Sequence record: OM386665.1 | Reading direction: 5' to 3' (one strand) | Origin: Escherichia phage vB_EcoM_ESCO56 | DNA: 64,000 nt | In this document: piece by piece, positions 1 through 64,000 of the stretch | How the letters are laid out: each line of letters opens with the position of its first letter | How positions within the stretch are numbered: position 1 is the stretch's first letter | Made by a program: the position numbers and the translations under genes | Notes under the pieces: model-generated | What the model saw: only the letters and a program-made list of their open reading frames with translations | The model's database searches: none | Told to the model about the DNA's origin: nothing

Positions 1-390
1 TTGTGAAAAAATGTATTCAAGTCTGTTTGTTTCTTTATTAACTGTCATTGGAGATTGAAATGCAGTGTCGAGGGTAATGAAAGCGGCTTCAATGCTATTA
101 ACATTGATACGTTTATTCTCACAGTTATATAACTTTACACCCAAAAGGCATGAACTGTCAAATGGAATTTTAACAATTTCACTACAATTTCCTGAAATAA
201 ACGGTTTTCCACTCATTGGAGCATCAAGTAACCTGCAAATAGTGAAAACGTCAGAGGTTCCACCATCACTTACATAACCTGAAAGGCTGACCCTTGAGCC
301 AGCCTCTACAGATAACTCGTCAGTAATGATAAGAATACCTCTATACGAATGCACTCGTGTAGCATTTGAAATAGAGATAACTTCAGCCAT
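1..390 (-). CDS. hypothetical protein, partial (C-terminus beyond window start); downstream of portal, possibly head morphogenesis
   Basis: Minus-strand ORF starting ATG at 390-388 (MAEVISISNATRVHSYRG...) open to position 1; start overlaps portal stop (TAATG coupling). Absent from ORF track because it runs off the edge. Confidence 0.5.
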   Translation of the reverse strand, partial: MAEVISISNATRVHSYRGILIITDELSVEAGSRVSLSGYVSDGGTSDVFTICRLLDAPMSGKPFISGNCSEIVKIPFDSSCLLGVKLYNCENKRINVNSIEAAFITLDTAFQSPMTVNKETNRLEYIFSQ

Positions 391-1865
391 TATTTATTTG
401 CCTTATTTGCTGTGCTTGGGTCTTTCGCTGAAGGTGTCTTTGCAGTACCTTCTCCAGCGGTCTTATAACCGTCTCCTGAACGGCTTTGGGTATTTGGAGA
501 AAGCTTTTCAGATACTGGCTGAGACTCATCAGCAGGAGGAAGACCAATATGCTCTCTAAGCTTGTTAGATAGCTCTTTGTCAACTTCCAAAGCACCTACT
601 GCAACAGTCTTCTGGATATAAGAACCAATTGTTTCAAGGTCTGGAGTTTCGATATCATCATATGTGATTTGCACATGTTCTTCATCGTCCCACATATTAA
701 GAGCATAAGTCTGTGCAACTAAATCACGGTTAATTACGTTCTTAATTTGCTTCAGCAGAATACCTACTGACATTGCTAGTAAGCTTGTCTTAGAATCTGC
801 AAGAGAGAATGAACCATATTTTGACTGACCCATAGCAAGAACATCTGACATAAATGCCATCATAATCTGCTTGGAATATCTGTCAATAATAGAACCCGTA
901 TCATATGCTTTAGCACCCTGTCTAGAAACTAATGAGAACTCGAAAATATCCTCTTTAGTCTCTGGGTCGATATATCTAGGCCAGATTAAACCTGCTCTAT
1001 CATTAGCAATCATATCATTAACGACAGTTTTGCAGTATTGTACGAAAGCTTTCTTTTCAGGTTCTGCATTTTCATCCAGATAATCTGGTGGTAAACCAAT
1101 CTTTGGCATACCTACCAAGTCTCTTGAAACACCAACAGCTTCGTACTCTTCAATCTGGACTTTATACTTCCACGGTACATAGGCATTAAGTAATGGTGAA
1201 CGACCTTCTGGGTTTCCATATTCATCGTCATACTTAAACAGCATGAATTTAGCTCGTGGGAGTTTTCTTGTTAGTGGTCTTTCTCCGAGATTAATTGCTC
1301 CAGCAATATGTGAAACATTTCTCAGATTCTGTCTAACACCAGTAACTTTTCTAAAGTCTTCATCAAAATACCACTTATCAAGTGTTGATTGGTTTCTGAT
1401 TGGTAATTTAGCCCATCCAATTAGACCATCATCAAATTTTGACTGGTACTTTCCTTTTTTACCCTGTCGCTTCTTATAAACTTTCTCATTAACACAGAAC
1501 CCATAAGTGCAGAATGACATTACAGAATTAATAAAATCTGCCCAATCATGCTCCATGTCATCCATTAAAGAATTAAAGAAGTCTGCTCTTTCAAGCATTT
1601 TAGGGTCTTGCTCTTTTCCCTTTGGAGGTACGAATCTCCAGTTGACTTTTCTGACAAACATCTTAATAATATTTACAGATGCTGCTACAGCAGGGTCACG
1701 CATCATTAATTGGAAAGTTTTAATACTTTCAGGGAACCTTAGTGCCTGACGAGGTTCTTCATAGATTCTTCCATTCTTAACCTTCAGACCCAAAGAACCT
1801 ACTTCACCCATCCTAAATGGTGGTAAGCTTTCTTGTGTTTCTGTAATATCTGCCATTCTTCTCAC
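390..1865 (-). CDS. portal protein
   Basis: 491 aa ORF directly downstream of large terminase on same strand; size and acidic/basic C-terminal tail typical of portal proteins. Assignment by position and general features, not a verified motif. Confidence 0.7.
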   Translation of the reverse strand: MRRMADITETQESLPPFRMGEVGSLGLKVKNGRIYEEPRQALRFPESIKTFQLMMRDPAVAASVNIIKMFVRKVNWRFVPPKGKEQDPKMLERADFFNSLMDDMEHDWADFINSVMSFCTYGFCVNEKVYKKRQGKKGKYQSKFDDGLIGWAKLPIRNQSTLDKWYFDEDFRKVTGVRQNLRNVSHIAGAINLGERPLTRKLPRAKFMLFKYDDEYGNPEGRSPLLNAYVPWKYKVQIEEYEAVGVSRDLVGMPKIGLPPDYLDENAEPEKKAFVQYCKTVVNDMIANDRAGLIWPRYIDPETKEDIFEFSLVSRQGAKAYDTGSIIDRYSKQIMMAFMSDVLAMGQSKYGSFSLADSKTSLLAMSVGILLKQIKNVINRDLVAQTYALNMWDDEEHVQITYDDIETPDLETIGSYIQKTVAVGALEVDKELSNKLREHIGLPPADESQPVSEKLSPNTQSRSGDGYKTAGEGTAKTPSAKDPSTANKANK

Positions 1866-1872
1866 CTAGCTA

Positions 1873-3489
1873 TCAACGCCTAAGCCCCTCATATGGGTTT
1901 CCTCTCACTAAGTCTGTGTGAGCACCCATTGATGGTGGCTTGAATAATTTAACTTCGTTAAGACTGTTGAAAGCATCACTGGTAGCATCCACTTGGTCAT
2001 CTTTAGTTTTGCCATCACCACAAAAGCCTTCAAGCTCTTGAAAATAAGCTTCGTTCCAACTACCTCTCAAAACTTTTACAAGTCCAGCTTCAGAAGCAGC
2101 AGAAAACCCCGCAAATCGGGTAACTTTATCTTTATTTGTTGGTTTAGCTCTTGCACGATAGCCTTTCTCGGCAAGTTTCCTGATGAGGGATGTTGCGTAG
2201 GATTTACCAGCAGCGCCTGGGTCTTGAGGGATAAAAATACCAGTTCGCTTACCGTCACTTTCAGCAGTCAAATTAATTTGTGTTTCGACTCCAGAGGGTC
2301 TATCTCTAAATCTTACTACATCAATGATATAATAGCAACCGTCTTTTTTAGATTTACCCATCTTAACACCTGCTGTCCAGTCTGGATTAGGGTTAACCTC
2401 AGATGGTAAAGTTGCTGCTAAGTCCCATGCTCTAACATCAAATACATCTTCTGGGAGTGAATCAACAATCTCACACCATTGTCTTTGCCAGTAGTTTGAA
2501 CCTTCTGCACGAGCCTTCCAGTTACCAAAACGAAGTCTTGCAACGTTTACAGGAGTGTTGTTTTCCAACTTACCACGATACTTAGGTTCTAAGAAGTCAA
2601 GAATTGGGTTATCATCAATCGTACCAGAGATAAAGGTGTATGTTTGAGGAATCTCAAGAGGGAACATTTCAAGAATCTTGTCTCTCTCCCAATCAGAAAC
2701 CATCACACCATCATTCATTACATACCAACGAATACGACCACACTTTTCAGGGTCTGGATAACCTTCTTCATCTAAGAATGGTTCTACCCAATCGTAAATA
2801 AAGTGGTCTCTATCTGGGTTCATGGAAATCTTCATGTATGAATCACCATCAGCACCAGAACGTAGACGGGTTTGTAGGTATGAAATCTGTGAAGCAGAGA
2901 AGTGTGTACCTTCATCAAAGTAAATAGCTGAGTATTCAATACCCTGATGACCTTCAGCGTGCTTTTCAAGTTCTAGGTAGGTAAACTTGATAGTTGCCCC
3001 AGAAGGGAATGTGATAGTCATTTTCTGCTCGTGAGGAATCCCACCAAACTTACCAAATAGTTTCTTTGCAGCAGGCCATAAACCACCTTGTAACTGTGTT
3101 GTATTTCGACGGAAATACACAGCATTATAGTTAGGGTCTTCAATAAATCTTAAAGAGTCCATTAACAACGCGGCAGTCTTACCAGCACCAGCAGCACCAC
3201 CATAAAGAACCAAGTCAGCATTAGTGTTTAAAAAGACCTCTTGAGAACCCGGCTGAGGGGCTACATAGTTCTTATCAGTCATCAATTTAAAGATGAGGCG
3301 AACTTGGTCTGGTGTGTATCTTAATAAAGTCAGAATTTGAGTTGGAAGGAATTTAGAGGGGTCTTTACCGAATGATTTAATAATTTCTTTTACTTCATCA
3401 GAAAGCCCCAACTCTCCAGCTAGGACTTTCCTAACATCTTCCACTCGCTTCTGCTTAACAGTATTTAAGTCCATTAAGCGCCTCCGCAA
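1873..3489 (-). CDS. terminase large subunit
   Basis: 538 aa; Walker A P-loop YGGAAGAGKTAALL in N-terminal ATPase region followed by a nuclease-sized C-terminal domain; precedes portal gene. Confidence 0.85.
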   Translation of the reverse strand: MRRRLMDLNTVKQKRVEDVRKVLAGELGLSDEVKEIIKSFGKDPSKFLPTQILTLLRYTPDQVRLIFKLMTDKNYVAPQPGSQEVFLNTNADLVLYGGAAGAGKTAALLMDSLRFIEDPNYNAVYFRRNTTQLQGGLWPAAKKLFGKFGGIPHEQKMTITFPSGATIKFTYLELEKHAEGHQGIEYSAIYFDEGTHFSASQISYLQTRLRSGADGDSYMKISMNPDRDHFIYDWVEPFLDEEGYPDPEKCGRIRWYVMNDGVMVSDWERDKILEMFPLEIPQTYTFISGTIDDNPILDFLEPKYRGKLENNTPVNVARLRFGNWKARAEGSNYWQRQWCEIVDSLPEDVFDVRAWDLAATLPSEVNPNPDWTAGVKMGKSKKDGCYYIIDVVRFRDRPSGVETQINLTAESDGKRTGIFIPQDPGAAGKSYATSLIRKLAEKGYRARAKPTNKDKVTRFAGFSAASEAGLVKVLRGSWNEAYFQELEGFCGDGKTKDDQVDATSDAFNSLNEVKLFKPPSMGAHTDLVRGNPYEGLRR

Positions 3490-3495
3490 ATAGAA

Positions 3496-3696
3496 TTATT
3501 CAGAGTCTGTCGCAGTCTCTTCTTTCTTAACTTCGAACTTTGCATCAACAGCATCAAGAAGTGCATCCATAGATGCTTCTTTAATATCAATACCTGTTGC
3601 TACAGATAATCTATCTGCAATTGCCATGATAGTGTTCTGCATAAATTCTAGCTTTTTATTAGCTTCATAAAGTTCTTTATAAACGTTCTCGCTCAT
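3496..3696 (-). CDS. hypothetical small protein (66 aa)
   Basis: Track ORF 3496..3771 trimmed to internal ATG (MSENVYKELYE...) preceded by GGAGA 7 nt upstream; immediately upstream of terminase. Confidence 0.5.
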   Translation of the reverse strand: MSENVYKELYEANKKLEFMQNTIMAIADRLSVATGIDIKEASMDALLDAVDAKFEVKKEETATDSE

Positions 3697-3918
3697 TATG
3701 TTTTCTCCAAATGATAAATCTTGTTTCCCCTTAAAAAAGACGGCACGGAGACCGTCAAGGAGAAACCACAATGTACGTCAGAGACATACTGTATAAGTCT
3801 TCCTATAAAGTATAACTCTGTAAAAAAGCCCTGTCTAAAAATACTCTTCGGTAGCGAAAGGAAGAATACTTATAGCAGGGCATTATTATTATTTTAATTG
3901 AGAGAGAGTAAAATAACT

Positions 3919-3994
3919 TGGAGAATCCGAAGGGACTTGAACCCTTATAAACCTGTTTTGCAGACAGGCACATATCCATTTCTGTCACGGATTC
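3919..3994 (-). tRNA. tRNA-Cys (anticodon GCA)
   Basis: Hand-folded: acceptor GAATCCG/CGGATTC, anticodon loop CTGCAAA, T-arm AAGGG-TTCAAGT-CCCTT, discriminator U, encoded CCA. Confidence 0.8.
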
Positions 3995-3999
3995 AAAAT

Positions 4000-4092
4000 T
4001 GGAGGAAGATACCAGACTTGAACTGGTACACCGATTTCTCAGCTACTGGCAGTTTAGCAAACTGCTCCCTTACCTTTTAGGGTTAATCTTCC
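4000..4092 (-). tRNA. tRNA-Ser (anticodon GCU), class II with long variable arm
   Basis: Acceptor GGAAGAT/ATCTTCC, 3-bp D-stem, anticodon stem GCAGT/ACTGC with loop TTGCTAA, about 21-nt variable arm, T-loop TTCAAGT, encoded CCA. Confidence 0.7.
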
Positions 4093-4093
4093 A

Positions 4094-4828
4094 TTATCTT
4101 TGTAATGCGCTCTTCATTTCTGGTGTTGCAATAGTATCAATCACACCAGTTTTACAAGCATCATCAAACCAGTCTGGTAAGATACCTGCTAAGAACCCAT
4201 TGATATTCGTTTTAAGGTACTCTGCAATAAGGGCAGCTTCTTCTTCAATCATCTGCACAACTTCATCTGCATAAGCTGTAATCTTTGAGATACCTTCATT
4301 AATCTTACTAACAGCCTGATTAGCTAAATCAGAAATAGTCTCAAGACCCTCATCAATAGCGTCTTGTAAGTCACTTAACACACCGTTAACACTGTCTAGT
4401 GTGCTGTTAATCATGTCAATAGCTTGCTGACCATACTCTGTAGCAACACCCATAATACCACTAAATGGTGTACAACCAACTTGTTCTCCTGCTGCACCCA
4501 TAACATTGGAGTATCCCTTTGCTACCTGCATACGTGATGAAAACTCATCAATAGACTTTTGACCGTAGTCTGTTAGGGTCTTAGTAGTTGCTGTAGTGCT
4601 TGTAAGGCTTGTTGTAAAACTGTTTAGAAGGACTGTTGTAAGTCCAGCAGCAACAAGCTTCTCCTTCATTGTAGGGTCTGTTACAGAGCTAATAGAGCTT
4701 ACAAGTGATGTAGAGGCAGCTACGGTTCCACCGAGAACTGCTGCACCAGTAATAAGTGGGTTAGAAAACCCTCTACCGGTTTTTAAGAGATTAAAAATCT
4801 CCTTACCTTGTTCTGTCATCTCTTTCAT
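4094..4828 (-). CDS. hypothetical protein (Ser/Thr-rich, coiled-coil C-terminus)
   Basis: Track ORF 4094..4876 overlaps the tRNA at 4845-4923; trimmed to ATG at 4828 (MKEMTEQ...) with AAAGGTG RBS. Confidence 0.55.
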   Translation of the reverse strand: MKEMTEQGKEIFNLLKTGRGFSNPLITGAAVLGGTVAASTSLVSSISSVTDPTMKEKLVAAGLTTVLLNSFTTSLTSTTATTKTLTDYGQKSIDEFSSRMQVAKGYSNVMGAAGEQVGCTPFSGIMGVATEYGQQAIDMINSTLDSVNGVLSDLQDAIDEGLETISDLANQAVSKINEGISKITAYADEVVQMIEEEAALIAEYLKTNINGFLAGILPDWFDDACKTGVIDTIATPEMKSALQR

Positions 4829-4844
4829 TAAGCACCTTTGAAAT

Positions 4845-4923
4845 TGGTACTCCATATCGGATTCGAACCGATACATAACACAGATTTTAAGTCTGGCCTC
4901 TCTGCCAATTGGAGTAATGGAGC
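4845..4923 (-). tRNA. tRNA with anticodon UAA (Leu-decoding) but class-I length
   Basis: Acceptor GCTCCAT/ATGGAGT, Leu-like D-arm (3-bp stem, loop CAATTGGCAGA), anticodon loop CTTAAAA, short variable loop, T-arm ATCGG-TTCGAAT-CCGAT, A73, CCA. Confidence 0.65.
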
Positions 4924-4925
4924 AT

Positions 4926-5001
4926 TGGCGGGGGATGTTGGAATTGAACCAACTTCTTCGATTTCAAAGACCGAGGTTTTAACCTTGTAAACTAATCCCC
5001 T
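4926..5001 (-). tRNA. tRNA-Gln (anticodon UUG)
   Basis: Anticodon stem TCGGT/ATCGA with loop CTTTGAA, T-arm GTTGG-TTCAATT-CCAAC, discriminator G; 1:72 apparently unpaired. Confidence 0.75.
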
Positions 5002-5009
5002 TTAAATCT

Positions 5010-5567
5010 TTACTTTCTCAGTGGATGAATAAAGAATGCCAACATAACTCTTTCCCTTGAGAATGCTCTTTCTTCTGGGACAACGCTTTTTAGTTTCCAT
5101 CCAATATAAATTCTCCAGTAAAACTGTTTACCAAAGATTTTAATTGATGGGATAAAAGCGAATAATCCCCAAGCATTGCTATTCCACATTAGGAGATAAC
5201 CAGTCTGATTATCTTCAGGGTCAGAACTTACGTTGATATTACCTTTCCACTTAGTAACATCTTTTACATCTCTTCCTAATACATGGTAAGAGAAGTTATA
5301 AGCTTTGTTTCTCCAGAGCCATCCAACTCTCTGCATGTAGACACCCAGCTTACCAATCTCTCTAATCTTAGCCCAGCGTTTGACGTGGCCTTCATCACCA
5401 TCAATCGGGTTGTCATAGGTCTCCATCCATCTGAATCCAAAAGGTAGATGTCCTTTCTTCTCGCTGTAGAATGGAACCACGAAAGGTGCTAAGATGACTG
5501 CTAGGGTTGCTGCAAATGGTTCTAGTAAAGCTAGGAAAATCCATGAAGCATACTTCAAATATCTCAT
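5010..5567 (-). CDS. hypothetical protein (hydrophobic N-terminus, probable membrane protein)
   Basis: 185 aa ORF with AAGAGG RBS 9 nt upstream of ATG at 5567; N-terminal hydrophobic stretch WIFLALLEPFAATLAVILAPFVVPF. Confidence 0.6.
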   Translation of the reverse strand: MRYLKYASWIFLALLEPFAATLAVILAPFVVPFYSEKKGHLPFGFRWMETYDNPIDGDEGHVKRWAKIREIGKLGVYMQRVGWLWRNKAYNFSYHVLGRDVKDVTKWKGNINVSSDPEDNQTGYLLMWNSNAWGLFAFIPSIKIFGKQFYWRIYIGWKLKSVVPEERAFSRERVMLAFFIHPLRK

Positions 5568-5586
5568 CTAAATAGCCTCTTAAGAT

Positions 5587-5664
5587 TGGTGTTCCAAGAC
5601 GGATTCGAACCGTCACTAATACAAGGTTTGAGCTTGCATCCTCTGCCAATTGGGATACTGGAAC
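5587..5664 (-). tRNA. tRNA with anticodon CAA (Leu-decoding) but class-I length
   Basis: Acceptor GTTCCAG/TTGGAAC, D-arm TCC-CAATTGGCAGA-GGA, anticodon stem GCAAG/CTTGT with loop CTCAAAC, T-arm GACGG-TTCGAAT-CCGTC, A73, CCA. Confidence 0.65.
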
Positions 5665-5665
5665 A

Positions 5666-5740
5666 TGGTACTCACTAAAGGACTTGAACCTTTTTCTTCA
5701 TCTTGTAAGGGTGATGTTTTACCATATAAACTAAGCGAGT
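5666..5740 (-). tRNA. tRNA-Val (anticodon UAC)
   Basis: Acceptor ACTCGCT/AGTGAGT, D-stem GTTT/AAAC, anticodon loop CTTACAA, T-arm AAAGG-TTCAAGT-CCTTT, A73, CCA. Confidence 0.75.
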
Positions 5741-5835
5741 GTAGAAGAGGTCTGAAGTTGTGCCGCTAACTCAACTCCGTGGAATTTGTTACGGTCTTCA
5801 GTTGACACCAGCGGTCTTTCACTTGACCTCTGAAT

Positions 5836-5912
5836 TGGTGCTGCTCACAGGACTTGAACCTGCATTTCCATCCTTACAAGGGATGTGTAATAGCCAATTA
5901 TACGAAAGCAGC
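5836..5912 (-). tRNA. tRNA-Thr (anticodon UGU)
   Basis: Acceptor GCTGCTT/GAGCAGC, anticodon stem CATCC/GGATG with loop CTTGTAA, T-loop TTCAAGT, A73, CCA. Confidence 0.75.
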
Positions 5913-5919
5913 ATTAATT

Positions 5920-5996
5920 TGGTACACCTAGAGAGATTCGAACTCACACTGAGCAGATTCTAAGTCTGCTGCCTCTACCAGTTGGGCTATAGGTGC
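5920..5996 (-). tRNA. tRNA with anticodon UAG (Leu-decoding) but class-I length
   Basis: Acceptor GCACCTA/TAGGTGT, D-arm GCC-CAACTGGTAGA-GGC, anticodon stem GCAGA/TCTGC with loop CTTAGAA, T-loop TTCGAAT, A73, CCA. Confidence 0.65.
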
Positions 5997-6074
5997 ATTA
6001 AATCTTTTTAGAGAACTTCTAAGAACCTAAGCAACAAGGTTCCACAACAAGCTGTAATAACCTTAGAAGCCCTC

Positions 6075-6250
6075 TAAAAAGACCTAAAAAGGTCTTTGCA
6101 TAGTCTTGTTTAATCCGGTGACTAGAACCTTTGGAGAGCTTGATATTATCTCTTCTCCGTGACACCTGCTAGGTGCTTTATGAGTGTGTACGACAATACA
6201 CGCGGGATACCAAAGCAACACCCTAATGAAGCTTGGCTTTAAATCTTATT
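6075..6250 (-). ncRNA. candidate small structured RNA between tRNA genes, ending in an intrinsic terminator
   Basis: No tRNA fold found. Minus-sense sequence carries hairpins GTGTA-TTGTCG-TACAC, CACC-TAGCA-GGTG, GGAGA..TCTCC, then AGACC-TTTTT-AGGTCT followed by TTTT (6075-6096). 5' end not defined. Confidence 0.3.
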
Positions 6251-6253
6251 AGG

Positions 6254-6341
6254 CGGTAAGTAAAGGAGTCGAACCCTCACCGTATCTCTACAGTGGCAAC
6301 TGTTTTCAAGACAGTTTGGCTACCATTAGCCGCTACCTACC
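6254..6341 (-). tRNA. tRNA-Ser (anticodon UGA), class II
   Basis: Acceptor GGTAGGT/ACTTACC, anticodon stem ACTGT/ACAGT with loop CTTGAAA, about 20-nt variable arm, T-loop TTCGACT, G73; CCA not fully encoded. Confidence 0.7.
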
Positions 6342-6354
6342 CCTAATAAGACTT

Positions 6355-6437
6355 TGGCATGGGACGGAGGAGTTGAACCCCTTTGAAACGGTGTTGGAAG
6401 CCGTTGCTCATGCCTTAGAGTCTTAACATCGTCCCAT
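6355..6437 (-). tRNA. tRNA candidate, anticodon probably CCA (Trp); D region about 7 nt longer than canonical
   Basis: Acceptor ATGGGAC/GTCCCAT, T-loop TTCAACT, G73, CCA; anticodon register inferred from distance to T-loop (loop TTCCAAC); D-arm could not be folded canonically. Confidence 0.4.
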
Positions 6438-6580
6438 ACTATAATTCGAAGCTTACCGTATTATCTCAACACTGTAAAGCCCCTTCTCAGATTATTTACA
6501 TGTTCTGGAAAACATGAGATACAGACCACCTCCCTACAGGAAGACCCGCTTAGGTCGTCTAAGTAATCTGCTAACTAAAT

Positions 6581-6662
6581 TGGTCGAGGCGGCAGGACTC
6601 GAACCCGCATACTCCACTTACTCGGTTAACGTCTGTTTAGAAGACAGATGAGATACGCCCCG
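6581..6662 (-). tRNA. tRNA-like element (acceptor and T-arm present, anticodon-like loop CUUCUAA; no D-arm resolved)
   Basis: Acceptor CGGGGCG/CGCCTCG with one G-U, T-arm GCGGG-TTCGAGT-CCTGC, A73, CCA; only internal hairpin is TCTGT-CTTCTAA-ACAGA placed too far 5' for a canonical tRNA. Confidence 0.3.
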
Positions 6663-6910
6663 TAATTATCTTTAAAGACTCTCTTAGAAAGCCCTTAAAG
6701 ATGCCCACCTTATTAATCATACCGTGGGCTAGTACGCCAAATTCTTTGATGAGGGATTGGAAGACCTCACTGGTGTTTAGCCTATCAAGCTACTGCCAGA
6801 AAAACATTGTCGTTTGCATTTATTTTAAATTTGCAAAATAGACGCTACGCAACGAAAACTAAGGGTACTATAAAGTGGTCACATCACTATTCTGCTACAC
6901 TTCCATTAAA

Positions 6911-7050
6911 TTATCTTTGTAGATAAGCTACCCAGACTTGCTTAAGGTCTGTAGCGATGTGACTTTTTGGGTTTAAATCTAGAATTTACCCTTTCACCCT
7001 TTGTGGTCGCATACTCACAGGTAAGCTTAATAACTTATCTACAAAGATAA
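6911..7050. repeat. long inverted repeat (17-bp perfect arms, about 106-bp spacer) in tRNA-array spacer
   Basis: TTATCTTTGTAGATAAG at 6911-6927 is the exact reverse complement of CTTATCTACAAAGATAA at 7034-7050. Confidence 0.8.
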
Positions 7051-7098
7051 TTACCAGACCGTTGTTTATCATCTTAACTAGATATCTCATAAAGTGTT

Positions 7099-7186
7099 TG
7101 GTGTGCCGTGTAGGAGTCGAACCTACCGAGTCTCAATGACAAGGGATTTACAGTCCCCACCGCTACCATCTACGGGATAACGACAC
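7099..7186 (-). tRNA. tRNA-Tyr (anticodon GUA), class II
   Basis: Acceptor GTGTCGT/ACGGCAC, anticodon stem GGGGA/TCCCT with loop CTGTAAA, about 14-nt variable arm, T-arm GTAGG-TTCGACT-CCTAC, A73, CCA. Confidence 0.8.
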
Positions 7187-7255
7187 ATTTAATTTCTATT
7201 CAGGCTAAGGACTTGCACCTTACAAATCGGTGAGCAATCGCTTCTCTCCTGAATT

Positions 7256-7332
7256 TGGCGGTTAGTCAGGGATTCGAACCCTGTGCCATTCGCTTAACAG
7301 GCGACCGCACATACCTTATGTGCTTCCTAACC
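7256..7332 (-). tRNA. tRNA-Asn (anticodon GUU)
   Basis: D-stem GCAC/GTGC, anticodon loop CTGTTAA, T-arm CAGGG-TTCGAAT-CCCTG, G73, CCA. Confidence 0.8.
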
Positions 7333-7416
7333 ATGTTTAGTATTACCAGACCGTATCTTTCAATTTTTCCGCTAAAAATTTAATAAACATTGCTGTAAAC
7401 GGTCTTCTGTAAAATT

Positions 7417-7493
7417 TGGAGGCGGGTGCAGGAGTCGAACCTGCCGATACCATGCTAATGAGACATGTGAGACGCCCTTTCTCTATACCCGCA
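7417..7493 (-). tRNA. tRNA with anticodon CAU (Met, fMet or Ile2)
   Basis: Anticodon stem CATGT/GCATG with loop CTCATTA (position 37 is U, unusual), T-arm GCAGG-TTCGACT-CCTGC, CCA. Confidence 0.65.
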
Positions 7494-7623
7494 ATTCTTA
7501 ATGACCAGACCAAATCTCTTCTTTGTCCGATTTACCTTCAGATGAATAAGATTAAGTTTGCTGTAATTGGTCTTCTGTCAAAACTGGCGTTCCAGAAGGG
7601 ATTTGTCTACTGGAACATTAATT

Positions 7624-7700
7624 TGGTCTCTGTTGGAGGACTTGAACCTCCGGCCTTACCGCCCCAAACGGAACGCTCTACCAAGCTGAGCTAAACAGAG
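7624..7700 (-). tRNA. tRNA-Pro (anticodon UGG)
   Basis: Acceptor CTCTGTT/AACAGAG, D-stem GCTC/GAGC, anticodon loop TTTGGGG (G37), T-arm GGAGG-TTCAAGT-CCTCC, A73, CCA. Confidence 0.8.
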
Positions 7701-7817
7701 ATAAACTTTTTAAACTCTATGTAACCACTTTAACACTATTTTTTAGTGATTGTCAAGAACTTTTTTAAAATATTTTCAGTATCTTAGAAAAGCTCTCGTT
7801 TCGTTTCTATGTAGAAC

Positions 7818-7846
7818 ATATTAAAGGGTATCAAACACATTGTCAA
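7818..7846 (-). promoter_or_regulatory. sigma70-type promoter for the tRNA array, embedded in a palindromic operator-like element
   Basis: Minus strand reads TTGACA-N17-TAATAT; the -35 and spacer are flanked by inverted repeat AAGGGTAT (7824-7831) / ATACCCTT (7846-7853). Confidence 0.55.
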
Positions 7847-7864
7847 TACCCTTTTTAAAACTTT

Positions 7865-9280
7865 TTACCAGATATAACGGTCAACCATTACTGCTTTGAG
7901 CATTACGCTGATTGGGTCAAACTTCTCACCACCAAGTAGAGCTTTTAAAGTGGCTGGAGAGAAACCAGATACCATTGCTACACCGTTATCCTTAACAGAC
8001 ACTTCGCAAGTACCATTACGGTTTGCTAAGTACCAGAATACCAGTTGTGGCATCTCATATCCAGCTTTTTTGTACTTACTCTGAATTTCTTCAAAGTTTG
8101 TACGACCGTTAGCTCCATCAACCTGATTGAACTCCATATCGGAGAAGATGATAAGCTTACTTGGCATATCTTTCTGAGTCAAGTTATTTCTTTTACCTGT
8201 CTCAAGAATGCGGTCAAAAGCTGCTTGTAAGTTAGTTGAGCCATATTCAACGTGTCGCATCACCTGACGATGACGGTTTCGTAAATCACCACTCAGTTCG
8301 ATGAAGTGAGGGTTTGTTGAATAAACCATTAACTCATTCTTAAAGCAACCTGTATTGCGTTCTGCTACATACAATGCAAGTGAAACACCAATATCAAGAG
8401 CAGTAATTGAACCAAAATTCACCCAAGACATTGAGCATGAAACATCAGACATACATAGGATGTTTTCACCTTCTGCCATCCAGTTTGGTAGTGCCTTCCA
8501 CTGCTCATTAGCAACATCTGCATTACCATACTTAACAGATTTAATCACATCGTATGGGTAAACAGCACCAGCATTAATCTTAGCCTCACCCTTTGATAAG
8601 GACTCGATGTAGGCTTTGTAGCGCTCTCCATCTTTACGGTTAAACAGCTTTTGGTAACGTGCAGCAGCAAGTGAAGGAACCTTACTGTAGTCAATCTTAC
8701 CAAACTCGTTAGCAGAGATTTTTTGCTCAACTGTATCAGATAATGCAGACAACAGTGCGCGGTACTCTTTCTCACTCAAGTTGGCAAACTTGCAGAAACG
8801 TTTTACAAACTGCTTATGACGTGGTTTGACTCGTGGTAACCACTTGGCTGCCAAACCTGCTGTTGCAGGGTCTAGTAATGCTGCTTCTAAATGCTTGAAG
8901 GCATCTGTCTCAAAACGAGTGCCTACGAAGATTTTGAAGTCATCAAAACGACCAAGTTCTGCAATCTTATCCATAATGCGAAGAACCTGTGTAGGCTCTA
9001 AAACTTTGTCTTCAATCGCTTGAAGCAAAACAGTTCTGAAGGCTTTACGCTCACCCATACCTTCTCGTACATCTCGCATGTGCAGTAAAATACGAACTGC
9101 AACATCAACATCCTCACGCAAAGCTTTGTAGAACAGGTCTGGTAAGATTTCTACGTTGCTACGGCTTGAACCAGCAGCTTTGTAAAAGTCTACAAGGGCA
9201 GACATTGATGAAGTATGGTTTACAGCACCATTTTCAGTTCGACCTGCATGAAGGTGCGCATGTTTAAATAACTCGCTCAT
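7865..9280 (-). CDS. vWA-domain protein with MIDAS motif; N-terminal region possibly TROVE-like (Ro60-like)
   Basis: 471 aa; C-terminal hydrophobic strand then DVSCS (DxSxS MIDAS) within ILCMSDVSCSMSW; N-terminal alpha-rich region with TENGA...ALVDFY. Ro60-like call is from recalled family features, not a search. Confidence 0.5.
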   Translation of the reverse strand: MSELFKHAHLHAGRTENGAVNHTSSMSALVDFYKAAGSSRSNVEILPDLFYKALREDVDVAVRILLHMRDVREGMGERKAFRTVLLQAIEDKVLEPTQVLRIMDKIAELGRFDDFKIFVGTRFETDAFKHLEAALLDPATAGLAAKWLPRVKPRHKQFVKRFCKFANLSEKEYRALLSALSDTVEQKISANEFGKIDYSKVPSLAAARYQKLFNRKDGERYKAYIESLSKGEAKINAGAVYPYDVIKSVKYGNADVANEQWKALPNWMAEGENILCMSDVSCSMSWVNFGSITALDIGVSLALYVAERNTGCFKNELMVYSTNPHFIELSGDLRNRHRQVMRHVEYGSTNLQAAFDRILETGKRNNLTQKDMPSKLIIFSDMEFNQVDGANGRTNFEEIQSKYKKAGYEMPQLVFWYLANRNGTCEVSVKDNGVAMVSGFSPATLKALLGGEKFDPISVMLKAVMVDRYIW

Positions 9281-9361
9281 ATTTTACTCTCTTCTCTTAT
9301 TTGTTGTTTGATGTGACAGACTTTAGAGTTACTTTGTAGAGTCTGTCAACATCTTTTAAAA

Positions 9362-9733
9362 TTATTTTTTGAGAGTTGCAACAGCAGAGAACGTTGGTTT
9401 GTTATCTGTCTGAGACTGACCAGCATTATCAGGAGCCTTCTTAGTGTCTGCTGCAAGTGCTTTCATCTCACCTGCTGAGTGAGTAAAGATAGTTTTACCG
9501 ACCTCAATCATACTCTTGATGGTTACGTCGTCTGTGTTTAACCCGAACTCTGCAAGCTTAGCAGCATCCCTTGTAACAATCGCTTCAAACAACTTTGCAG
9601 CAAACTCAGCAGAATTATCAATGGTCAGTTGAGCTTTTACGAGAGAGCTTTTGTTACGGGAGCCTTTTGGTCTTCCAGATGGGTTTCCAGATTGGCCTTT
9701 TTTAAACTGGCCTTTGTTTGTTCTGTTTTTCAT
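9362..9733 (-). CDS. hypothetical basic protein with N-terminal GNPSGRPKG motif (possible DNA-binding, terminase-small-subunit-like N-terminus)
   Basis: 123 aa; N-terminus KGQFKKGQSGNPSGRPKGSRN resembles a motif I recall from phage small terminase / DUF5681 proteins. Confidence 0.4.
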   Translation of the reverse strand: MKNRTNKGQFKKGQSGNPSGRPKGSRNKSSLVKAQLTIDNSAEFAAKLFEAIVTRDAAKLAEFGLNTDDVTIKSMIEVGKTIFTHSAGEMKALAADTKKAPDNAGQSQTDNKPTFSAVATLKK

Positions 9734-9982
9734 TGGTATGCCTCTTATAAGACCTCTTAAAAGGCTTTTAAGATAAAAGATAGATATCCAGAAAGAAATC
9801 TATTTAAATAGCCTTTTTAGAGGAACCTTTTAAGTTATCTTCTAAGTATTTATAAGCCTATACCTTGTCAAGTGCTTTGTCAACAACTTTTTTAACTTGC
9901 AATAGTTCTTGACTTGTTGTATGGATTACTGTACCATCTTAATTAAAGCTGTAGGTCTGCCTTGTTCTACAAAGGAGACTTA

Positions 9983-10144
9983 ATGAGAAAATCAAATAAA
10001 CCGAAGAAAGGTAAGAATACCAATCACTGTAAGGAATCAAAAAGGGTAGAATTAATCTACTATTCATCCTCTGAAATTGGTCTGTACCTGTTCTTTCAAA
10101 ATTACAGAAGACAAGAGGATTATCTATGTGTAGTTCCCAATTAG
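9983..10144 (+). CDS. hypothetical small basic protein
   Basis: Track ORF 9962..10144 trimmed to ATG at 9983 with AAGGAGA RBS 6 nt upstream; first gene of plus-strand operon. Confidence 0.4.
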   Translation: MRKSNKPKKGKNTNHCKESKRVELIYYSSSEIGLYLFFQNYRRQEDYLCVVPN

Positions 10145-10359
10145 AAATCGCAGATATTATAGACTTATATCAAACTGCAAAGAGTCATGGCTATATAACC
10201 TCAATTGGAAAGAATAGTCACTATGATGCTTTGACTGGAATGTATTTCAGGGCAATGGCTCAATCTAGTGAACAACACTTAATGGTTTCTTCCAGTGAGT
10301 TTACTTCGTTTCTCTATTGCAGCAAAATTATAAACCGCAGGAGAACTGAAAAATGTTAA
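10126..10359 (+). CDS. hypothetical protein
   Basis: 77 aa ORF with AGAGGA RBS; start overlaps preceding ORF. Confidence 0.45.
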   Translation: MCSSQLEIADIIDLYQTAKSHGYITSIGKNSHYDALTGMYFRAMAQSSEQHLMVSSSEFTSFLYCSKIINRRRTEKC

Positions 10360-10943
10360 CAGTAAGTTTTAATTACAATAGTGATGGCTCTGTATCAATT
10401 AATTCACCGTATGCAAATGACCTATTGAAAGAGTTAGTTAATCAGTGCTGTAGAGGTCTTCACTATGTTCCAACTTCTTTTAAACAGAAGACTATTGCTA
10501 ATAACTTGATGCGTATAACAGTGACGACATCGAATCCAAATTATAACTTTGATAGTGAAAGTCCGTATTCATTAGTTGCGCTTGGAGAGAGCAGCCAATT
10601 CAAACTTGTTTGCCACGACTCAGAAACATTTCTTAAGGTATTTTCCAGCCTTATCCATAATAATAAGTACAGCTACGTTGATGGTAGTGTAAACTTCTAT
10701 CCAGCAAACTATACATGTTTGTTGGTTGATAATATGCGAAAAAGTAAGCAAGAGCCTACAAAAATTTCATTTGATGTGAACTCTAGTCCAGATGCAGAAA
10801 CAAGTAAGAACTTTGATATGAGTTACGCATTGTCACTCAGTAAGAAATCCGAGTTCATTGATTATGTCAATGGATTTGGTTTTAAGTTTGATGAGAGTAT
10901 GAATCTTAAAAAACTTAAGAACCTACTTAAGACCAAAACTTAA
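10353..10943 (+). CDS. hypothetical protein
   Basis: 196 aa ORF, GGAGA RBS, start overlaps upstream stop. Confidence 0.6.
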   Translation: MLTVSFNYNSDGSVSINSPYANDLLKELVNQCCRGLHYVPTSFKQKTIANNLMRITVTTSNPNYNFDSESPYSLVALGESSQFKLVCHDSETFLKVFSSLIHNNKYSYVDGSVNFYPANYTCLLVDNMRKSKQEPTKISFDVNSSPDAETSKNFDMSYALSLSKKSEFIDYVNGFGFKFDESMNLKKLKNLLKTKT

Positions 10944-10990
10944 GTGTGAATAGGGGCTAATGCCCCTTTAACTATTTATAAGGGTATTTA

Positions 10991-11365
10991 ATGCAAGCTA
11001 AGAGTGCAAAAGACTTTTATTGCTTCCTGCAAACCTATATCAATTCCGTGCAAAATGGTGAAAGGTACAACCTTAATGATGTTATCCCAACACCTTTGAC
11101 ATGGAGGCTCGATAAATGGCCTGAAGAAGATATTACACCAACAAGCGAACAGTGTACCTACAATCCTGAAATCAATCTTCCAGACTCTGAGAATCTATTA
11201 TATCCAATGTTCCATATTGTTGGTCTTGGAAGATTTCTTATGGATATCCAGTATGTAATTGGTAAAGATTATAAGGTTAAAGGTATTGTTGTTGGTGATG
11301 TATCTCCGCATCACAAAGGTTATTTTAGACTAAACGCACATTTAGAGGCTAAAAGAAATGATTAA
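10991..11365 (+). CDS. hypothetical protein; paralogous to the N-terminal domain of the downstream Ig-repeat protein
   Basis: 124 aa; shares motifs (FxxFVxxV..GxRY, ..LLY..G...F.MD.QY.I) with residues 1-115 of ORF 11358..12491. Confidence 0.6.
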   Translation: MQAKSAKDFYCFLQTYINSVQNGERYNLNDVIPTPLTWRLDKWPEEDITPTSEQCTYNPEINLPDSENLLYPMFHIVGLGRFLMDIQYVIGKDYKVKGIVVGDVSPHHKGYFRLNAHLEAKRND

Positions 11366-12491
11366 AGCAAAGACTTACCCAGACTTCAAAGAGTTTGTGA
11401 ATGGCTTCGTTGCAAATGTAAAGGCTGGTAAGAGATATGATTTTAGAACATATCAGGAGGCTATTTTACCGCTTACCTATAGTTCATATTGGCCTGAAGC
11501 TGATATTGCAGAAGTTGAGGAGTTTGACTACGAGCCAGACTACAAAGTTCCATTTAGTGATGAGTTGCTTTACAGCATCGGTGCTCAAATGAGGACTTCT
11601 GACTTCTTCATGGACTTACAATATGCAATTATCAATGATAAAGATGTTGATACGGTTTATTGTGAATGGTTGGCAAGAGTTAAACCATTCTCAATGCTGA
11701 ATGCTAAGTTGAAGGATGCTATCAAGCCACCAGTAATCACTCAACATCCAACCAATCAAACAGTAAATGAGGGTGGTACACTTACTCTAAGTGTTGTTGC
11801 AACGAATGCTACTGGATATCAATGGAAAAAGGATGGTGAGGATATCACTAGTGCCACATCTGCAACCTACACCAAAGAAAGTGCAACCACTGCTGATGCT
11901 GGTTCTTATACTTGTGTTGTGTCTGGAGAGGCTGGTACAAGTGTTACCTCAGATGCGGCAACAGTTACTATCAACGCACTGCCTGTGATTACACAGCAAC
12001 CTTCTAGCCAGACCATCAATGAGGGTGGAAACATTAACTTGGAAGTGACTGCAACAGGTGCAACAGGCTATCAGTGGAAGAAAGATGGCTCTGACATTCC
12101 TTCGGCTACAGAGGCTACCTATAGCAAGTCTGGTGCGCTTCCAGCAGATGCAGGTTCATACACTTGCGTTGTAACAGGTGCAGGTGGTTCTGTGGAATCT
12201 GATGCTGCAACAGTTACTGTGAATGCACTTCCGGTAATCACTCAACATCCAACCAGTCAAGAAATCACTGAAGGTGATACCTTAACGCTGAATGTTGTGG
12301 CAACTGGTGCAACAGGCTACCAGTGGAAGAAAGGTGAGGAGGACATCCTCGATGCAACTACTGCAACTTACACCAAAGAAGGTGCAACCGCTGCTGATGC
12401 AGGAGGCTACACTTGTGTAGTTACTGGTGCAGGTGGCTCTGTAATATCTCATACAGCAACAGTTACAGTTAACCCAGAAGGGGAGGCATAA
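11358..12491 (+). CDS. protein with three tandem Ig-like repeats
   Basis: 377 aa; after a 115-aa N-terminal domain, three 83-aa repeats each beginning PVITQ(H/Q)P..Q.(I/V)NEGG and containing GYQWKK and AGSYTCVV (I-set Ig-like signature). Confidence 0.7.
   Translation: MIKAKTYPDFKEFVNGFVANVKAGKRYDFRTYQEAILPLTYSSYWPEADIAEVEEFDYEPDYKVPFSDELLYSIGAQMRTSDFFMDLQYAIINDKDVDTVYCEWLARVKPFSMLNAKLKDAIKPPVITQHPTNQTVNEGGTLTLSVVATNATGYQWKKDGEDITSATSATYTKESATTADAGSYTCVVSGEAGTSVTSDAATVTINALPVITQQPSSQTINEGGNINLEVTATGATGYQWKKDGSDIPSATEATYSKSGALPADAGSYTCVVTGAGGSVESDAATVTVNALPVITQHPTSQEITEGDTLTLNVVATGATGYQWKKGEEDILDATTATYTKEGATAADAGGYTCVVTGAGGSVISHTATVTVNPEGEA
11730..12470 (+). repeat. three tandem coding repeats of about 249 bp (Ig-like domains)
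   Basis: Repeat starts near 11730, 11979 and 12228; nucleotide-level similarity visible (ccagtaatcactcaacatcca / ctgcctgtgattacacagcaac / cttccggtaatcactcaacatcca). Confidence 0.7.
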
Positions 12492-12955
12492 TGCAACTCT
12501 CAAGAAAAGGTTTAGAAGCTATTAAGTTCTTTGAAGGTCTTAAGCTAGAGGCTTACGAAGATTCTGCTGGAATCCCCACAATTGGGTATGGGACTATCCG
12601 TATTGCTGGTAAACCTGTTAAGATGGGTATGAAGATTACCGCTGAACAAGCTGAACAGTATCTTCTTGCAGATGTTGAAAAGTTCGTTGCAGCAGTGAAC
12701 AAAGCCATCAAGGTTCCAACTTCCCAGAATGAGTTTGACGCACTTGTAAGTGAAACATACAACATTGGCATCACAGCTATGCAGGATTCCACATTTATCA
12801 AGCGCCACAATGCTGGTAATAAGGTCGGTTGTGCAGAAGCTATGCAGTGGTGGAACAAGGTTACAGTCAAAGGTAAGAAGGTCACTTCAAACGGTCTTAA
12901 AAACAGACGTAGAATGGAAGCTGCCATTTATCTTGACAATCTATACCCAAAGTAA
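12491..12955 (+). CDS. endolysin, GH24 lysozyme (T4/lambda lysozyme fold)
   Basis: 154 aa; FEGLKLEAYEDSAGIPTIGYGT catalytic-Glu region typical of GH24 lysozymes; ATG overlaps upstream stop (TAATG). Confidence 0.85.
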   Translation: MQLSRKGLEAIKFFEGLKLEAYEDSAGIPTIGYGTIRIAGKPVKMGMKITAEQAEQYLLADVEKFVAAVNKAIKVPTSQNEFDALVSETYNIGITAMQDSTFIKRHNAGNKVGCAEAMQWWNKVTVKGKKVTSNGLKNRRRMEAAIYLDNLYPK

Positions 12956-12965
12956 TATCTTCATA

Positions 12966-12991
12966 GGCTCCTTCGGGAGCCTTTTTATTTT
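12966..12991 (+). terminator. intrinsic terminator
   Basis: GGCTCC-TTCG-GGAGCC hairpin followed by TTTTTATTTT, directly after the endolysin stop. Confidence 0.75.
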
Positions 12992-13005
12992 CTAAGGAGA
13001 AAACT

Positions 13006-13404
13006 ATGAAACTTTGGGCTAGTGACTTTGGAACTTTTAAGTACACTCGTGATGGTTCAATGGTGAGGATTATTGGCAGCCAGATTGTAGTAAGTGGTGA
13101 TGAGGTTTGTACAAAGTTCACTGTAGAGTTAGCTGAACTATCACCTATTACCCGTGCTAAGAATGGGTTTTTCAGGTTCGAGATTTACAAAGTAGATGAG
13201 TACGGTCGGTTCAACCCTCTTGGAGAGAGTGGATTAGATATTATTTCTGAACACCCATTGACAGCAGAGCAATTGTCAGGTTATTATAAAACTCTACTTG
13301 AAAGAGAGTTAGCAACACACGAGTGTGAAGCAAAATATCACATAGAGCGTTGTGAAACACTCAAAGAAAAGATAAAACTAGCAGAGAGAGGTTTTTATGA
13401 ATAA
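13006..13404 (+). CDS. hypothetical protein
   Basis: 132 aa ORF with AAGGAGA RBS. Confidence 0.6.
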   Translation: MKLWASDFGTFKYTRDGSMVRIIGSQIVVSGDEVCTKFTVELAELSPITRAKNGFFRFEIYKVDEYGRFNPLGESGLDIISEHPLTAEQLSGYYKTLLERELATHECEAKYHIERCETLKEKIKLAERGFYE

Positions 13405-13792
13405 TAACAGTCATATTCACGTTAAAGTTGATGTCAGCCGTTACAGCGAAAATGAGGAACTAGACCTGCAAGATGCTATTCTATTTGAGAAGAATGGTAA
13501 TCTCCATCTGCACTTCGAAGGTACAAACACATATCTCCACAGATGTCGAGATGATGCAGATGGTTGCCCTGTTTTTGCTTGGTATAATTTAGAGTTCCCT
13601 CTTTACGCAATCCACTACCCAGATGGTGGAGAAGACTGGACAACTCAGTCAATTTTTGATGAGCTTAACGGTGTTCCGGTTGAGCAAGAAGAGCAAGAGC
13701 CTGTCGAACTGACCTTCACCTTCGTCAAAGAAGAAACGGTTGGTGATTTGTCAGTAACTGAAGCTATTCAGGTAACACAGGTTATTCGTTAA
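13397..13792 (+). CDS. hypothetical protein
   Basis: 131 aa ORF, overlapping start/stop with neighbours. Confidence 0.55.
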   Translation: MNNNSHIHVKVDVSRYSENEELDLQDAILFEKNGNLHLHFEGTNTYLHRCRDDADGCPVFAWYNLEFPLYAIHYPDGGEDWTTQSIFDELNGVPVEQEEQEPVELTFTFVKEETVGDLSVTEAIQVTQVIR

Positions 13793-14085
13793 TGAGTAAA
13801 GTACAGGTTATTTTCCCTATTTGTGACTTCTCACTAGAGCGTGAACTTGACCTGTACGAAGAAATTACTGACGAAATTATCTGGTCTGTTGTAGAAGAGG
13901 CTATCAAGAAACTATATGGTGGCCTCTTAAACCCATCAAGTAAGAAGTTAAGCACTAAGCAAGTAGCTGACCCATATGTTTCATACGATGCCTACAACAA
14001 ACCTTTTGAGAATACCTGCTTTGACCTTATGGTAGGTAATAACAAAGTCAACTATTTCTTCGTCAGAGAGTTTAACGATGAGTAA
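13792..14085 (+). CDS. hypothetical protein
   Basis: 97 aa ORF, ATGA start/stop overlap with upstream gene. Confidence 0.5.
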   Translation: MSKVQVIFPICDFSLERELDLYEEITDEIIWSVVEEAIKKLYGGLLNPSSKKLSTKQVADPYVSYDAYNKPFENTCFDLMVGNNKVNYFFVREFNDE

Positions 14086-14422
14086 GCTCCATGTCACAGT
14101 GTACAAAAACTTCTCAGATATTAAAGAGTCTTTAACAAATAAGCTTGACTTACAACGTAAAAGGCTCTTTTTAATGTACGATATCGACAACTACGACCAT
14201 CCTAAAGAGTTTAACTACAAAGGTGGTACAAAGGTTGTTGAATTTGAAGACTCTGTGACGGTATATGTCAAGCATGACTTACCAGCAAAGGACATAGGGA
14301 TGTTAGAGTATTACATATTCAAACATACTGGTATGCGTGGTGAATCTGTCAAGATATCCTCTGTAGAAGTTTTTGAGAAACCTAACACACAACTTAAAAA
14401 GTATTTAATGAGGAAACTGTAA
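14078..14422 (+). CDS. hypothetical protein
   Basis: 114 aa ORF in same operon. Confidence 0.5.
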   Translation: MSKLHVTVYKNFSDIKESLTNKLDLQRKRLFLMYDIDNYDHPKEFNYKGGTKVVEFEDSVTVYVKHDLPAKDIGMLEYYIFKHTGMRGESVKISSVEVFEKPNTQLKKYLMRKL

Positions 14423-15003
14423 TGTCCGAAGAGCAACAGGATATCATTCCACAAGTAACACTGGTACAACATTTTGGAAATATTGAAGGGTGTATTGCAC
14501 TTTTTCAACCAAGTATCAACTCTCCTGCAAAAGTTTGCAAGTTGACTATGAATGTTAACAATATCAGTGTTTGCCTTGTGGAAGAAGTTCAATATTTCAA
14601 GTTTAACGACAGAGAGGTTGACGCTGCACTATTGAAGTATCGAGCAAGCCTCGAAAAAGATATTGACCACAAAGAACTTGTAACACTATTTGGTGACCTT
14701 CACAAGCTTCTTGAAAAGGTTATGAAACGCACATATTACATGAATAATGGTTCAATCATCACCACTTTGATTTCACCATGTATTTCAGAGCCAATTTTAA
14801 CTGATGACGGTGGATACTACGTGGTAGCATCAGCAGATTCTGATTGGTGGATGAAGAACACAGCACTTAAAACAGTGATTGAGGCTATCCGCGAACATAT
14901 CCCTACATTTAGTCCGTGGAAAGGTAAAAGTGATGATTTTATCGCACTATTGAGTGAAGAGAGCAACAAGCGCAGTGCATTACTGCCTAAAAAATACTCT
15001 TGA
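14422..15003 (+). CDS. hypothetical protein
   Basis: 193 aa ORF, start overlaps upstream stop. Confidence 0.55.
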   Translation: MSEEQQDIIPQVTLVQHFGNIEGCIALFQPSINSPAKVCKLTMNVNNISVCLVEEVQYFKFNDREVDAALLKYRASLEKDIDHKELVTLFGDLHKLLEKVMKRTYYMNNGSIITTLISPCISEPILTDDGGYYVVASADSDWWMKNTALKTVIEAIREHIPTFSPWKGKSDDFIALLSEESNKRSALLPKKYS

Positions 15004-15075
15004 CCGAGTATACAATATTGACTATGATGGGAGCTATTGAGAGATAGTTCCCTTTTTAGTTTCTGGAGAATAGAC

Positions 15076-15621
15076 ATGGCTAAAGTGAAAGAACACGATA
15101 AAATTATTTTGTATGTTAAACAGAATCCTTCAAAGAGTGTTGAGGCTGTTGTAACACACATCTCACACAATGGAACAGTTTATTTCCGACCACTGAAGAA
15201 CTTAGACTTTGACACAACACCAAACCACACATTCAGTTCTCCTGCAAGACTGTGTGCAGGGATTGTATACTCAACCGCTGAGATTGAGTCCTTATCTTTC
15301 ACAGGTGCTTACAAAAACTTTATAGGGATTGCTTTAAAGGACTCTGAGGAATCTTTTAAATTCTTCATGGAGACCAATAAAGGTTGTTACGCACATGTTA
15401 TGCCCGTCTATAAGAAAGTTGACACAGAACTTACAAGCAAGTGCGAAGAGCTTAGTAGTGACCTGAAGGAGCGTAAAACAGCTATTCAGAATGCCATTTA
15501 CATCATTGAGAGGGACCACTTAGAAGTTCTTTTCAGAGATATGCTAAAAGCAGGGTTTACCCCAAACGAAATTACAAGAGAAACACAACGCCAGTTCAGA
15601 AATGCTATGGTGAAAGAATGA
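15076..15621 (+). CDS. hypothetical protein
   Basis: Track ORF 15037..15621 trimmed to ATG at 15076 (MAKVKEHDK...) preceded by GGAGA. Confidence 0.55.
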   Translation: MAKVKEHDKIILYVKQNPSKSVEAVVTHISHNGTVYFRPLKNLDFDTTPNHTFSSPARLCAGIVYSTAEIESLSFTGAYKNFIGIALKDSEESFKFFMETNKGCYAHVMPVYKKVDTELTSKCEELSSDLKERKTAIQNAIYIIERDHLEVLFRDMLKAGFTPNEITRETQRQFRNAMVKE

Positions 15622-15836
15622 AAAAATTAACTACAGTTGAAGATTACTACAAACTATCCTTGTTAGAACAGTATCGCAGAAGCCAGAATATCAGAAAATG
15701 CTATGGTAGACACGCTGAATGTGACTTTTACCATTGCTATGATGCAGATTTAAAAGGTGTAACACCTAGAGGTAAAGTCCTACATAGGCTTGTTGACCTT
15801 GAATGGGACAAACGATTGAGAGAGGTTGGAAAATGA
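15618..15836 (+). CDS. hypothetical protein
   Basis: 72 aa ORF; ATGA overlap with upstream stop. Confidence 0.45.
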   Translation: MKKLTTVEDYYKLSLLEQYRRSQNIRKCYGRHAECDFYHCYDADLKGVTPRGKVLHRLVDLEWDKRLREVGK

Positions 15837-16336
15837 TTTACGAAGAAAGATACAAAATAGATTACCAGAAGACTGGTCATCATGTCTCCCTAAGAGTAAC
15901 CAAACCGAATGGAGATACCGGTATCATAGCACATTTTGGTGGTGATTATTGGTACGGCACAGGTTGCTTTGAAGGCTACAGTCAAGAATACTTGAAAGCT
16001 TTCTACAGAGACTTTACAAATGACTACAACAGGCTTGTTGACGAAAAGAATAAGTGCATTAAGCATGAACACCGTGCCAGAGGTTGCCTAAGTATTGTTA
16101 TGGTACTGGCGTTCTTCTTAGCAATGTTACTGACAGTATCAGTAATCAGTTGTATAGCTCAAGACTTGACCATTACACAGATTACTGCAAAGCTGCATGA
16201 TATCTGGTACTTGTATACTGTTCCTTTAGCTGGTATTATCATCTCACTAATGAGGTTCAGAGTTCATAAGAAACGACTTAAGGACTCTGAAGTTAAACTT
16301 GAAGAGGTAAGTAAAGAATGCAACCTACAATTATAG
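15833..16336 (+). CDS. hypothetical membrane protein
   Basis: Track ORF 15803..16336 trimmed to ATG at 15833; contains transmembrane stretch CLSIVMVLAFFLAMLLTVSVISCIA. Confidence 0.5.
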   Translation: MIYEERYKIDYQKTGHHVSLRVTKPNGDTGIIAHFGGDYWYGTGCFEGYSQEYLKAFYRDFTNDYNRLVDEKNKCIKHEHRARGCLSIVMVLAFFLAMLLTVSVISCIAQDLTITQITAKLHDIWYLYTVPLAGIIISLMRFRVHKKRLKDSEVKLEEVSKECNLQL

Positions 16337-16412
16337 CTTTATGTGTTCGTTTTGCAATCGCTGAAATGATTAACAAGGCAATCTTAAAAGACGCCTATGG
16401 AGAGACTAAGTA

Positions 16413-16637
16413 ATGATTAAGACACCTGTACCAATTTTTGGATTTCCTTCTATAGAAGAGTTTAAAGTTTATCTTGACAAAAACTTCTACAATGAGCAGC
16501 CTGTAACGCTTCTGAAGAGTGACTTATCAGAGCTTCTTGATATGATTATCAAGGCAACTTCTGAGAAGGAACCTGAACAGAAAGCTGAGAAGAAGACTAG
16601 TAAGAAATCCGATAAGAAGACTGAAAAGTCTGAGTAA
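16413..16637 (+). CDS. hypothetical protein with lysine-rich C-terminus
   Basis: 74 aa ORF; C-terminus KAEKKTSKKSDKKTEKSE. Confidence 0.45.
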   Translation: MIKTPVPIFGFPSIEEFKVYLDKNFYNEQPVTLLKSDLSELLDMIIKATSEKEPEQKAEKKTSKKSDKKTEKSE

Positions 16638-16689
16638 TAACTTAGGGGTTACTTGATAGCCCCTTTGTAGAAACTTAGAAGGTAGCGAA

Positions 16690-17100
16690 ATGAAAATTAA
16701 AGAAGTCGTTCAAAAAGCAATGCTTGACAACTCGACTAAAGATGAAATGTACAATGACATTTGTGATAAGTTGAATTGCTCAAGACATGCTGCTAAGGTT
16801 CTTGTACATTGTTTTATCTGGGAATGCTCAGAAGCTGGTGAGAATCTAAAAGAACCTGAAGTGAAAACAGTCCCTAAAGTTGGTAATGTTTACCGTCTTA
16901 AAGACTTCAAGACTGGAAAGATTGTTGCAAAAGGTGTAGTAGAGTCTGTCTATCATGATGGTAAATACTTACTTAAAATATTTGAGTATGATAGCCGCTA
17001 TACACACTTGTGTGGTCTTACATTTTTAGTAACAGAAGAAGACCTCATTAAAAACAATGACAACAAGTTTGCAGTACCAGACTTCCAAGTTTTACGATAA
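16690..17100 (+). CDS. hypothetical protein
   Basis: 136 aa ORF with GAAGGTAGCG..ATG context. Confidence 0.5.
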   Translation: MKIKEVVQKAMLDNSTKDEMYNDICDKLNCSRHAAKVLVHCFIWECSEAGENLKEPEVKTVPKVGNVYRLKDFKTGKIVAKGVVESVYHDGKYLLKIFEYDSRYTHLCGLTFLVTEEDLIKNNDNKFAVPDFQVLR

Positions 17101-17662
17101 TGGTGTGATAGCTATGGAAAAAGATAACTTAAAAGAAGTTGAAGGTAACTACCTAGTCCTTGACTGGAGTGATATTCGAGAAGCATTATCCAAAGAAAGC
17201 CTTGACATACTGGAGCAGCTTGTCTTTTCAGTACGACATATCAGAGAAGTTGAAAATGGTAAAGAGCCACTTGAAGGAATCTTTGTAGAGAAGTCTTATC
17301 CGTTCTATGAAGACACTTTGCAGAAAGTTAAAATGTACTTTAAACAGAAGAACCGTAAAGTGGTCACTATGGTATCTCTTGGTGGACAGAGTATGTCTGT
17401 GATGGAAGATATCAATCCTAAGAGACCGAGCAAAGGTGTCTGTATAAAAATCACAGGGCATGAAGAGTATATCTCAATTGATGATTTTAGTGCACTCTGT
17501 AATGGTTCTGCTGTCTTTAATGGGTTTCACTATGATATCCGAGTGTATCCAATCAAGGGGGATGCTGTTATGATGCAGATATTCGATATCAATGGTGGAT
17601 TTACTCATTTTTATCAGACAACCAAGTCATCATTGAAGACAGTTTTAGAAAGTCTGATTTAA
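17057..17662 (+). CDS. hypothetical protein
   Basis: 201 aa ORF; start uncertain (alternative ATG at 17114). Confidence 0.5.
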   Translation: MTTSLQYQTSKFYDNGVIAMEKDNLKEVEGNYLVLDWSDIREALSKESLDILEQLVFSVRHIREVENGKEPLEGIFVEKSYPFYEDTLQKVKMYFKQKNRKVVTMVSLGGQSMSVMEDINPKRPSKGVCIKITGHEEYISIDDFSALCNGSAVFNGFHYDIRVYPIKGDAVMMQIFDINGGFTHFYQTTKSSLKTVLESLI

Positions 17663-17674
17663 AATATCTTAAGA

Positions 17675-17700
17675 GCCTCCTTAATTGGGGGCTTTTTATT
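17675..17700 (+). terminator. intrinsic terminator ending the plus-strand operon
   Basis: GCCTCC-TTAATT-GGGGGC hairpin followed by TTTTTATT. Confidence 0.7.
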
Positions 17701-17890
17701 GAGTAAAATTTACGAAATTTATATTTTTTATAAAATTTATCGGTTGTACCAACCTCTGGGTCACCATCATATGTGAATAAAATATCTATCCTTCTTAACA
17801 ACCTTCTTAATCTTACTCTCTATATAGTTATATAGTATTATATAGTATCTTAGTAACTATCTAGTGGTCTTAATAGCCCATCTGTATAAC

Positions 17891-17962
17891 CCTTCTAACA
17901 AGCCTTCTAACAAGCCTTCTAACAAGCCCTCTAACAAGCCCTCTAACAAGCCTTCTTAACAG
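17891..17962. repeat. tandem 12-bp repeat, six units (CCTTCTAACAAG and variants)
   Basis: Direct inspection: ccttctaacaag x3, ccctctaacaag x2, ccttcttaacag x1. Confidence 0.9.
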
Positions 17963-18318
17963 CCTATACAATCACCTTAACCATCCCTCTACACCCTCTT
18001 AGAAGCTCCTATACACCTCTTAATCTCTAGGTAAGCTATGACACTCTCTATAGGTGTTCACTAGGCACTACTAAGCCTCTATATAGACTGTTTTAACAAA
18101 CTTAACAGGAATATCTTTACAGACCTTATCTCACAAGGTCTAACACGGTACTAACAAGGTATCTTATAAGCCTGTTTCTACCTGTATTTTAGAAAGACTG
18201 TATAGGTAATTATTCAGAATTTTAATTTTTTTATAAAATAAGACTGTCAAGCCATTTTTTAGGGTCTTTGAAGGAACTGAAAAATATCTGTAGAGGATGT
18301 ATATCTGTTTGGTAGCCC

Positions 18319-18594
18319 TTAACAGCTCTGTAACATCCCCTTTGCAAAATTTTAAAATATCATTAACAATCTCTTAACAACTCTCTCAAGTTCTTAACAT
18401 CTCTTCAGAGGTCTTAACAGTTTCTTAACAGTTTTAACAAGAGGGTAACAATTTCTTAACAGTTGATACATAGGCTTTACAGAATCTTAACAGATGATTA
18501 ACAAGAGCTAACAAGTTAATTTTTAAGGGTTATTTTGTTAAGATAATTAACAAGTTCCTAACAAGTATTTAATCTTTTTAACAAACTATTAACA
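18319..18594. repeat. array of at least 16 (C/T)TAACA(A/G) sites, mostly spaced 11 or 20 bp (helically phased)
   Basis: Site starts at about 18319, 18330, 18363, 18374, 18394, 18414, 18425, 18434, 18445, 18456, 18487, 18498, 18508, 18547, 18558, 18578, 18589. Confidence 0.85.
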
Positions 18595-18660
18595 TGGTCA
18601 CTACTCTTTTCTTATCGTTCCCTTTCCTTTCTTAGTGATACCTTAAAAATGCCTTTTAAA

Positions 18661-18682
18661 AGCTCTCTATAGCTCTCTATAG
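18661..18682. repeat. tandem 10-bp repeat AGCTCTCTAT x2 plus partial
   Basis: agctctctat agctctctat agactc. Confidence 0.8.
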
Positions 18683-18796
18683 ACTCTTTTTAGTCTCTCC
18701 CTAGTATTTACCCCTCAACTGTATGAATAGCCCTTTATAGGGCTTTACAGGGCTTTTAAGGCTATGCCAAAGGCTTTTACAAGGCTTTTACGTGGT

Positions 18797-18895
18797 CTTA
18801 ACAGAGATTTAACAAGGGGCTAACAAGTTGTTAACAAGTGTCTTAAAAGTATAACTATGTAGGATTTGTTAAGAAATTGTTAAGAAAATGTTAAG
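18797..18895. repeat. convergent set of TTAACA sites (four direct, then three inverted as TGTTAAG)
   Basis: cttaacag, tttaacaag, gctaacaag, gttaacaag, then ttgttaag, ttgttaag, atgttaag at 10-12 bp spacing. Confidence 0.8.
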
Positions 18896-18910
18896 GGGGC
18901 TAGCATTTAC

Positions 18911-18940
18911 GTAACTTTTGAGTAACTTTTGAGTAACTTT
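18911..18940. repeat. tandem 11-bp repeat GTAACTTTTGA x2.7
   Basis: gtaacttttga gtaacttttga gtaacttt. Confidence 0.8.
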
Positions 18941-19114
18941 ATAGCCCCTATAACATACTTTTTAGTGACTATCAAGCCCTTTTTAGTAGTTCACGAGATA
19001 CTAATCAGCCTATAAGCTTATACCCTTAAAAGATTCTTTTAAGGCTCTGTAAAGCCTTATAAAGGGCTTTTTAAGGTTAGTTAATGCAATCCCTTAAGTT
19101 ATATTGATAATGCT

Positions 19115-19134
19115 GTTATAGAGCGTTATAGAGC
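19115..19134. repeat. tandem 10-bp repeat GTTATAGAGC x2
   Basis: gttatagagc gttatagagc. Confidence 0.8.
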
Positions 19135-19312
19135 GTTTAAAGGTTTGCCCTTCCCTCTCGGGCTATGGGCTTGTATTTAAGTTGATTTGATAAAAGGCTA
19201 TAGGGTAGACTATAGAGTTATTGCTTTTTAAGGTATGAGATAAACTCTATCGAATCAGTGGGGAGATTCTAGAAAGGTGAGGAAAGGGATTGCATAAGGA
19301 TTTGATAGACGT

Positions 19313-19335
19313 AAAAAAGCCCCCATTTAAGGGGC
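19313..19335 (-). terminator. intrinsic terminator for the minus-strand early region
   Basis: Minus strand: GCCCC-TTAAATG-GGGGC hairpin followed by TTTTTT (plus-strand A-run 19313-19318). Confidence 0.65.
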
Positions 19336-19379
19336 TTTATAAAGGTATCTGGGGCTATTTAGCCCCGTTGATTGACAAT

Positions 19380-19910
19380 TTACAGATTTTTGATTGTATC
19401 ATCGATATCTTTTTCAATATCTTTTAAAGTTTTTTCTAAATTCTTGATATTGAAAGATAAGCCCTCTCCCAATGTCTTAGTGTAACCTTCAGGACGTGAG
19501 TTATATAGTTCAATTTCTTCCACTTCAAAGAGACTCACCGCCTCACCGTTTACATTGTAAGCCATTGAAACAGTATTTACAGGGGCTTTATAAAACTTGT
19601 TCAATGACTTGATTGAACGCTCATAAGTCATTTTATAACTGTTTAACAGGTTTTTAACGTGATTGTAAATGTTTTTACACTCATCTAAGTAAATCTCTAA
19701 GAATAACGGTAATAATTTTGCGACAGCTTGCATGAAATGAGAGACTACAACGGTTGCAACATTACGACGATGGACATAATAAGCCCCTTTTCCTGATTTA
19801 GTGATAGTTGCAAAATGTACACCATTGCAGCGAAATTCATATGTATCTTTGACAGGTTTAGACATTACAGCGCTTGAACGAATGAAGTTGATAGCTTGAA
19901 ATTTGTTCAT
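19380..19910 (-). CDS. hypothetical protein
   Basis: 176 aa ORF; GGAGA RBS; preceded by a family-1 promoter/leader cassette. Confidence 0.6.
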   Translation of the reverse strand: MNKFQAINFIRSSAVMSKPVKDTYEFRCNGVHFATITKSGKGAYYVHRRNVATVVVSHFMQAVAKLLPLFLEIYLDECKNIYNHVKNLLNSYKMTYERSIKSLNKFYKAPVNTVSMAYNVNGEAVSLFEVEEIELYNSRPEGYTKTLGEGLSFNIKNLEKTLKDIEKDIDDTIKNL

Positions 19911-19942
19911 TTTAGAATCTCCAGTTTAGGACTTTATTTAGT

Positions 19943-19962
19943 GGGGAGGTCATACCCTCCCC
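19943..19962 (-). repeat. leader hairpin, family 1 (GGGGAGG-loop-CCTCCCC), copy 1
   Basis: Lies between putative promoter and RBS of gene 19380..19910; repeated upstream of three other genes. Confidence 0.7.
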
Positions 19963-19972
19963 GTTGATTAGT

Positions 19973-20001
19973 AATTTACTTGGTTTGATATCTGATTGCA
20001 A
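19973..20001 (-). promoter_or_regulatory. sigma70-like early promoter (TTGCAA-N17-TAAATT)
   Basis: Minus-strand reading; followed by conserved hairpin leader and GGAGA RBS. Confidence 0.45.
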
Positions 20002-20136
20002 GCATTTTTTTTTTTTAAGTTTAGCTATAAAGAAATCTTTTAAGTGAATCCCTTTTAGATAAGCCCCCTCGAACAACATTATCAATGTCAAGGGGCGTTG
20101 TCAATACTTTTTTAAAAGTTTTTTGTAAGTTATTGA

Positions 20137-20478
20137 TTAACTGATGAATATTTTTTCAGGTTTTACATAGCTGATACGCTGATTTTTTAGAAGGTCATCC
20201 CAGATTAGCGCGGCAATATGAGAATAGCCGGATTCACGTAGAATCTTCATCGTTTTACATCTCGTTTCAAATCTGGTTGCATAGTACTCACTATTTAAAA
20301 CCGTTTTATTGCCTTCATTGTCCACATGTATAATTTGCATCACTTGAAAGGGGCTTACATCCTCGCCCTTGTTCCATTGTTCAAAGTATTTTAGGCACTG
20401 TATAGGTGTCATCTTGTCACTTACTTGAGTTGACCAAGATGAATCCTCTTTATCGGTAATTACGGTTACATAAGCCAT
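20137..20478 (-). CDS. hypothetical protein
   Basis: 113 aa ORF behind family-1 cassette. Confidence 0.55.
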   Translation of the reverse strand: MAYVTVITDKEDSSWSTQVSDKMTPIQCLKYFEQWNKGEDVSPFQVMQIIHVDNEGNKTVLNSEYYATRFETRCKTMKILRESGYSHIAALIWDDLLKNQRISYVKPEKIFIS

Positions 20479-20511
20479 ATTTTGAATCTCCAGTTTAGGA
20501 CTTTATTTAGT

Positions 20512-20531
20512 GGGGAGGTCATACCCTCCCC
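20512..20531 (-). repeat. leader hairpin, family 1, copy 2
   Basis: ggggaggtcataccctcccc; same context as copy 1. Confidence 0.7.
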
Positions 20532-20567
20532 GTTGATTAGTAATTTACAGATTTTTATCTGGCTTGT

Positions 20568-20801
20568 CTAGTCTTTTTCAATGATAATTTCATCTTGCCC
20601 GTCAACACTGTCAAAATAGATTCCGTCGTTATCTTCTGTCTTAAAGTAGCATTTAATATCATCACTGGCGGGGTAGTCTTGTCTTGCTATCTGGCAAACC
20701 TGAATAGCATTTTCTTTACTCCCTGTAAACTCCTCAAGCCCTTTAAAATCGCATGAATACCCATTACAGGTGGAAAGGATGAGATAAACGGTTGTAAGCA
20801 T
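20568..20801 (-). CDS. hypothetical protein
   Basis: 77 aa ORF. Confidence 0.45.
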   Translation of the reverse strand: MLTTVYLILSTCNGYSCDFKGLEEFTGSKENAIQVCQIARQDYPASDDIKCYFKTEDNDGIYFDSVDGQDEIIIEKD

Positions 20802-20867
20802 GATTAAAGCCCTCTAAAAGCCCCTACAAGGGGCTGAATAGTGTTTATAAGGTGATTGTATAGGTTA

Positions 20868-21410
20868 TTAGAAAAAGCTCCTTAAATCCTCTTCTGCGAT
20901 GTTTCCTGTTAGTGTATCCATGATGTCACAAAAAACCTGAATGCTGTCCACCTGTTGCACACTTTTAGCGAGAAGTTCTAGAGGCTCCTCAATATAGTTT
21001 AAATTCGGATTATCCAATGAAGGGAGACAGAAAGGTGAGTACATCGCATTAAATTCAGTGATGTAAACTTTTTTAATCCAGCTTATATCAAAATACTCTG
21101 TAAAACTTGCTACGCTAGACATATTATCGCAAGAATAATCATCATTTAGGTCATCTTCTGGAATATCAAGTTCTAAGATAACAATATTTTGAGTTTTCAT
21201 TTGAAAGGCCGCTGATATAGTGGCATTTCCTAGCGCTTGTTGAATTCCTTCCGATGTTATCTCTTGCTCATCGTCGCCATAGATTTTATTTTCTGGGTAC
21301 ACGTAGAAATTGCCGTCCATGTCCGAACAATTCCATGCACCTGATGGCTTATCACCGTTATTAATCAGGTTGATAAAATTTTCTTGAGTAGTGCCGTGAA
21401 AACATTTCAT
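20868..21410 (-). CDS. hypothetical acidic protein
   Basis: 180 aa ORF behind family-2 cassette. Confidence 0.55.
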   Translation of the reverse strand: MKCFHGTTQENFINLINNGDKPSGAWNCSDMDGNFYVYPENKIYGDDEQEITSEGIQQALGNATISAAFQMKTQNIVILELDIPEDDLNDDYSCDNMSSVASFTEYFDISWIKKVYITEFNAMYSPFCLPSLDNPNLNYIEEPLELLAKSVQQVDSIQVFCDIMDTLTGNIAEEDLRSFF

Positions 21411-21456
21411 TTTAGAATCTCCTAGTTTAAGGATTAAGTGATAAAGCTCTTTATCT

Positions 21457-21485
21457 GGGGCTTACTATATCGAACTATAAGCCCC
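21457..21485 (-). repeat. leader hairpin, family 2 (GGGGCTTA-loop-TAAGCCCC), copy 1
   Basis: ggggcttactatatcgaactataagcccc upstream of gene 20868..21410. Confidence 0.7.
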
Positions 21486-21500
21486 TTGTAAAGTACTTTA

Positions 21501-21701
21501 TCAATTATTTTTTACAACTTTTAAAACAGCAAGATAGCCTAAGCAATAGGAATCACCAAAGAGAGTCCGGCCCATGAATGAATCCTCCTTGATATCCTTT
21601 TCAGTGACGGTTTTTTCTACGCCGTGGGAGAGGACTACATCACCAACTTTAATATCTTTGATGTGAGTAGTCTCAATGTTTAAACCGTTAATAATAGCCA
21701 T
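21501..21701 (-). CDS. hypothetical protein
   Basis: 66 aa ORF behind family-1 cassette. Confidence 0.45.
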   Translation of the reverse strand: MAIINGLNIETTHIKDIKVGDVVLSHGVEKTVTEKDIKEDSFMGRTLFGDSYCLGYLAVLKVVKNN

Positions 21702-21736
21702 ATTTTGAATCTCCTAGTTTAAGGACTTTACTTAGT

Positions 21737-21757
21737 GGGGAAGGTCATTCCCTCCCC
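21737..21757 (-). repeat. leader hairpin, family 1, copy 3
   Basis: ggggaaggtcattccctcccc. Confidence 0.7.
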
Positions 21758-21805
21758 GTTGATGTGTAATTTAGTCTATCTAAAAACCAGTGTCAATAAA
21801 AATTT

Positions 21806-22210
21806 TTAGATTTCTGCATAAATTGAATCGCAGATATCGCGGAAGTCGTGGTTTGTCAAATTACGTTGCAACCAAGTAGCAAAGAAATCAGCGATTGCAA
21901 AATTCGCGCCATACTCGACGGATAGCCATACTTTCACGGCGAATCTGAACATTTTTAAATCAAGTTCTTTACTCATTACCTTAGATTTGCCCAACATGTC
22001 AGACATTTCATATTGTGCGCCGTCTAGCGTGATACCCGCTGCAACGTCAATCAGTGATTTTTTTACGCTTTCAACGTCTAAGATAACACTTTGAATCTTC
22101 CCGATAATGTTTTGCAGTGTTTCATCTGGCGCTGATGATGTCAGAGCATTAATCCGGTTAACGGTCAAACGTGCTTTTAAGATTAATAACTCACGGCTAT
22201 TAATAGTCAT
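21806..22210 (-). CDS. hypothetical protein
   Basis: 134 aa ORF behind family-2 cassette. Confidence 0.55.
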   Translation of the reverse strand: MTINSRELLILKARLTVNRINALTSSAPDETLQNIIGKIQSVILDVESVKKSLIDVAAGITLDGAQYEMSDMLGKSKVMSKELDLKMFRFAVKVWLSVEYGANFAIADFFATWLQRNLTNHDFRDICDSIYAEI

Positions 22211-22254
22211 TTTAGAATCTCCAATTTAGGATTTAGCGGTAAAGTTCTTTATCT

Positions 22255-22283
22255 GGGGCTTACTATATCGAACTATAAGCCCC
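22255..22283 (-). repeat. leader hairpin, family 2, copy 2
   Basis: ggggcttactatatcgaactataagcccc. Confidence 0.7.
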
Positions 22284-22295
22284 TTGTAAATTACT

Positions 22296-22568
22296 TTATA
22301 CTAAATGCAGCTTTTTGCCTTTTACCATGATGTAACTTGATGCGCTATTACTATATACATCCTGATAAATTCTGCGCAAACGTCCTTCATAGTGAACTTT
22401 CCAGCTCGTTGGTATCTTTTTCCCATATCCGGTAGCAGTTTTTTGAAGTCCAGCAATTTGCCAATCCAAAATATGTTGTTCCGCTTGTAAATCCTCAAAA
22501 TTCATCACGCCGTCTACATAGTGGCGTAGAGTGACATTTAGAGTACGGCCATTGTTAGTAGTATACAT
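22296..22568 (-). CDS. hypothetical protein
   Basis: 90 aa ORF behind family-1 cassette. Confidence 0.5.
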   Translation of the reverse strand: MYTTNNGRTLNVTLRHYVDGVMNFEDLQAEQHILDWQIAGLQKTATGYGKKIPTSWKVHYEGRLRRIYQDVYSNSASSYIMVKGKKLHLV

Positions 22569-22603
22569 CTTTTGAATCTCCTAGTTTAAGGACTTTACTT
22601 AGT

Positions 22604-22624
22604 GGGGAAGGTCATACCCTTCCC
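22604..22624 (-). repeat. leader hairpin, family 1, copy 4
   Basis: ggggaaggtcatacccttccc. Confidence 0.7.
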
Positions 22625-22634
22625 GTTGATGTGT

Positions 22635-22663
22635 AATTTAATATATCTAAAAATCAGTGTCAA
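22635..22663 (-). promoter_or_regulatory. sigma70-like early promoter (TTGACA-N17-TAAATT)
   Basis: Minus-strand reading, same architecture as promoter at 19973-20001. Confidence 0.5.
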
Positions 22664-22992
22664 CTGTTTTGTTTTCGTTTGCTCATTTCTTGAGCAATTA
22701 CAGCGTAGTAGTCTTTTAAGTTACTGATATTTAAAGCATTTAGTAGAGAGTTATAATCATCAACTAACTGGAAATCCTCTTTAAGGATGTCACTTATCTG
22801 ATAGGTTTCCGCTTTAAATCTAAAGCTCATCTCTAGCCGTTTTATTTGCTCATCGCTTAAACGCTCTAAAAAGCTCTCTACGAGGCTATTGCTAACCTGT
22901 TGTGTGATAGCCTTATCTGCTAAATTATAGGCGCTGTAAGCCTTATAAAGCGCTATAATGGCGATGATTGCAGTGATTCCCATCATTAACAT
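22660..22992 (-). CDS. hypothetical membrane protein
   Basis: 110 aa; N-terminal transmembrane helix MLMMGITAIIAIIALYKAY. Confidence 0.55.
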   Translation of the reverse strand: MLMMGITAIIAIIALYKAYSAYNLADKAITQQVSNSLVESFLERLSDEQIKRLEMSFRFKAETYQISDILKEDFQLVDDYNSLLNALNISNLKDYYAVIAQEMSKRKQNS

Positions 22993-23008
22993 GGTGTTTC
23001 CTCTTAAT

Positions 23009-23521
23009 TTAATTTTTAAAGATATTCATCACTGAATCTTTTAAGGCTTCTAGTTGTTCCATAACTTCAGATTCTGCGCCTGAATTGCTCACTTCCTCTT
23101 TTAGTCTATCTTCTAAATCAACGCCGTCGCTATAGCTCCAATCGAAAGCGTAACCAATAGAAAAACTATCTAAAACCGTTTTTCCGTTTGCGTCTACAAC
23201 TTTTGCAGATAGGTAATATTCTGAAGCCTCTAAATCCCTTTCTAGTTCTCTTTGTAAGCTCATGTAAGCCTCACGGGATGGATTTTCCCGGCCTTGTTTT
23301 GCATAGTCGCTTGAAATCTGTTTAAGGCTGTAATGTAAAGGGATTGCATATTTAAATTCATTGCGTTGATAGTTAGGATTTTTAATAGTCACACCGCCTT
23401 GATGGTCATCTGTAAACTCCCAATTTTCAAGGGCATGACTTGGTTCATACCAAGTAACAGCTTCATAAATGATTGAAAATTTTTCTTTTACAACTTCAAA
23501 GGTTGCGTCTACAGTTTTCAT
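23009..23521 (-). CDS. hypothetical protein
   Basis: 170 aa ORF behind family-2 cassette. Confidence 0.55.
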   Translation of the reverse strand: MKTVDATFEVVKEKFSIIYEAVTWYEPSHALENWEFTDDHQGGVTIKNPNYQRNEFKYAIPLHYSLKQISSDYAKQGRENPSREAYMSLQRELERDLEASEYYLSAKVVDANGKTVLDSFSIGYAFDWSYSDGVDLEDRLKEEVSNSGAESEVMEQLEALKDSVMNIFKN

Positions 23522-23565
23522 TTTTAAGTTCTCCAGTTTAGGTTTAGTGATAAAGCTCTTTATCT

Positions 23566-23594
23566 GGGGCTTACTATATCGAACTATAAGCCCC
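23566..23594 (-). repeat. leader hairpin, family 2, copy 3
   Basis: ggggcttactatatcgaactataagcccc. Confidence 0.7.
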
Positions 23595-23609
23595 TTGTAA
23601 AGTACTTTA

Positions 23610-24005
23610 TCAGTTAATTTTGAAGATAGTCACATATCCATCGCTCCCGATGATTTGAGAGACTCCAGCTTTTTCTACTGAATAGCCCATATTCTCAAGA
23701 TGATAAACAGCATCACCATAACCATATGCGCCGCCCTGATAGCGTCTCTTATTGCATTTTATCAGGTTTTTACCACGTCCAGCAAGTGCATTTAATACGG
23801 CTTTTTCACTTGAAAGCGTACCGTCTAACATTGTTGCCGTGTAATGATTGATTTTATTCCCGTTGATATCATACTTGAAATTGTATGCGTGAACAACAAT
23901 TATTTTATCGTTAAATTTTTCATCAAGCGCCTTCTCTAATACATTACGGAAATTTTCTTTATTGATGAATTTAGGTGCACGATATGTCATTTTTAAGTTC
24001 TCCAA
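23610..24005 (-). CDS. hypothetical protein
   Basis: 131 aa ORF behind family-2 cassette. Confidence 0.55.
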   Translation of the reverse strand: MENLKMTYRAPKFINKENFRNVLEKALDEKFNDKIIVVHAYNFKYDINGNKINHYTATMLDGTLSSEKAVLNALAGRGKNLIKCNKRRYQGGAYGYGDAVYHLENMGYSVEKAGVSQIIGSDGYVTIFKIN

Positions 24006-24035
24006 TTTAGGATTTAGCGGTAAAGCTCTTTATCT

Positions 24036-24064
24036 GGGGCTTACTATATCGAACTATAAGCCCC
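24036..24064 (-). repeat. leader hairpin, family 2, copy 4
   Basis: ggggcttactatatcgaactataagcccc. Confidence 0.7.
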
Positions 24065-24079
24065 TTGTAAAGTACTTTT

Positions 24080-24286
24080 TTAGATTTCGTAGTAGTAAAC
24101 TGCTGTCTGTCTTATGTGCTTTCTTGTGTTTCTTGTAAGATAGCAATTAGAGTCTATAGCCGTTTCTACATAATTGCAATAATCAGACTCTGAAATTCTG
24201 GACCATGCACCGCAAATTTGCATGTAAAAACGCTTTACATTTGTGTTAACGTTAGTTGTGACCATCAATTCACGACCGTATAGCAT
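24080..24286 (-). CDS. hypothetical protein
   Basis: 68 aa ORF, first gene after the 24.3-24.8 kb repeat region. Confidence 0.45.
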   Translation of the reverse strand: MLYGRELMVTTNVNTNVKRFYMQICGAWSRISESDYCNYVETAIDSNCYLTRNTRKHIRQTAVYYYEI

Positions 24287-24339
24287 TTTTAGATTCTCCT
24301 AGTTTAAGGCTATTGGGCTTGTTTGCCTGTCTGATGAAA

Positions 24340-24368
24340 ATACTAAATGACCATATCCAGAGAGTCAA
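24340..24368 (-). promoter_or_regulatory. sigma70-like promoter (TTGACT-N17-TAGTAT) with A-rich UP-like region
   Basis: Minus-strand reading; upstream of gene 24080..24286. Confidence 0.5.
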
Positions 24369-24546
24369 TAAAAAATTTTAAAAATATTTTCAGGAATTGC
24401 CAGAGAGGAACGGGTGCGCGCGAATACCACAAAACAGAACACAAATCAAGAATTATTTTTCAATCCGCTACAAATTTTTCTGTTGACTTTTCTTTTTGGA
24501 TGTGGTAGCCTTGTGAGAAATGGCGACATCCCCGCCTAGACCCGCT

Positions 24547-24726
24547 TACCTGCACAATTCTAAAATGATTTTTCTTGCCCGACCTGATTTTTCTCTGCAC
24601 GTTTTGAAAATGAAAAAGCTCTTTGGAGATTACCTGCACAGTTTGAAAATGAATTTTCTCTTTGGAGTTCAAAATTTTCTCTACAGATTTCTCTATAGAA
24701 ATATACCTGCACAATTCTGAAATGAA
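24547..24726. repeat. three direct repeats of about 22 bp TACCTGCACA(A/G)TT(C/T)T(A/G)AAATGA
   Basis: Copies at 24547-24567, 24631-24652, 24705-24726; also duplicated TTGAAAATGAA..CTCTTTGGAG near 24603 and 24644. Confidence 0.8.
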
Positions 24727-24798
24727 AAAGCCCTCCTTACCTGAAAAATTTACCAGATAAGAAAGGCTTAGTCTATTGTGAATATTCTACAGAGTTTC

Positions 24799-25584
24799 TT
24801 AGTTCTTTGCGTCTAAGAAGGTAACTTCTGGTGAAGAGAAGATTGCCTCGATATCCTCATCAGTTCTTGCATAAATGTAAGCATCGGCATCACTACCAAA
24901 TGTCACAGCAATTCTGTGATTGCTCTTCGACAGGTGGGTAACTAGAGCGTTACTTAGAGACATCTTTTCAACCGGAGGGTTACTTTGATGTATCTTACCT
25001 TTTCTTCGTCTGAAGAGGGTAACTGCGTTATCTGTGAACACAACTACACCTGCAAAGTATTCTGGTTCACAGTAGTTTTTCCAACCTGAGTGTAACTTGT
25101 TGTACATCTCTGTCTCGTAGACATACAGATAAACATCTACGCTCTTCATAACCTGATTGATGATAACTGTGACAGCTTGAGGGTCAAGTCCACCGATACC
25201 TGCACCAATCATAGGTAAACCAACTTTCTTCAACTGGTTAACTTCACAGTATCTGTTAAGTTGCTTCAAAGATGACTCTAAAGCACTGTATCGGGCGTCT
25301 TTACCAGTCTTAAGCTGAGTGTAAAGGTTAGCTATACGACCTTGTTTTAAACGTGCTACAGAGAAATTACCCAGTAAATTTTCACAGGGTTTGTGACCTA
25401 TACCACCTGCATAGATGTAAACTTCTGTATCGGTCTCATATGCTTTTGGGTAAAGTTTAGAAATCTTGTCAGCGATACCTGCACCCATTAAATTCATACA
25501 GTTGCAACCGTGACCAATGATGTCAAACTTACCTTTATCAAAGGCGTCAAAGATATCACCATTGATGATTTTTACAATACCCAT
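24799..25584 (-). CDS. macro-domain protein (ADP-ribose binding/hydrolase fold) with C-terminal domain of unknown function
   Basis: 261 aa; N-terminal IINGDIFD, GHGCNCMNLMGAGIA and GLPMIGAGIGGLDP match macro-domain glycine-rich loops; about 110-aa C-terminal extension unassigned. Confidence 0.65.
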   Translation of the reverse strand: MGIVKIINGDIFDAFDKGKFDIIGHGCNCMNLMGAGIADKISKLYPKAYETDTEVYIYAGGIGHKPCENLLGNFSVARLKQGRIANLYTQLKTGKDARYSALESSLKQLNRYCEVNQLKKVGLPMIGAGIGGLDPQAVTVIINQVMKSVDVYLYVYETEMYNKLHSGWKNYCEPEYFAGVVVFTDNAVTLFRRRKGKIHQSNPPVEKMSLSNALVTHLSKSNHRIAVTFGSDADAYIYARTDEDIEAIFSSPEVTFLDAKN

Positions 25585-25785
25585 TTAACATCTCTCCCAA
25601 GATTCTTTATCTCCTGAAGGCTTTACACGTTGCCCTTCGTGGTCTACCCAGATGCACCCACATCCTTCACAGATTACTGGCATTGCATAACCAGCTTTAA
25701 AGTCATCTTCAGTGATAAGACCTTTTAAGTCACCTGTATCACGTCCAAACATTTCGATAGAACAGTCTTTGCAGAAGTCAGCCAT
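25585..25785 (-). CDS. hypothetical Cys-rich small protein (possible zinc ribbon)
   Basis: 66 aa with CKDC...CEGCGC. Confidence 0.5.
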   Translation of the reverse strand: MADFCKDCSIEMFGRDTGDLKGLITEDDFKAGYAMPVICEGCGCIWVDHEGQRVKPSGDKESWERC

Positions 25786-25797
25786 ATAATATACACC

Positions 25798-26025
25798 TTA
25801 TAGTTCGGTTTCTCGTAATTCTTTACCTTCATCATAGAAGCATTTATAGAATGTGTCTATAGAGATTCTGGCAAAGGTGAGGTCTTCAAAGTATTCCTCT
25901 GGAGTTGTCCCTGTAAAACTAAAACTGTCGAGGCTGTAAAATGGTATCACTGTGTCGTGACTCACGAAAACACATGCTGACGTGACTTCTCCAGTATCTT
26001 TGTCAATTACCTCTAGAGCTTTCAT
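25798..26025 (-). CDS. hypothetical protein
   Basis: 75 aa ORF. Confidence 0.45.
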   Translation of the reverse strand: MKALEVIDKDTGEVTSACVFVSHDTVIPFYSLDSFSFTGTTPEEYFEDLTFARISIDTFYKCFYDEGKELRETEL

Positions 26026-26326
26026 AGCTTACCTTTTCGGTTAGTTCATATAAATCAACATGCTCAATACTGTCAATGTTGATATCAATCTTTTTGAAAC
26101 GTTCTATCACTTCGTTGTCAGTCATCCATATCAGACACCAATGATTCTTGATGGATTCTTCAAGAAGGTCAACACAATCTTTAAAGGTTTTTGTATCACT
26201 CCTTGTTCCAACTACTGCAATTGTCCCATATAGCCACTTACCATTGCCATGAGTTACTTGTGCTACGCCAACCTCTTTATCTTTCTCGTAGTAAACGGCT
26301 ACAAAGTCTCTTCCATTAATCTGCAT
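26003..26326 (-). CDS. hypothetical protein
   Basis: 107 aa ORF. Confidence 0.5.
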   Translation of the reverse strand: MQINGRDFVAVYYEKDKEVGVAQVTHGNGKWLYGTIAVVGTRSDTKTFKDCVDLLEESIKNHWCLIWMTDNEVIERFKKIDINIDSIEHVDLYELTEKVSYESSRGN

Positions 26327-26328
26327 AG

Positions 26329-26598
26329 TTACTTCCTCGTTTTAAGAACTGCTAAGATTTCTTTAGAGTCTGGTAAGAACCATGTGTAGTGATTTTCTTT
26401 GATTTCTGGATGAGTGTCAACCTTTATTTTGCACTCTTTACCAACATACTTAAGTTGTGCTGTGACACCTTGCATAAAGATATGGCACATCACATTATCC
26501 ATAATGGTTGGTGAGAAATCAATTCGCATATAAGTTTCTTTTGGTCGTGGTAACAGTAAGTAACCCTCTACATAGAAAGTATCTTGATTCTCTGTCAT
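26329..26598 (-). CDS. hypothetical protein
   Basis: 89 aa ORF. Confidence 0.5.
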   Translation of the reverse strand: MTENQDTFYVEGYLLLPRPKETYMRIDFSPTIMDNVMCHIFMQGVTAQLKYVGKECKIKVDTHPEIKENHYTWFLPDSKEILAVLKTRK

Positions 26599-26864
26599 TG
26601 CTGCTTATTCCCTAGTAAAATCATGTCAATAAGGTTGTTAGCTTTGATTGTGCACTGGTAAAAGCCGTCACGATAGAACTCAAGTGCTGCTGCTACATCA
26701 CTGCCTGTGTTGCCTTTGATGATATACCGTGACTCTTCTTGAGTGTACTTATCACTCTCACTTACTTGGGAGTTTTTGAATGTACTGCTCACTTTGTTCG
26801 TTGAACACCCTGACATAGTTATCAGTAACACAAACATTATAAAACTCTGGCTTAGTTTTTTCAT
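26595..26864 (-). CDS. o-spanin-like outer-membrane lipoprotein
   Basis: 89 aa; signal peptide with lipobox (LLITMSGC); start lies inside the 3' part of the upstream gene in another frame. Confidence 0.5.
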   Translation of the reverse strand: MKKLSQSFIMFVLLITMSGCSTNKVSSTFKNSQVSESDKYTQEESRYIIKGNTGSDVAAALEFYRDGFYQCTIKANNLIDMILLGNKQQ

Positions 26865-27105
26865 ATGTTAGTACCTCTTTTGTATGCTTATTCTTAGCAA
26901 GCACATCTTTCAAATCATTTTTGTAATTGGTGCTCAGTGTGACTAATCCTTCCTGATAAGCATCTTTAGCAACACTTACGAGCTTCTGATTGTTTAGCTC
27001 AGCTTCAGCAACTTTATAGTCTCTGTAAGAGTATCCTCCCCAGACACCTGCCCCAACTAAGAAAACAATTATGAAAGTAGCTTGACAGAACTCTTTAAAT
27101 GTCAT
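26758..27105 (-). CDS. i-spanin-like protein (N-terminal TM helix plus coiled coil)
   Basis: 115 aa; TM segment FIIVFLVGAGVWGGYSY; 3' end overlaps the lipoprotein gene. Confidence 0.5.
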   Translation of the reverse strand: MTFKEFCQATFIIVFLVGAGVWGGYSYRDYKVAEAELNNQKLVSVAKDAYQEGLVTLSTNYKNDLKDVLAKNKHTKEVLTYEKTKPEFYNVCVTDNYVRVFNEQSEQYIQKLPSK

Positions 27106-27125
27106 TTAACAATCTCCTAAAATGG

Positions 27126-27145
27126 AAAAGGCTCCAGAAGGAGCC
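27126..27145 (-). terminator. hairpin with T-run (terminator or leader element)
   Basis: GGCTCC-AGAA-GGAGCC; minus strand followed by TTTTCC; lies between Dam gene end and spanin RBS. Confidence 0.5.
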
Positions 27146-27148
27146 TGT

Positions 27149-27177
27149 ATATTACTCTTGACTGTAATAGTTGACAA
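27149..27177 (-). promoter_or_regulatory. sigma70-like promoter (TTGTCA-N17-TAATAT)
   Basis: Minus-strand reading, upstream of the spanin pair. Confidence 0.45.
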
Positions 27178-27259
27178 GTGAAATTGTTTGATTCATCAAC
27201 AGCTTATCAGTCTGTGCTCCGCGACCAGCTTGTAATGCTAGTTGGTATAACTTTATACC

Positions 27260-28150
27260 TTAGTTGTGGATAATTACTTCGCTAATACCTTTGCTTCCCT
27301 GTGCATGTATTGTGTATGAATGATTAACCTCTGTCAAGTGAAAATTTTCAGGAATTAGGTTTGACCATCCGTCCCACTGAGAGTTTGACATCAGCACCTT
27401 AGAGCCTAACTCCCCCCAATCAGATATATCTTTGCACAATTTCACAGACATTGAAACGTCAAACTTTGCGCCATATTTCTGGTTGGTGTTTATATATGGT
27501 GGGTCACAGTAAATGACCGTCCCTTCTCCATGCTTTATGTCAACCATGTCATAAGGGTGACTACTGAGGACAACCCTCTCATCAGTGATGAAGTTATAGA
27601 ACTCCTTTAGTGCTTCTTCAGTCTTTGTAAAGAAAACTTCTTCTTCTATCAAATAGCCGCAAGGTGTTGCATAGTGCCCTTTCATCTCTTTAGTTGTCTG
27701 CCATACACCACCAAAACTTAGTTTCTGAAGGAAAAACTGTCTGGCATAGTATCTGTAGTCATAGACACCAGATTCACCAAGTGTGAGAAGCTCATCTCTT
27801 ACACTGTAGTACATCTTATAACGTAATCGGTTATGGCGTTGCCCCTTCATAGCGTACTCTTCCTGCATAGGTAATGCTAAGTACCTTTTTGCCAAGTACC
27901 AAAACTCTTCCATGAATTTGTCGTAATCATCCCTGAAGGTTATGTAAAGTTCTATGATATGTTTGTTTATTTCATTAATAAATATTTTTGCATCTGGGTA
28001 CTTATCATAAGCCCAGATAGCTACTGAGCCGCCACCTGAAAACAGGTCATAGAAGTTTTCACAGTTGTCTGGAAAGACACCTAAACGCTCATATTCTTTC
28101 AGTATTCTTGTTTTACCACCAAGATACTTAAACATTGGTTTCATTAGCAC
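27260..28150 (-). CDS. dam: DNA adenine methyltransferase (Dam-like N6-adenine MTase)
   Basis: 296 aa; FKYLGGK, DLFSGGGSV (SAM-binding FxGxG) and DPPY catalytic motif. Confidence 0.8.
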   Translation of the reverse strand: MLMKPMFKYLGGKTRILKEYERLGVFPDNCENFYDLFSGGGSVAIWAYDKYPDAKIFINEINKHIIELYITFRDDYDKFMEEFWYLAKRYLALPMQEEYAMKGQRHNRLRYKMYYSVRDELLTLGESGVYDYRYYARQFFLQKLSFGGVWQTTKEMKGHYATPCGYLIEEEVFFTKTEEALKEFYNFITDERVVLSSHPYDMVDIKHGEGTVIYCDPPYINTNQKYGAKFDVSMSVKLCKDISDWGELGSKVLMSNSQWDGWSNLIPENFHLTEVNHSYTIHAQGSKGISEVIIHN

Positions 28151-28161
28151 TCCTTGAATTT

Positions 28162-28182
28162 AAAAAGGCTCCCGAAGGAGCC
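28162..28182 (-). terminator. intrinsic terminator
   Basis: Minus strand GGCTCC-TTCG-GGAGCC followed by TTTTT. Confidence 0.7.
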
Positions 28183-28194
28183 TGTATCTTAACC

Positions 28195-28659
28195 TTAACC
28201 GAGGACTTTAGCAAGGATATTTGCAGCCATCGAAGAAGCTTTTGCAGCAGCAACTACGCCAGCTTTGACAGTGCTATCCTTAATAGCAGATACCGTTGCA
28301 GCATCAGTAAAGAGATAAGTGATTGTTTTAGAACCACTTGTAAAGGAAAGCATAAGAGCAGTTTCCAGATTGAAAGAGCGATACGGAGCACCTTCTTTAA
28401 CGATACCTTCAGCACCTAACTCTGAAGCCTTACCCATATCATAGATAGTCATCAGGTTTTCTTTGTGTGCAGTCGTTGAACCATAGCCTTTTACGTGTTT
28501 CTTAACATTTAAGAGAGCACGATACTCCCGGATGTTACCGTCTGCTTTTACATTGACAGCGCGGAAGATTTTACCCTCAAAGTTGTTCTTGATAATGTTA
28601 CGAACCACTTCAGATTTGTTTGCCGTAACGTCCAGTGCTACCGTGATAATGTTGTTCAT
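28195..28659 (-). CDS. hypothetical protein
   Basis: 154 aa ORF. Confidence 0.55.
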   Translation of the reverse strand: MNNIITVALDVTANKSEVVRNIIKNNFEGKIFRAVNVKADGNIREYRALLNVKKHVKGYGSTTAHKENLMTIYDMGKASELGAEGIVKEGAPYRSFNLETALMLSFTSGSKTITYLFTDAATVSAIKDSTVKAGVVAAAKASSMAANILAKVLG

Positions 28660-28669
28660 AAGTTTTCTC

Positions 28670-29365
28670 TCAATGTTTAACTAACATGGTTTTGATGTGT
28701 GGAAGGATTCTGTTCACCTTCTGCACATTCTTCTCTGTATCTTCTATAAAACATACTATATTAAAGTAAGGCAGAATGCAAGACTGAATCATCCTCACTT
28801 TCAAACTTTCTGCACTTATAGAGTTAGTCCCAAAACCACGCATAAAAAGCATGTAGTCATGCTCTATGTTATGCCTTAAAAACATCTCAGTAGGTATTCT
28901 CTGAGACTCACCTCTGGCTGTCAAGAGTCCAACAGCAGCATGATTAGCAATTGCATCAATGATATTGAAAACATACGTTGGTTTTGCTCTTACAGAGTCA
29001 AGAAGATTAGTGTACTGTGAAAATGACCCATCAGTCAACTCCGTTGAACAATCTTCGTGATTAAAATTTGTAAGAACGCCATCAATATCTGCTAAGATGA
29101 GATTCCCTTTTTCTACAAGGTCTTTATTGACTATGACTAAGCTATCACGGCTTACACCTATAGTTTGTCCAGTCTCTTTATCTACAACATTCACAATTGG
29201 CTCTGATGTGTGGAACTCTTCAAGTGAACATACAACTTCTCTTGCTGTGTCTTCAAAATCCCTGCACTGTTCTGGAGTCCATGCAAAGGAATCAATACCT
29301 AACTCATGAGGATGTAAGTCATAAGCATGACACAAGACTTCATCAGACTTTCTTAATTTTTTCAT
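28670..29365 (-). CDS. HAD-superfamily phosphatase (possible 5'-deoxynucleotidase or polynucleotide 3'-phosphatase)
   Basis: 231 aa; LILADIDGVLTNF matches HAD motif I (DxDGx). Confidence 0.5.
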   Translation of the reverse strand: MKKLRKSDEVLCHAYDLHPHELGIDSFAWTPEQCRDFEDTAREVVCSLEEFHTSEPIVNVVDKETGQTIGVSRDSLVIVNKDLVEKGNLILADIDGVLTNFNHEDCSTELTDGSFSQYTNLLDSVRAKPTYVFNIIDAIANHAAVGLLTARGESQRIPTEMFLRHNIEHDYMLFMRGFGTNSISAESLKVRMIQSCILPYFNIVCFIEDTEKNVQKVNRILPHIKTMLVKH

Positions 29366-29891
29366 GATTTACCTTAGAAATGTTTGTTGCAAATTCACAT
29401 TGAGCGATGACTCTCATATTGTTATAGACATCTTGAGAATACTTCTTAGCTTTAGGGATTCTATACGAATAACCAGCATTGTATGATGCTAAAACTTTTT
29501 GTAAAGTCTTCTTTGACTTTGGCTGACCATGTACCTTTGTCCAAAACTCAAGCTCTTTGTGAGTTTCCTTCGCAGCATAGTTAAAGTCTTTTAAAAGTTT
29601 CTTTTTAGCCACATTAGGACTAATTTTGTTACGCTTTACAACAGTCTTCAAGTGATTCTGGAAAATACCATAATCGTGTGTCTTTTTATTCTCTACCTTC
29701 AGACCTAACTCTGACTCTTGTAAGGCTATAGCAGCTAGAGTGATACCCCAACCTTTACCCATGTTATTCTCACCATACTGGTAAGCTTTTAACATGTTTA
29801 CTTTTTGACTAATTGATAGCTCTGGGCAGTCAACTGCATAAGATAAGTGTGCTATAAACATTAAGCACAAACCTAGAATCAATTTCTTCAT
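29343..29891 (-). CDS. secreted SLT-domain lytic transglycosylase-like protein
   Basis: 182 aa; N-terminal signal peptide MKKLILGLCLMFIAHLSYA; ALQESELG ... DYGIFQ resembles SLT catalytic region. Confidence 0.55.
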   Translation of the reverse strand: MKKLILGLCLMFIAHLSYAVDCPELSISQKVNMLKAYQYGENNMGKGWGITLAAIALQESELGLKVENKKTHDYGIFQNHLKTVVKRNKISPNVAKKKLLKDFNYAAKETHKELEFWTKVHGQPKSKKTLQKVLASYNAGYSYRIPKAKKYSQDVYNNMRVIAQCEFATNISKVNHEKIKKV

Positions 29892-29953
29892 TGGTTCTCC
29901 TGTTTAGTTTATCGTAACAACAATTATACAGCACTCTGCACAAAATACAAATA

Positions 29954-29978
29954 AAAAAGGCCGCCGAAGCAGCCTTTT
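29954..29978 (-). terminator. intrinsic terminator (bidirectional shape)
   Basis: A-run, GGCCGC-CGAA-GCAGCC hairpin (one mismatch), T-run. Confidence 0.6.
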
Positions 29979-29980
29979 AG

Positions 29981-30241
29981 TTACATTACGTAGAGATTCC
30001 CAAAACCTGTAGGTTTCCCATTACGAAAGTTACGACGCTTAACAGGTAACTTAGTGATAGTCTTCGTCTTCTCTAAGTCTATAAAGGTCTGTGTAAAATC
30101 CGATGGGAGGTATTTTTTACCAAACTTTGCAGAGAGGTACTCTGCTACTTCGTATTGTGTAGCTGCCCCCAGATACTTGAGAGCAACTCTTACCATCATC
30201 TTTTTAACTTGCATATCAGTCCTTATAAGCTCTAAATGCAA
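29981..30241 (-). CDS. hypothetical protein
   Basis: 86 aa ORF. Confidence 0.5.
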   Translation of the reverse strand: MHLELIRTDMQVKKMMVRVALKYLGAATQYEVAEYLSAKFGKKYLPSDFTQTFIDLEKTKTITKLPVKRRNFRNGKPTGFGNLYVM

Positions 30242-31055
30242 CGTCAGCTTGTGACATTACATAACCTTGAAACACACCACCATTCTGGTCATACTGGGTC
30301 TTCATGGCATCTAAGAAGCTGCTTACAGACCCATCATCATCACGGTAGTCCAACCAGAACTTTGTAGCCTTTTCAGGGTTTTCTTTGAAGCTCTTAAGCA
30401 TTGCTGCCATAATTGGAGCGGAATACTTTTTACGCAGTTCACATTTCTGCTTAACACCGTTTACAGTCTTCTCTTTGTACTTATCCATCTCATCCTTATC
30501 AATGCCAAGTGCATCAATAAGTTTAAGCTCTTCTTGATAGAGTACAAATGCTTCATCAAGGCATCCACGGAGACCTAATAAGGCCCACACACCAGCACCA
30601 GTAAATTTCTTGGTGAACGCTGTCTGTGGCTTATAACCAGAGCGTAGTATTGCAGTTGTAATTTGGTCACCATTCGTAGCTCGTGAGTCCAGTGAGTTTT
30701 CTTGGTCGTAGAGGAAATCTACTTCTTCCTGTGAATTAACAGCAAACAGGGTCACATAGACAAGGCCGTTCTTGGGAGCACCTAATTTACCATTCTTCCA
30801 GTTCTCTACACGAGCATGAGAATCAATGTTGATAACTTCTCCATTGAACAGTACACCCGTAACACGGGAACGTAAATCCACCTCACGAAGTTCTTCATTA
30901 AGGTAAGGTTTAGCAATTCGTCGTTCAATGCTACGGTTTGCTGAGTAAGGCTTTGCACAGTTAGCCCAATCCATGTACCCCATGAAGAAGGAAGCTACAC
31001 CACAAACGAAATCAATCTTGCAAGGTGTTTTGCTCTGGAACTCTTTGAATTTCAT
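30216..31055 (-). CDS. hypothetical protein
   Basis: 279 aa ORF, no motif recognised. Confidence 0.6.
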   Translation of the reverse strand: MKFKEFQSKTPCKIDFVCGVASFFMGYMDWANCAKPYSANRSIERRIAKPYLNEELREVDLRSRVTGVLFNGEVINIDSHARVENWKNGKLGAPKNGLVYVTLFAVNSQEEVDFLYDQENSLDSRATNGDQITTAILRSGYKPQTAFTKKFTGAGVWALLGLRGCLDEAFVLYQEELKLIDALGIDKDEMDKYKEKTVNGVKQKCELRKKYSAPIMAAMLKSFKENPEKATKFWLDYRDDDGSVSSFLDAMKTQYDQNGGVFQGYVMSQADVAFRAYKD

Positions 31056-31116
31056 AGTTGCTCTCTCTCTCTCATCTACTAGGTTTGTTTACAGGTATAC
31101 TATATAAATTCTTTTA

Positions 31117-32016
31117 TTAATGCAAGTGTTTTTCTAAAGTATTTATAATTTCTTGTGAGTTGATAGAGCCTGCATGACTCAGTGCAAAACCATCTCTCAA
31201 ATCACTAAACCATTCTTGTTTGATTGCTGAGTAAAGACCTTCTACGTGTGGTTCGATAAACTGTTTCACTGACACCTTATCTTTATCTGGTTCAAAAACC
31301 TTCACAGTGCCAGCCTTACGACCATGTGTAATAATCGTGAACAAGTCTTTTCCATCCAGTTTACCTAAAACACCTACTGGCTGTTCTTTACCATCAATCT
31401 TGTGGCATGGTGGCCTATATAGTGTGAATTTCTCACGCTTATAGACTCTTACGCCATCAACTATCGCAGGGGCAATCTTACAAATTTTATCTGTCCGTTT
31501 TTGTCTCTTCCAGATTTGGAAGTTACAGCGTAGTGATGATTCTTTTGCTGAGTAGGTAACTCCATCAATCCTTTCAAAATGAAGGTTAGGTAGTTCTACT
31601 TCGGCAATGCAGGTGTACTCCCTGCTAAGTCTGCTAAGATTCTTCTTCCCAAAGTTAATAGGGACTAAGAAGCAAATGTAGTCTGGATTCATTGTAGCAG
31701 CCTTGTTAAAGAACTTTGTAGACAGACTGTTTGCCTTACCGAATGGAGGGTTAGTAACAATCGCAAAAGGCTTATCTGGAATCTCTAAGTCATCTTTCAG
31801 GAAGTCTCTTGTACTAACATCTTCAGAGTCTGGTTCGATGTCGTATAGTACAACATCTTTACAAACCCTCTTAAAAGAGTCTTTCCATCTTCCGTCACCT
31901 GCACAGGGGTCTATAATACACGAAATAGAGCCTTTAAAGACCCTTTGTAGCTCATCTTCACACACTCTTATTACTTCGTCTGGTGTGTAGTATTTATCAA
32001 GTTCTGCTTTAGCCAT
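31117..32016 (-). CDS. DNA methyltransferase (amino-MTase, NPPF catalytic motif)
   Basis: 299 aa; YYTP, DPCAGDG (SAM binding) and NPPF motifs. Confidence 0.7.
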   Translation of the reverse strand: MAKAELDKYYTPDEVIRVCEDELQRVFKGSISCIIDPCAGDGRWKDSFKRVCKDVVLYDIEPDSEDVSTRDFLKDDLEIPDKPFAIVTNPPFGKANSLSTKFFNKAATMNPDYICFLVPINFGKKNLSRLSREYTCIAEVELPNLHFERIDGVTYSAKESSLRCNFQIWKRQKRTDKICKIAPAIVDGVRVYKREKFTLYRPPCHKIDGKEQPVGVLGKLDGKDLFTIITHGRKAGTVKVFEPDKDKVSVKQFIEPHVEGLYSAIKQEWFSDLRDGFALSHAGSINSQEIINTLEKHLH

Positions 32017-32031
32017 TCATCCTCCCATATC

Positions 32032-32053
32032 AAAAAAGGCTACCGAAGTAGCC
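32032..32053 (-). terminator. intrinsic terminator
   Basis: Minus strand GGCTAC-TTCG-GTAGCC followed by TTTTTT. Confidence 0.65.
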
Positions 32054-32065
32054 TATTGTAAACTA

Positions 32066-33172
32066 TTAAACACGTGCTGTCTTGGAGATTAACTCACCGT
32101 GAGAACCAATCACCACACGATACCCACCAGAGCCAGAGTGGGACTTGATAACTTTACGATTGCTGTCAACAATCGCAAAAGACTCATAAGTTGATACACG
32201 CATCTTCATGTCATTGTAATCAACGGGTACGGATACAACATCTCGTGGATGGACACGAACTTTCAGGATGGTATCACCTCCAAAGCAGGATACATACTCC
32301 CATGCACCAACATGTAAACCCTGAGAGCAAGTGCGGTTAGGGTCACTATCAACCATCCAACGGGGCATCTCAACTAAGTTGCCCAAATCGTTAGGTACTT
32401 TGTGTGTGTGGCTGTCTACCAGAGAGCCATCAGCTTTGCTTTGTACCTTTTTCCAACCAATGATGTAACCTTCTTCATCAATTTCAACATCAAGGTGGGA
32501 TACGAAGCCCCAAAGTTGTTCTACGGAGTCTTTAGATGGGTTTTCCATCAGTTTTTCGAAGAACATTACAAGGCGTTCAAAACCTTTATCTCCAGTCTTC
32601 ATCATGTGAAGAATACGGTCAACCAGAGTAGAACGCATCTCAACAGCACCATAGAATAACTTGTCACCTTTGATAGTGATAGTACCCTGAGTGAAGTTTT
32701 CGATAGACTTACGAATGTTCATCAGTTCGAAAGCTTTCTTATATTCACCGGATATAACAGCCATCACGATTTCTTTGTAGTTCGGGTGGGTAGATTCAAC
32801 GATTTCAGAGTCTGCACCGAAAATCATGATAACAGAGTCGCCGGTAATCATGTACTCAATCTGGTTGTCATTCTGCATAGCTTCATGCAGTTTATTTACC
32901 GGAGCTTTCTGTACATCCTCTTTAACAGCCTTTTTAACTGGCTTATCAGCTTTCTTTTTAAAGGTCTTAGCAACTTGCTTTAAAGTCTTCGTAGCTGGTG
33001 TAGAAGTTGCCTTTTTATTCCCTTTTAAGGTTGCTTCATGACGCTCTACAGCACGACCGACTGAACGGGTTGAGGTGTTAAATTTCTGTGCAATAGCTGT
33101 TTTAGTCAGCTTACCCTCTTTAACCAGTTTGTAAATTTCTGCGTCAATCTGTGCTTTAGTTTTAGTAGTCAT
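32066..33172 (-). CDS. rIIB: rIIB-like protein (putative)
   Basis: 368 aa, immediately downstream of the rIIA-like gene; N-terminal HTH-like segment; assignment mainly by synteny. Confidence 0.4.
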   Translation of the reverse strand: MTTKTKAQIDAEIYKLVKEGKLTKTAIAQKFNTSTRSVGRAVERHEATLKGNKKATSTPATKTLKQVAKTFKKKADKPVKKAVKEDVQKAPVNKLHEAMQNDNQIEYMITGDSVIMIFGADSEIVESTHPNYKEIVMAVISGEYKKAFELMNIRKSIENFTQGTITIKGDKLFYGAVEMRSTLVDRILHMMKTGDKGFERLVMFFEKLMENPSKDSVEQLWGFVSHLDVEIDEEGYIIGWKKVQSKADGSLVDSHTHKVPNDLGNLVEMPRWMVDSDPNRTCSQGLHVGAWEYVSCFGGDTILKVRVHPRDVVSVPVDYNDMKMRVSTYESFAIVDSNRKVIKSHSGSGGYRVVIGSHGELISKTARV

Positions 33173-33251
33173 CTTATTACTCTCTCTTGTTAGTTAATAA
33201 ATCATTTTGTGAGGATATTCTAAGGGACTTTGAAGCCCCTTGTCAAGCACT

Positions 33252-35618
33252 TTAATCGTAAAGTGTAGTTCCTTCTGGAACACACTTCACGTCAAAGCCT
33301 AAGAGCTTACTCACTTCAATAGGTGACACTTTATTCCAATCTAAATGGGAAAGCAAGAAGTTTTCTTGTTTTCTTTTTGAAAGGTAGTCTGTCACCTTAA
33401 TAACCATACGGTCACCAGCTTTCCTGATTTTCTTGTAAAGCTTTGTGTTATTGTCAAGACACCCTTTCAGAGTTTGCAAGACACTAGTGGTGTAAGTGTA
33501 TGCAAATGGTGCAGCAACATACTGGATTTTACCGAAAATTGCCTCTACAGCATCCTCATTACCTTCTAGGAAGATAGTTTTGTTAGTATCTCGTGAATAG
33601 CAATAACCACGAGAAATCTTCCTGTTATTGAATGTAAAGTTTCTGGCAATAATCCAACTGCTTGTAAGGTCAAGAACACCATTCATGTAGATGCGTGTCA
33701 TATACCTGTTATGATTAATCCAATGAACATCAGTTAAGCTGTCGTTCAAGAGCTTCTCCTCTACTTCAATCCAGTCTTCTGGTATCTTTTTCCAATTTGC
33801 TTTTCGGAAAACATAGACTGTCTTCCCTATAACATTAGCAACTGACTTAGCTACATCTTCTGGAGATGAGCAAAAACATTCACCATCAACTGTGTCACCG
33901 ACTGCCTTAATGTAAAGCTGAGGTTCTTCAATTGTGCCTAAGTCTTCTGACACCTCTTTGTAGGAGGCTACACCTTCTGCCGGAACTGCTTTCCAGAGTT
34001 TTACAACACTCCTGACAGCTTCTTTACGCTGGTAATGGTGCTCCTTATCAGACATTTTCACAATCTTTAACAAACTTTTATCAAGTTTGTGTAGATTGAT
34101 TAAATCATCTAACTCTTTTTCAGTCGAGAATACAAACACAATACCACTGTATCTGTGAAACAGTCTTGACTCGTTGGCGTAGTCTCGACATGCACCACGC
34201 AAGATTTGATTGCGTCCTACAGTCTTCTCAGTACCGTTTTTATTGCGACGGTCATTAATAACAAACAAAAACTGTTCAACTTGGCTTTTACGCATTGCAC
34301 CAAAGATATTGAACATACTTGCCTCTTGAGTGTAGGAAAGTGCTGTTGCACGAATCTTACTCTCTAAAGAGTTAAACTTAACATAAGCAACTGGGTTATA
34401 AAGATAATCTACTTTAGGGATGTTGTTTCCGTTCTTATCAACCTTAAAATTACCTTTGCCGTCACGTTCATAGATGACTGAGCCGTCTTCTGCGTAGATA
34501 ATTCCACGACGAATGTTTAACAATTCTTCTTCCAGAGAGTCAAGCTTAACACCTCCCCACTCTAGCTTTGGACACACAGCACTAAACATTTCTCGTGAGT
34601 TCAAACGTAACTCTGCATAAGCCTGTGCAGCATCCATGAGTGTAGGTTGGTTATTAACTCCCTTAATAACGTCCCTTGTAATTGCTTCAGTTATCTTTTT
34701 GGTAGCCTCGATAATGACATTTTTTGTCGTATCATTCATCTGCAATGCTTCACGAGAAGCTGCAATAGCAACTGCACCAATAGGCATGTAGATGTTTACA
34801 AGGTCTACACTTCTACGGAAAAACTCTGGCAAGATTTTGAAGAAATCATCGCCAAGTAATGCTTCCATATTAACTGGATAGGCAATATTACCCATCACCA
34901 CATTAAACCCTGTTCTGTTAATACTAGAACGCCAGCTTTGCTTATGAATCATGGCATCATAAACACCTTCTTCACGGGCAATGACGTTCATATCTGCTAA
35001 CACGTCATCATATACAATATTACTTTCTGGTTTTACAGCAAAGTATGAGTATACGTGACCAGCCTCTTCAAAGAACTTTGAAATACGATGGTCAGCAACA
35101 GCCACACGTACAGCTAAGCCGTTAGGTTCATTTGTTTGGTTAGTAGTAAGCTTAGTTACTTGAGGGATATCATTCTCAAGGTAAACAGAGTATTTATTAA
35201 CAACACCATCAACATAGCTAGACACTGTGAATGACTGAGCAATCGCAAACGGTGACTTTGAGCCGATACCCATTGCACCAATGTAGTCATTAGAATCATT
35301 CTTCGTAGAAGCCCCATAGTTCAGATACAAATTCATTACTTTGTCATGGGTTAAACCAGTTCCAAAGTCACGGACTTCAAAGTAAGGCTCAAATCGAGTA
35401 GGTAAATGCACATGGAATGGGATGTTCTCTTTTCCAGCTTCTTTCTGAGCATCTACTGCATTACATGACAGTTCACGAATCACTGCTCTTTCTTTAAAGG
35501 TATATACATCAGAACTCAGGAGGCTGAACATCTCAGGTGTCATTATAATCTGTGCTTGAGATGTCTCCAAAGAAGTTGAACTCTTAATCACTTCTGCGTG
35601 GTCGTTTACCATGCGCAT
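33252..35618 (-). CDS. rIIA: rIIA-like protein with N-terminal GHKL (histidine-kinase-like) ATPase domain
   Basis: 788 aa; N box ELSCNAVDA, G1 box DFGTG, G2 box GAMGIGSKS. Confidence 0.7.
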   Translation of the reverse strand: MRMVNDHAEVIKSSTSLETSQAQIIMTPEMFSLLSSDVYTFKERAVIRELSCNAVDAQKEAGKENIPFHVHLPTRFEPYFEVRDFGTGLTHDKVMNLYLNYGASTKNDSNDYIGAMGIGSKSPFAIAQSFTVSSYVDGVVNKYSVYLENDIPQVTKLTTNQTNEPNGLAVRVAVADHRISKFFEEAGHVYSYFAVKPESNIVYDDVLADMNVIAREEGVYDAMIHKQSWRSSINRTGFNVVMGNIAYPVNMEALLGDDFFKILPEFFRRSVDLVNIYMPIGAVAIAASREALQMNDTTKNVIIEATKKITEAITRDVIKGVNNQPTLMDAAQAYAELRLNSREMFSAVCPKLEWGGVKLDSLEEELLNIRRGIIYAEDGSVIYERDGKGNFKVDKNGNNIPKVDYLYNPVAYVKFNSLESKIRATALSYTQEASMFNIFGAMRKSQVEQFLFVINDRRNKNGTEKTVGRNQILRGACRDYANESRLFHRYSGIVFVFSTEKELDDLINLHKLDKSLLKIVKMSDKEHHYQRKEAVRSVVKLWKAVPAEGVASYKEVSEDLGTIEEPQLYIKAVGDTVDGECFCSSPEDVAKSVANVIGKTVYVFRKANWKKIPEDWIEVEEKLLNDSLTDVHWINHNRYMTRIYMNGVLDLTSSWIIARNFTFNNRKISRGYCYSRDTNKTIFLEGNEDAVEAIFGKIQYVAAPFAYTYTTSVLQTLKGCLDNNTKLYKKIRKAGDRMVIKVTDYLSKRKQENFLLSHLDWNKVSPIEVSKLLGFDVKCVPEGTTLYD

Positions 35619-35646
35619 AATATTCCCCTCTTAGTTTACTGTTAAA

Positions 35647-35823
35647 TTACTTATTAAACATTTTACCAGAGCCGCCACACATAGGGCAACAACCTGCTCT
35701 TGTATAACCTTCTCCATTACAGTAATCACACTTCTTGTGCTCTGCATAGTAATTGCAAAGAAGGTAAACAAAGATTGCTATGCTACCAAGTGACAGTAAA
35801 ATTTCTATCCAATATACTTGCAT
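35647..35823 (-). CDS. small membrane-anchored protein with DnaJ-type zinc finger repeats (CxxCxGxG x2)
   Basis: 58 aa, not in ORF track: MQVYWIEILLSLGSIAIFVYLLCNYYAEHKKCDYCNGEGYTRAGCCPMCGGSGKMFNK. Confidence 0.5.
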   Translation of the reverse strand: MQVYWIEILLSLGSIAIFVYLLCNYYAEHKKCDYCNGEGYTRAGCCPMCGGSGKMFNK

Positions 35824-36140
35824 GACTCACCTCTCATATTTTTGTAAAGGGTAAAGCTTCTGTCATGGACGATACTTGTAGATACTGAAAAGTTACTTTC
35901 AAGCATCTGTTTGTTTGGATTGTAGAAGCTTTCTTTAAACTCATCAAGAGCAAATTGGTGATTGTCTGGGAGACCTTTTACACAAACCTTTATTGTGATT
36001 ACTGCTGCAATCTTGTCAGTCAGTTCTTCTTTAGCTGCTACTAAAAACTTGTTAAGAAACTTTTTACCATCTTCAGGCTTCTTAATGTTTTCCCAACGTT
36101 CTTCTAGGACAACGCTAATGTTCATTTCTTTGATTCTCAT
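35805..36140 (-). CDS. hypothetical protein
   Basis: 111 aa ORF. Confidence 0.5.
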   Translation of the reverse strand: MRIKEMNISVVLEERWENIKKPEDGKKFLNKFLVAAKEELTDKIAAVITIKVCVKGLPDNHQFALDEFKESFYNPNKQMLESNFSVSTSIVHDRSFTLYKNMRGESCKYIG

Positions 36141-36157
36141 AGTCTTCTCCAGAAATT

Positions 36158-36178
36158 AAAAAGGCTCCCATAGGAGCC
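36158..36178 (-). terminator. intrinsic terminator
   Basis: Minus strand GGCTCC-TATG-GGAGCC followed by TTTTT. Confidence 0.7.
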
Positions 36179-36198
36179 TCTTATCATATACTTTTAAA

Positions 36199-36366
36199 GC
36201 TGCTTGTCAATATTGTTTCGAATATCGCCAAGAGTTGTGTAACCGAACTGCTTAGAGTCACTAAAGACTAAACGTAAAGCACAAGCTGGGTGGTCAAGTA
36301 CATCTGCAAAACTCTGGAATCCATAGCCATCTACAGCTTTCAGCTTATCACCATCCCACATAGGTG
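36199..36366 (-). CDS. hypothetical small protein (55 aa)
   Basis: Below ORF-track length cutoff: MWDGDKLKAVDGYGFQSFADVLDHPACALRLVFSDSKQFGYTTLGDIRNNIDKQL. Confidence 0.35.
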
Positions 36367-36405
36367 TACGCCACCAAAGGCAGATTTCTTAACACCACTA
36401 TCTGT

Positions 36406-36726
36406 TTACTGAGCCACTTTCAAGATGCTTGTGAATGAAATCTCACTCTCATCCATAAACTCTTTTGCTTCTCCAGTAACTTTTACAAAGTTATCTAGGC
36501 AGATAATCTTCTTATCTTTCTTGCTATAGGTTAGCTTAACCTTTTCAATATCTTTCTTAGAGCTTTCCTCTTCATTAAAGAGCTTTACAGCTTCTTTGAA
36601 TGGGAGGTATGAGCCATCATCGTCGCTAATAAAACCTGTACCACAATAGTAGAAGTTATATTCTTTAGCCATAAACTGGCACAGTACGAAAATCTGTAAT
36701 TTGCGAGTGTTATAAACTTTGCTCAT
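36406..36726 (-). CDS. hypothetical protein
   Basis: 106 aa ORF. Confidence 0.5.
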   Translation of the reverse strand: MSKVYNTRKLQIFVLCQFMAKEYNFYYCGTGFISDDDGSYLPFKEAVKLFNEEESSKKDIEKVKLTYSKKDKKIICLDNFVKVTGEAKEFMDESEISFTSILKVAQ

Positions 36727-36728
36727 GA

Positions 36729-36986
36729 TTATTTAGCCTTCTTATTACGTTTATGGTTACGAGCTTTCTTAGCTGCTCGTTTAATAGCTGCTGCACCAGA
36801 CGGACGGTGGGCTTGTTTCTTACCACCTTTATCACGGCCTACATAGGTACTTTTCATAAACTCATTAGCCAGCTTCTCCTCCATCTTAAAGTTCTGCATA
36901 AGATGAGTCACATCAACGCCAGTGAGCATACCTAATGAAGCTAGTGCTGCTTTTACTTTTGATTTAAAGCTATTCCAGATTCCCAT
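36729..36986 (-). CDS. hypothetical basic protein
   Basis: 85 aa; Lys/Arg-rich C-terminus. Confidence 0.5.
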   Translation of the reverse strand: MGIWNSFKSKVKAALASLGMLTGVDVTHLMQNFKMEEKLANEFMKSTYVGRDKGGKKQAHRPSGAAAIKRAAKKARNHKRNKKAK

Positions 36987-37109
36987 TTCATATCTCTCTC
37001 AATCTTTTCACAAATGTTTTAAGTTCTCCTTCAGTGACACCAATGGTTAAGTTTGTTCTGTAGAACATTGTAAAGTGGTCTTTACCGATAACCTACTTTA
37101 CAATGAGAT

Positions 37110-37595
37110 TTACTCTGCTCTCCACTGACAATCACCTTGCCACCCATACTCTTTTCTCCAGAGAATTTGGTTATCAGAACCACGATATGGTTTAGTTGTT
37201 GGTTTAGATAAATCATACTTGCCATCAATCACCACGTCAATGTATTTCATCACATCAAGGTGAATTTTTTCGTGTAGTTGAAAACCTGTCCAAAGCCATA
37301 TAGACTTCTCTGGATAAATAGTTTTAATACGTTTACATATATTGGTAACCTCTTGAATATTTCTATCATCCAGAGGTTCTCCACCAAGTATTGACAAACC
37401 ACTGACAGCATTATCACCCATTAGCTGGATGATTCCATAGAGGTTTGCATAAGTAAACTCTTTACCAGCATTAAACTTCCAAGACTCCCTGTTAAAGCAG
37501 CCTTCGCAGTGATGCTTACAACCAGCTACGAAGAGGCTTACACGAACCCCTTCACCATTAGCTGTATCAAATGGTCTAATATCCATGTAATTCAT
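37110..37595 (-). CDS. nrdG: anaerobic ribonucleotide reductase activating protein (radical SAM)
   Basis: 161 aa; CKHHCEGC radical-SAM cysteine cluster; adjacent to nrdD. Confidence 0.85.
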   Translation of the reverse strand: MNYMDIRPFDTANGEGVRVSLFVAGCKHHCEGCFNRESWKFNAGKEFTYANLYGIIQLMGDNAVSGLSILGGEPLDDRNIQEVTNICKRIKTIYPEKSIWLWTGFQLHEKIHLDVMKYIDVVIDGKYDLSKPTTKPYRGSDNQILWRKEYGWQGDCQWRAE

Positions 37596-37659
37596 ATAGT
37601 TACCTCACCAATAAAAAGGTGATGTAAGCCTATCAAAACCCACACCACCTTGTCAAGTT

Positions 37660-38607
37660 TTACATAGAAACCCTATCCTTAATTTCTGCCATCTTAGCGT
37701 CATTCATTCGAGACTGACCTTTAATTTTTGTGAATGACAAGTACCCGCACACCCTGTTAATCACAGAGATATCGTGTGAATGACAAACCTCACATTCTTC
37801 AACATCAGCCTTTGGTCTGTTACCACAATGTTCACAGATTGCTAAGTCAAAGTTAAGTCCCTGATAGAAACCTTTCAACATCCCCCTTGTAATACAACTT
37901 TTAAGTGCTGATAAGTTTTCTGGATTAGCTACCCTTACATACTGGATTCTGCCGCCTCTACAGATATGGAAGAAGGGTTCTTCTAAGTCCTGCTTCTCAA
38001 ATGGTGTAATGTCTGCTGCAACATTCATATGGAAACTGTTTGTAAAGTATTCCTTGTCAGAAACACCTTTGATAACACCAAACATATCTCTGAACTGTTT
38101 TAGCTGAGTCCCACAAAGTGATTCTGCTGGAGTGCCATAGACTGCATATAAGAAGCCATCTTCATTTTTAAACTCTTCAGTTTTCATGTTGATGTATGCC
38201 AGAACATCATATGCAAAACTACAGCTTCCAACTTCATGGAGTCGTTTACCCTCAGCAAGAACAGACAACTCATCAAGAGCAGTAACCCCAAAAGAGGCTG
38301 TGAAAGACTTCACGATATCCCAACCAACCTTATCAGTAGGCTTCTTAGTCCCTTTGTACAGACCACCTTGCGTAAATGCAAGAGGGTTAGAACTTGCTGG
38401 CATATTAGCAATCATTTCGTAACGTTTCTTGTGGAAGCTGCGAATCATCTCTAGGTGCTTATCAAGCTCTTTCCAGAAATCTAAACCATTCTCTTTGGTG
38501 TACTGGTAAATCATTGGTAAGTTCAAAGATACAGCACCAATGTTAGCACGACCTACATAAAACTCTTCACCATGTTCGGTGTGGTATGGTGATAAAAATG
38601 CTCTACA
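37660..38607 (-). CDS. nrdD: anaerobic ribonucleotide reductase NrdD, exon 2
   Basis: C-terminal part with glycyl-radical motif RVCGYL and Cys cluster CEHCG...CEVC; reading frame extends upstream of the track start to the proposed 3' splice site. Confidence 0.75.
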   Translation of the reverse strand, partial: CRAFLSPYHTEHGEEFYVGRANIGAVSLNLPMIYQYTKENGLDFWKELDKHLEMIRSFHKKRYEMIANMPASSNPLAFTQGGLYKGTKKPTDKVGWDIVKSFTASFGVTALDELSVLAEGKRLHEVGSCSFAYDVLAYINMKTEEFKNEDGFLYAVYGTPAESLCGTQLKQFRDMFGVIKGVSDKEYFTNSFHMNVAADITPFEKQDLEEPFFHICRGGRIQYVRVANPENLSALKSCITRGMLKGFYQGLNFDLAICEHCGNRPKADVEECEVCHSHDISVINRVCGYLSFTKIKGQSRMNDAKMAEIKDRVSM

Positions 38608-38923
38608 CTTGTTGTTCAGGTAAGTTCGCTAAGCTTACCCCGCTTTATTCAAGCTGCTTACTGTCGCCAGTAAGTCCAGACTATATCTTCTACTTATTTC
38701 TAAGTAGCGTACCATTTCGAGTCGCTTGACCCTACACCGCTACATTCATCACGGTTAGTCGTTCGGCATTTAGATGTACTCAAACTCATATTCGAAGTTA
38801 TTCGGTATGTAAGACTCCTACGTTGTATATTTTCTTACATCGTACATCATTTAGCACAGGATTGTCTACATCTGTAGAGTTTCCCTGTTTAGGCACGTTT
38901 TAGATGAGCTATAGAGCTTGTTA
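38608..38923 (-). ncRNA. group I self-splicing intron in nrdD (ORF-less)
   Basis: Separates two nrdD halves in different frames; contains P-like AACAGGGAAACTC, Q-like AATCCTGTGC, R-like GAACGACTAA and S-like AAGATATAGTC (R/S form GACUA/UAGUC P7); U before 5' splice site, G before proposed 3' splice site. Splice sites approximate. Confidence 0.7.
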
Positions 38924-40120
38924 ACCCATCGGTGAAATAACCTTACCAGAACGCTCAAAAGCCTCTGCTACAGCACCATGACCAGATACACTTAAGAAAT
39001 CTGGATACATTGCTTTAGAGCAACACTCAATGGCTTTACTGTACAGGTGTCCTTGACAGATATCCTCATCGTGTCTCTTCTGGTCATAAATATAAACCAG
39101 TTTAGGGAATACAACAGGCTTCTTGCTCTTACCTTGTCCATTCATACGAACATCTAGGAGAGTGCTCGCAATCATGTATTGCAGTCGGTTATCTTCATTA
39201 GACATATCTGAGTCAAGTAACCCGAATGTCAAAGTTGTGAATGCAAAATCCCCACGGCTACAAGGTACAGTATTTAGTTTCATTTCAAGTGACTGGAAAC
39301 CTTGAGTCAGTTCAATCTGTAGCTGCTCCATGACATAATTGTGGTAATGTTCTTTAGGAATACCATAAGATGCTGCTTTCTCAGCATGATAGCGTAGAGA
39401 CTTCTTAGCATACGGCACAAGTACCTTATCAATCTCTGCTAAAGTAAAACCACCAAATTGCTGTGCAGTTGCTGAAAGAACTACGTCACCAATAACCTGT
39501 AAGGCCGACAGTACAGACTTCGGTTCACAATATTCAATGCCAGACATTTCAAAGCCACCTTTCAGGACTTTACCAATGTCAAACAGACAACAGTTGATAC
39601 CACCAAAAATTAGGTCTCTTAAATCATGGATATAGATAAACCCTTTTTCAATGGCTTCAAGTTCCTCTGGTGTTAAATGGTACTGTTTAAAGATTTCTTT
39701 AGTCAGATAACCACGAATAATTGAGCCTTTTGTAGAAATTAAACTGCTGTCAAAGTTAGCATTCTCTCTGTCACCTAAGAAGAGTGTATCTTTGGTCTTC
39801 TGGTAAAGTTCATCCCAATTTTGAGCAACTTCTTTACGGTAATTTCTATATGTTGAGTAAGACTCATAAATCTCGTGGTTGACTTCTGCCAAAGCACCCT
39901 CAACAATACTGTGAATATCATTTACTGAAATGAGTAAATTATTCTGCTTAGTGGATTTTACCAGAACCCTCATAAATGCTGACTCAAGAGCTTGGGTAAC
40001 ATCTGGTGGAAGCTCTTTATAACCAACTCTGTTAGCTGACTTTGTGACTGCTGTTAAAACTTTTTTGATATCAGGTTCTTCGAGTGAGCCATTCTTTTTA
40101 ATAATCTGTACTTTGTTCAT
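38924..40120 (-). CDS. nrdD: anaerobic ribonucleotide reductase NrdD, exon 1
   Basis: 399 aa N-terminal part beginning with ATP-cone-like MNKVQIIKKNGSLEEPDIKKV; spliced product predicted about 714 aa. Confidence 0.8.
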
Positions 40121-40139
40121 TATTGCCCCTTTACATTCT

Positions 40140-40160
40140 AAAAAGGTCTCCGAAGAGACC
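40140..40160 (-). terminator. intrinsic terminator
   Basis: Minus strand GGTCTC-TTCG-GAGACC followed by TTTTT. Confidence 0.7.
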
Positions 40161-40168
40161 CTTTCATT

Positions 40169-40375
40169 TTAAATCTTTTTAGAAAACTTCGCAAAGAGTT
40201 CTCTTAGTTTTTCAGTGATACCTAACTGTATCTCTAATATTTCAAAGATAACCCATAGTAACATGGCTCCAAACAACGAACCTTGTTCAAAGTCAGTAAA
40301 TAGGTTAACAATAAGCATACCAATCACAATAGCTGGTGCATCAACAACCAAACCTTCCCAAATGCGTTTAAGCAT
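40169..40375 (-). CDS. hypothetical small membrane protein
   Basis: 68 aa; hydrophobic segment PAIVIGMLIVNLF. Confidence 0.45.
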   Translation of the reverse strand: MLKRIWEGLVVDAPAIVIGMLIVNLFTDFEQGSLFGAMLLWVIFEILEIQLGITEKLRELFAKFSKKI

Positions 40376-40610
40376 TATTCACCTCTGCCATAAAATTCTG
40401 TAGCGTCCCAACAGGTTTTAGGTTTTGTCCATCAGTTTTCATGATGAATGGCATCTGACGAACTGGCATCTGTGCAATATCCATTAGTTCTGATAGCTCA
40501 TAATCCTGCCCTAGCATTCTCACAACATGGTCAATACCACGAGCTTTTGCAAAATTCTTTGCAGTCTCACACTGAGGGCATCCAGTTTTGGAGTAAATTA
40601 CATAAGTCAT
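40368..40610 (-). CDS. glutaredoxin-like protein (CPQC active site)
   Basis: 80 aa; YSKTGCPQCETAK near N-terminus; sits between nrdD and nrdB. Confidence 0.7.
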   Translation of the reverse strand: MTYVIYSKTGCPQCETAKNFAKARGIDHVVRMLGQDYELSELMDIAQMPVRQMPFIMKTDGQNLKPVGTLQNFMAEVNNA

Positions 40611-41683
40611 TAAGGAACCTCTAAAAATCCACTATTCAAATCGTCTACAACAGTATTCAATAGGTACGCACCGTTCTGTTGCTCCTGATTAGCATTCTGC
40701 TCTTTATCAATTTCCATCTTCTTAATCATGTACTTCAAAGGTGGTTCTTTAGGAGCTACAAAATCTCTTTGAATACCAAACATATCATACAGCGGGGCAG
40801 CATTATAGTAAACCCACTCATGAAGAATCTTTGTATTTAAGCCAACTACAGCACGTCCTTCGGAGAAGATATAATACGACCATTTCTCTTCACTTTCAAC
40901 TACTTCATCTAAGATTACTTTAATCTCTGGAAGAATTTGTTGAAAGGCTTTCTGCCACTCATCGTCTCTTAAAGTTTCTTTTAAAACTTCAATATCAATT
41001 TTAGTGTGAAGGATTTCGTCAAGCATAATTTTCTGGACAGCTTGAGCAATACCCTGAAATTTATCTTGAGCATCAAGTGCAAAGGTACATGCAAAGGATG
41101 CCATAAAAGATATACCTTCAAGCGCAGTCACTGCAAACAGCCCTTTCAGAATCACTTTATGGAAGTGTAAAGGGTCTTTGTCCAGAAGTGAGTCACGCAC
41201 ATAACTCAGACGATAGTTTATACCTTCATCCAGTAATTCTTCAAGAACACGATTCACAGTTTTTAATCGGTCTTGCACAGCAACATTCTGGTTAATCTCA
41301 TCTAAGATTGTTTCAGGGTTTTTAATACATTGCCTTACAATCTCTGAGTAAGTAAGAGCATGGAGGTTTTCAATCTCAGACTGCTTCATAATTGCAGTTG
41401 CATAGATGTCATCAGAGATAAATGGTGCAAAGGCAAATGCCAAGCTCTTAGCAACTTGAGTGTCTGCTTCCCATTGCCACTTAAGAATCTCAAGCATTAC
41501 ACCTGACATTGATGCTGGGACACTCTCAAAATCAAGACGTGATTGTTCAAAAGGGAACTCATCTTCTGACCAGTCTTGTGCTTTTTGTTGTTTATAAAGT
41601 TCAAAGATTTTTGGGTAGTGTTTATTAAGTGAGTCAAAAGTTTTTCTCTCACCACCTAAAAAGATTGGGTGCTGGTTAATCAT
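40610..41683 (-). CDS. nrdB: ribonucleotide reductase small subunit (class Ia beta)
   Basis: Track ORF 40610..41743 trimmed to ATG at 41683 (MINQHPIFLGG...) with GGAGA RBS; ferritin-like di-iron protein next to nrdA. Confidence 0.85.
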   Translation of the reverse strand: MINQHPIFLGGERKTFDSLNKHYPKIFELYKQQKAQDWSEDEFPFEQSRLDFESVPASMSGVMLEILKWQWEADTQVAKSLAFAFAPFISDDIYATAIMKQSEIENLHALTYSEIVRQCIKNPETILDEINQNVAVQDRLKTVNRVLEELLDEGINYRLSYVRDSLLDKDPLHFHKVILKGLFAVTALEGISFMASFACTFALDAQDKFQGIAQAVQKIMLDEILHTKIDIEVLKETLRDDEWQKAFQQILPEIKVILDEVVESEEKWSYYIFSEGRAVVGLNTKILHEWVYYNAAPLYDMFGIQRDFVAPKEPPLKYMIKKMEIDKEQNANQEQQNGAYLLNTVVDDLNSGFLEVP

Positions 41684-41937
41684 AGTGTGATTTCTCCTTT
41701 CTTTATCATTTCTGAGGCTTGTTTTCTGTCTAAAACTTCCCAATTTTCTTTGTTGAACATCTCATAAGGTCTTGCGTAGACTTTACCATCTGCTGTAGAG
41801 ATGTAAGAGATACCAGCAACCCATGAGTCATCCTTTTGTTTTATCATCATGTCTGTGCTACTCACATAGTACATCGTTTTCCGAGGCTTGTGGAGCAAGT
41901 ATATAGGCCGCTCATGTTTTTCTATTAAGTCTTTCAT
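41680..41937 (-). CDS. hypothetical protein
   Basis: Track ORF 41680..42021 trimmed to ATG at 41937 (MKDLIEKHERP...) with GGAGAG RBS; between nrdA and nrdB. Confidence 0.45.
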   Translation of the reverse strand: MKDLIEKHERPIYLLHKPRKTMYYVSSTDMMIKQKDDSWVAGISYISTADGKVYARPYEMFNKENWEVLDRKQASEMIKKGEITL

Positions 41938-41992
41938 GGTCTCTCCAAAGTTATTTTTAGAGGGTCTTTTACGACCCTCATAGTTGTTAAAA

Positions 41993-44227
41993 CTAAACAC
42001 CACAACCCTCGCAATAAGCATCTTGCAGTGCAGATTTACCTACACCAATGCGACTGTTAAGGTAGTACATGGTTTTCATACCTACCGAGTTGGCATAAAT
42101 CATGTACTTCAGAGCTTGAGCCAATGATACCTTTTTAGACTTTGCATAGTCAACATAGAAATCTGAAGAGATAGCTTGACCAGTGAACTTTTGAACAATT
42201 GCATAACAATCAATCAGGTCAAAGGTGTCAATACCCCAAGCAATTTCATAAACATACTTCAACTCTTCATAATCTGGAACAATAAACAGCACGTTACCAG
42301 TTGCAGACTTTTTAGTTAAAATAAAGTCACGAATTGGGTACAAGCCATTTGTCGTATTAGTTGCTAGTGAAGAACTCTCATTAGGCATGTAAGCTTCTAA
42401 TACAGAGTTTCGGATTCCACCATTTTCTTTGATACGTTGTGCTAAGTCATCCCAATCATATCGTAGTTTTGCATCATGCTTTTCATCAATCTTCTTGTTA
42501 GCTGTCTTCGGAGGAACCCAGCCTTCAGGATACTTAGTGAACTTCATGTACTCTGGAACGCCACGCTCTTTAGCAAGTCTCAGAGAGGCTTCATGCAGAT
42601 AGTAAGAGTGCATCTCTGCAAGTTCATGAAGTTTCGTCTTACCTGCTCGTGAAGAGTAGTTCACGTAGTTCTTCGCAAGGTAATGAGCCACATTTGTAAG
42701 GCCAATCCCAACAGAACGACGCTTCTGTACATGGTTACGCATCGACGGATACGGATAATCCATAAGGTCAATAACGGAGTCAACCATTGCAAGAGCATAA
42801 TAAGCAACGTCAGCGTATTCATCTTCTGAAATTCTCCCTGCAACCAAACTAGCTAGGAAGCAAAGAGCCACCTCACCATCCTCTTTCACAGCATCATCTC
42901 TGTAAAGGTCTGTCTCTTTCTCAAAACCATACACTGGCAACACAATTTCCATACAAAGATTTGACATCTTCAATGGTTCTTTAAATGGTGTATGTGTGTT
43001 CGCATTGTTAGTGAAGAATGGATACACACGACCTGTAGCATAACGCTGTTGGATAAACAGCTTAGCAATTTCACGAGCCTTTACCCGTCTGTGCTTAACT
43101 CCTGAATGTACTGCGTGACCAACTGCCATAGCAAACTCATCAGCAGATGCTGTGTAGAACATGTCATAGAGTTTTGGTGCATCTTTGTAAGAGAATAGCA
43201 ACCAATCTGTATCATACTGAACACACTGCCAGAAATAATCGTTTGTGCCGAATGAGTAGTCCATCTCATTAATACGTTTAGAAGGAACCGTTGTAGGGTG
43301 CTTCAAACGCAGTAAATCTTCAATCTGCGGGTCTAGAGCAGTGTAGAAGTTATTAGCTGAACCACCACGACTCTTCTGTTTGTTTGCCTCTACAGATGAA
43401 CGTACAAGCTTGTAATAAGGTAGTTTACCCATGTGCTCAATCGTATTTTGACGGATACCATCACCGATAGTACGTGTCTCCATCAGCATACCAATACCAG
43501 CTTGCTTTGTGGTCATATCATAAGCAACCTTTGCAGCAATACCAAGTGATTCAGCAGTATCATTTGCCTTAATCAAACAGCATGACGCATAGCCTGACTT
43601 GGTGGCTCTTAAACCGTTTAAATAAGGTGTAGGAGCGTTAATCTTCAGGTCAGATAGGTAAGTGTACAGCTTGATAACATCTTGCAGTCTACGGTGCTTT
43701 GGTTGCTTCTCAAAGGCTTTCATAGCCATACCTATAAACATAAATTGTGGTGACTCAAAAAGTCTCCCAGTTTTAATATCACGGATACCGTACTTGTCTC
43801 TGAACTGTTTCAATACTGCATAACCGTAAGAGATATCTTTTGAGTGTACGATGTAACCTTGCAGGTATTCAAGCTCTTCCTGTGAATAATCCATCTTCTC
43901 CCAAAGTCCTGCTCTCTCCATATTTTTAACGAAGGTAACCAGCGTAGGAACCTTAGTAAAGCCTCCAAAGGCTTCTTTGTAGATAATACCCAAAAGTAGC
44001 CGTCCAGCCATATCTGAGTATTCTTGAGTTTGTTTATCAACACAAACATCAATCATGGCTTGGTGCATCTCTTTTGTAGTGCAACCTTCATAGACACGTT
44101 TCATAGCTTCCATAGTGACTTCTGACCAGATAATTCCACGTTTATCTGCCCATGATGCCCACTTATTCAGTCTTTCTGGGTCAAAGCTTACTACTGTACC
44201 GTTTGATTTTTTAATTGTCTTAATCAT
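41993..44227 (-). CDS. nrdA: ribonucleotide reductase large subunit (class Ia alpha)
   Basis: 744 aa; N-terminal ATP-cone-like region; C-terminal CEGC(G) redox-tail motif. Confidence 0.9.
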   Translation of the reverse strand: MIKTIKKSNGTVVSFDPERLNKWASWADKRGIIWSEVTMEAMKRVYEGCTTKEMHQAMIDVCVDKQTQEYSDMAGRLLLGIIYKEAFGGFTKVPTLVTFVKNMERAGLWEKMDYSQEELEYLQGYIVHSKDISYGYAVLKQFRDKYGIRDIKTGRLFESPQFMFIGMAMKAFEKQPKHRRLQDVIKLYTYLSDLKINAPTPYLNGLRATKSGYASCCLIKANDTAESLGIAAKVAYDMTTKQAGIGMLMETRTIGDGIRQNTIEHMGKLPYYKLVRSSVEANKQKSRGGSANNFYTALDPQIEDLLRLKHPTTVPSKRINEMDYSFGTNDYFWQCVQYDTDWLLFSYKDAPKLYDMFYTASADEFAMAVGHAVHSGVKHRRVKAREIAKLFIQQRYATGRVYPFFTNNANTHTPFKEPLKMSNLCMEIVLPVYGFEKETDLYRDDAVKEDGEVALCFLASLVAGRISEDEYADVAYYALAMVDSVIDLMDYPYPSMRNHVQKRRSVGIGLTNVAHYLAKNYVNYSSRAGKTKLHELAEMHSYYLHEASLRLAKERGVPEYMKFTKYPEGWVPPKTANKKIDEKHDAKLRYDWDDLAQRIKENGGIRNSVLEAYMPNESSSLATNTTNGLYPIRDFILTKKSATGNVLFIVPDYEELKYVYEIAWGIDTFDLIDCYAIVQKFTGQAISSDFYVDYAKSKKVSLAQALKYMIYANSVGMKTMYYLNSRIGVGKSALQDAYCEGCGV

Positions 44228-44244
44228 TTTCGAATCCTACAGAT

Positions 44245-44267
44245 GAAAAGAGCCTCCGAAGAGGCTC
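44245..44267 (-). terminator. intrinsic terminator
   Basis: Minus strand GAGCCTC-TTCG-GAGGCTC followed by TTTTC. Confidence 0.65.
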
Positions 44268-44273
44268 CCTAGT

Positions 44274-44612
44274 TTAAATCTTGAAAATTTGCTCATTCTG
44301 CCACATATCGTAAAACTTATCGCTTACTTTTGTGACTGAAGAGGTGTGCATACAATTCAGGGAGAACCATGATGGTGTATTATCATCCCTAAGTGTTTCA
44401 AGTTTTTGTGTAGCGTTCACATCCATGTCTGCAACAACGTAATTACCTCGCATCTTGCAAACAATTCTTCCAAACAAGATTGCACTTCTGCCTCTTCGGT
44501 CATCACAGTACATAACTGTGTCTCCGTGCTTGATGTCTTGTCCGATACTGTCAACACCTAACTTAGCACCTGAGATGATGTCATCATAAGATAGCTTTTT
44601 TGTTTTAGACAC
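44274..44612 (-). CDS. hypothetical protein
   Basis: 112 aa ORF. Confidence 0.5.
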   Translation of the reverse strand: MSKTKKLSYDDIISGAKLGVDSIGQDIKHGDTVMYCDDRRGRSAILFGRIVCKMRGNYVVADMDVNATQKLETLRDDNTPSWFSLNCMHTSSVTKVSDKFYDMWQNEQIFKI

Positions 44613-44937
44613 AGTATCTCTCCAAGTTTCTTTTCAGATACAGCCAACCATAGTCAGTCCTTTCTACACCCATAAAGAGCGGAGCCATCACAACTTTACC
44701 AAAAGTATTCCTGTGTTGGCAGATTTCAAAAGAATACTCTTTCTCAATGTCAATCCCGTATTTGTACAGGACTGCTTTTAAAACTTGTTCATTATCCAGA
44801 AGTGTATCTGGAGTCTCACCATACTTTTCAAGTAACGGGTCATTCATAAACACCGTCATAGAAATATTGTAGTTTGAGAAGTGGCTCTTCTGAGCCACAC
44901 CCTCTTTATTAATGTTCTGTGAATCCATTATAACCAA
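44605..44937 (-). CDS. hypothetical protein
   Basis: 110 aa ORF. Confidence 0.5.
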   Translation of the reverse strand: MVIMDSQNINKEGVAQKSHFSNYNISMTVFMNDPLLEKYGETPDTLLDNEQVLKAVLYKYGIDIEKEYSFEICQHRNTFGKVVMAPLFMGVERTDYGWLYLKRNLERYCV

Positions 44938-45664
44938 CCCCTTTTAACCAGCACTTCAGGTTATTAGCATCATAATTCAGTTTCGGGTATGAGGTTACAT
45001 GGAACTGCTCACCATCATAGTAGACAATATCTGCAATCCATAGTCCATTCTCTTTACAGAAATCTTTATCTGCTTTAGAGGTAATTGGATTAACTTCTAC
45101 AAAACCATCTACACCCAAATCCTTTAAGCTACCTACAAGACCTTTGCAGATAACGCATGTCTCAGATACTACCACAAAAAGTTCTTGGCTTTCAAGCTCT
45201 ACAATGTATTCACCAAGCTGTACTTTAGGGAGGTTTGATTGCTTCATAATCTTCCCATCGGCTGCACGAACAATCGCATACCACTCTTTACCATCAACTA
45301 CTGACATTCTGATAATACACTCTTGACCAGTACGCTTTTCAATGTCTGCAAGACGTTTTAAAGCTTCTTCATAGTCATCTGTGTACTTCAGGTCGTTATT
45401 ATGGCAAACAGCTTTCATAGCACCATTATGGTCATGTTGTGACAGGTAAATCAAACCGTCAAGAACATATTGCAAATCTGCCTGAGCATCCAGTGTCTCA
45501 ATGGGGTCTTTCTCTTCAATTGCTTTTACAAGCTCTTTTGCTTCTTCAAGCATACACAGAGATTGAGATTTTAAAGATTCCCAATACTCATCACTATAAG
45601 GTTGCTTTTGAGTGTTTCCACAACGAAGGTTCCAGTTTTTTACTGATTCTCTTGAGTTAAACAT
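44909..45664 (-). CDS. protein with N-terminal MazG-like NTP-pyrophosphohydrolase-like helical domain (putative)
   Basis: 251 aa; LEEAKELVKAIEEKDPIETLDAQADLQYVLDGL resembles MazG/HisE EExxE..D motif region; C-terminal half unassigned. Confidence 0.4.
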   Translation of the reverse strand: MFNSRESVKNWNLRCGNTQKQPYSDEYWESLKSQSLCMLEEAKELVKAIEEKDPIETLDAQADLQYVLDGLIYLSQHDHNGAMKAVCHNNDLKYTDDYEEALKRLADIEKRTGQECIIRMSVVDGKEWYAIVRAADGKIMKQSNLPKVQLGEYIVELESQELFVVVSETCVICKGLVGSLKDLGVDGFVEVNPITSKADKDFCKENGLWIADIVYYDGEQFHVTSYPKLNYDANNLKCWLKGVGYNGFTEH

Positions 45665-45903
45665 TTGGACTCCTTAAAATATTTGTTAACCTTTAGCTCT
45701 CGTGTTTCAATATATTCTAGATGCTCACGTAGCTCTTGACGTTTAAGAATTAGGTGCTGCATTTGAGATTCAACAGCTTCAACTTCTTTAATTATTGACT
45801 CTCTAGCATTTGCAAGGATGCGCTCAAGTTCTTCAATCTTGCTGTCAACTTTTGCTACATGACTCACAGCCTTACTTTTGTTAAACATTTTACTCTCTCT
45901 CAA
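45640..45903 (-). CDS. hypothetical coiled-coil protein
   Basis: 87 aa ORF. Confidence 0.45.
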   Translation of the reverse strand: MRESKMFNKSKAVSHVAKVDSKIEELERILANARESIIKEVEAVESQMQHLILKRQELREHLEYIETRELKVNKYFKESKCLTQENQ

Positions 45904-45909
45904 TAGTTA

Positions 45910-46407
45910 TCAAGCACAATTTGCTTTCATTACCTTGTGGATTCTTTTTTCAGCATCTTCATAAGTTTCTTTAGTAATAAACTTAATTGCTGCAATGTTG
46001 GCATTGTAGAAGAGTCTGAGCTTAGAGTCAATCCTTTTTGTCATTACATCGAATTTATGTTGAAGGTTTGCTTCACCATAGACTAGGCCACCTTTTGTGT
46101 AGTAGGTCTGAATAATGTAAAAGTCAAAAAATTCTTTCCCAAAACTCTCAATATCTTTTTTAATATACTCAGAAGAAGTCTCGTAAGTCATCCAATCACT
46201 TTCCTTAGTGACTATCTTCTTCCGAATCTTCCCAGCAACTTTTCTTTTTGTCACACTGTTAAGGTGTTTCTTTCCGATATAATACTGTCCAGTCTTCTTA
46301 CAGTGTACTAAATAGACAAAACCAAAATGTTTAGTGGGGTCAACTTCCCCACATAAAGATACCCAATGACCATAGGTAGGGCAATTGCCAAATCCTTTAA
46401 TCTTCAT
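45910..46407 (-). CDS. GIY-YIG-like nuclease-domain protein (putative)
   Basis: 165 aa; GFVYLVHCKKTGQYYIGKK resembles the GIY-(10-11)-YIG motif. Confidence 0.45.
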   Translation of the reverse strand: MKIKGFGNCPTYGHWVSLCGEVDPTKHFGFVYLVHCKKTGQYYIGKKHLNSVTKRKVAGKIRKKIVTKESDWMTYETSSEYIKKDIESFGKEFFDFYIIQTYYTKGGLVYGEANLQHKFDVMTKRIDSKLRLFYNANIAAIKFITKETYEDAEKRIHKVMKANCA

Positions 46408-47437
46408 TCATACACGGCTCCCAATTATATTTCTTAAAAGTGAAATCGTCTTTCTTGTTTCTTTCCTGATAAGCTAAGAAAAAGTGTTGCTGCATTAACT
46501 CTAAAGGTGTTCTGGTGATTGTTTGACCATCCCACGAGACATAAGTGTATGACTCTTTCTTAGCATAAAGCTCATAAATTGCATCAAGACACTCTTTGTA
46601 GGTGGTTTTACCTTCAAGTGCTTTCATTACAGTAGCCTTACCAACGCCCTTTAAACCAAAATAATTATCCGCGTTATCACCAGCCACAGCTTGGTAACAA
46701 AGGAATTTAAAACCTACACCAACTGTCTTCTTAGCTTTTGGTGTTGATTTTATTGGGCAATCCCAAATTTCACCAACGTTGTTATCAGCAATGAAAATCA
46801 AAGGTGACTTTTCATAGGTCATATCGATGCAGTAAGTCCCTTCAGCTTGGCGAAGGTCTTTATCAATACTCATTAAGGCAGCCTTTTTACCCATCTTTTC
46901 AGCTTTAGCAATAACGATAGAGTCAGCTTCAAATCCATCAAGAATTAGTTTGAACTCTGGTCTGGATAAAAGATATTCACGACAAGCAACTAGGTGTGTT
47001 GGTGTGACAGCATCTTTGCGGTTACCTTGATATTGGTGCTCAAGACCTTTAATGTCTTTATGCTTATGCACACCTTTCTCTGTTAAATAGCCTACCCAAG
47101 TTCTCTCTTTACCAACAACCTTAAGCCATTCCTGAAGCACCTGTTGAGTAGCCATGATAGCTTCTTTTTCACTCTTAGCTTCTTTCCAAGTCTGTCTTTC
47201 CCATTCATCTTCATCAAATGTCAGGCCAAGCTCTTCCACAAGGATTCTCTGGTCTGCTAACCATCTTGCAGCATCTTTCGCATTATCAAATGGTTCAGAT
47301 TCTTCTGCTGTGAGTTTATTGACGTATTTATATTTTGCTTTCTCAACTACACAAGCGCCTTTATAGGCAATACTGTCAGAGTCAATAAAGACGTGTGTAA
47401 CTGAATCGGGAAGTTTTGTTAATGTGTACTTCTCCAT
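46397..47437 (-). CDS. 5'-3' exonuclease / flap endonuclease (RNase H-like, PIN plus H3TH)
   Basis: 346 aa; N-terminal HVFIDSDSIAYKGA and H3TH motif AVAGDNADNYFGLKGVGKATVMKAL. Confidence 0.8.
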   Translation of the reverse strand: MEKYTLTKLPDSVTHVFIDSDSIAYKGACVVEKAKYKYVNKLTAEESEPFDNAKDAARWLADQRILVEELGLTFDEDEWERQTWKEAKSEKEAIMATQQVLQEWLKVVGKERTWVGYLTEKGVHKHKDIKGLEHQYQGNRKDAVTPTHLVACREYLLSRPEFKLILDGFEADSIVIAKAEKMGKKAALMSIDKDLRQAEGTYCIDMTYEKSPLIFIADNNVGEIWDCPIKSTPKAKKTVGVGFKFLCYQAVAGDNADNYFGLKGVGKATVMKALEGKTTYKECLDAIYELYAKKESYTYVSWDGQTITRTPLELMQQHFFLAYQERNKKDDFTFKKYNWEPCMNED

Positions 47438-47452
47438 TATGGCTCTCCATAT

Positions 47453-47480
47453 GAAAAAGCCCCATACTGAGTACAGGGCT
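47453..47480 (-). terminator. intrinsic terminator (large-loop hairpin)
   Basis: Minus strand AGCCC-13 nt-GGGCT followed by TTTTCAT. Confidence 0.45.
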
Positions 47481-47499
47481 TTAAAGTAACTTTTAGAGA

Positions 47500-48354
47500 T
47501 TAGTCTTCTGTATCGAAGTCTTCATCTTCTTCGTCATCTGGGTCTGGCAAATCTTCTTCATCATCATCAGAATCATTCGAAGGTTTGTGGTCTGTTGCGT
47601 CTTCTTCAGTGACTTCACCGTTATCTTCAACACCATCAAGACCAAGCATAGCCAGTTCATCTTCATCCAGTTCAGGTTCACCATTAGCACCGTTACCGCC
47701 AGCGTAAGGTACAAGAGTATCAATGATAAACTGTTCCTGAATAGGTTTTGTCAGAACATTGTTCTCAAAAGTGTAGAAGTGAGTAGAAAGAATCACACTA
47801 CCGAAAGAACCGTTACCAACTGCAATGTCTGGATGAATTACATCATAGTTCTTGTCATCTTCATGTTTATCAGATGCTTGAGCTTTGATTTTCTTCATCG
47901 GCTGTTTAACAGCTACACGCTTACCATTTACTTCTTCAATCAGCATTACAGGGAATGACTGTTTAGCTGTCCATACAGCACCATCTTTATAAGCTGCTGC
48001 ACGACTTACTTTCAAGATGTGGTAAGTGTCTGCTTCAAAAGGTGGTTTACAACCAAACTTCTCTTCGAAGTCATCTGCATCAACTGCTTCAGTAGTGACT
48101 TTATCCCAACCTTCTGGGTTCTTCTTAGACTTAGTAAACTCTTTAAATAGTTTGTTACCGTCTTCTGCCAGAATTGATACGCTGTAGTTGCAGTCTTTGC
48201 CTGGGAATTTCTTATCAATAGACTTACCTTTCCCCGGACGTGGTGAAGTGTTCAGGTAATAAAACCAGACGTCTTTCAGCAGGTAACGCAGAGTTTGACG
48301 TTCAGTGCCATTGTACTTCTCTACCGGAGCTTTCATTTTAACAACTTTAGACAT
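47500..48354 (-). CDS. single-stranded DNA-binding protein-like (acidic C-terminal tail)
   Basis: 284 aa; C-terminus DSDDDEEDLPDPDDEEDEDFDTED ending near an aromatic residue, reminiscent of T7 gp2.5-type SSB tails. Confidence 0.5.
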   Translation of the reverse strand: MSKVVKMKAPVEKYNGTERQTLRYLLKDVWFYYLNTSPRPGKGKSIDKKFPGKDCNYSVSILAEDGNKLFKEFTKSKKNPEGWDKVTTEAVDADDFEEKFGCKPPFEADTYHILKVSRAAAYKDGAVWTAKQSFPVMLIEEVNGKRVAVKQPMKKIKAQASDKHEDDKNYDVIHPDIAVGNGSFGSVILSTHFYTFENNVLTKPIQEQFIIDTLVPYAGGNGANGEPELDEDELAMLGLDGVEDNGEVTEEDATDHKPSNDSDDDEEDLPDPDDEEDEDFDTED

Positions 48355-48426
48355 AATTTAAACCTCTATCTCAATTTATGAAGAGTACCAATTCTAATTT
48401 GTTGATACTCTATTGTCAAATACTAA

Positions 48427-48576
48427 TTACTTGGAGTTGTGATTCTCTTTAGAAGCTGCTTTACGTGCAGTTTTTCCAGTTCTTACACGTTTTTCTTCAT
48501 AGTATTTTGCTGGTTTTCCAGCAGTGGATTTTAAGGAGTCCCCAAAAACTTTTTCAAATGCTTTAGAGTGTTTCAT
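48427..48576 (-). CDS. hypothetical small basic protein (49 aa)
   Basis: Not in ORF track: MKHSKAFEKVFGDSLKSTAGKPAKYYEEKRVRTGKTARKAASKENHNSK; GGAGA RBS 6 nt upstream; ATGA overlap with upstream ORF stop. Confidence 0.5.
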   Translation of the reverse strand: MKHSKAFEKVFGDSLKSTAGKPAKYYEEKRVRTGKTARKAASKENHNSK

Positions 48577-48866
48577 GATATTCTCCGATATACTTGGTAT
48601 TCAAACACGTTTTCTTTCATTATAAACAGCCAACTAATATTATGCTGAGGTAGCGTAATGACGACTGTAATCATGCTCTGGTGGAAATCTTCTTTTACCT
48701 CAACTTCCCCATCGCATTTCATGAGGAGCATTCTATAGAACCTATCAAGCTTTGTCAAACACTCTTCCTGAAATTTATTTAAACTTTTTTCTTCAAAGAA
48801 GGGTGTGAACCCCTCTCTTTTATAACTATCACTCAGTTTCGAATGGGCAGTCATCTGCATCCTCAC
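48573..48866 (-). CDS. hypothetical protein (start uncertain)
   Basis: 97 aa track ORF overlapping the 3' end of the primase-helicase gene; stop overlaps the start of the small basic gene. Confidence 0.35.
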   Translation of the reverse strand: MRMQMTAHSKLSDSYKREGFTPFFEEKSLNKFQEECLTKLDRFYRMLLMKCDGEVEVKEDFHQSMITVVITLPQHNISWLFIMKENVFEYQVYRRIS

Positions 48867-50820
48867 TTAATACAGGTGGAATCGTTGAGCTTTGACGCTG
48901 CTCTTCAGTATAGACTTCACCAGTATCACGGTCAAACACTTCATCCTCATAATGTGGCAAAGAATCATCGTAATGGTCTTCAGCTTCACCAATACCAAAC
49001 TGTTGGCGAATATTTTCTGCTGCACCATCAATGTCAACTCCACAACCAGATGCTTTGATAAGACGCCCTGTATCTGGATTGTACCAAGTATGACCAGCAA
49101 TACCCGTTGACTTACCGTGACGACGACACTTAGTTAACTTGATTTTTGTCAAGTTTTTCTTAACAGGGTCTGGGTCAACCTTGTTACGCATTAACAGAAT
49201 GTTGTTCATAGAAATCTGGAAATACGCACCAGAGCCTTTAATATCCTCTTCAGAGATATCTCCACCTTCAGAGTTAGCCTTCTGACCACCTGCACTCTTA
49301 CGAACGTGACAGACGTTTACCTGTGCATACTGGTAGCGTTTGCAACGACGCAATAGCTCAGACAAAACTTCCTCTTCATCCGTATCTGAACGTGATAGAG
49401 CCAACGTAATAGGGTCAAGAATAATAATCTTACAGTCTAAACTGTTAACAAGATAGTCAACAAACTCCAGCAAGTTATCTTGGTCAATTGCCCCTTGATG
49501 GTCTACGATGTGGATACGACGACCTTTAGATAGTTCTGCGTGTGCCTCCTTCAATTCATCCCAATCACGTTCGTCATAAGGAATCTCAGAAATCTGCTTG
49601 CTAAGGTGGATTGCACAGAGCATCTCCATCAACTCTTCATAGGTATCTTCTACAGGAATTACACCAATGTTGTAATCGGTATCTTTCCAAGCAGTATAAA
49701 TCATTTCACGAGTGTATGCAGATTTACCCACTGAAGATGGTGCTGCCAGAGTTGTAATCTCACCTAAACCATAACCACCATAAGTCAGCCTGTTCAAATC
49801 TCCGAAAGATTCTGGGAAAGGAATCAATGGAATCTGACCACGATTCTTCATTGCCTCAAACCCATCTGCAAAGTTCTTGATACCAGCAGGGCAGTAACGA
49901 GGTGCATTGTAGATACGCTGCTTAAACCCTTCAAGAACTGTATCTTTCTCTTTATAGAACTTTGTCCACCATTCGTTAAGGTCTTTTACACCCTCTGGAT
50001 ACTGGAATAAACGAACCTTCTCAATAGGTAGGATACCAGCAGCCTCTTTAGTGGCTTTAGCACCTGCTTCATCGTTATCAAAGCACAAGTAAATTTCATC
50101 AAATGATGTGATGTACTGATAGTTATCCTTGATAGACTTAATGTTTGCACCTGATGGAACAGATACGTGACAGTAATTCTTACGACGAGACTTATCTTTA
50201 ATCGCCAAAGAAGTCATATAGATTGCTGTCGCACATTCCATCTCACCTTCCCAGATGAATAGACGGTTACCACCTTCTGGAGCAATCCATGAACCGAACA
50301 TTGCCAGTTCACCTTTAATGTCTCCAACACCACCTGAGAAGTCTTTTAGCTTACCTCGTAGGTGTTCTTTTGGATGGTCTTCTGGGTAACGGTGACGAAC
50401 ACGGTAGCCAACATGCTCTAGCTTGCCATCTTCATTACGTTTGTAAGTTGGATAGAAGTGCGCATCAATTTCACCGTCACTGTCAATGTCAACCTTGATA
50501 CCTAAGCGTTCAAGGACTTTTGCAGGAATCTTCCTGTCCTTTAAGTCCATTGCTTCAAGGTTTTCTTTCACATCGTCTAAATCCATCCCACGGAAAGTAC
50601 GGTTTTTATTGTCTGAACCAGTAGAATAAGTGCTCACGATTTGTCCTTTATCAAAATCCCACTCTGGGAAACCTTTGTTACAACTAAAGCAAGTCATCGA
50701 ATAAGAATCATCGTCATGATGATAGATTGAACCAGCATCTGATGAACCACAACGTGGACATGCACAATGACCAATAAACTGACCAGCCTCTTTCAATTTA
50801 CGACCTTTAGACATTAGCAC
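48829..50820 (-). CDS. bifunctional DNA primase-helicase (T7 gp4-like)
   Basis: 663 aa; N-terminal zinc ribbon CPRCGSSD...CFSCNKGF, central TOPRIM-like region, C-terminal DnaB-type helicase with Walker A APSSVGKSAYT. Confidence 0.85.
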   Translation of the reverse strand: MLMSKGRKLKEAGQFIGHCACPRCGSSDAGSIYHHDDDSYSMTCFSCNKGFPEWDFDKGQIVSTYSTGSDNKNRTFRGMDLDDVKENLEAMDLKDRKIPAKVLERLGIKVDIDSDGEIDAHFYPTYKRNEDGKLEHVGYRVRHRYPEDHPKEHLRGKLKDFSGGVGDIKGELAMFGSWIAPEGGNRLFIWEGEMECATAIYMTSLAIKDKSRRKNYCHVSVPSGANIKSIKDNYQYITSFDEIYLCFDNDEAGAKATKEAAGILPIEKVRLFQYPEGVKDLNEWWTKFYKEKDTVLEGFKQRIYNAPRYCPAGIKNFADGFEAMKNRGQIPLIPFPESFGDLNRLTYGGYGLGEITTLAAPSSVGKSAYTREMIYTAWKDTDYNIGVIPVEDTYEELMEMLCAIHLSKQISEIPYDERDWDELKEAHAELSKGRRIHIVDHQGAIDQDNLLEFVDYLVNSLDCKIIILDPITLALSRSDTDEEEVLSELLRRCKRYQYAQVNVCHVRKSAGGQKANSEGGDISEEDIKGSGAYFQISMNNILLMRNKVDPDPVKKNLTKIKLTKCRRHGKSTGIAGHTWYNPDTGRLIKASGCGVDIDGAAENIRQQFGIGEAEDHYDDSLPHYEDEVFDRDTGEVYTEEQRQSSTIPPVLSEDADDCPFETE

Positions 50821-51007
50821 CTCTCCGTTGTAGTTCTACCTTCAGTCCATTTTCAATCTTGTCCAGTTCATGAATTTCATCTGCAATCTCTTTCCTTCGT
50901 GATTCAACTCTCTTAAGACGTTCAATCATTACCTCATTGGAAAGAGATGAGAGTTCCACTAAACGGTGGTCAATAACTTTAAAATTGTCTTTTACTCTCA
51001 TCTTCAT
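50807..51007 (-). CDS. hypothetical protein
   Basis: 66 aa ORF upstream of primase-helicase. Confidence 0.4.
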   Translation of the reverse strand: MKMRVKDNFKVIDHRLVELSSLSNEVMIERLKRVESRRKEIADEIHELDKIENGLKVELQRRGANV

Positions 51008-51015
51008 TCTCTCTT

Positions 51016-51759
51016 TTAAATCTTCAGGATAGCTCTTAGCTTGCTCTCAAGGTCTTCAATAGTACCATTATTATGAATAATGTCACGCTCATATTTTGTA
51101 GAAATGCCATTTTCTGAAACATGTGATGAAACTTTGCCCACATTGTCTCTTTTTACTTCAATAGTTTGGTGTGCAAGTCTACTCAGCCACTCAGCCTCAG
51201 AGTCAAATCTTAAATCACTGATTAAAACAACACCTTCTTGATTTCTAAGTGAGCAAACGTCAAAGAAATTTACCATTCGTTTTTCGAGGTCTTTAGCCCA
51301 GAACTTGTCACCCATAACTTTACGGATAACTTCAGTGCCCCAAATCTGTTGAATTTGTCTTGATGAGAATTTATACTTTTTACTAAATCCCAGACGTGTT
51401 AATAGAGTCGGTTTAGCAACCTTCTTAAGCTCCATGATTAATCGTCCGGTTAACTCTGACATAAGCTTAAAGTCCATATGGTAACGTTCGCCTTTGAAGG
51501 TGAACTCCGTAGCTTCGGTAACTTTTAACATTAGTTCAGGATATGATAAGTCAAATACCTGTGGAGCCTCTTTAGTTTCACCGTACAGGTCATTCCAAGT
51601 CAAGTCAAATATCTTTGATGCAGATAGTTTAAGGTTGTCTGCAAAGGCCATTACTTCAACATTGTAGCCATACTCATCCTCTAAGATGTTCTTCACAATA
51701 GAACATGAGGTGTCTTTTCCAGAACGTGCCTTTCCAGTAAATGCAATGATTTTACTCAT
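51016..51759 (-). CDS. deoxynucleoside monophosphate kinase
   Basis: 247 aa; P-loop GKARSGKDT at N-terminus, size like T4 gp1-type dNMP kinases. Confidence 0.7.
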   Translation of the reverse strand: MSKIIAFTGKARSGKDTSCSIVKNILEDEYGYNVEVMAFADNLKLSASKIFDLTWNDLYGETKEAPQVFDLSYPELMLKVTEATEFTFKGERYHMDFKLMSELTGRLIMELKKVAKPTLLTRLGFSKKYKFSSRQIQQIWGTEVIRKVMGDKFWAKDLEKRMVNFFDVCSLRNQEGVVLISDLRFDSEAEWLSRLAHQTIEVKRDNVGKVSSHVSENGISTKYERDIIHNNGTIEDLESKLRAILKI

Positions 51760-51820
51760 TTTATCTCCATTAATTACTAAAAAGCCCCCAACTAAGGAGG
51801 CTTGTAAGATTTATAAAGAC

Positions 51821-52621
51821 TTAGTGCAGTTGCTCAGCAGACTCTTTTTCTGCCATAGCTGAGAGTTGCTTCACAAAATCATCACCGAAGTTAATGCGTA
51901 GTTTCTCTTCAATGATTGAAGCACCAATGTTCACCAAAACATCATTGATTGCTTGCATACTAACACCACCAGTCATCTCCTCAATGAACTCCATACTCAC
52001 ACCCATCACCTGTGAAAGTTGGATTAGTGCAACGATATTCATCATTGTAGAGATAGCTGGAATCATCAGTGCAACTTTCACCTGAAGTGGCTCTATATCA
52101 GCTACAAAGTCATTCTCAACAGCTTCTTCCAAAGACTCTTTGGTTTGCTGGATAATCTCTTTGATTCGTGGGTTTAGTTCTTCTACGCCCCAATCAAGCT
52201 TTTCATATCGTGACAGCTTTTCTTCCATACGCTTCTCAAGAACAGCCATAACAGCACTCGTTGATGAGATAAGTGTATCAATAATGAAATCAGTGTCCTT
52301 AGTCAGTAACAGTTCCTTATCTTCGTCTGACATCCTGATATAGTCATTCTTTTGCATTTCATAAAAAATGAACTCAGCAAGTGCATCAACACCAACCGCA
52401 ATAGATGCCAGAGCAAGCGTAGTGTCTGTCAACATCATGTTAACCTGTTCTGCAAAAGCATCGTTATCAGACTTGTCTTTAGGCAGATTGTAGCTTGCAG
52501 GCATAAACTGTTCTGTGTAGTTGTTTCCACGAAGAATCATAGCCATACTTTCTACGGCATTGATTAAGAACGCTTCGTCAATACCCTTTTCTTCAAGCAT
52601 CTTTTCTACATCGATATTCAT
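51821..52621 (-). CDS. hypothetical acidic protein
   Basis: 266 aa ORF. Confidence 0.55.
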   Translation of the reverse strand: MNIDVEKMLEEKGIDEAFLINAVESMAMILRGNNYTEQFMPASYNLPKDKSDNDAFAEQVNMMLTDTTLALASIAVGVDALAEFIFYEMQKNDYIRMSDEDKELLLTKDTDFIIDTLISSTSAVMAVLEKRMEEKLSRYEKLDWGVEELNPRIKEIIQQTKESLEEAVENDFVADIEPLQVKVALMIPAISTMMNIVALIQLSQVMGVSMEFIEEMTGGVSMQAINDVLVNIGASIIEEKLRINFGDDFVKQLSAMAEKESAEQLH

Positions 52622-52622
52622 A

Positions 52623-53045
52623 TTATTTCTCTCTCAGTTGGTTAAGTTTCTTTCTAGAACATTTTAAGTTTTCGGATGAAGAAAAGTCAAGTGTCTTTTC
52701 AGAACGTGGATAATAGTGCCTATCCCAAGAAGTTTCAACATCGTTAATCAGTGACGCTAGATTACACAGGTCTGTACCACTTTGCAACCTCTTTTTAAGA
52801 GAATCTAGTAAAGCAACTGTGTCTTTAGCTTTACGTCTTGCTGTAGCAACATCTTTCATATGCTCAAATACAGAGCATTTTAAGTCATCTTCATAGTTTT
52901 CAGACAACTCTATTTCATGTTGTATATCAACCATTCTCCTGTGATGGTGAGCATATTCCCGTTGAGCAGCAATGTCAAGTTCTTCCAACTTCTGCAAAGC
53001 TCTAACAAAGTCAGCTATGTCTGGGTGAACAAACATTTTCTGCAT
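52623..53045 (-). CDS. hypothetical protein
   Basis: 140 aa ORF. Confidence 0.55.
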   Translation of the reverse strand: MQKMFVHPDIADFVRALQKLEELDIAAQREYAHHHRRMVDIQHEIELSENYEDDLKCSVFEHMKDVATARRKAKDTVALLDSLKKRLQSGTDLCNLASLINDVETSWDRHYYPRSEKTLDFSSSENLKCSRKKLNQLREK

Positions 53046-53302
53046 GTAAGCCTCTTTTAAGTAACTATTAAGTTTTAATCTTTTATCTTAACGTATTCTA
53101 TACGTTATACTTTAAAGCTTTTTAAAAGCTATTAAATAATCTTTTAAGAGTTTTAAAGTATCTGTATAGTTAAACTGTTAAGTAACCTTTTAAGTAAAAA
53201 CCCACTTCGCAAAGATTAACACCTTGTCAAGTACATTGTCAACTTGCTTTTTATAATTTTTTGCAGTAATGTATGAGGTTAATGATTGTAGAGGGAGTAA
53301 AA

Positions 53303-56002
53303 ATGGAAAACGTAGATTTTAAAAACTTACATTTAGTTGGCGATACAGAAACTGATGGTTTGCTCCTTGAGTTCACTAAAGTGCACGTAATGGCTTTCGC
53401 AGACTATAAATCTGACGATGAAGAGCCACCTGTATGGGTCTTTACAGATGAGCCTATCCTCGGTCACAAGTACACTAAGTACCTTAAGGGTGGTTTACGT
53501 GAAGGTGTTGAGTTTGCGTTAAAGGCAAAACGTCTTTGCATCCATAACGGTCTAGGTTATGACTGGTGGGTTTTCAATCACATTGCACCTGATTTATGGA
53601 ACTTTGATAATCCAAAGTGTAAACCGTGGAGTAATTTCTTTCAGGATTCTCTCATCCAGTCTCGTGTTCAGTGGATGGATAGGCCAACTCCAAAGGGTTA
53701 TAAAGGTGCTCATGGCTTGGCTGCATGGGGTGCTCGTGTTGGTGTTCGTAAACCAGAGATTGAACATTGGGGTGTGTGGAATGCAGAAATCTTCACTCGT
53801 GTTGTAGATGATATCCGTATTAACGCCAAAACTAAACGGGCACTTGATAACGAGTATCTCAAGCTTAAGAAGTGTGGCATAGACACTTATGAAACCTACA
53901 TGCGAGCTAAAGAAACATCTTTCTGGATGAGTCAACAAGCTATCAATGGTTGGAAAGCTGATAAAGAGCTTATGGAGTTCCATGTGAAGGAACTTGACAA
54001 GTTGACTAATGAGCTTGCTTCAGAGGTTGAACCACATCTTCCTCCAACTATTAAGACCAAAGGTAAAGTCACTGGAGAAGAGTTTGCAAAAGCTTGGAAT
54101 GAGTATGTTGAAACATTTGGTCATGCAGATGGACTGAAGAGAATTACCAAGTACCCTAAGACAAAGTATCGTCAGCAGGTACGTAATGGTGAGATGCAGA
54201 CTTATGAAATCAAACCATTTGGTAAGCCAACTACAAAGATTTTTAACATTGAAAAGAGAAATTGCTATACACCAACCAACACTGTAACTGGTGAAGAGTA
54301 CAAGGAAGGTTTTGTAGCAATGAAGGATGCTCGTGCAATTTGCAATGAGTTGAATGCAAAGATTGGTAAGAAGTGCAAAGACTGGAAGCCAGTAAAAACA
54401 GTCAAAACTGTGAAGTATTATAACAGCCACGTTGTTAACCACTTTGAACTTGAGTCAAGTCGCTACACAGGTTTGATTGATGCACCATATACACCAATTG
54501 AGTTTGAAGTTTCTCGTATGACTCAGGTAGCAGTTGTTAAAGACTACTTGAAATCAGTTGGTTGGATTCCAGATGACTGGAACTACAAGAAAGACTCAGA
54601 TGGTCGCCCTGTCAAAGTTTGTCGTTTCAAAGACAATAAAAAGATGATTACAAAGCATCCTAAGTGGCAGGAAATGGTTGAGCGGTGTGGTTTGAGTTAT
54701 GTTGAACATGAAGGTGTCCAGTACATTGAGCATAACTGGTCTGTGAAGAAATACACAGATTTGCTTGAGCCTTGCTTAATCCGTACTTCACCAAAACTTA
54801 CTGAATCATCTTATGATACGATTGAAGGTGAACTTGGACAGAAGATTGCTAAATACTATACTTTGATGCACCGACGCAGAACTATTGAGAACTCAAAGGA
54901 TGATGAAAAAGGTTGGTTGAACCAGATTCGTCCTGATGGTCGCCTTAGTGCTGGTGCAATGGTGTTTGGTACTTCAACTGGACGTATGACACAATATGGT
55001 ATTGTAAACGTACCGTCTGGTGCTGCTGTCTATGGAGCGCCTATGAGGGAAGTGTGGACTTGTGAAGATGGTACAGATATCATCTCCGTAGACCAAAACT
55101 CAGCCCAGCTAGTTCTTCTTTGTAACTTTATGGGTGATGAAGACTTCACTAAAGCGGTAACTGAGGGTAAAGAGTCAGTAGAGTTCACTAAGCAAGATGA
55201 TGGCAGATACTACTGTAAGCATCTTGACAAGTATCTTAACCCAGAAACTGACAAGTATCTTCGTTATGATGCTGAGAACGACCTCTATGAAGTCTACACA
55301 GGGACTGATGCGCATACACTGAACAGTATTTACTTTGGTCTGAACAAGGAAGAAGATATTGTTCGTTGTAGGGAGACACAGGATGAGGAACTTCTTCACG
55401 AGATTACAAAAGGTCGTAAGAAGAGCAAAAATGGCATCTACGCCCTGTTATTTGGAGCCGGAGACGAGAAGTTTGCAAAAACTATCAAGGCATCATCTAC
55501 GGAAGAAGGTGCATTGACTAAACAAACTTACTTTGTGCGTCTACCTAAGATTAAAAAGCTGCTCGATAGACTAGAGGAAGACTTCAAAGCAACTAAGAAA
55601 GCACTTGAAGAGGTTTTTGGAAAAACTTCTGCAATTGCCAAAGGTGGTTATATCAAAGTTGCTGGAGCGTGGTTATGGTGTAAATCTCCACATAAGTTAT
55701 TAAATTTCACACTTATGGGCAGTGAGGCGCAGGTGCAGAATGAGGGTATTAACTTGGCTAACAGAGAGTTAACAGAGCGCAAGCTTACAGTCCTAAATGG
55801 TCGGAAACCAGCTATTGGTGCTAGATGGGTCTGTAGTTACCACGACGAAGTTTCTTTAGAGGTTCCAACAAAAGATGTACCAGATGTTAAGGAGATTATT
55901 GATAGAATGTATGGTCAAGCATCAAAAAATCTTGGATTAAAGAGTAAGACGCTTGTTACAGGCACTGGTAAGGTAGGTAAGACATGGTACGCCGTACACT
56001 AA
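53303..56002 (+). CDS. DNA polymerase, family A, with 3'-5' exonuclease domain
   Basis: Track ORF 53273..56002 trimmed to ATG at 53303 (GAGGGAG RBS); Exo I motif LVGDTETDGL; polymerase motif C VCSYHDEVSLEV. Confidence 0.9.
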   Translation: MENVDFKNLHLVGDTETDGLLLEFTKVHVMAFADYKSDDEEPPVWVFTDEPILGHKYTKYLKGGLREGVEFALKAKRLCIHNGLGYDWWVFNHIAPDLWNFDNPKCKPWSNFFQDSLIQSRVQWMDRPTPKGYKGAHGLAAWGARVGVRKPEIEHWGVWNAEIFTRVVDDIRINAKTKRALDNEYLKLKKCGIDTYETYMRAKETSFWMSQQAINGWKADKELMEFHVKELDKLTNELASEVEPHLPPTIKTKGKVTGEEFAKAWNEYVETFGHADGLKRITKYPKTKYRQQVRNGEMQTYEIKPFGKPTTKIFNIEKRNCYTPTNTVTGEEYKEGFVAMKDARAICNELNAKIGKKCKDWKPVKTVKTVKYYNSHVVNHFELESSRYTGLIDAPYTPIEFEVSRMTQVAVVKDYLKSVGWIPDDWNYKKDSDGRPVKVCRFKDNKKMITKHPKWQEMVERCGLSYVEHEGVQYIEHNWSVKKYTDLLEPCLIRTSPKLTESSYDTIEGELGQKIAKYYTLMHRRRTIENSKDDEKGWLNQIRPDGRLSAGAMVFGTSTGRMTQYGIVNVPSGAAVYGAPMREVWTCEDGTDIISVDQNSAQLVLLCNFMGDEDFTKAVTEGKESVEFTKQDDGRYYCKHLDKYLNPETDKYLRYDAENDLYEVYTGTDAHTLNSIYFGLNKEEDIVRCRETQDEELLHEITKGRKKSKNGIYALLFGAGDEKFAKTIKASSTEEGALTKQTYFVRLPKIKKLLDRLEEDFKATKKALEEVFGKTSAIAKGGYIKVAGAWLWCKSPHKLLNFTLMGSEAQVQNEGINLANRELTERKLTVLNGRKPAIGARWVCSYHDEVSLEVPTKDVPDVKEIIDRMYGQASKNLGLKSKTLVTGTGKVGKTWYAVH

Positions 56003-56487
56003 CACTTCAAGATTACAAGGATAATTTTATTTACGACCCCGACAAAGGGGTCTTCTACAACAAGTATGACAGGAATAGGCAAGCTAAAGCTGGTCAGGTT
56101 GCCGGAGGAAGTGATGCTTATGGTTACAGGGTACTTAAATTCAAAGGTGTTGTAATAAAAGTACATCACCTTGTTTGGTGGTTTGAGCATGGTTACAAAC
56201 CTACTAAGATGATAGACCACATTGATGGTAATAGGAGTAATAACCACATTTCTAATCTTAGAGAGGCCGATAAATATGGAAACGCTCAAAACAGAGTAAA
56301 GCAGACGACTAACAAATCAGGTTACAAGGGTGTATATTACTTTAAAGACTGCAATAAGTGGAGGGCAGCTATAACATGCAGAGGTAAAAGGACATCACTT
56401 GGTTTATTTGACACACCTGAAGAAGCCCATAAAGCTTACTGTGAAGCTGCTGTAAAACTCCACGGAGAGTTTGCAAAACTAAGTTGA
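55984..56487 (+). CDS. HNH homing endonuclease with AP2-like DNA-binding domain
   Basis: 167 aa; HHLVWWFEHGY...IDHIDGNRSNNHISNLR (HNH) and YKGVYYFKDCNKWRAAITCRGKRTSLGLFDTPEEAHKAY (AP2-type); overlaps the last 19 nt of the polymerase gene. Confidence 0.8.
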   Translation: MVRRTLTLQDYKDNFIYDPDKGVFYNKYDRNRQAKAGQVAGGSDAYGYRVLKFKGVVIKVHHLVWWFEHGYKPTKMIDHIDGNRSNNHISNLREADKYGNAQNRVKQTTNKSGYKGVYYFKDCNKWRAAITCRGKRTSLGLFDTPEEAHKAYCEAAVKLHGEFAKLS

Positions 56488-56538
56488 CAAGGTGCTCAGG
56501 GAAGAGTACCTTATACTATATCTTATATAGGAGGGCTT

Positions 56539-56757
56539 ATGACACTTTCAGAGATTGAAGTTCAGTTGCAATGTGCTGGTTATTCTCAAAAAGAGATTGA
56601 AGGGATGTTTATTGTTCTTTGCAGTGGTTCCAGAAATTTGAAGGTAAGTCCTGAATTTCTGCGTAGAGTAGATATCTTTATTGCTGGAGGCAAAATTGCA
56701 AAAGACAAGACAGGGTACTTAAAAGGTGAGCGTGTAAATATTGAGAGTTTACTATGA
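56539..56757 (+). CDS. hypothetical protein, paralog A
   Basis: 72 aa; shares C-terminal motif GKIAKDKTGYLKGERVNIESL with ORF 56945..57178. Confidence 0.55.
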   Translation: MTLSEIEVQLQCAGYSQKEIEGMFIVLCSGSRNLKVSPEFLRRVDIFIAGGKIAKDKTGYLKGERVNIESLL

Positions 56758-56963
56758 GCCACCGTGGAAGAACCCATGCAGCGATGATGAAAGGTGCTTC
56801 AAAGGAAACTATCAAGAACCGTAAGCAGAAGTTGTTTGAGAGAATGAACAGGTTAATTGGCAATTCATCTCTTTCAGGTTCTGAGAAGGTTTTCTTGAAA
56901 GGTAATCTGAAAAGCATTGCACAAGAACTTATTGACATTGAGTATTGGAGACATCAAAAATGA
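56754..56963 (+). CDS. hypothetical basic protein
   Basis: 69 aa ORF between the two paralogs. Confidence 0.45.
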   Translation: MSHRGRTHAAMMKGASKETIKNRKQKLFERMNRLIGNSSLSGSEKVFLKGNLKSIAQELIDIEYWRHQK

Positions 56964-57178
56964 CACTTGCAGATGTTATTCAGCAACTTCACGACAATTG
57001 CTATACTCAAGAGATGATTCAGGAGATACCCATTGTAGTGATGCCTAGTAAGTTCGTAAAAACTTTTAATGGTGACTCTTTAAGGGCTGCACATATCCTT
57101 ATTGTTGACGGCAAGATTGCAAGAGACCGTACAGGAGTCCTTAAGGGCGAACGTATTAATATTGACTTATCCTTTTAA
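56945..57178 (+). CDS. hypothetical protein, paralog B
   Basis: 77 aa; C-terminal GKIARDRTGVLKGERINIDLSF. Confidence 0.55.
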   Translation: METSKMTLADVIQQLHDNCYTQEMIQEIPIVVMPSKFVKTFNGDSLRAAHILIVDGKIARDRTGVLKGERINIDLSF

Positions 57179-57187
57179 GGGAAAACG

Positions 57188-57394
57188 ATGGAAGTCCTAG
57201 TAAACTATACCTATCGTTATGATGTTGTTCACTCCACTACAACCGTAGCTCAACGTAATCCAATCGTCCCACGAGAAGGTGAGTTTGTTCGCATTGAGGG
57301 TTGGACTTACACTGTGGAAAGCATCATTCACAAGTTTGATGTTGCTGGTGATGTTCAAGTTATCGACGTAGAGATTGGTGGTAAGAGAAAATGA
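57188..57394 (+). CDS. hypothetical protein
   Basis: 68 aa ORF. Confidence 0.45.
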   Translation: MEVLVNYTYRYDVVHSTTTVAQRNPIVPREGEFVRIEGWTYTVESIIHKFDVAGDVQVIDVEIGGKRK

Positions 57395-58491
57395 CAACAC
57401 TGTACAAACAAAATAAAGATGGCTCTTTCAACGTCTGGTCATGCGTTGCTGTAGGTGACAAAGTTATTACAACCTACGGTAAAGAAAATGGCAAGATGAT
57501 GTTTGAAGAGTACACAGCAGAACCTAAAAACATCGGTAAAAAGAATGAGCGTAACGCTGAACAGCAAGCTCTCTTTGAAGTTGCTGCTAAGTATAAAAAG
57601 CAAGTTGACCGCAAAGGTTACGCTTACACAAAAGAGTCTGCACAGAATACTGAGAAGGTAGGTGTACAGCTTGCTCATGATGCTGCAAAGGTTAGCCATG
57701 CAAAGTATCTGAAGTTCCCTGCTGATGCTCAACCAAAACTTGATGGTGTACGTTGTAGAATTTCAAGAGATGCTGATTCAGTTAGCTTCACAGCTTATTC
57801 TCGTGAGAATACTGTTTACAACGTTCCAGCAGAACTAATCCCAGATTTGCTTTTGTTGCTTAAATTACATCCACAAGTTGAAGACTTTGATGGAGAGATT
57901 TATGCTCATGGTTGGGACTTAGAAGATATTGTGTCTATGATTAAGAATGCTGACAATCCAGACCGTCACCTTCTTAAATTCTACTGGTATGATATCTGTG
58001 ACAATTCAAAATCTTGGCCTGAGCGTCGTGAAGTTATTGATAACTCACCCATTGTTGAACTTGGGGATACCTGTAGAGTTGTTCCTGTACAGACTGTCCG
58101 TGTAAATTCTTGGGAAGAGTTTGATGAAGCTCATGATAAGTGGGTTGAAGCTAAGTTTGAAGGTGCAATGTACCGTTCAATCTCTGAAGACTCCTTCTAT
58201 GAGTGTTGTCACCGTTCATACTTCTTGATTAAGCACAAGAAGATGCACACTGAAGAGTTTAAAGTGACTGGTGTCAAGACCGATAAGCGTGGTCATGGTA
58301 AGTTCGTTGTAGAGACTCTTCCTAACGTCTTTGTAGATGTCTCATGGAAGACTACTCATGAGAAGAAACAGTATCTTGCTGAGCATCCTGAAGAGTTTAT
58401 CGGGAAGCCTTTAACGGTACAGTTTCAGAAGATGACTCGTAAGGGGTCTTTACAGTTCCCTGTTGGGCTAGTTATTCGAGATTATGAATAA
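57391..58491 (+). CDS. ATP-dependent DNA ligase
   Basis: 366 aa; motif I KLDGVRC, motif III FDGEIYAHG, motif IV EGAMYRS, motif V LIKHKK. Confidence 0.8.
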   Translation: MTTLYKQNKDGSFNVWSCVAVGDKVITTYGKENGKMMFEEYTAEPKNIGKKNERNAEQQALFEVAAKYKKQVDRKGYAYTKESAQNTEKVGVQLAHDAAKVSHAKYLKFPADAQPKLDGVRCRISRDADSVSFTAYSRENTVYNVPAELIPDLLLLLKLHPQVEDFDGEIYAHGWDLEDIVSMIKNADNPDRHLLKFYWYDICDNSKSWPERREVIDNSPIVELGDTCRVVPVQTVRVNSWEEFDEAHDKWVEAKFEGAMYRSISEDSFYECCHRSYFLIKHKKMHTEEFKVTGVKTDKRGHGKFVVETLPNVFVDVSWKTTHEKKQYLAEHPEEFIGKPLTVQFQKMTRKGSLQFPVGLVIRDYE

Positions 58492-58498
58492 AAAGTTG

Positions 58499-58526
58499 TT
58501 GACATAGAAAATTTGGTGAGTATACT
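58499..58526 (+). promoter_or_regulatory. sigma70-type promoter (TTGACA-N16-TATACT)
   Basis: -35 at 58499-58504, -10 at 58521-58526; nearly 350 nt of ORF-free sequence follow. Confidence 0.6.
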
Positions 58527-58532
58527 GAGCAG

Positions 58533-58700
58533 CATAAACCAACGGGTACTCACCAGCATCACTTAAGAGTCTTTTAAAAGGGTTTTTAAGTGATGTATGG
58601 TCATGCACGGTTTGGCCTGGTGTGGTAAGGCGCGGCTCGGCGAGGTGCGGTGAAGTATGGGTAGTCAGTCTCAGCTACATTAAAATGAGACTCACCTTTT
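58533..58700 (+). ncRNA. candidate sRNA (module copy A) carrying a period-5 GG tract and ending in a hairpin plus T-run
   Basis: Downstream of promoter 58499-58526; GG tract 58609-58664; GTCTCA-12 nt-TGAGAC hairpin then TCACCTTTTT at 58665-58700. Ends are inferred. Confidence 0.35.
58609..58664 (+). repeat. period-5 GG-phased tract, copy A
   Basis: ggttt ggcct ggtgt ggtaa ggcgc ggctc ggcga ggtgc ggtga agtat gggta. Confidence 0.85.
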
Positions 58701-58728
58701 TAAAAGGTCTTTAAGAGGGTCTTTTAAT

Positions 58729-58793
58729 AAGGTAAGGTAGGGCAAGGTGAGGTCAGGTCAGGTACGGTAAGGTAAAGCATGGGTGGATGGTAG
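58729..58793 (+). repeat. period-5 GG-phased tract, copy B, with flanking conserved module
   Basis: aaggt aaggt agggc aaggt gaggt caggt caggt acggt aaggt...; preceded by AAAAGGTCTTTAAGAGGGTCTTTTAATAAGG and followed by hairpin GGTAG-16 nt-CTACC (58789-58814). Confidence 0.85.
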
Positions 58794-58872
58794 TAGCCAC
58801 ATTAAAAATCTACCAAGTTTCTAAAGAGTCTTCTGTTGAGGGTTCTTTACAAACAACTTAACAATAAACTAA

Positions 58873-59478
<606 letters not shown>

Positions 59479-59480
59479 TT

Positions 59481-59921
59481 ATGAATACAAAAGCATTAGC
59501 AGCAAAGTTTAGTTACGGCGACACTGTATCACATTCTGAGATGGACACCTTCTTAGGTATTGTGAAGCCAACTTATCAAGGCGACATTGTTAAGTACGAA
59601 GATGAAATGAAGGCTTATGCACTTACACGTCTAAACCGACTTGAGAAGTTTATTGAGAAGCTTCTTAAAGAAGAGAAGATTTATCTGGTTGCTTCAATGG
59701 GTGTTGGTTATCGTGTGGTTGAACCTAAACATCAAGCAAATATTGCAAAACGTAAAATGTCTGGTAAGATTGGTCGTGCTTTAAAACAAGCCACTCAAGC
59801 AATTGAGAATGTGAACACTATGGCACTTAGCCATCAAGAACGTTCACGACTGATTGAACAGCAAAACCATTTAGCTGCTATGAAGGCTAACATTAACAAG
59901 CAACGCAGAAAACCTTTCTAA
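59481..59921 (+). CDS. hypothetical protein
   Basis: 146 aa ORF immediately after the preceding gene. Confidence 0.55.
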   Translation: MNTKALAAKFSYGDTVSHSEMDTFLGIVKPTYQGDIVKYEDEMKAYALTRLNRLEKFIEKLLKEEKIYLVASMGVGYRVVEPKHQANIAKRKMSGKIGRALKQATQAIENVNTMALSHQERSRLIEQQNHLAAMKANINKQRRKPF

Positions 59922-59932
59922 GTTGACTAGGT

Positions 59933-59955
59933 AGCCTCTTCGGAGGCTCCTTTTT
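59933..59955 (+). terminator. intrinsic terminator
   Basis: AGCCTC-TTCG-GAGGCT hairpin followed by CCTTTTT. Confidence 0.7.
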
Positions 59956-59983
59956 AAAAGGTCTTTAAACAGGGTCTTTTAGT

Positions 59984-60057
59984 AAGGCATGGCTAGGTGA
60001 GGTCTGGTAGGGTAGGGTGAGGTGGGGTTGGGTTGGGTTTGGTATGGAAGGATGGCA
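59984..60057 (+). repeat. period-5 GG-phased tract, copy C (contains a G-quadruplex-type motif)
   Basis: aaggc atggc taggt gaggt ctggt agggt agggt gaggt ggggt tgggt tgggt ttggt; preceded by AAAAGGTCTTTAAACAGGGTCTTTTAGTAAGG, followed by hairpin GGCAG-16 nt-CTGCC (60054-60079). Confidence 0.85.
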
Positions 60058-60171
60058 GTAGCCTTATAAAAAATCTGCCAAATAAGCTATAAAATCTGTT
60101 GACAAGTCAGGTGTTATAGCTTATTTTTATACTCAACGTAATACAAAATTTAATATAACTTTGAGGTCATT

Positions 60172-60555
60172 ATGAAAAAGATTTTATTAGCTACTGCAAT
60201 GGTTATGGCAATGAATTTACCAGTCAATGCAACAGAACTTCCAAATGTGGACTTATCAGGTGTTCCAGAAGACACTTGCCAGATTGTAAAAGGTGTTGCT
60301 TTATACAAAGGTGAGCTACTTAAACCAATCTCTGAAGAATCTTTAACAGAGATGACTGATAAAGTAACTGACTACCAGTATCGTGTTCTTGCAGAGTATT
60401 TCCTGCAATCTGCAAATATTAAAGAGAAACACCATGATGATATTGATGTACAGGCTATGCTCAACCACCGTATCCAGTTTAAAGAAGATTTGATGCAAAA
60501 AGCTATGTATGGTGTTGAGTATTTCTTAGAAAACAGAAGCTGCACAGGTATTTGA
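60172..60555 (+). CDS. hypothetical secreted/periplasmic protein
   Basis: 127 aa; N-terminal signal peptide MKKILLATAMVMAMNLPVNA. Confidence 0.6.
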   Translation: MKKILLATAMVMAMNLPVNATELPNVDLSGVPEDTCQIVKGVALYKGELLKPISEESLTEMTDKVTDYQYRVLAEYFLQSANIKEKHHDDIDVQAMLNHRIQFKEDLMQKAMYGVEYFLENRSCTGI

Positions 60556-60556
60556 T

Positions 60557-60769
60557 ATGGCTCTTAAAAAGTTACATCCCAGAAGCGGTTATGGTAAGAT
60601 AATTGACGATACAGACGGCGTTACAGTCTTTACAGTTATCTGTCAAGATGATTCACAGATTGAAAAGGTTCTTGACGATTATCTTAACGATGAGCGTGAA
60701 AAGGTTAGGGCTACAAACATAGATTCATTGATTGATACTTCACACAAACGGAAGAAGAAAGATGAATGA
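60557..60769 (+). CDS. hypothetical protein
   Basis: 70 aa ORF. Confidence 0.5.
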   Translation: MALKKLHPRSGYGKIIDDTDGVTVFTVICQDDSQIEKVLDDYLNDEREKVRATNIDSLIDTSHKRKKKDE

Positions 60770-61061
60770 GGTTTTCGACCCTTATGCCCCACAAGATGAT
60801 TGGGAGGCTGATAGAGAGGCTGAAATGGAGAGTTATATTTGTCCAATGGATGTAGACGAAATGAGAGACTTCGTTGCACATCGTTTTAAGAGAGAGATTA
60901 AATCCAGAGGTCTTTCTCAAGAACAAGTTGCTAAAATTTGTGGTATCTCTCAGGCTCGTGTGTCCAACATAATCCATCTCACTGGTAACGTCTCCCTTGA
61001 GTATATGTTGGGAGTGTGTGAAAAATTTGGTGTTAATTTCAATTTAAGGTTGGCAGATTAA
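60762..61061 (+). CDS. helix-turn-helix protein (XRE-like, putative transcriptional regulator)
   Basis: Track ORF 60732..61061 trimmed to ATG at 60762 (ATGAATGA overlap with upstream stop); LSQEQVAKICGISQARVSNIIHL is an HTH signature. Confidence 0.55.
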   Translation: MNEVFDPYAPQDDWEADREAEMESYICPMDVDEMRDFVAHRFKREIKSRGLSQEQVAKICGISQARVSNIIHLTGNVSLEYMLGVCEKFGVNFNLRLAD

Positions 61062-61062
61062 T

Positions 61063-61422
61063 ATGAAACGTGAAAACATTATCTACTCTGAAAACTTCGC
61101 ATTAGGCTTTTACGGTGTACCTACTCACCTTGAAAAGTATTATGGTGTAAAGATTCTTTCCAATCTTATTATGGCTTACAAAGATGGTAAGATTAAGCAT
61201 ACTGAGAAGAAACGTGTCATGGGTTATATGGCTGTAGGTTCAGCAATCTCAAATATTAAGTTGGAAACAACTAGCAGTCAGATTGTGAAAGACCACTTCA
61301 TCAAAGAGCTTTACCAGAATCTTGATGGTGTAGATGTTCAGGCTGTTTGGCTGGATGTTGACGGTCATAACTACACAAGTTTTGTTTTCAAAAACGATGA
61401 CATTAAGTGCCTGTTCCCATAA
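61063..61422 (+). CDS. hypothetical protein
   Basis: 119 aa ORF. Confidence 0.55.
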   Translation: MKRENIIYSENFALGFYGVPTHLEKYYGVKILSNLIMAYKDGKIKHTEKKRVMGYMAVGSAISNIKLETTSSQIVKDHFIKELYQNLDGVDVQAVWLDVDGHNYTSFVFKNDDIKCLFP

Positions 61423-61674
61423 TAGGTGATTAGCTATGATTGATGTCTACTTACAAGATGCTCATGCAGATTTCCTTAAAGAGATGCTTAAAAGTTTATT
61501 GCTTCACAGTATGAGAATGAAGCATCTTTTAAAATAGTTACATGTGGCGACGAAGCTGGTTTTGTTATGAGCTTCTTCGACTTCGTTCCTAAGAACTTTG
61601 ATGGTATTCTGGATGAAGAAGATGACTGTGTAGACTTTATATTGGTTCTTGAGCCAGTTTTTGAGGTTAAGTAA

Positions 61675-61935
61675 ATGAAAATTGAACACTGCTATGAGTC
61701 TGATGGAACACCTATCCGATGTCCACATTGCGGGTGTACAGACTTACAAGGTGAGGTAAGTGAAATAGTCAACGGTCATATTGCTGAAGAGAGTACAAGG
61801 TGTACAAGATGTAATGAAATCATTGCTTTCTGGGCTTATGGTTCATACCAACCTACACCACACTTAGTCTACCATAGCAATAAAGCTGTGAAGAATGTTA
61901 TCAACTGGTTCATTAAGAAAGGATTTACAAAATGA
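61675..61935 (+). CDS. hypothetical zinc-ribbon protein
   Basis: 86 aa; CPHCGC ... CTRCNE. Confidence 0.55.
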   Translation: MKIEHCYESDGTPIRCPHCGCTDLQGEVSEIVNGHIAEESTRCTRCNEIIAFWAYGSYQPTPHLVYHSNKAVKNVINWFIKKGFTK

Positions 61936-62477
61936 TTAAATTAATCTTTGCAAGTGGTGAAAATGGGGAGTTTGGTACTCCAACTGGTATGCCGTGGCCT
62001 CGACATAAGCAAGATATGCAAGAGTTTAAGAGACTCACTAAAGACAACTTAGTAGTTATGGGTAATGAGACTTTTAAGACTCTAGGTAGTAAGCCTTTAC
62101 CAGAACGTGAAAATCTTATCTTAACAAACTCTGTGCCATATTTTGGTATAGACTTTGACAAAGACGATGTAATGTATGCTAAGGCTAGTAAAGAGTCCTT
62201 TGGAGCATTTTTGAAGTATCTTGATAGCTCTATTGATGAAGACGTCTTTGTAATTGGTGGTGCAGGTGTTCTTGTCGATGCTTTGCCGTATGCTGATGTA
62301 GTTTTCCATACAGTTTTCCATAAAGTTACTGAAGAGGCCACTGTGTATTTACCTTTTGAAAACTTCTTCGATAAACTGTATGATAGCCGTGTATTTGCAA
62401 AGGTGCAGTCAAGACCTTCAGATGATGGTAAAGCAACCTTTGAGATTTATGTTCCACAAGTAAAAGGACACTTTTGA
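61932..62477 (+). CDS. folA: dihydrofolate reductase
   Basis: 181 aa; N-terminal LIFASGENGEFGTPTGMPW and VVMGNETFKTLG match DHFR; directly upstream of thymidylate synthase. Confidence 0.85.
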   Translation: MIKLIFASGENGEFGTPTGMPWPRHKQDMQEFKRLTKDNLVVMGNETFKTLGSKPLPERENLILTNSVPYFGIDFDKDDVMYAKASKESFGAFLKYLDSSIDEDVFVIGGAGVLVDALPYADVVFHTVFHKVTEEATVYLPFENFFDKLYDSRVFAKVQSRPSDDGKATFEIYVPQVKGHF

Positions 62478-62478
62478 T

Positions 62479-63378
62479 ATGTCACAAGCTGATTTGAGTT
62501 ACAAAAATATCCTGAACCATGTTTTATCCGTTGGTGAACTGCGTACTACACGAACTGGAGATGTTATCTCTGCATTTGCTCCACCACAATTTCGTTTTGA
62601 TATGAGAACTGGTTTCCCACTCTTAACATCTAAACAGGTGTTTACACGGCAAGTTATTGGGGAAGCTTTATGGTTCCTGAATGGTGAGAATAAACTTGGT
62701 GAACTCCGTTATCGTACTTGGGGTGAAAATGATGGGGAACGCTGGACTATCTGGTCAGATGATTTTAAACGCTGGTTAAGCTCTAACTATTCTTCTGAAC
62801 AAGACTGGCTAGAAGATGCAGGTGGTAGAATCTACGGGGTTCAGTGGAGAAACTTTGAAGGTCATAATGGTTGTGTTGTAGACCAGTTAGAGACCTTAGT
62901 AACGAAGATGAAAGGTGATATCACAGACCGTTACATGCTTGTTAATGCTTGGAATGCAGCAGATATTGCAGCCAACTCGATGGCTTTAGCACCTTGTCAT
63001 GTTCTGTTTCAGATTTATATCACTAACGAAGGTGAAGTTGACTTACAATGGTATCAACGTTCTGTAGACACCTTTTTAGGACTTCCGTTTAACATTGCAT
63101 CTTATGGTTTTATTCTGGAAGTTCTTTGCAAGATGACTGGATACACTCCACGGTACTTGATAGGTGTCTTTGGAGATACTCAGATTTATCAGAACCATAT
63201 GAAGCAGGTTTATGAACTGATGAACAATGAAGATTTTCATGCACCTACTTTTGAGATTGGTGTGCAGCTTAATACTCTAAGTGATTTAAAACATCTTACT
63301 GCAAGTGATTTTATTGGTGGCATTAACAACTACCAACATGCAGGAAAGATTGAAGCACCTTTGTCAGTAGGTAAGTAA
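62479..63378 (+). CDS. thyA: thymidylate synthase
   Basis: 299 aa; ThyA-like regions (e.g. LAPCHVLFQIY with catalytic Cys context); uninterrupted ORF. Confidence 0.9.
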   Translation: MSQADLSYKNILNHVLSVGELRTTRTGDVISAFAPPQFRFDMRTGFPLLTSKQVFTRQVIGEALWFLNGENKLGELRYRTWGENDGERWTIWSDDFKRWLSSNYSSEQDWLEDAGGRIYGVQWRNFEGHNGCVVDQLETLVTKMKGDITDRYMLVNAWNAADIAANSMALAPCHVLFQIYITNEGEVDLQWYQRSVDTFLGLPFNIASYGFILEVLCKMTGYTPRYLIGVFGDTQIYQNHMKQVYELMNNEDFHAPTFEIGVQLNTLSDLKHLTASDFIGGINNYQHAGKIEAPLSVGK

Positions 63379-63381
63379 AAC

Positions 63382-63415
63382 AAAAAAGGCTCCCGTAAAA
63401 AGGAGCCTTAAAATT
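63382..63415. terminator. bidirectional intrinsic terminator between convergent genes
   Basis: CAAAAAA-GGCTCC-8 nt-GGAGCC-TTAAAATTTT. Confidence 0.65.
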
Positions 63416-63421
63416 TTATTT

Positions 63422-63787
63422 TCAGTGTTCTTCTGTATTCTTCTCAGTAATAGCTTGGAGGGCTGATACTGATTGAGCCAGATTATTCACACTGTCAGAG
63501 AATTTATCAAGAGTTTTGGTAAGTTTTGCGTTTTCACCCTTAACATTCTCTAACTGAACTTTCTGGTTCTCCATCCCTAACTGAAGCAGTCTCATGTCAG
63601 ACTGTAAATCACGAATAGCTGAATAGTTATTACTTGTGTAATTATCCAACTGTTGTAACTTTGTTTTGACAGACACCTCTTGTTTACCACTTGACACTTG
63701 CATGGTGGTATACATTCCGATAACACTAAAAATACCAACTACAATTGCACCAATATTGTTTTTAAAAGCTTCCTCTAGCCACTTCAT
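63422..63787 (-). CDS. hypothetical membrane/coiled-coil protein
   Basis: 121 aa; N-terminal TM helix IGAIVVGIFSVIGMYTTM followed by coiled-coil. Confidence 0.55.
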   Translation of the reverse strand: MKWLEEAFKNNIGAIVVGIFSVIGMYTTMQVSSGKQEVSVKTKLQQLDNYTSNNYSAIRDLQSDMRLLQLGMENQKVQLENVKGENAKLTKTLDKFSDSVNNLAQSVSALQAITEKNTEEH

Positions 63788-63982
63788 TTATTTCTCCCCC
63801 TTAAAAGCTTTTTCTAAGTTATCTACGAACTCATCATCAATAGGTGTGTCTGTTTTACTCGCAAGATATCTTGCAAGCTTAAAGAACACTTTCTCAATCA
63901 TGTATTCACTTAGAAGGGATAAAATGAGCTTCCAGAAGAAGCTACCTAGATTTTTTAGGAGAATTGCTAGGATTGTAGGCAT
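63788..63982 (-). CDS. hypothetical small membrane protein
   Basis: 64 aa; hydrophobic N-terminus; adjacent to previous gene. Confidence 0.45.
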   Translation of the reverse strand: MPTILAILLKNLGSFFWKLILSLLSEYMIEKVFFKLARYLASKTDTPIDDEFVDNLEKAFKGEK

Positions 63983-64000
63983 TTAATCACCTCATCAGCC

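Follow-up and report, generated by a model that had tools for sequence, protein, structure and literature searches.

Two conserved genes for putative tRNAs of abnormal architecture, and a neighbouring tmRNA-like RNA, in the tRNA cluster of a Felix O1-like phage

Results

The tRNA cluster and its odd loci

The window analysed here, a stretch of 64,000 nt from Escherichia phage vB_EcoM_ESCO56 (OM386665.1), carries the minus-strand tRNA cluster of a Felixounavirus (Felix O1-like phage). Inside this cluster, also on the minus strand, we found two odd loci exactly where a sequence-only reading had placed two non-canonical tRNA-like elements: a tRNA-Trp(CCA)-like gene of 83 nt including CCA (locus 1, 6355..6437) and a tRNA-Arg(UCU)-like gene of 82 nt including an encoded CCA (locus 2, 6581..6662). 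Immediately downstream of locus 1, ARAGORN calls a canonical tRNA-Ser(UGA) (6252..6341, minus strand), which was used as a synteny anchor; the gene order around it is kept in relatives. Directly upstream of locus 2, and ending exactly at its base 1, lies an unannotated minus-strand RNA of around 198 nt (6663..6860) that resembles the mRNA-like domain (MLD) of tmRNA and has no tRNA-like domain (TLD).

Standard tools overlook both tRNA-like loci. ARAGORN made no call at either of them in the window, and Rfam with default filters missed both. The same held for more than 50 related loci, where the only call at either locus type was a 96-nt tRNA-Arg(tct) assigned by ARAGORN to one relative of locus 2. 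A search with tRNA covariance models, as proposed in the sequence-only reading, separated the two loci. With permissive filters only, locus 2 scored 33.4 bits over 6584-6662 with the Rfam tRNA model (RF00005, gathering threshold 29 bits), in an alignment with the D arm deleted and a 20-nt insert in the variable region, and two of its relatives scored 32.6 and 38.6 bits under the same filters; by contrast, locus 1 was not recovered as a tRNA, its best score being 16.9 bits with the tRNA-Sec model only. Single-sequence folding energies did not differ significantly from those of shuffled sequences (z = -1.56 and 0.04 for the two loci). What is decisive for considering both loci as more than chance is their conservation and covariation across phages, not their folding energy.

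Anatomy and family of locus 2

In locus 2 the acceptor stem, the anticodon arm and the T arm are all normal. The acceptor stem CGGGGCG/CGCCUCG (6662-6656 / 6591-6585), which includes a G3.U70 pair, is followed by a linker UAUCUCA (6655-6649), the anticodon stem UCUGU/ACAGA (6648-6644 / 6636-6632) with the loop CUUCUAA (6643-6637; anticodon UCU at 6641-6639), a conserved 23-nt segment CGUUAACCGAGUAAGUGGAGUAU (6631-6609), the T arm GCGGG-UUCGAGU-CCUGC (6608-6592), the discriminator A73 (6584) and the encoded CCA (6583-6581), all of them on the minus strand. The acceptor and T arms described earlier were recovered as a 7-bp stem and a covarying 5-bp stem with a 7-nt loop of GTTCRA type, and the sole hairpin does occupy the place of the D arm, starting 7 nt past the acceptor stem. 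It has a 5-bp stem and a 7-nt loop of the form C/U-U-[UCU/CCU]-A-A/C, and no D arm (a stem of 3-4 bp with a loop of 8-11 nt at positions 10-25) was found. The stretch after the hairpin had been described as 22 unstructured nucleotides; it has 23, and together with UAUCUCA it belongs to the most conserved parts of the RNA, so that it is no spacer.

The locus 2 family is widespread in phages and almost never annotated. At least 40 distinct sequences were found in 268 phage records, from Felix O1, phi92, Klebsiella T5-like, jumbo and Streptomyces phages; the copies in REP12 and VpaE1_ev035 are annotated as 'tRNA-OTHER' or 'tRNA', and annotation pipelines label copies of this type 'undetermined'. 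When IMG/VR was scanned for just the 3' motif, 42 distinct members were obtained, all of them carrying GUAUCUCA, with the anticodon loops CUUCUAA, CUUCUAC or UUCCUAA. These loops give the anticodons UCU or CCU, both for Arg, CCU being present in one family member and UCU in the others. The gap between acceptor and anticodon stems is 7 nt in all of the more than 40 members, none of which has a D hairpin. UAUCUCA is invariant, as are 18 of the 23 positions of the 3' segment, which carries a D-loop-like UGGA motif. The discriminator is G or A in 38/44 members, and CCA is encoded in 29/44.

In an alignment of 34 distinct 79-nt members (A2), 99.4% of the cells in the acceptor, anticodon and T stems are paired, and substitutions in both partners are seen in 14 of the 20 stem pairs, including all five pairs of the anticodon stem. 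The covariation score was 0.78, compared with 0.22 in shuffled alignments (none of 500 reached 0.78) and at most 0.19 when the partners were slid. RNAalifold independently predicted the same helices; it also drew a 3-bp mini-hairpin (38-40/47-49), whose changes are all one-sided and which is disrupted in two members. A covariance model built for the family (R1) separates its members (68-103 bits; 100.2 bits for the copy in the window) from ordinary tRNAs (34 bits at most), and a search for intermediates between 68 and 34 bits, aimed at UCUCA/GAG variants, found none. The phi92-like copy is preceded by a promoter of its own (TTGACA-17-TATAGT), whose end lies 12 nt upstream of the RNA start.

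Anatomy and conservation of locus 1

Locus 1 departs from the cloverleaf in another way. Its 7-bp acceptor stem AUGGGAC/GUCCCAU (6437-6431 / 6365-6359) is followed by an invariant insert of 9 nt, GAUGUUAAG (6430-6422), where a canonical tRNA has 2 nt before the D stem, which agrees with the seven or so extra nucleotides previously noticed in the D region. The D stem has 3 bp (CUC/GAG, covarying) and the loop UAAGGCAU, and the anticodon stem AACGG/CCGUU closes a 9-nt loop, CUUCCAACA, with the anticodon CCA at 6397-6395, as the register had suggested. The T arm (AGGGG-UUCAACU-CCUCC), the discriminator G73 (6358) and the encoded CCA (6357-6355) complete this minus-strand gene. Acceptor stem and T arm had both been called clean, which is right for the former; the latter is present, but with an A49.C65 mismatch that is invariant. 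Position 31.39 is also persistently mismatched, in such a way that the Watson-Crick helix leaves a 9-nt loop and a 7-nt loop is obtained only if C.A or C.C is accepted there. The anticodon helix would thus be shifted by one pair, resulting in the 9-nt loop. Just upstream is a promoter-like site (TTGAGA-17-AATTAT, 6441..6469, minus strand), a consensus match only, whose Mooglevirus homologue reads, by eye, TTGACA-17-TAAGCT.

This locus is confined to one lineage and conserved in Felixounavirus, Mooglevirus and Yersinia phage P778; its absence from some Felixounaviruses indicates that it is dispensable. Across these three groups (alignment A3), 95% of the alignment cells in the stems are paired, and 7 pairs have substitutions in both partners, compared with none in slid controls. 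The insert does not vary, nor do G73 and the anticodon CCA; the first pair is A1-U72 in the window and G1.U72 or G1-C72 in other copies. The determinants of TrpRS are the CCA anticodon, G73 and A1-U72.

These patterns bear on the proposal that both loci are decaying tRNA pseudogenes, which persist only because the cluster is young. The silence of ARAGORN and default Rfam, the mismatches and patchy presence of locus 1 and the unremarkable folding energies would suit such decay. Against it, every stem of both families has undergone compensatory double substitutions, the linker motifs stay the same in unrelated phage families and on unrelated hosts, those of Streptomyces phages included, and the phi92-like copy has a promoter of its own. 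We consider this proposal extremely improbable, and it is strongly disfavoured. The option of degenerate tRNAs raised in the sequence-only reading is contradicted as well, structure being under purifying selection in both cases, across genera for locus 1 and across unrelated phage families for locus 2. Its option of tRNAs with unusual architecture is the one supported, by the covarying stems, the tRNA-type anticodon loops with fixed anticodons (UCU/CCU; CCA) and the agreement of discriminator and anticodon with Arg and Trp identity. From comparative sequence analysis, then, the two loci are real, conserved genes for what are predicted to be tRNAs of abnormal architecture.

The neighbouring tmRNA-like RNA

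The RNA at 6860-6663 (minus strand) starts with the motif AGUUUUCG (6860-6853) and contains an A-rich tract, AAAAUAAAU, followed by a resume codon GCA (6817-6815) that opens a tag ORF encoding ANDNVFLAVA (6817-6788). Tandem stops, UGA UAG, lie in a hairpin loop (6787-6782) and are followed by a pseudoknot (UGAGG 6769-6765 / CCUCA 6754-6750; CCAA 6760-6757 / UUGG 6740-6737), a hairpin (6729-6703) and a terminal hairpin (6702-6668). The features of a tmRNA coding domain are all present: the A-rich tract with GCA, a short tag with a hydrophobic, Ala-rich end, looped stops and the pseudoknot. As in bacterial tmRNA (ssrA), the tract has UA at -5/-4, the ten-codon tag follows the pattern AN[DE]xxx[FYLM/V]xxA and the pseudoknot is of H type. 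Unlike one-piece and permuted two-piece tmRNAs, this RNA carries neither an acceptor strand nor a T arm in cis, and whereas bacterial tags end in ALAA, the phage tags end in LAVA, LMAA or MVAA.

Ten-codon tags of the pattern AN[DE]...A were found in 15/15 lineages, pairing in the hairpin and pseudoknot is 100%, both partners having changed in 6 pairs (alignment A4), and the folding energy is low (MFE z = -3.9). Promoters place the 5' end at GUUUUCG. The RNA is spread among phages, prophages and phage-plasmids, and is unannotated in P1, lambdoid prophages, Yersinia pestis pMT1 and 690 of 5426 complete E. coli genomes. ARAGORN called no tmRNA in the window or in the related loci, and the Rfam tmRNA models scored 10-29 bits on the 6860-6581 block and its relatives, and 15-29 bits on the tmRNA-like RNA taken by itself, below their gathering thresholds of 47-84. 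Reading 6880-7100 revealed no other acceptor strand 5' of the tag ORF that would make a one-piece tmRNA, and the promoters put the RNA start at GUUUUCG. A permuted tmRNA made of the T arm of locus 2 and the 5' strand of locus 1, suggested by a 10.5-bit Rfam alignment, was discarded, as the strands are not complementary.

Could the two neighbours be a single split phage tmRNA, with locus 2 as its alanine-accepting piece, the 6860-6663 RNA as its coding piece and (A)ANDNVFLAVA as the tag on stalled chains? The exact junction between them would fit, as would the weak Rfam matches to tmRNA and permuted tmRNA across the block and the traits of the window copy, which combines G3.U70, A73 and CCA with the lack of a D stem, like a tmRNA TLD; in a subclade, moreover, G3.U70 is kept while pairs 1 and 2 covary. 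The mycobacteriophage DS6A has a 'TLD-only' ssrA (PMC4131195), with which locus 2 shares these traits, in addition to its tmRNA-like neighbour. Nevertheless, the anticodon arm of locus 2, which a TLD lacks, is complete and includes U33 and A37, and G3.U70 is no family trait, as it appears in just 7/34 members. No Rfam tmRNA family beats the tRNA model at locus 2, where the tRNA match is the only one retained, and the tmRNA class (RF00023, RF01849-50, RF04321) was rejected for it on the grounds of its anticodon arm and sub-threshold scores. On inspection, the two pieces did not base-pair with each other convincingly. In jumbo and phi92-like phages the locus 2 type occurs in records where no tmRNA-like RNA was detected, and the converse is found in Mooglevirus, Kolesnikvirus, Ackermannviridae and T1-like, N4-like, P1-like and lambdoid elements. 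We regard a split tmRNA as very improbable; the two modules occur independently in most phages, which tells against the earlier suggestion that locus 2 is a tRNA-like domain of another RNA.

A different role for the block, which we put forward as a long shot, is that of a phage device that takes over trans-translation through a promoter-driven, TLD-less coding RNA with the tag ANDNVFLAVA. The tmRNA-like RNA might dock on or antagonize the host tmRNA, or might take the adjacent RNA with G3.U70, A73 and CCA as its acceptor, in such a way that the tag put on by rescued ribosomes would be specified by the phage, or the degradation tag of the host would be left off. In enterobacterial host tmRNA, codons 3-6 of the tag (ACGAAAACU) are complementary to the invariant 5' end of the tmRNA-like RNA, (U)AGUUUUCGU, a 9-nt seed match that is weak alone (E = 0.2). 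Inside the window no partner for AGUUUUCG was found, matches being at chance level, and RNAduplex with the whole RNA against E. coli ssrA gave a long spurious duplex that was uninformative.

Discussion

Both loci probably are functional genes for structurally non-canonical elongator tRNAs, locus 2 encoding a tRNA-Arg(UCU) and locus 1 a lineage-specific tRNA-Trp(CCA), as judged from their sequences. Conservation and covariation, described above, were observed directly, and so were synteny and codon demand. In Mooglevirus and Yersinia phage P778, a canonical tRNA-Arg(UCU) occupies the syntenic position of locus 2, and the anticodon arm ACGGU-CUUCUAA-ACCGU is identical in the canonical tRNA-Arg(UCU) of ESh19 and a member of the locus 2 family (L007). 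AGA, a rare codon in E. coli, amounts to 12.3 per 1000 codons in the window, 30% of its Arg codons, and ARAGORN found no canonical tRNA-Arg in these 64 kb. Likewise, none of nine loci holding at least 10 tRNAs, examined as stretches of partial genomes, contained a tRNA-Arg(UCU) of canonical length. The two types are not strictly exclusive, as one contig carries a canonical tRNA-Arg(UCU) directly beside a locus 2 family member. Both RNAs would be transcribed with the minus-strand tRNA cluster and matured like tRNAs, and locus 2 would serve as the structurally rearranged tRNA-Arg(UCU) of the phage, decoding its abundant AGA codons.

With the canonical tRNA-Arg(UCU) of Mooglevirus and P778, the locus 2 family shares the 7-bp acceptor stem, U8 and A9, a YCUC-type 5' D strand, A14, a GGUUCGA T arm, G/A73 and the genomic slot; it differs in that the anticodon arm comes directly after A14, with no D hairpin, and in having the conserved 23-nt segment instead of a 5-nt variable loop. 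Further canonical tRNA-Arg(UCU) comparisons are E. coli argU and the tRNA-Arg of T4. In the window copy U8, A9, the 5' D-stem strand UCUC and A14 are in canonical register, and the D loop and 3' D-stem strand are missing from their usual place. The 23-nt segment contains GAG and then U-A-A-Y-U-G-G-A-G-U-A, which matches the D-loop consensus A14 R15 Y16 Y17 G18 G19 A20 .. A21. We infer that CUC(11-13) pairs with this GAG, in such a way that the D stem would enclose the anticodon arm, and that the relocated G-G-A may supply the contacts of G18/G19 with the T loop and the A20 read by ArgRS. As the nucleotides involved are invariant, this pairing and the role of G-G-A lie beyond a covariation test, and RNAalifold draws the 3-bp mini-hairpin mentioned above in place of the pairing.

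Charging by ArgRS and TrpRS, and use on the ribosome, are likewise part of the proposal. The Arg identity set comprises the Arg anticodon (C35 with U36/G36), A/G73 and A20; in the locus 2 family C35-U36 is invariant, and the invariant UGGA offers a candidate A20 outside the canonical position. The determinants of AlaRS are G3.U70, G2-C71, G4-C69 and A73, and the window copy and its subclade carry them all, so that AGA would be misread if AlaRS won over ArgRS.

An unlikely alternative would make both RNAs tRNA mimics that do not decode, acting as decoys or sponges for a host anticodon nuclease, another tRNA-targeting defence, a modification enzyme or a synthetase, and showing the anticodon stem-loop of tRNA-Arg(UCU) or tRNA-Trp on a scaffold that the ribosome or EF-Tu would refuse. 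Phage tRNAs are known to counter tRNA-cleaving defences. Extreme conservation of the non-stem nucleotides while the stems drift fits a surface for protein recognition, and the contig with canonical and odd versions side by side, as well as a fold rejected by standard detectors, points the same way. The change from UCU to CCU, however, still specifies Arg, and the T arm, the 7-bp acceptor, A/G73 and CCA are kept, as expected for a chargeable molecule that binds EF-Tu; the canonical tRNA in the syntenic slot of sister genera and the high AGA demand, with no other tRNA-Arg in the window, also speak for decoding.

Taken as elongator tRNAs, the two types have partial parallels. Mitochondrial D-armless tRNAs are also elongators with a short connector in place of the D arm, but they are short, with reduced T arms, and function together with mitochondrial factors that have co-evolved, whereas locus 2 has normal length, a full T arm and, on its 3' side, a long conserved stretch containing a motif like that of the D loop, and would need to function with standard bacterial machinery. 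All known tRNAs of that machinery were stated in 2024 to be cloverleaf/canonical (PMC11551756). Class II tRNAs also have a long region between the anticodon and T arms; in locus 2, by contrast, this region forms a hairpin of at most 3 bp with no compensatory support, and the D arm is absent. Allo-tRNAs carry an extra loop between acceptor and D arm (PMC7609411), and locus 1 resembles them in its extra nucleotides there, except that its insert is an invariant single-stranded 9-mer with no stem-loop. The anticodons found here are those for Arg and Trp, and not for Ser, Leu or Tyr. Neither family was described in the literature we covered on phage tmRNA, tmRNA mimics and D-armless or non-canonical phage tRNA-Arg, a coverage that is incomplete, so an earlier description is possible.

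Should the locus 2 RNA be aminoacylated and accepted in translation, the standard bacterial apparatus would be involved as a whole: ArgRS, EF-Tu, RNase P and the ribosome would all accept an elongator tRNA whose core wiring is not that of the cloverleaf, and locus 2 would be a natural scaffold for tRNA engineering. The tmRNA-like RNA, if functional, would provide a testable link between phages and ribosome rescue. Our reading of locus 2, if true, would also mean that standard tRNA finders systematically overlook genes of this kind in phages: the AGA decoder of Felix O1, phi92, Klebsiella T5-like and jumbo phages would now be missed, and tRNA counts and codon-supply analyses of these phages would need correcting.

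Two Elements in the Gaps of a Phage tRNA Cluster

The window comes from a Felix O1-like myovirus (Felixounavirus, Ounavirinae), and its stretch 6000-7100 shares 99.7% identity with Escherichia phage vB_EcoM_ESCO50 and has matches in 265 phage records. In the window, ARAGORN detected 13 tRNA genes, which all lie on the minus strand within 3919-7700; 11 of them were also returned by Rfam at gathering thresholds, together with a group I intron (RF00028; 38657-38981, minus strand; 53.5 bits, threshold 50). Loci 1 and 2 (6437 to 6355 and 6662 to 6581) both fall in gaps of this cluster, on its strand, and their description as two non-canonical tRNA-like elements in the sequence-only reading matches the minus strand to the base. 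Locus 1 reads AUGGGAC GAUGUUAAG A CUC UAAGGCAU GAG C AACGG CUUCCAACA CCGUU UCAA AGGGG UUCAACU CCUCC GUCCCAU G CCA, and locus 2 reads CGGGGCG UAUCUCA UCUGU CUUCUAA ACAGA CGUUAACCGAGUAAGUGGAGUAU GCGGG UUCGAGU CCUGC CGCCUCG A CCA.

The standard detectors that the same reading had named as a check recognized these elements only in part. ARAGORN made no call at either locus. With permissive filters, the Rfam tRNA model gave 33.4 bits to locus 2 (6584-6662; threshold 29), in an alignment with the D arm deleted and a 20-nt insert ahead of the T arm, and the best Rfam score of locus 1 was 16.9 bits, with the tRNA-Sec model only. Single-sequence folding energies showed no gain over shuffles (z = -1.56 and 0.04 for the two loci), and therefore the reality of the loci rests on the comparative data. 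Both are genuine elements.

Two further features of the cluster were observed. A long, unannotated hairpin-forming stretch (5993-6091, minus strand) lies beside tRNA-Leu(UAG) (5920-5996), in the gap 5997-6251 before tRNA-Ser(UGA), and gave spurious plant-miRNA-type Rfam matches of at most 30 bits. A perfect 17-nt inverted repeat, TTATCTTTGTAGATAAG / CTTATCTACAAAGATAA (7034-7050 and 6910-6926), encloses around 107 nt, at a place in the cluster that in most relatives holds tRNA-Lys, tRNA-Met and tRNA-Ile.

Locus 2 Belongs to a Widespread Family

In relatives, the coordinates of locus 2 are annotated as "tRNA-OTHER, Nd_NNN" (REP12), as "tRNA" (VpaE1_ev035) or not at all (ESCO50). When the segment alone was used in blastn, 85-88% identity was found to unrelated phages, among them the jumbo phages fEgEco12 and SP27, phi92-like and Klebsiella phages of around 146 kb, and T5-like Klebsiella phages. 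One family member as query retrieved 268 records, including Felix O1 (NC_005282, 25951-26032), phi92 (NC_023693), jumbo phages of Asteriusvirus size and Streptomyces phages, and nearly all the copies in them lack annotation. Two pattern scans of IMG/VR, one of them with the 3' motif CGAGUAANUGGAGUAUG as sole pattern, produced around 40 distinct family sequences, and GUAUCUCA was found in all real matches. In the Felix O1 record (NC_005282, 25951-26032) and other GenBank records, the homologue lies under a CDS labelled "HNH endonuclease" or "hypothetical protein".

A gap-free alignment of 34 distinct 79-nt members was 99.4% paired in the acceptor, anticodon and T stems, with both-sided changes in 14 of the 20 pairs. 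Its covariation score was 0.78, compared to 0.22 for column shuffles (0 of 500 reached 0.78) and at most 0.19 with the partners slid, and RNAalifold returned the same helices. A covariance model built from this alignment and run over 764 kb of phage sequence gave 68-103 bits to family members and no more than 34 to any ordinary tRNA, with nothing in the gap between. The phi92-like copy is preceded by a near-consensus promoter of its own, TTGACA-17-TATAGT with TG upstream, that stops 12 nt short of base 1. The family is widespread and overlooked, and locus 2 is best seen as a structurally variant tRNA.

A Rearranged D Stem Is Proposed for Locus 2

The 5' linker of locus 2, U8 A9 U C U C A14, follows the canonical register of U8, A9, the 5' strand of the D stem and A14 (compare UA-GUUC-A in the tRNA-Arg of Mooglevirus ESh19). 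The invariant 3' segment is C-R-U-U-A-A-Y-C-GAG-U-A-A-N-U-G-G-A-G-U-A-U, in which the string after GAG fits the D-loop consensus A14 R15 Y16 Y17 G18 G19 A20 .. A21. On the basis of these two features, pairing between CUC (11-13) and G40-A41-G42 is proposed. The resulting D stem would enclose the anticodon arm and not the D loop, and the D-loop-like strand would span from the D stem to the T stem, where it could make the elbow contacts of G18/G19 with the T loop and present the A20 equivalent to ArgRS.

All the nucleotides of the CUC/GAG model are invariant, so covariation is no test of this pairing. A shorter subfamily, AGYCGAGUARNYGGAUCAAY (fetched loci L208, L244, L221 and L181), retains exactly the first GAG and GGA, which fits the rearranged D stem. 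RNAalifold proposed as an alternative a 3-bp hairpin (38-40/47-49), for which only one-sided changes from U.G to C-G were found, one pair being lost in L163 and L131.

Locus 2 Probably Reads Arg Codons

Most family members have the anticodon loop CUUCUAA; some have CUUCUAC, and a single one has UUCCUAA. U33 and A37 are retained, and the anticodons that follow from these loops, UCU and CCU, both belong to Arg. Of 44 members, 38 have G or A as discriminator, and ARAGORN classed the member in L178 as a tRNA-Arg(tct) of 96 nt. Mooglevirus (Michonne, ESh19) and Yersinia phage P778 have a canonical tRNA-Arg(UCU), detected by ARAGORN, in the slot that locus 2 has in Felixounavirus, upstream of the locus 1 homologue and tRNA-Ser(UGA). 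This slot comes directly after a tmRNA-like RNA in Mooglevirus, and directly 3' of tRNA-Ile in P778, which has no such RNA. The anticodon arm ACGGU-CUUCUAA-ACCGU is identical in the tRNA-Arg of ESh19 and the family member of the jumbo phage L007. A canonical-length tRNA-Arg(UCU) was found in none of the nine fetched loci with at least 10 tRNAs, where ACG, UCG, CCG or CCU isoacceptors occur; in the smaller locus L210 the canonical and family forms stand side by side. Among the rarest codons in E. coli, where argU is limiting, AGA accounts for 30% of the Arg codons in 42 long window ORFs, at a frequency of 12.3 per 1000 codons, and ARAGORN found no canonical tRNA-Arg in the window. Several lines of sequence evidence thus indicate that locus 2 most likely has Arg identity and decodes AGA.

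A complication is that AlaRS might compete for this RNA. The window copy, with anticodon UCU, carries C1-G72, G2-C71, G3.U70, G4-C69, A73 and CCA (6585-6591/6656-6662 and 6584), and G2-C71, G3.U70, G4-C69, A73 and CCA make up an AlaRS-type determinant set. Across the 34 aligned members, pair 3:70 is G-C in 17, G.U in 7, A-U in 5, U-A in 3 and C-G in 2, and this variation implies that Ala identity is not a family trait. G3.U70 is kept in a subclade (Felixounavirus, T5-like L190, L007, L133 and L181) in which pairs 1 and 2 covary.

Locus 1 Is a Lineage-Specific Oddity

Locus 1 is 88-100% conserved in most Felixounaviruses, missing from a few, and present in Mooglevirus and P778; scanning IMG/VR with its invariant insert gave no occurrence outside these three lineages. 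Across them, the D stem changes from CUC/GAG to CAC/GUG and the anticodon helix from AACGG/CCGUU to GUAAG/CUUAC and GUAGG/CCUAC. Pairing holds in 95% of cells, and both-sided changes were seen in 7 pairs, compared to 0 in slid controls. The features that never vary are the 9-nt insert GAUGUUAAG, anticodon CCA, U33, A37, G73 and an A49.C65 mismatch. The Watson-Crick helix covers positions 26-30/40-44 and leaves a 9-nt loop, C-Y-U-CCA-A-M-M, or equivalently a 7-nt loop closed by a C.A or C.C pair. This loop might conceivably alter frame maintenance.

G73 and a 3' CCA are common to all the canonical phage tRNA-Trp genes that were aligned. Hena2 (Kolesnikvirus) encodes a canonical tRNA-Trp, and ARAGORN found none in the window. 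From its sequence, locus 1 is best read as a lineage-specific, non-essential and structurally odd tRNA-Trp; it is an oddity of tRNA type, narrower than locus 2.

A tmRNA-like RNA Upstream of Locus 2

Weak Rfam matches upstream of locus 2 led to a tag sequence at 6826-6782, AAAAUAAAU GCA AAC GAC AAU GUU UUU CUG GCA GUA GCU UGA UAG, encoding ANDNVFLAVA and two stops. It belongs to a tmRNA-like RNA with no cis tRNA-like domain (6663-6860, minus strand), which has a GCA resume codon at 6817-6815, a hairpin whose loop holds the tandem stops, and a pseudoknot with covarying pairs. Segment 6826-6702 alone has 72-82% identity to many unrelated phages, including Ackermannviridae (Det7), T1-like Klebsiella and E. 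coli phages, an N4-like Salmonella phage and an Erwinia Kolesnikvirus. Between Q and the lysis genes of lambdoid prophages the RNA was found as well, and so it was on phage-plasmids of the P1-like and pMT1/SSU5-like types, in 1154 plasmid records and in 690 of the 5426 complete E. coli genomes; essentially all copies in the records inspected lack annotation. For P1, the curated record marks nothing but a "dicF-like region" immediately upstream. This region (NC_005856 68791-68892; L395 1115-1216) ends in a terminator just before the tmRNA-like RNA, and both are part of the C1-controlled ban-operon leader, with tRNA-Asn and tRNA-Thr coming next.

The tag ORF has exactly 10 codons in 15 of 15 lineages, without indels and with variation mostly at codons 4-7 (ANDNVFLAVA, ANDAQFLAVA, ANDNTFLAVA, ANDTELLAVA, ANDDVVLMAA, ANDEQFLAVA, ANEEMYLAVA, ANEEVYLAVA, ANDDQFLAVA, ANDNQYLAVA, ANDDLMMVAA and ANEDTYLAVA). 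Pairing is 100% in the stop-codon hairpin and in the H-type pseudoknot downstream of it, and both-sided changes were seen in 6 of their pairs, compared to 0 in slid controls; relative to shuffles, the 199-nt window RNA has a far better fold (z = -3.9). The permuted, beta and standard tmRNA models of Rfam align the resume region at a sub-threshold 15-29 bits, and no acceptor strand was found 5' of the RNA. A promoter in Michonne (TTGACA-17-TAAGAT) ends 7 nt before AGUUUUCG, and similar ones were read by eye in P5026, Hena2, pMT1 and Kpn_1825.

The 3' end abuts a tRNA: locus 2 in the window, the canonical tRNA-Arg in Mooglevirus and tRNA-Leu in Hena2. Adjacency could suggest that locus 2 is the missing tRNA-like domain; this argument was set aside because the two modules occur independently in most lineages, and they are taken here as mere neighbours in a cluster of small RNAs.

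At its 5' end the tmRNA-like RNA has an invariant sequence, (U)AGUUUUCGU(C) (window 6852-6861, minus strand, UAGUUUUCGU), that is perfectly complementary to nt 97-105 of E. coli tmRNA, ACGAAAACU (K-12 ssrA, L396), which are host-tag codons 3-6, exactly those at which phage and host tags differ. With the flanks included, complementarity reaches 10-12 nt in several lineages, and ACGAAAAC is present in 80 of 117 Enterobacterales-type ssrA genes. This complementarity, noticed post hoc and with E = 0.2, may offer a weak lead on mechanism.

In T1-like, P1-like and lambdoid elements, the RNA lies within arrays of modules with near-identical closing stems (CACAACAGGUAAGRGCAUU / AGUGCUCUUWCCUGUUGUG) and variable inserts, some with T arms (L037, L100, L059, P1-like L392, L394 from an E. 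coli 55989 prophage, and L005). L100 has the T-arm module upstream of the RNA and L037 has it downstream, the module at L394 1815-1873 scores 20.2 bits to the tmRNA tRNA-like domain, and G3.U70 is absent from the array modules. Separately, long RNAs (105-130 nt) that combine a tRNA-like acceptor stem and T arm with large internal regions, none of them called by ARAGORN, were seen in L271 1013-1135 (Michonne), L270 1236-1350 (P778), L394 1737-1873 and L004 ~420-531 (Det7). Det7 (L004 845-915) and the N4-like phage UTK0002 (L006 590-660) share a conserved structured submodule, CACUUGAUYGAGGUC-hairpin-UGUAAAAUGAAUCCACRGAGUG, which is downstream of the tmRNA-like RNA in Det7 and upstream of it in UTK0002.

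Comparison with Known Systems

A literature search, not exhaustive, found no published description of either the locus 2 or the tmRNA-like RNA family. The phages listed for ssrA in a 2014 census are mycobacteriophages and Bacillus phage G only, with a "TLD-only" form in DS6A among them (PMC4131195). The tmRNA-like RNA is a find separate from the loci and potentially the more surprising one.

According to a 2024 study, every bacterial tRNA known is canonical (PMC11551756). Locus 2 departs from the cloverleaf definition at the D arm, and its nearest structural precedents are the mitochondrial D-armless tRNAs, which act with specialised factors (PMC7609411). Judged from sequence, locus 2 evidently derives from tRNA-Arg(UCU) and would work much as it does, and a putative decoding function of the two loci is well motivated.

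Follow-up and report, generated by a model that had tools for sequence, protein, structure and literature searches.

Two structured RNAs in the tRNA cluster of Escherichia phage vB_EcoM_ESCO56, one of them built like the template half of tmRNA

Bacteria rescue stalled ribosomes chiefly by trans-translation, and the RNA of this pathway, tmRNA, is the closest described counterpart of one of the two phage RNAs considered here. With the one-piece tmRNA (SsrA) of E. coli this RNA shares a GCA alanine resume codon with an A at position −4, a tag of ten codons that starts with AND or ANE and has a hydrophobic tail rich in Ala, a helix-5 loop that holds the stop codon(s) and, beyond the frame, H-type pseudoknots; around the resume codon its sequence also matches the tmRNA consensus. 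It differs in its length (about 160 nt versus 363), in having two downstream pseudoknots rather than three, in tags that end in LAVA, LMAA or similar rather than ALAA, in a 5′ end that is antisense to the host tag codons and in the absence of the acceptor stem, T-arm, CCA end and P2 helix, so that it could neither be charged nor enter the A site alone. Two-piece tmRNAs are found in Alphaproteobacteria, cyanobacteria and some marine phages; their coding piece likewise has no 3′ acceptor strand or T-arm, and to this type belongs the best-scoring Rfam family, RF04321, yet with 21–31 bits against a gathering score of 47. A true coding piece, however, begins with the 5′ acceptor strand and has an acceptor piece from the same precursor, neither of which is found here. 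The anti-sRNAs AgvB and AsxR, from prophages of pathogenic E. coli, mimic a host RNA or target and base-pair with host non-coding RNA. The present RNA is similar in being a phage RNA that resembles a host RNA and is proposed to act by pairing with a host non-coding RNA, but the proposed target is tmRNA, not an Hfq-dependent sRNA, and the phage RNA is equipped with pseudoknots and a complete tag frame; in Rfam it matched no known family of phage sRNAs. Some phages have complete tmRNA genes, which ARAGORN picks up in 2.3% of phage genomes (PMC9004378). What is new here appears from sequence comparison to be a different, undetected class, a mimic of the tmRNA template of about 160 nt that has no tRNA half and bears a seed antisense to the template of host tmRNA.

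The second RNA is marked by an inverted repeat. Helices of at least 20 bp formed by sequences that flank a stable RNA in a polycistronic precursor are familiar as RNase III stems (the 16S and 23S rRNA flanks and the sites of T7 early mRNA), and the tRNA cluster of T4 co-encodes small stable RNAs, species 1 and 2, with the phage tRNAs. The inverted-repeat element is like these in layout and unlike them in sequence; it is restricted to Ounavirinae, and its cleavage is a candidate only. Y RNAs, including YrlA (PMC4201824) and Yrl1/2 of phage phiLo (PMC12135203), are about 100–150 nt long, with their ends paired in a long stem and with internal loops and hairpins. The inverted-repeat element shares these traits, as well as a position just downstream of a Ro60-like gene and on its strand, but differs in having no CGAA/GNCGAAG motif, bulged helix, tRNA-like domain or match to the Rfam YrlA model. 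In the Felixounavirus Bas63 the homologue of that Ro60-like protein, gp130, counters the ppl defence, and the authors of that work suggest that some of the downstream 'tRNAs' are Y RNAs (bioRxiv 10.1101/2024.10.10.617714).

In this study, we analysed positions 6663–7098 of a 64-kb window (the whole stretch of phage DNA at hand; OM386665.1), which is a Felixounavirus (Felix-O1-like phage) and is 99.7% identical to Escherichia phage vB_EcoM_ESCO50. The seemingly empty 430-bp stretch holds two structured non-coding RNA genes and the scars of two deletions, and we read it as part of a Felixounavirus operon of tRNAs and small RNAs whose transcription is from the minus strand. The explanation as a whole, including the mechanisms proposed below for the two RNAs, is on balance probable, a judgement composed of the structural claims, in which we have considerable confidence, and of the inferred mechanisms, which are offered tentatively.

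The tRNA cluster and its deletion scars

All tRNAs of the window lie on the minus strand, and the two promoters upstream of the cluster (Table 1) are, to judge by their sequence, the likely source of a polycistronic tRNA/small-RNA transcript. A sequence search of the PDB with the Ro60-like protein encoded further upstream found nothing. Its AF2 model reached a pLDDT of 87.5 with a 38-sequence alignment, versus 44.7 from the single sequence, and the 11 best PDB matches of this model were all Ro60, Rsr or TROVE structures, including the Ro60 of phage phiLo (E = 3e-8 to 1.5e-6, TM 0.52–0.59).

Table 1. Features in and around positions 6663–7098 of the window
Feature	Coordinates	Strand	Basis or remarks
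Ro60-like (TROVE + vWA fold) protein, DUF2828/DUF7788 domains	7865..9280	−	directly upstream, same strand
Two strong sigma-70-like promoters, TTGACA-17-TAATAT and TTGACA-18-TAAAGT	7727..7846	−	upstream of cluster
Paralogous spacer module, tRNA-Pro/tRNA-Met	7507..7573	−	stem AGACCAA (7567–7573) / UUGGUCU (7507–7513)
Spacer module, tRNA-Met/tRNA-Asn	7348..7405	−	stem AGACCGU (7399–7405) / ACGGUCU (7348–7354); holds GGTCTTCTGTAAA motif (repeats D4, D5)
20-nt filler at second rearrangement	7078..7097		comparison with relatives
Orphan 3′ strand AACGGUCUGGUAAU of spacer stem	7053..7066	−	partner and enclosed YrlA-like RNA deleted here
Inverted-repeat element, structured RNA of ~145 nt	6909..7052	−	repeat, fold z −4.35, covariation, G-U pairs
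Inner hairpin CAGAC-CUUAAGCAA-GUCUG	6933..6951	−	9-nt loop conserved in both sequence types
tRNA-Lys(UUU) 5′ remnant, first 23 nt	6882..6904	−	comparison with relatives
Residual −10 box TATAGT of sigma-70 promoter of tmRNA-like gene	6867..6872	−	−35 box (TTGACA in relatives) lost to the deletion
tmRNA-like RNA without tRNA-like domain	6703..6861	−	5′ seed, hairpin, tag frame, helix-5-like hairpin, two pseudoknots
5′-terminal motif UAGUUUUCGU	6852..6861	−	complementary to host ssrA nt 97–106 (ACGAAAACUA, tag codons 3–6)
Tag reading frame	6782..6817	−	GCA resume codon, 10 codons ANDNVFLAVA, then UGA UAG
Helix-5-like hairpin, stop codons in loop	6770..6799	−	covariation: pair 94/118 GC in 15, AU in 14
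Pseudoknot a	6737..6769	−	hairpin UGAGG...CCUCA; loop CCAA pairs with downstream UUGG
Pseudoknot b	6703..6736	−	stem CGUACU/GGUAUG; loop GCCCAC pairs with GUGGGC after conserved AUUAAUAA
16-bp hairpin ('empty module')	6668..6702	−	stem with conserved insert CCCUUAUGGGGCUUGGCUUAAAUGCA there in some relatives

An earlier note on this DNA had described the stretch as free of tRNAs and sizeable ORFs. Taken literally this is so (ARAGORN; ORFs of at least 60 aa), but it is misleading for a region that carries a remnant of tRNA-Lys and an RNA gene with a tag frame; to treat it as a tRNA-free spacer was to overlook the tmRNA-like gene, the tRNA remnant and the deletion scars. A CATC microhomology marks one deletion, in which tRNA-Ile, tRNA-Met/Thr and the greater part of tRNA-Lys were lost, a segment of 236 nt in relatives. 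At the other, about 340 nt present in most Felixounaviruses are missing, including tRNA-Asp and a YrlA-like module that in relatives comprises a GGCGAAGG motif, a T-arm, a closed acceptor-like stem and a D-arm. One strand of the hairpin at the other end of the stretch, the 'empty module', resembles an arm of the inverted repeat (repeats D7 and I5).

Between the two paralogous spacer modules the stem changes are compensatory, and the repeated GGTCTTCTG motif to which the earlier note had drawn attention, found at 7401 and 7569 close to where it had been placed, belongs to these stems, each copy pairing on the minus strand with a copy of CCAGACC (7346 and 7505).

The inverted-repeat element

The perfect 17-nt inverted repeat first noticed here (6911–6927/7034–7050) is exact, and the perfect match reaches 19 nt (6909–6927/7034–7052), or 22 nt at 95% with one mismatch (6909–6930/7031–7052), with 100 nt between the arms. 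It is the sole perfect inverted repeat of at least 14 nt in the 64-kb window whose arms lie no more than 200 nt apart; in 30 dinucleotide-preserving shuffles such repeats averaged 0.1 at k = 14, and none occurred at k = 17. Folding, recommended earlier as a check, gave z = −4.35 for the minus strand and −4.73 for the plus strand of 6895–7065, with a closing stem of 22–24 bp (arms 7031–7052 and 6909–6930) around a multi-branched interior of about 100 nt.

The conservation and complementarity of the arms in related phages, on which the claim had been staked, both hold. In 12 variants 99.7% of the closing-stem cells pair, versus 28–47% with the partners slid, and five pairs show compensatory double-sided changes while a 1-nt deletion in one arm is matched in the other; the lineages behind this covariation number in effect two or three (types A, B and C). 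The 39 G-U cells distinguish the strands: 270 of 271 cells pair as minus-strand RNA versus 232 as plus-strand RNA. One variant, L122, has on the minus strand a C-A mismatch whose plus-strand counterpart would be a G-U pair. In the inner hairpin, the pair 121/137 is GC in eight sequences and AU in four. Because the arms stay paired through compensatory changes, the matched deletion and G-U pairs that are valid on the minus strand only, the comparison shows the repeat to be the 22–24-bp closing helix of a predicted RNA of about 145 nt specific to Ounavirinae, in which only Felixounavirus- and Mooglevirus-type phages carry it.

Among the roles first suggested for the repeat (processing site, large structured RNA or cruciform-prone DNA) that of a structured RNA is thus upheld, and the cruciform is disfavoured, since the G-U cells point to RNA on the tRNA strand. 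More broadly, the repeat might act as DNA, whether as a cruciform, as a site of recombination or cassette exchange or as terminal inverted repeats belonging to a small mobile element. The locus is a rearrangement hot spot, with two deletions here and HNH endonuclease genes nearby in relatives; types A and B have similar arms around largely different interiors, as exchanged cassettes would, and in other phage lineages conserved stems stand in arrays around inserts that vary. Yet the G-U cells pair as minus-strand RNA only, the compensatory substitutions preserve pairing and not sequence, the orientation and place of the element in the tRNA operon are constant, and there are neither target-site duplications nor extra copies, all of which makes a DNA element very unlikely. 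A transcription terminator or attenuator has next to no probability: the structure is long, stable and hairpin-like and lies within an operon, but 100 nt separate the arms, there is no U-tract, the terminator scan was empty at 6900–7060, and tRNA and RNA genes carry on downstream on the same strand.

The interior contains no conserved ORF, the small ORFs of 8 aa (type A) and 15 aa (type B) being unrelated. A BLAST search of E. coli genomes gave no match, so the element is not a host-RNA mimic detectable by this means, and at permissive thresholds nothing in Rfam matched it in the window or in 12 related loci. The closing helix may bracket the RNA within a polycistronic precursor, as the stems flanking rRNAs do, and would then serve as a double-strand-specific (RNase III-type) processing site, as a protective stem or as both, with release of a stable small RNA. 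RNase III cleavage is a candidate suggested by stem length: such stems offer about two turns, or at least 20 bp, of double-stranded RNA, and the helix here has 22–24 conserved base pairs with no irregularities other than G-U.

Alternatively, the same RNA might be a Y RNA; the phage Ro60-like protein would then have a second, YrlB-like partner, whose long 5′/3′ stem would bind the protein ring. Y RNA genes share the strand of Ro60 and lie no more than 4 kb from it (PMC4201824), and here the Ro60-like gene (7865–9280, minus) is 0.8 kb upstream on the strand of the element; in relatives a YrlA-like module stands directly 5′ of the element, and the Bas63 homologue gp130, with its suggested downstream Y RNAs (bioRxiv 10.1101/2024.10.10.617714), lends the idea further weight. 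Against it, neither CGAA nor GNCGAAN0-1G occurs in type A, B or C sequences, the interior holds no tRNA-like domain or T-loop motif, the stem forms an almost perfect duplex and has no stem-bulge-stem layout, and the Rfam YrlA model (RF02553) has no match in the window at E ≤ 1. We therefore regard the Y RNA role as rather unlikely for this element; the YrlA-like RNA of relatives, deleted in the window, is a much better candidate. Taken alone, the inverted repeat marks a structured RNA that is peculiar to one lineage and of moderate interest. In a wider frame, the spacers of Felixounavirus tRNA clusters, which neighbour a Ro60-like anti-defence gene, are full of small RNAs bracketed by stems, namely the inverted-repeat element, the YrlA-like RNA of relatives and an odd G3:U70 tRNA-like RNA. 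They provide concrete candidates for the Y RNAs that have been postulated to accompany Bas63 gp130.

The tmRNA-like RNA

Downstream of the inverted-repeat element, the comparison of homologues shows a predicted RNA that is built like the template half of tmRNA. Its tag frame reads, from 6817 to 6782, GCA AAC GAC AAU GUU UUU CUG GCA GUA GCU UGA UAG, with the frame-setting A located 4 nt before the GCA resume codon. The TTTGCA direct repeat recorded earlier (copies at 6813 and 6830) belongs to this gene; on the minus strand it reads UGCAAA and falls in the resume-codon region and in the loop of the hairpin just upstream. An AUG that overlaps the resume codon (AUAAAUGCA) was considered as the start of the frame and rejected, ORF lengths being variable and the AUG absent in SSU5-like copies.

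Six helices, including those of the two pseudoknots, pair in 91.4% of cells versus 28–43% when slid; 14 pairs show double-sided changes, and none of 500 shuffles reached the observed covariation. The loop of pseudoknot a and its partner occur as CCGA/UCGG, CCAA/UUGG, CCAG/CUGG, CUAG/CUAG, GUCGU/ACGAC and CUCCA/UGGAG, and pseudoknot b has 13 stem-1 and 12 stem-2 variants in 29 sequences, nearly all of which still pair. These figures come from explicit structures with slide and shuffle controls, a brute-force search for covarying columns having been too noisy because there are few independent lineages. Upstream of the tag frame, where tmRNA has pseudoknot 1, only a hairpin is clear.

The tRNA half has no counterpart: no acceptor stem, T-arm or CCA end is present in the RNA, and neither a T-arm nor CCA follows pseudoknot b. 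ARAGORN called no tmRNA in the window; for the relatives it made a single call, in swi2, which borrows a real tRNA-Met. At permissive Rfam thresholds the window and 12 related loci matched only tRNAs and, below threshold, tmRNA models. The latter were the best matches of the tmRNA-like RNA, aligned over ...AUAAAUGCAAACGAU... at the resume codon, with 15.4–31.4 bits, all below the gathering scores of 47–84. Since there is no tRNA-like domain, translation of the tag frame, which appears to be kept intact, is hard to account for.

Homologues occur in several hundred public records of enterobacterial phages from unrelated families, and extend to lambdoid prophages, in some cases in their late regions, and to SSU5-like phage-plasmids. 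A 436-nt query matched 595 phage records, of which the tmRNA-like element accounts for roughly 350–400 outside Ounavirinae, and a 171-nt query with the element matched 329 of 5426 E. coli genomes (6% of complete genomes); among the matches listed, none had an RNA feature annotated beneath it. BLAST alone found nine lineages (Felixounavirus/Mooglevirus, Kolesnikvirus, Kuttervirus Vi01, swi2, Pollock, St11Ph5, BUCT610, a lambdoid prophage and an SSU5-like phage-plasmid), all with a 10-codon tag followed by an in-frame stop. The 134 instances carry 17 tag variants, all of ten codons and fitting AN[DE]xx[FYVI]L[AMI][AV]A, although the scan behind 120 loci fixed tag length and stop codon, so that only in the nine lineages recovered by BLAST is the uniform length free of bias. 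Searches of the literature found no description of these tags, of a phage tmRNA-like RNA or of tmRNA in Felixounavirus.

In six lineages a −10 box ends 5–9 nt before the core GUUUUCG of the 5′ motif, which would place the start of transcription at this motif. The relative L001 has the promoter TTGACA-17-TATAGT (11 of 12 matches), and Bas63 and VpaE1 are examples of relatives in which the promoter is intact. A promoter scan detected no such site for the gene in the window, and with its −35 box lost the gene here would need read-through from the cluster promoters; this crippling of its own promoter counts against our preferred explanation.

The likeness to tmRNA admits two further readings. One is that the RNA is the coding piece of a split tmRNA whose tRNA-like domain is supplied by a separate phage acceptor RNA. 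Two-piece tmRNAs are known, phages included (PMC9004378), the best Rfam match is a permuted-tmRNA model (28–31 bits), and a template that is translated would be expected to keep what is kept here, namely tag frame, A at −4, helix-5-like hairpin and pseudoknots. Acceptor candidates exist in the adjacent gene, 6581–6662, which encodes a tRNA-like RNA with G3:U70, A73 and CCA, and in tRNA-like modules of other lineages, some of which have T-arm-containing modules beside the element. However, a 5′ acceptor strand would find no space in a transcript that starts at GUUUUCG, the rest of the window contains no complement to the 5′ end, and every Rfam score is below the gathering score. The neighbouring RNAs vary by lineage, with an ordinary tRNA-Arg in Mooglevirus and heterogeneous inserts in other phages; upstream stand a bona fide tRNA-Ile (63 bits) and then the promoter in relatives, and the promoter alone in siphoviruses, rather than the acceptor of a two-piece tmRNA. 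A split tmRNA is accordingly quite improbable.

The other reading, a functionless host ssrA fragment in decay after imprecise prophage excision, is hardly credible. It is true that ssrA is a common integration site and that ssrA fragments have been reported in prophages (PMC9004378), but the likeness to E. coli ssrA is limited to the tag region, no tag equals the host tag, six lineages have their own consensus promoter, and the six helices are kept by compensatory change across unrelated, mostly virulent phage families; the covariation already largely refutes decay.

Complementarity to the host tmRNA tag

In silico, the 5′ end of the tmRNA-like RNA is shown to be antisense to codons 3–6 of the host tmRNA tag. 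The GUUUUCG core is present in 39 of 40 lineage representatives, and the seed is perfectly complementary to E. coli ssrA nt 96–107 over 10–11 nt in 30 of them and over 7–9 nt at the same site in nine of the other ten. Among the controls, 10 nt was reached by 8 of 2000 shuffles of the seed and by none of 497 control windows. A search of the window for a phage-encoded partner of the seed finds only the gene itself. A conserved 5′-end seed complementary to a defined target is the mark of a base-pairing sRNA, and this is what the sequences display.

We propose that the tmRNA-like RNA may base-pair with the template region of host tmRNA and thereby interfere with, or redirect, host trans-translation during infection. 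If host tmRNA is indeed inhibited or re-templated, this would be a new phage route to the manipulation of translation quality control in the host. A more elaborate version, which we think unlikely, is that the phage RNA both blocks the host template and tethers its own tag frame, giving a hybrid host–phage two-piece tmRNA. The seed would anneal to tag codons 3–6, which must thread into the mRNA entry channel of the ribosome, and the duplex would tether the phage resume codon and tag frame to the charged, SmpB-bound tRNA-like domain of the host; proteins from stalled ribosomes would then receive a phage tag (...LAVA or ...LMAA, not ...ALAA), with a different proteolytic fate.

The distribution of the target bears on this proposal. 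The target sequence GACGAAAACUAC is conserved in ssrA of Escherichia, Citrobacter, Erwinia, Raoultella and Enterobacter. The host tag codons differ in Pasteurellaceae (GACGAACAAUAC), Yersinia (GACUCGCAAUAC) and Pseudomonas, and the Salmonella tag, which we take to be ANDETYALAA, would introduce one mismatch to the seed. In Yersinia phage P778, from a host genus with a differing tag in some species, the tmRNA-like element is absent. Some phages of enteric hosts (SSU5-like elements and Vi01) have seed complementarity of only 7–8 nt. All lineages found infect hosts with the same target, and the divergent lineage L021 is SSU5-like and enteric.

Minus-strand operon and the inverted-repeat element

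The interval 6663–7098 belongs to a polycistronic operon of tRNAs and small RNAs. Because its tRNAs, promoters and upstream gene all lie on the minus strand, the inverted repeat is to be read on that strand. The region is 99.7% identical to that of Escherichia phage vB_EcoM_ESCO50, and approximately 270 Felixounavirus-type records match it with 80–100% identity. An earlier note had described this interval as devoid of tRNAs and sizeable ORFs; indeed, ARAGORN calls no tRNA in it and none of its ORFs reaches 60 aa, yet it is far from empty, and a tmRNA-like gene is its most important content.

Features of the operon (window coordinates unless a locus is named)
Feature	Position	Strand	Remarks
13 tRNA genes	3919–7700	all −	ARAGORN
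Odd tRNA-like gene	6581–6662 (Rfam match 6584–6662)	−	Rfam tRNA, 33 bits; missed by ARAGORN
16-bp hairpin	6668–6702		strand sequence common with inverted-repeat arm (repeats D7, I5)
tmRNA-like RNA	6703–6861	−	seed at 6852–6861
tRNA-Lys remnant, first 23 nt	6882–6904		left by first deletion
Inverted-repeat element	6909–7052	−	predicted structured RNA
Filler, 20 unrelated nt	7078–7097		at second deletion
Paralogous spacer modules	7348–7405 and 7507–7573		common flanks ACAGAAGACC(N2-3)UACAGCAA ... GGUCUGGU
Two strong sigma-70-like promoters (predicted)	7727–7846	−	just upstream of first tRNA
471-aa DUF2828/DUF7788 gene	7865–9280	−	upstream of both cluster promoters
YrlA-like Y RNA candidate	L001 (VpaE1_ev035) 2132–2265	−	deleted in window at 7078–7097

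The 17-nt inverted repeat reported previously is exact and grows to 19 perfect nucleotides (6909–6927/7034–7052), or to 22 nt with one mismatch and arms 100 nt apart. No other perfect inverted repeat of at least 14 nt with arms within 200 nt of each other occurs in the 64 kb; 30 dinucleotide-preserving shuffles gave on average 0.1 such repeats at 14 nt, and at 17 nt they gave none. By BLAST (236 records) the element is limited to Felixounavirus- and Mooglevirus-type phages, and E. coli genomes gave no match to it. The arms form a 22–24-bp helix in all 12 distinct variants (two main sequence types and an intermediate), whose stem variation derives from few lineages. Four stem pairs carry double-sided changes (UA to CG twice, GC to CG and UG to GC), five sequences have lost one base pair from both arms together, one variant has a C–A mismatch on the minus strand, and covariation (GC to AU) extends to an inner hairpin whose 9-nt loop (CUUAAGCAA / CUUUAGCAA) is conserved. 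Of the cells, 99.7% pair; sliding the 3′ partners by 1–3 columns lowers this to 28–47%, and none of 500 shuffles reached the covariation score; the arms in relatives thus co-vary and stay complementary. The 39 G–U cells of the stem pair on the minus strand only (pairing cells out of 271: 270 in minus-strand RNA, 232 in plus-strand RNA), which speaks for an RNA helix formed from the tRNA strand and against a DNA cruciform or a plus-strand RNA.

The element is a lineage-specific structured RNA. The interiors of its two sequence types differ considerably and have no ORF in common, and a terminator is ruled out by the lack of a U-tract. RNase III substrates are near-perfect duplexes of about two helical turns that flank RNAs in precursors, as in rRNA and T7 processing, and the 22–24-bp stem would serve such double-strand-specific processing. 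The previous reading as a structured RNA or processing site therefore stands in part: covariation and the G–U cells support the minus-strand stem, while RNase III processing, like the antisense action on host tmRNA discussed below, is offered tentatively, as possible rather than probable.

The TTTGCA and GGTCTTCTG repeats noticed earlier are present, at 6813/6830 and 7401/7569, respectively. Bracketing by stems recurs in other parts of the operon: GGTCTTCTG and CCAGACC motifs pair as stems round the spacers between tRNA-Pro, tRNA-Met and tRNA-Asn, the two copies (AGACCGU/ACGGUCU versus AGACCAA/UUGGUCU) having compensatory differences, and the 16-bp hairpin at 6668–6702 is a further instance. 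Further copies of these spacer modules occur in relatives.

The odd tRNA-like gene has an acceptor stem CGGGGCG/CGCCUCG with G3:U70, followed by A73 and CCA, which are the alanine identity elements; its anticodon loop CUUCUAA is canonical (UCU, Arg), its variable region is 23 nt long and it has no D-arm. Its anticodon stem shows compensatory changes at one related locus (L133), and Mooglevirus has an ordinary tRNA-Arg(UCU) in its place. In the records of VpaE1_ev035 (L001), Mushroom (L002) and two further loci (L006, L010), the strand of the tRNA features appears to be wrong or missing: they are annotated on the plus strand of the locus, versus minus by ARAGORN.

A tmRNA-like RNA and its tag frame

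A distant BLAST search with 6663–7098 matched 595 phage records, and 6702–6826 matches many unrelated phage groups with 71–87% identity, including Kuttervirus (Vi01), 46–49-kb Klebsiella/Escherichia siphoviruses, Schitoviridae (Pollock, St11Ph5) and Erwinia Kolesnikvirus. A 171-nt element query was found in 329 of 5426 complete E. coli genomes, at 97 chromosomal and 237 plasmid places; the annotation under element-only matches is 'none', 'hypothetical protein' or an unannotated record. The conserved block on the minus strand, ...AUAAAU GCA AAC GAC AAU GUU UUU CUG GCA GUA GCU UGA UAG, translates as ANDNVFLAVA followed by two stops; the SsrA tag of E. coli is ANDENYALAA. A stop codon closes the ten-codon frame in all nine lineages found by BLAST alone, with tags such as ANEEVYLAVA in an SSU5-like phage-plasmid and ANDDVVLMAA in a lambdoid prophage, where Q and holin genes flank the element. 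Scanning viral contigs with a pattern yielded 120 more loci, and the 134 instances give 17 tags, all fitting AN[DE]xx[FYVI]L[AMI][AV]A; as the scan preset tag length and stop codon, only codons 4–6 and 8 of the scanned loci are unbiased. The best Rfam matches in every lineage are tmRNA families, aligned at the resume-codon region, all scoring below the gathering score (15–31 bits versus 47). Likeness to E. coli ssrA is confined to the tag region. All lineages have an A 4 nt before the resume codon, presumably equivalent to A86 of E. coli tmRNA, the nucleotide most important for frame setting.

The structure was assessed on a 29-sequence alignment. A helix-5-like hairpin holds the stop codons in its loop, one of its pairs being GC in 15 sequences and AU in 14. 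In the first pseudoknot a loop tetramer and its downstream partner change together (CCGA/UCGG, CCAA/UUGG, CCAG/CUGG, CUAG/CUAG, GUCGU/ACGAC, CUCCA/UGGAG); in the second, stem 1 (CGCACU/GGUGUG, 13 variants) and stem 2 (GCCC/GGGC, 12 variants) are separated by a conserved AUUAAUAA. The 27 pairs in six helices are paired in 91.4% of cells, against 28–43% when slid; 14 pairs carry double-sided changes, and none of 500 shuffles matched the covariation. No tRNA-like domain was found, and ARAGORN calls no tmRNA except in swi2, where the call is spurious, being built on a real tRNA-Met. We consider both the minus-strand stem of the inverted repeat and this tmRNA-like architecture without a tRNA-like domain to be very probable. 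Complete one-piece and two-piece tmRNAs are known from 2.3% of phage genomes, and ssrA fragments from prophages (PMC9004378). In the literature, its full text incompletely covered, neither these tags nor a tmRNA-like RNA without the tRNA half nor a tmRNA in Felixounavirus was found to be described.

In six lineages (L001 and Sf14, Hena2, swi2, BUCT610, locus L111 and the phage-plasmid) consensus sigma-70 −10 boxes end 5–9 nt before the invariant GUUUUCG (TTGACA-17-TATAGT or TAAGAT in L001 and Sf14); the transcript is therefore predicted to start at GUUUUCG, leaving no room for an acceptor strand. Around promoterless copies inside arrays, flanking complementary strands enclose the element at the same point. 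In the window, the first deletion has removed the −35 box, TATAGT is kept at 6867–6872 and no promoter was detected there; expression would need read-through from the cluster promoters and processing.

In three N4-like Schitoviridae (L010, L031, L079) a long hairpin comes after the element, and beyond it lies a GC-rich stem with a U-run that looks like a genuine terminator, which suggests a discrete transcript of ∼250–300 nt in this lineage. In siphoviruses and lambdoid prophages (L009, L013, L014, L017, L048 and others) it lies in module arrays, in which conserved complementary strands CACAACAGGUAAGAGCAUU ... AGUGCUCUUUCCGUUGUGG surround variable 45–85-nt inserts, some with T-arms. One insert, CCCUUAUGGGGCUUGGCUUAAAUGCA, also occurs in Felixounavirus- and Mooglevirus-type phages, there inside a stem of different sequence. 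The arrays look like exchangeable small-RNA cassettes.

Complementarity of the 5′ seed to host tmRNA

Base-pairing small RNAs typically carry a conserved transcript-initial seed. At the 5′ end of the tmRNA-like RNA, (A)UAGUUUUCGU(C) is perfectly complementary to nt 96–107 of E. coli ssrA, (G)ACGAAAACUA(C), which are tag codons 3–6 (GAC GAA AAC UAC). The complementarity spans 10–11 nt in 30 of 40 lineage representatives and 7–9 nt at the same site in nine of the remaining ten; two flank variants hold 10 nt by a shift of the window (AUAGUUUUCGU versus CCAGUUUUCGUC). Ten nucleotides were reached by none of 497 other 22-nt windows of the same RNAs and by eight of 2000 shuffled seeds. Among 120 species sampled, ssrA of Escherichia, Citrobacter, Erwinia, Raoultella and Enterobacter has the identical target, and the window holds no second copy of the seed complement. 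In the few lineages inspected, phage tags depart from the host tag at exactly the codons paired by the seed, so that self-pairing is only 4–7 bp.

The RNA would thus pair with the template region of host tmRNA, which is single-stranded. Structural models of trans-translation require the seed-paired stretch to follow the resume codon directly into the mRNA entry channel, and the outcome may be inhibition, decay or re-templating. The intact tag frame, which simple inhibition leaves unexplained, argues that the frame itself matters. Yersinia phage P778, the only and a weak cross-host check, has a Ro-like gene and 25 tRNAs and lacks the element, tRNA-Ile directly abutting tRNA-Arg; some Yersinia species have a different ssrA tag (ANDSQYESAALA).

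Ro60-like protein, Y RNA candidates and deletions

The DUF2828/DUF7788 protein is predicted to fold like Ro60, with a TROVE ring and a vWA domain. Its model, built with a 38-sequence alignment, is confident (pLDDT 87.5), and each of its 11 best PDB matches is a Ro60, Rsr or TROVE structure (E 3e-8 to 1.5e-6, TM 0.52–0.59), Ro60 of the Thermus phage phiLo being among them; in PHROGs the family is called 'RNA-binding protein'. The protein is a homolog of gp130 of Felixounavirus Bas63, and its predicted fold agrees with the description of gp130 as a Ro60-like protein that counters ppl defence (bioRxiv 10.1101/2024.10.10.617714). The same authors surmise that there are Y RNAs among the downstream 'tRNAs'. 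That the inverted-repeat element is itself one is unlikely, as it has neither CGAA nor a bulge and no Rfam YrlA match.

A strong candidate Y RNA is instead the YrlA-like module of relatives, which in most Felixounaviruses lies between tRNA-Asp and the inverted-repeat element, immediately 5′ of the latter. Its closing stem is AGACCGUU/AACGGUCU, and its GGCGAAGG motif corresponds to GNCGAAN0-1G of YrlA; a T-arm, a loop-capped acceptor-like stem and a D-arm-like hairpin are also present; the Rfam YrlA model misses the L001 copy.

Most Felixounaviruses, e.g. VpaE1_ev035 and Mushroom, have additional genes in this interval: 236 nt between window positions 6885 and 6882 (tRNA-Ile, tRNA-Met/Thr and most of tRNA-Lys(UUU)) and ∼340 nt including tRNA-Asp between 7077 and 7098. 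The first deletion lies at a CATC microhomology. Relatives keep the inverted-repeat element intact, between tRNA-Lys and the region upstream of tRNA-Asp. Among the matches listed, only ESCO50, the closest relative, is colinear over the whole stretch; like the window phage, it lacks tRNA-Ile, tRNA-Met/Thr, tRNA-Lys(UUU), tRNA-Asp and the YrlA-like RNA. HNH endonuclease genes, present in this interval in other relatives, likewise mark the cluster as a hot spot of rearrangement.
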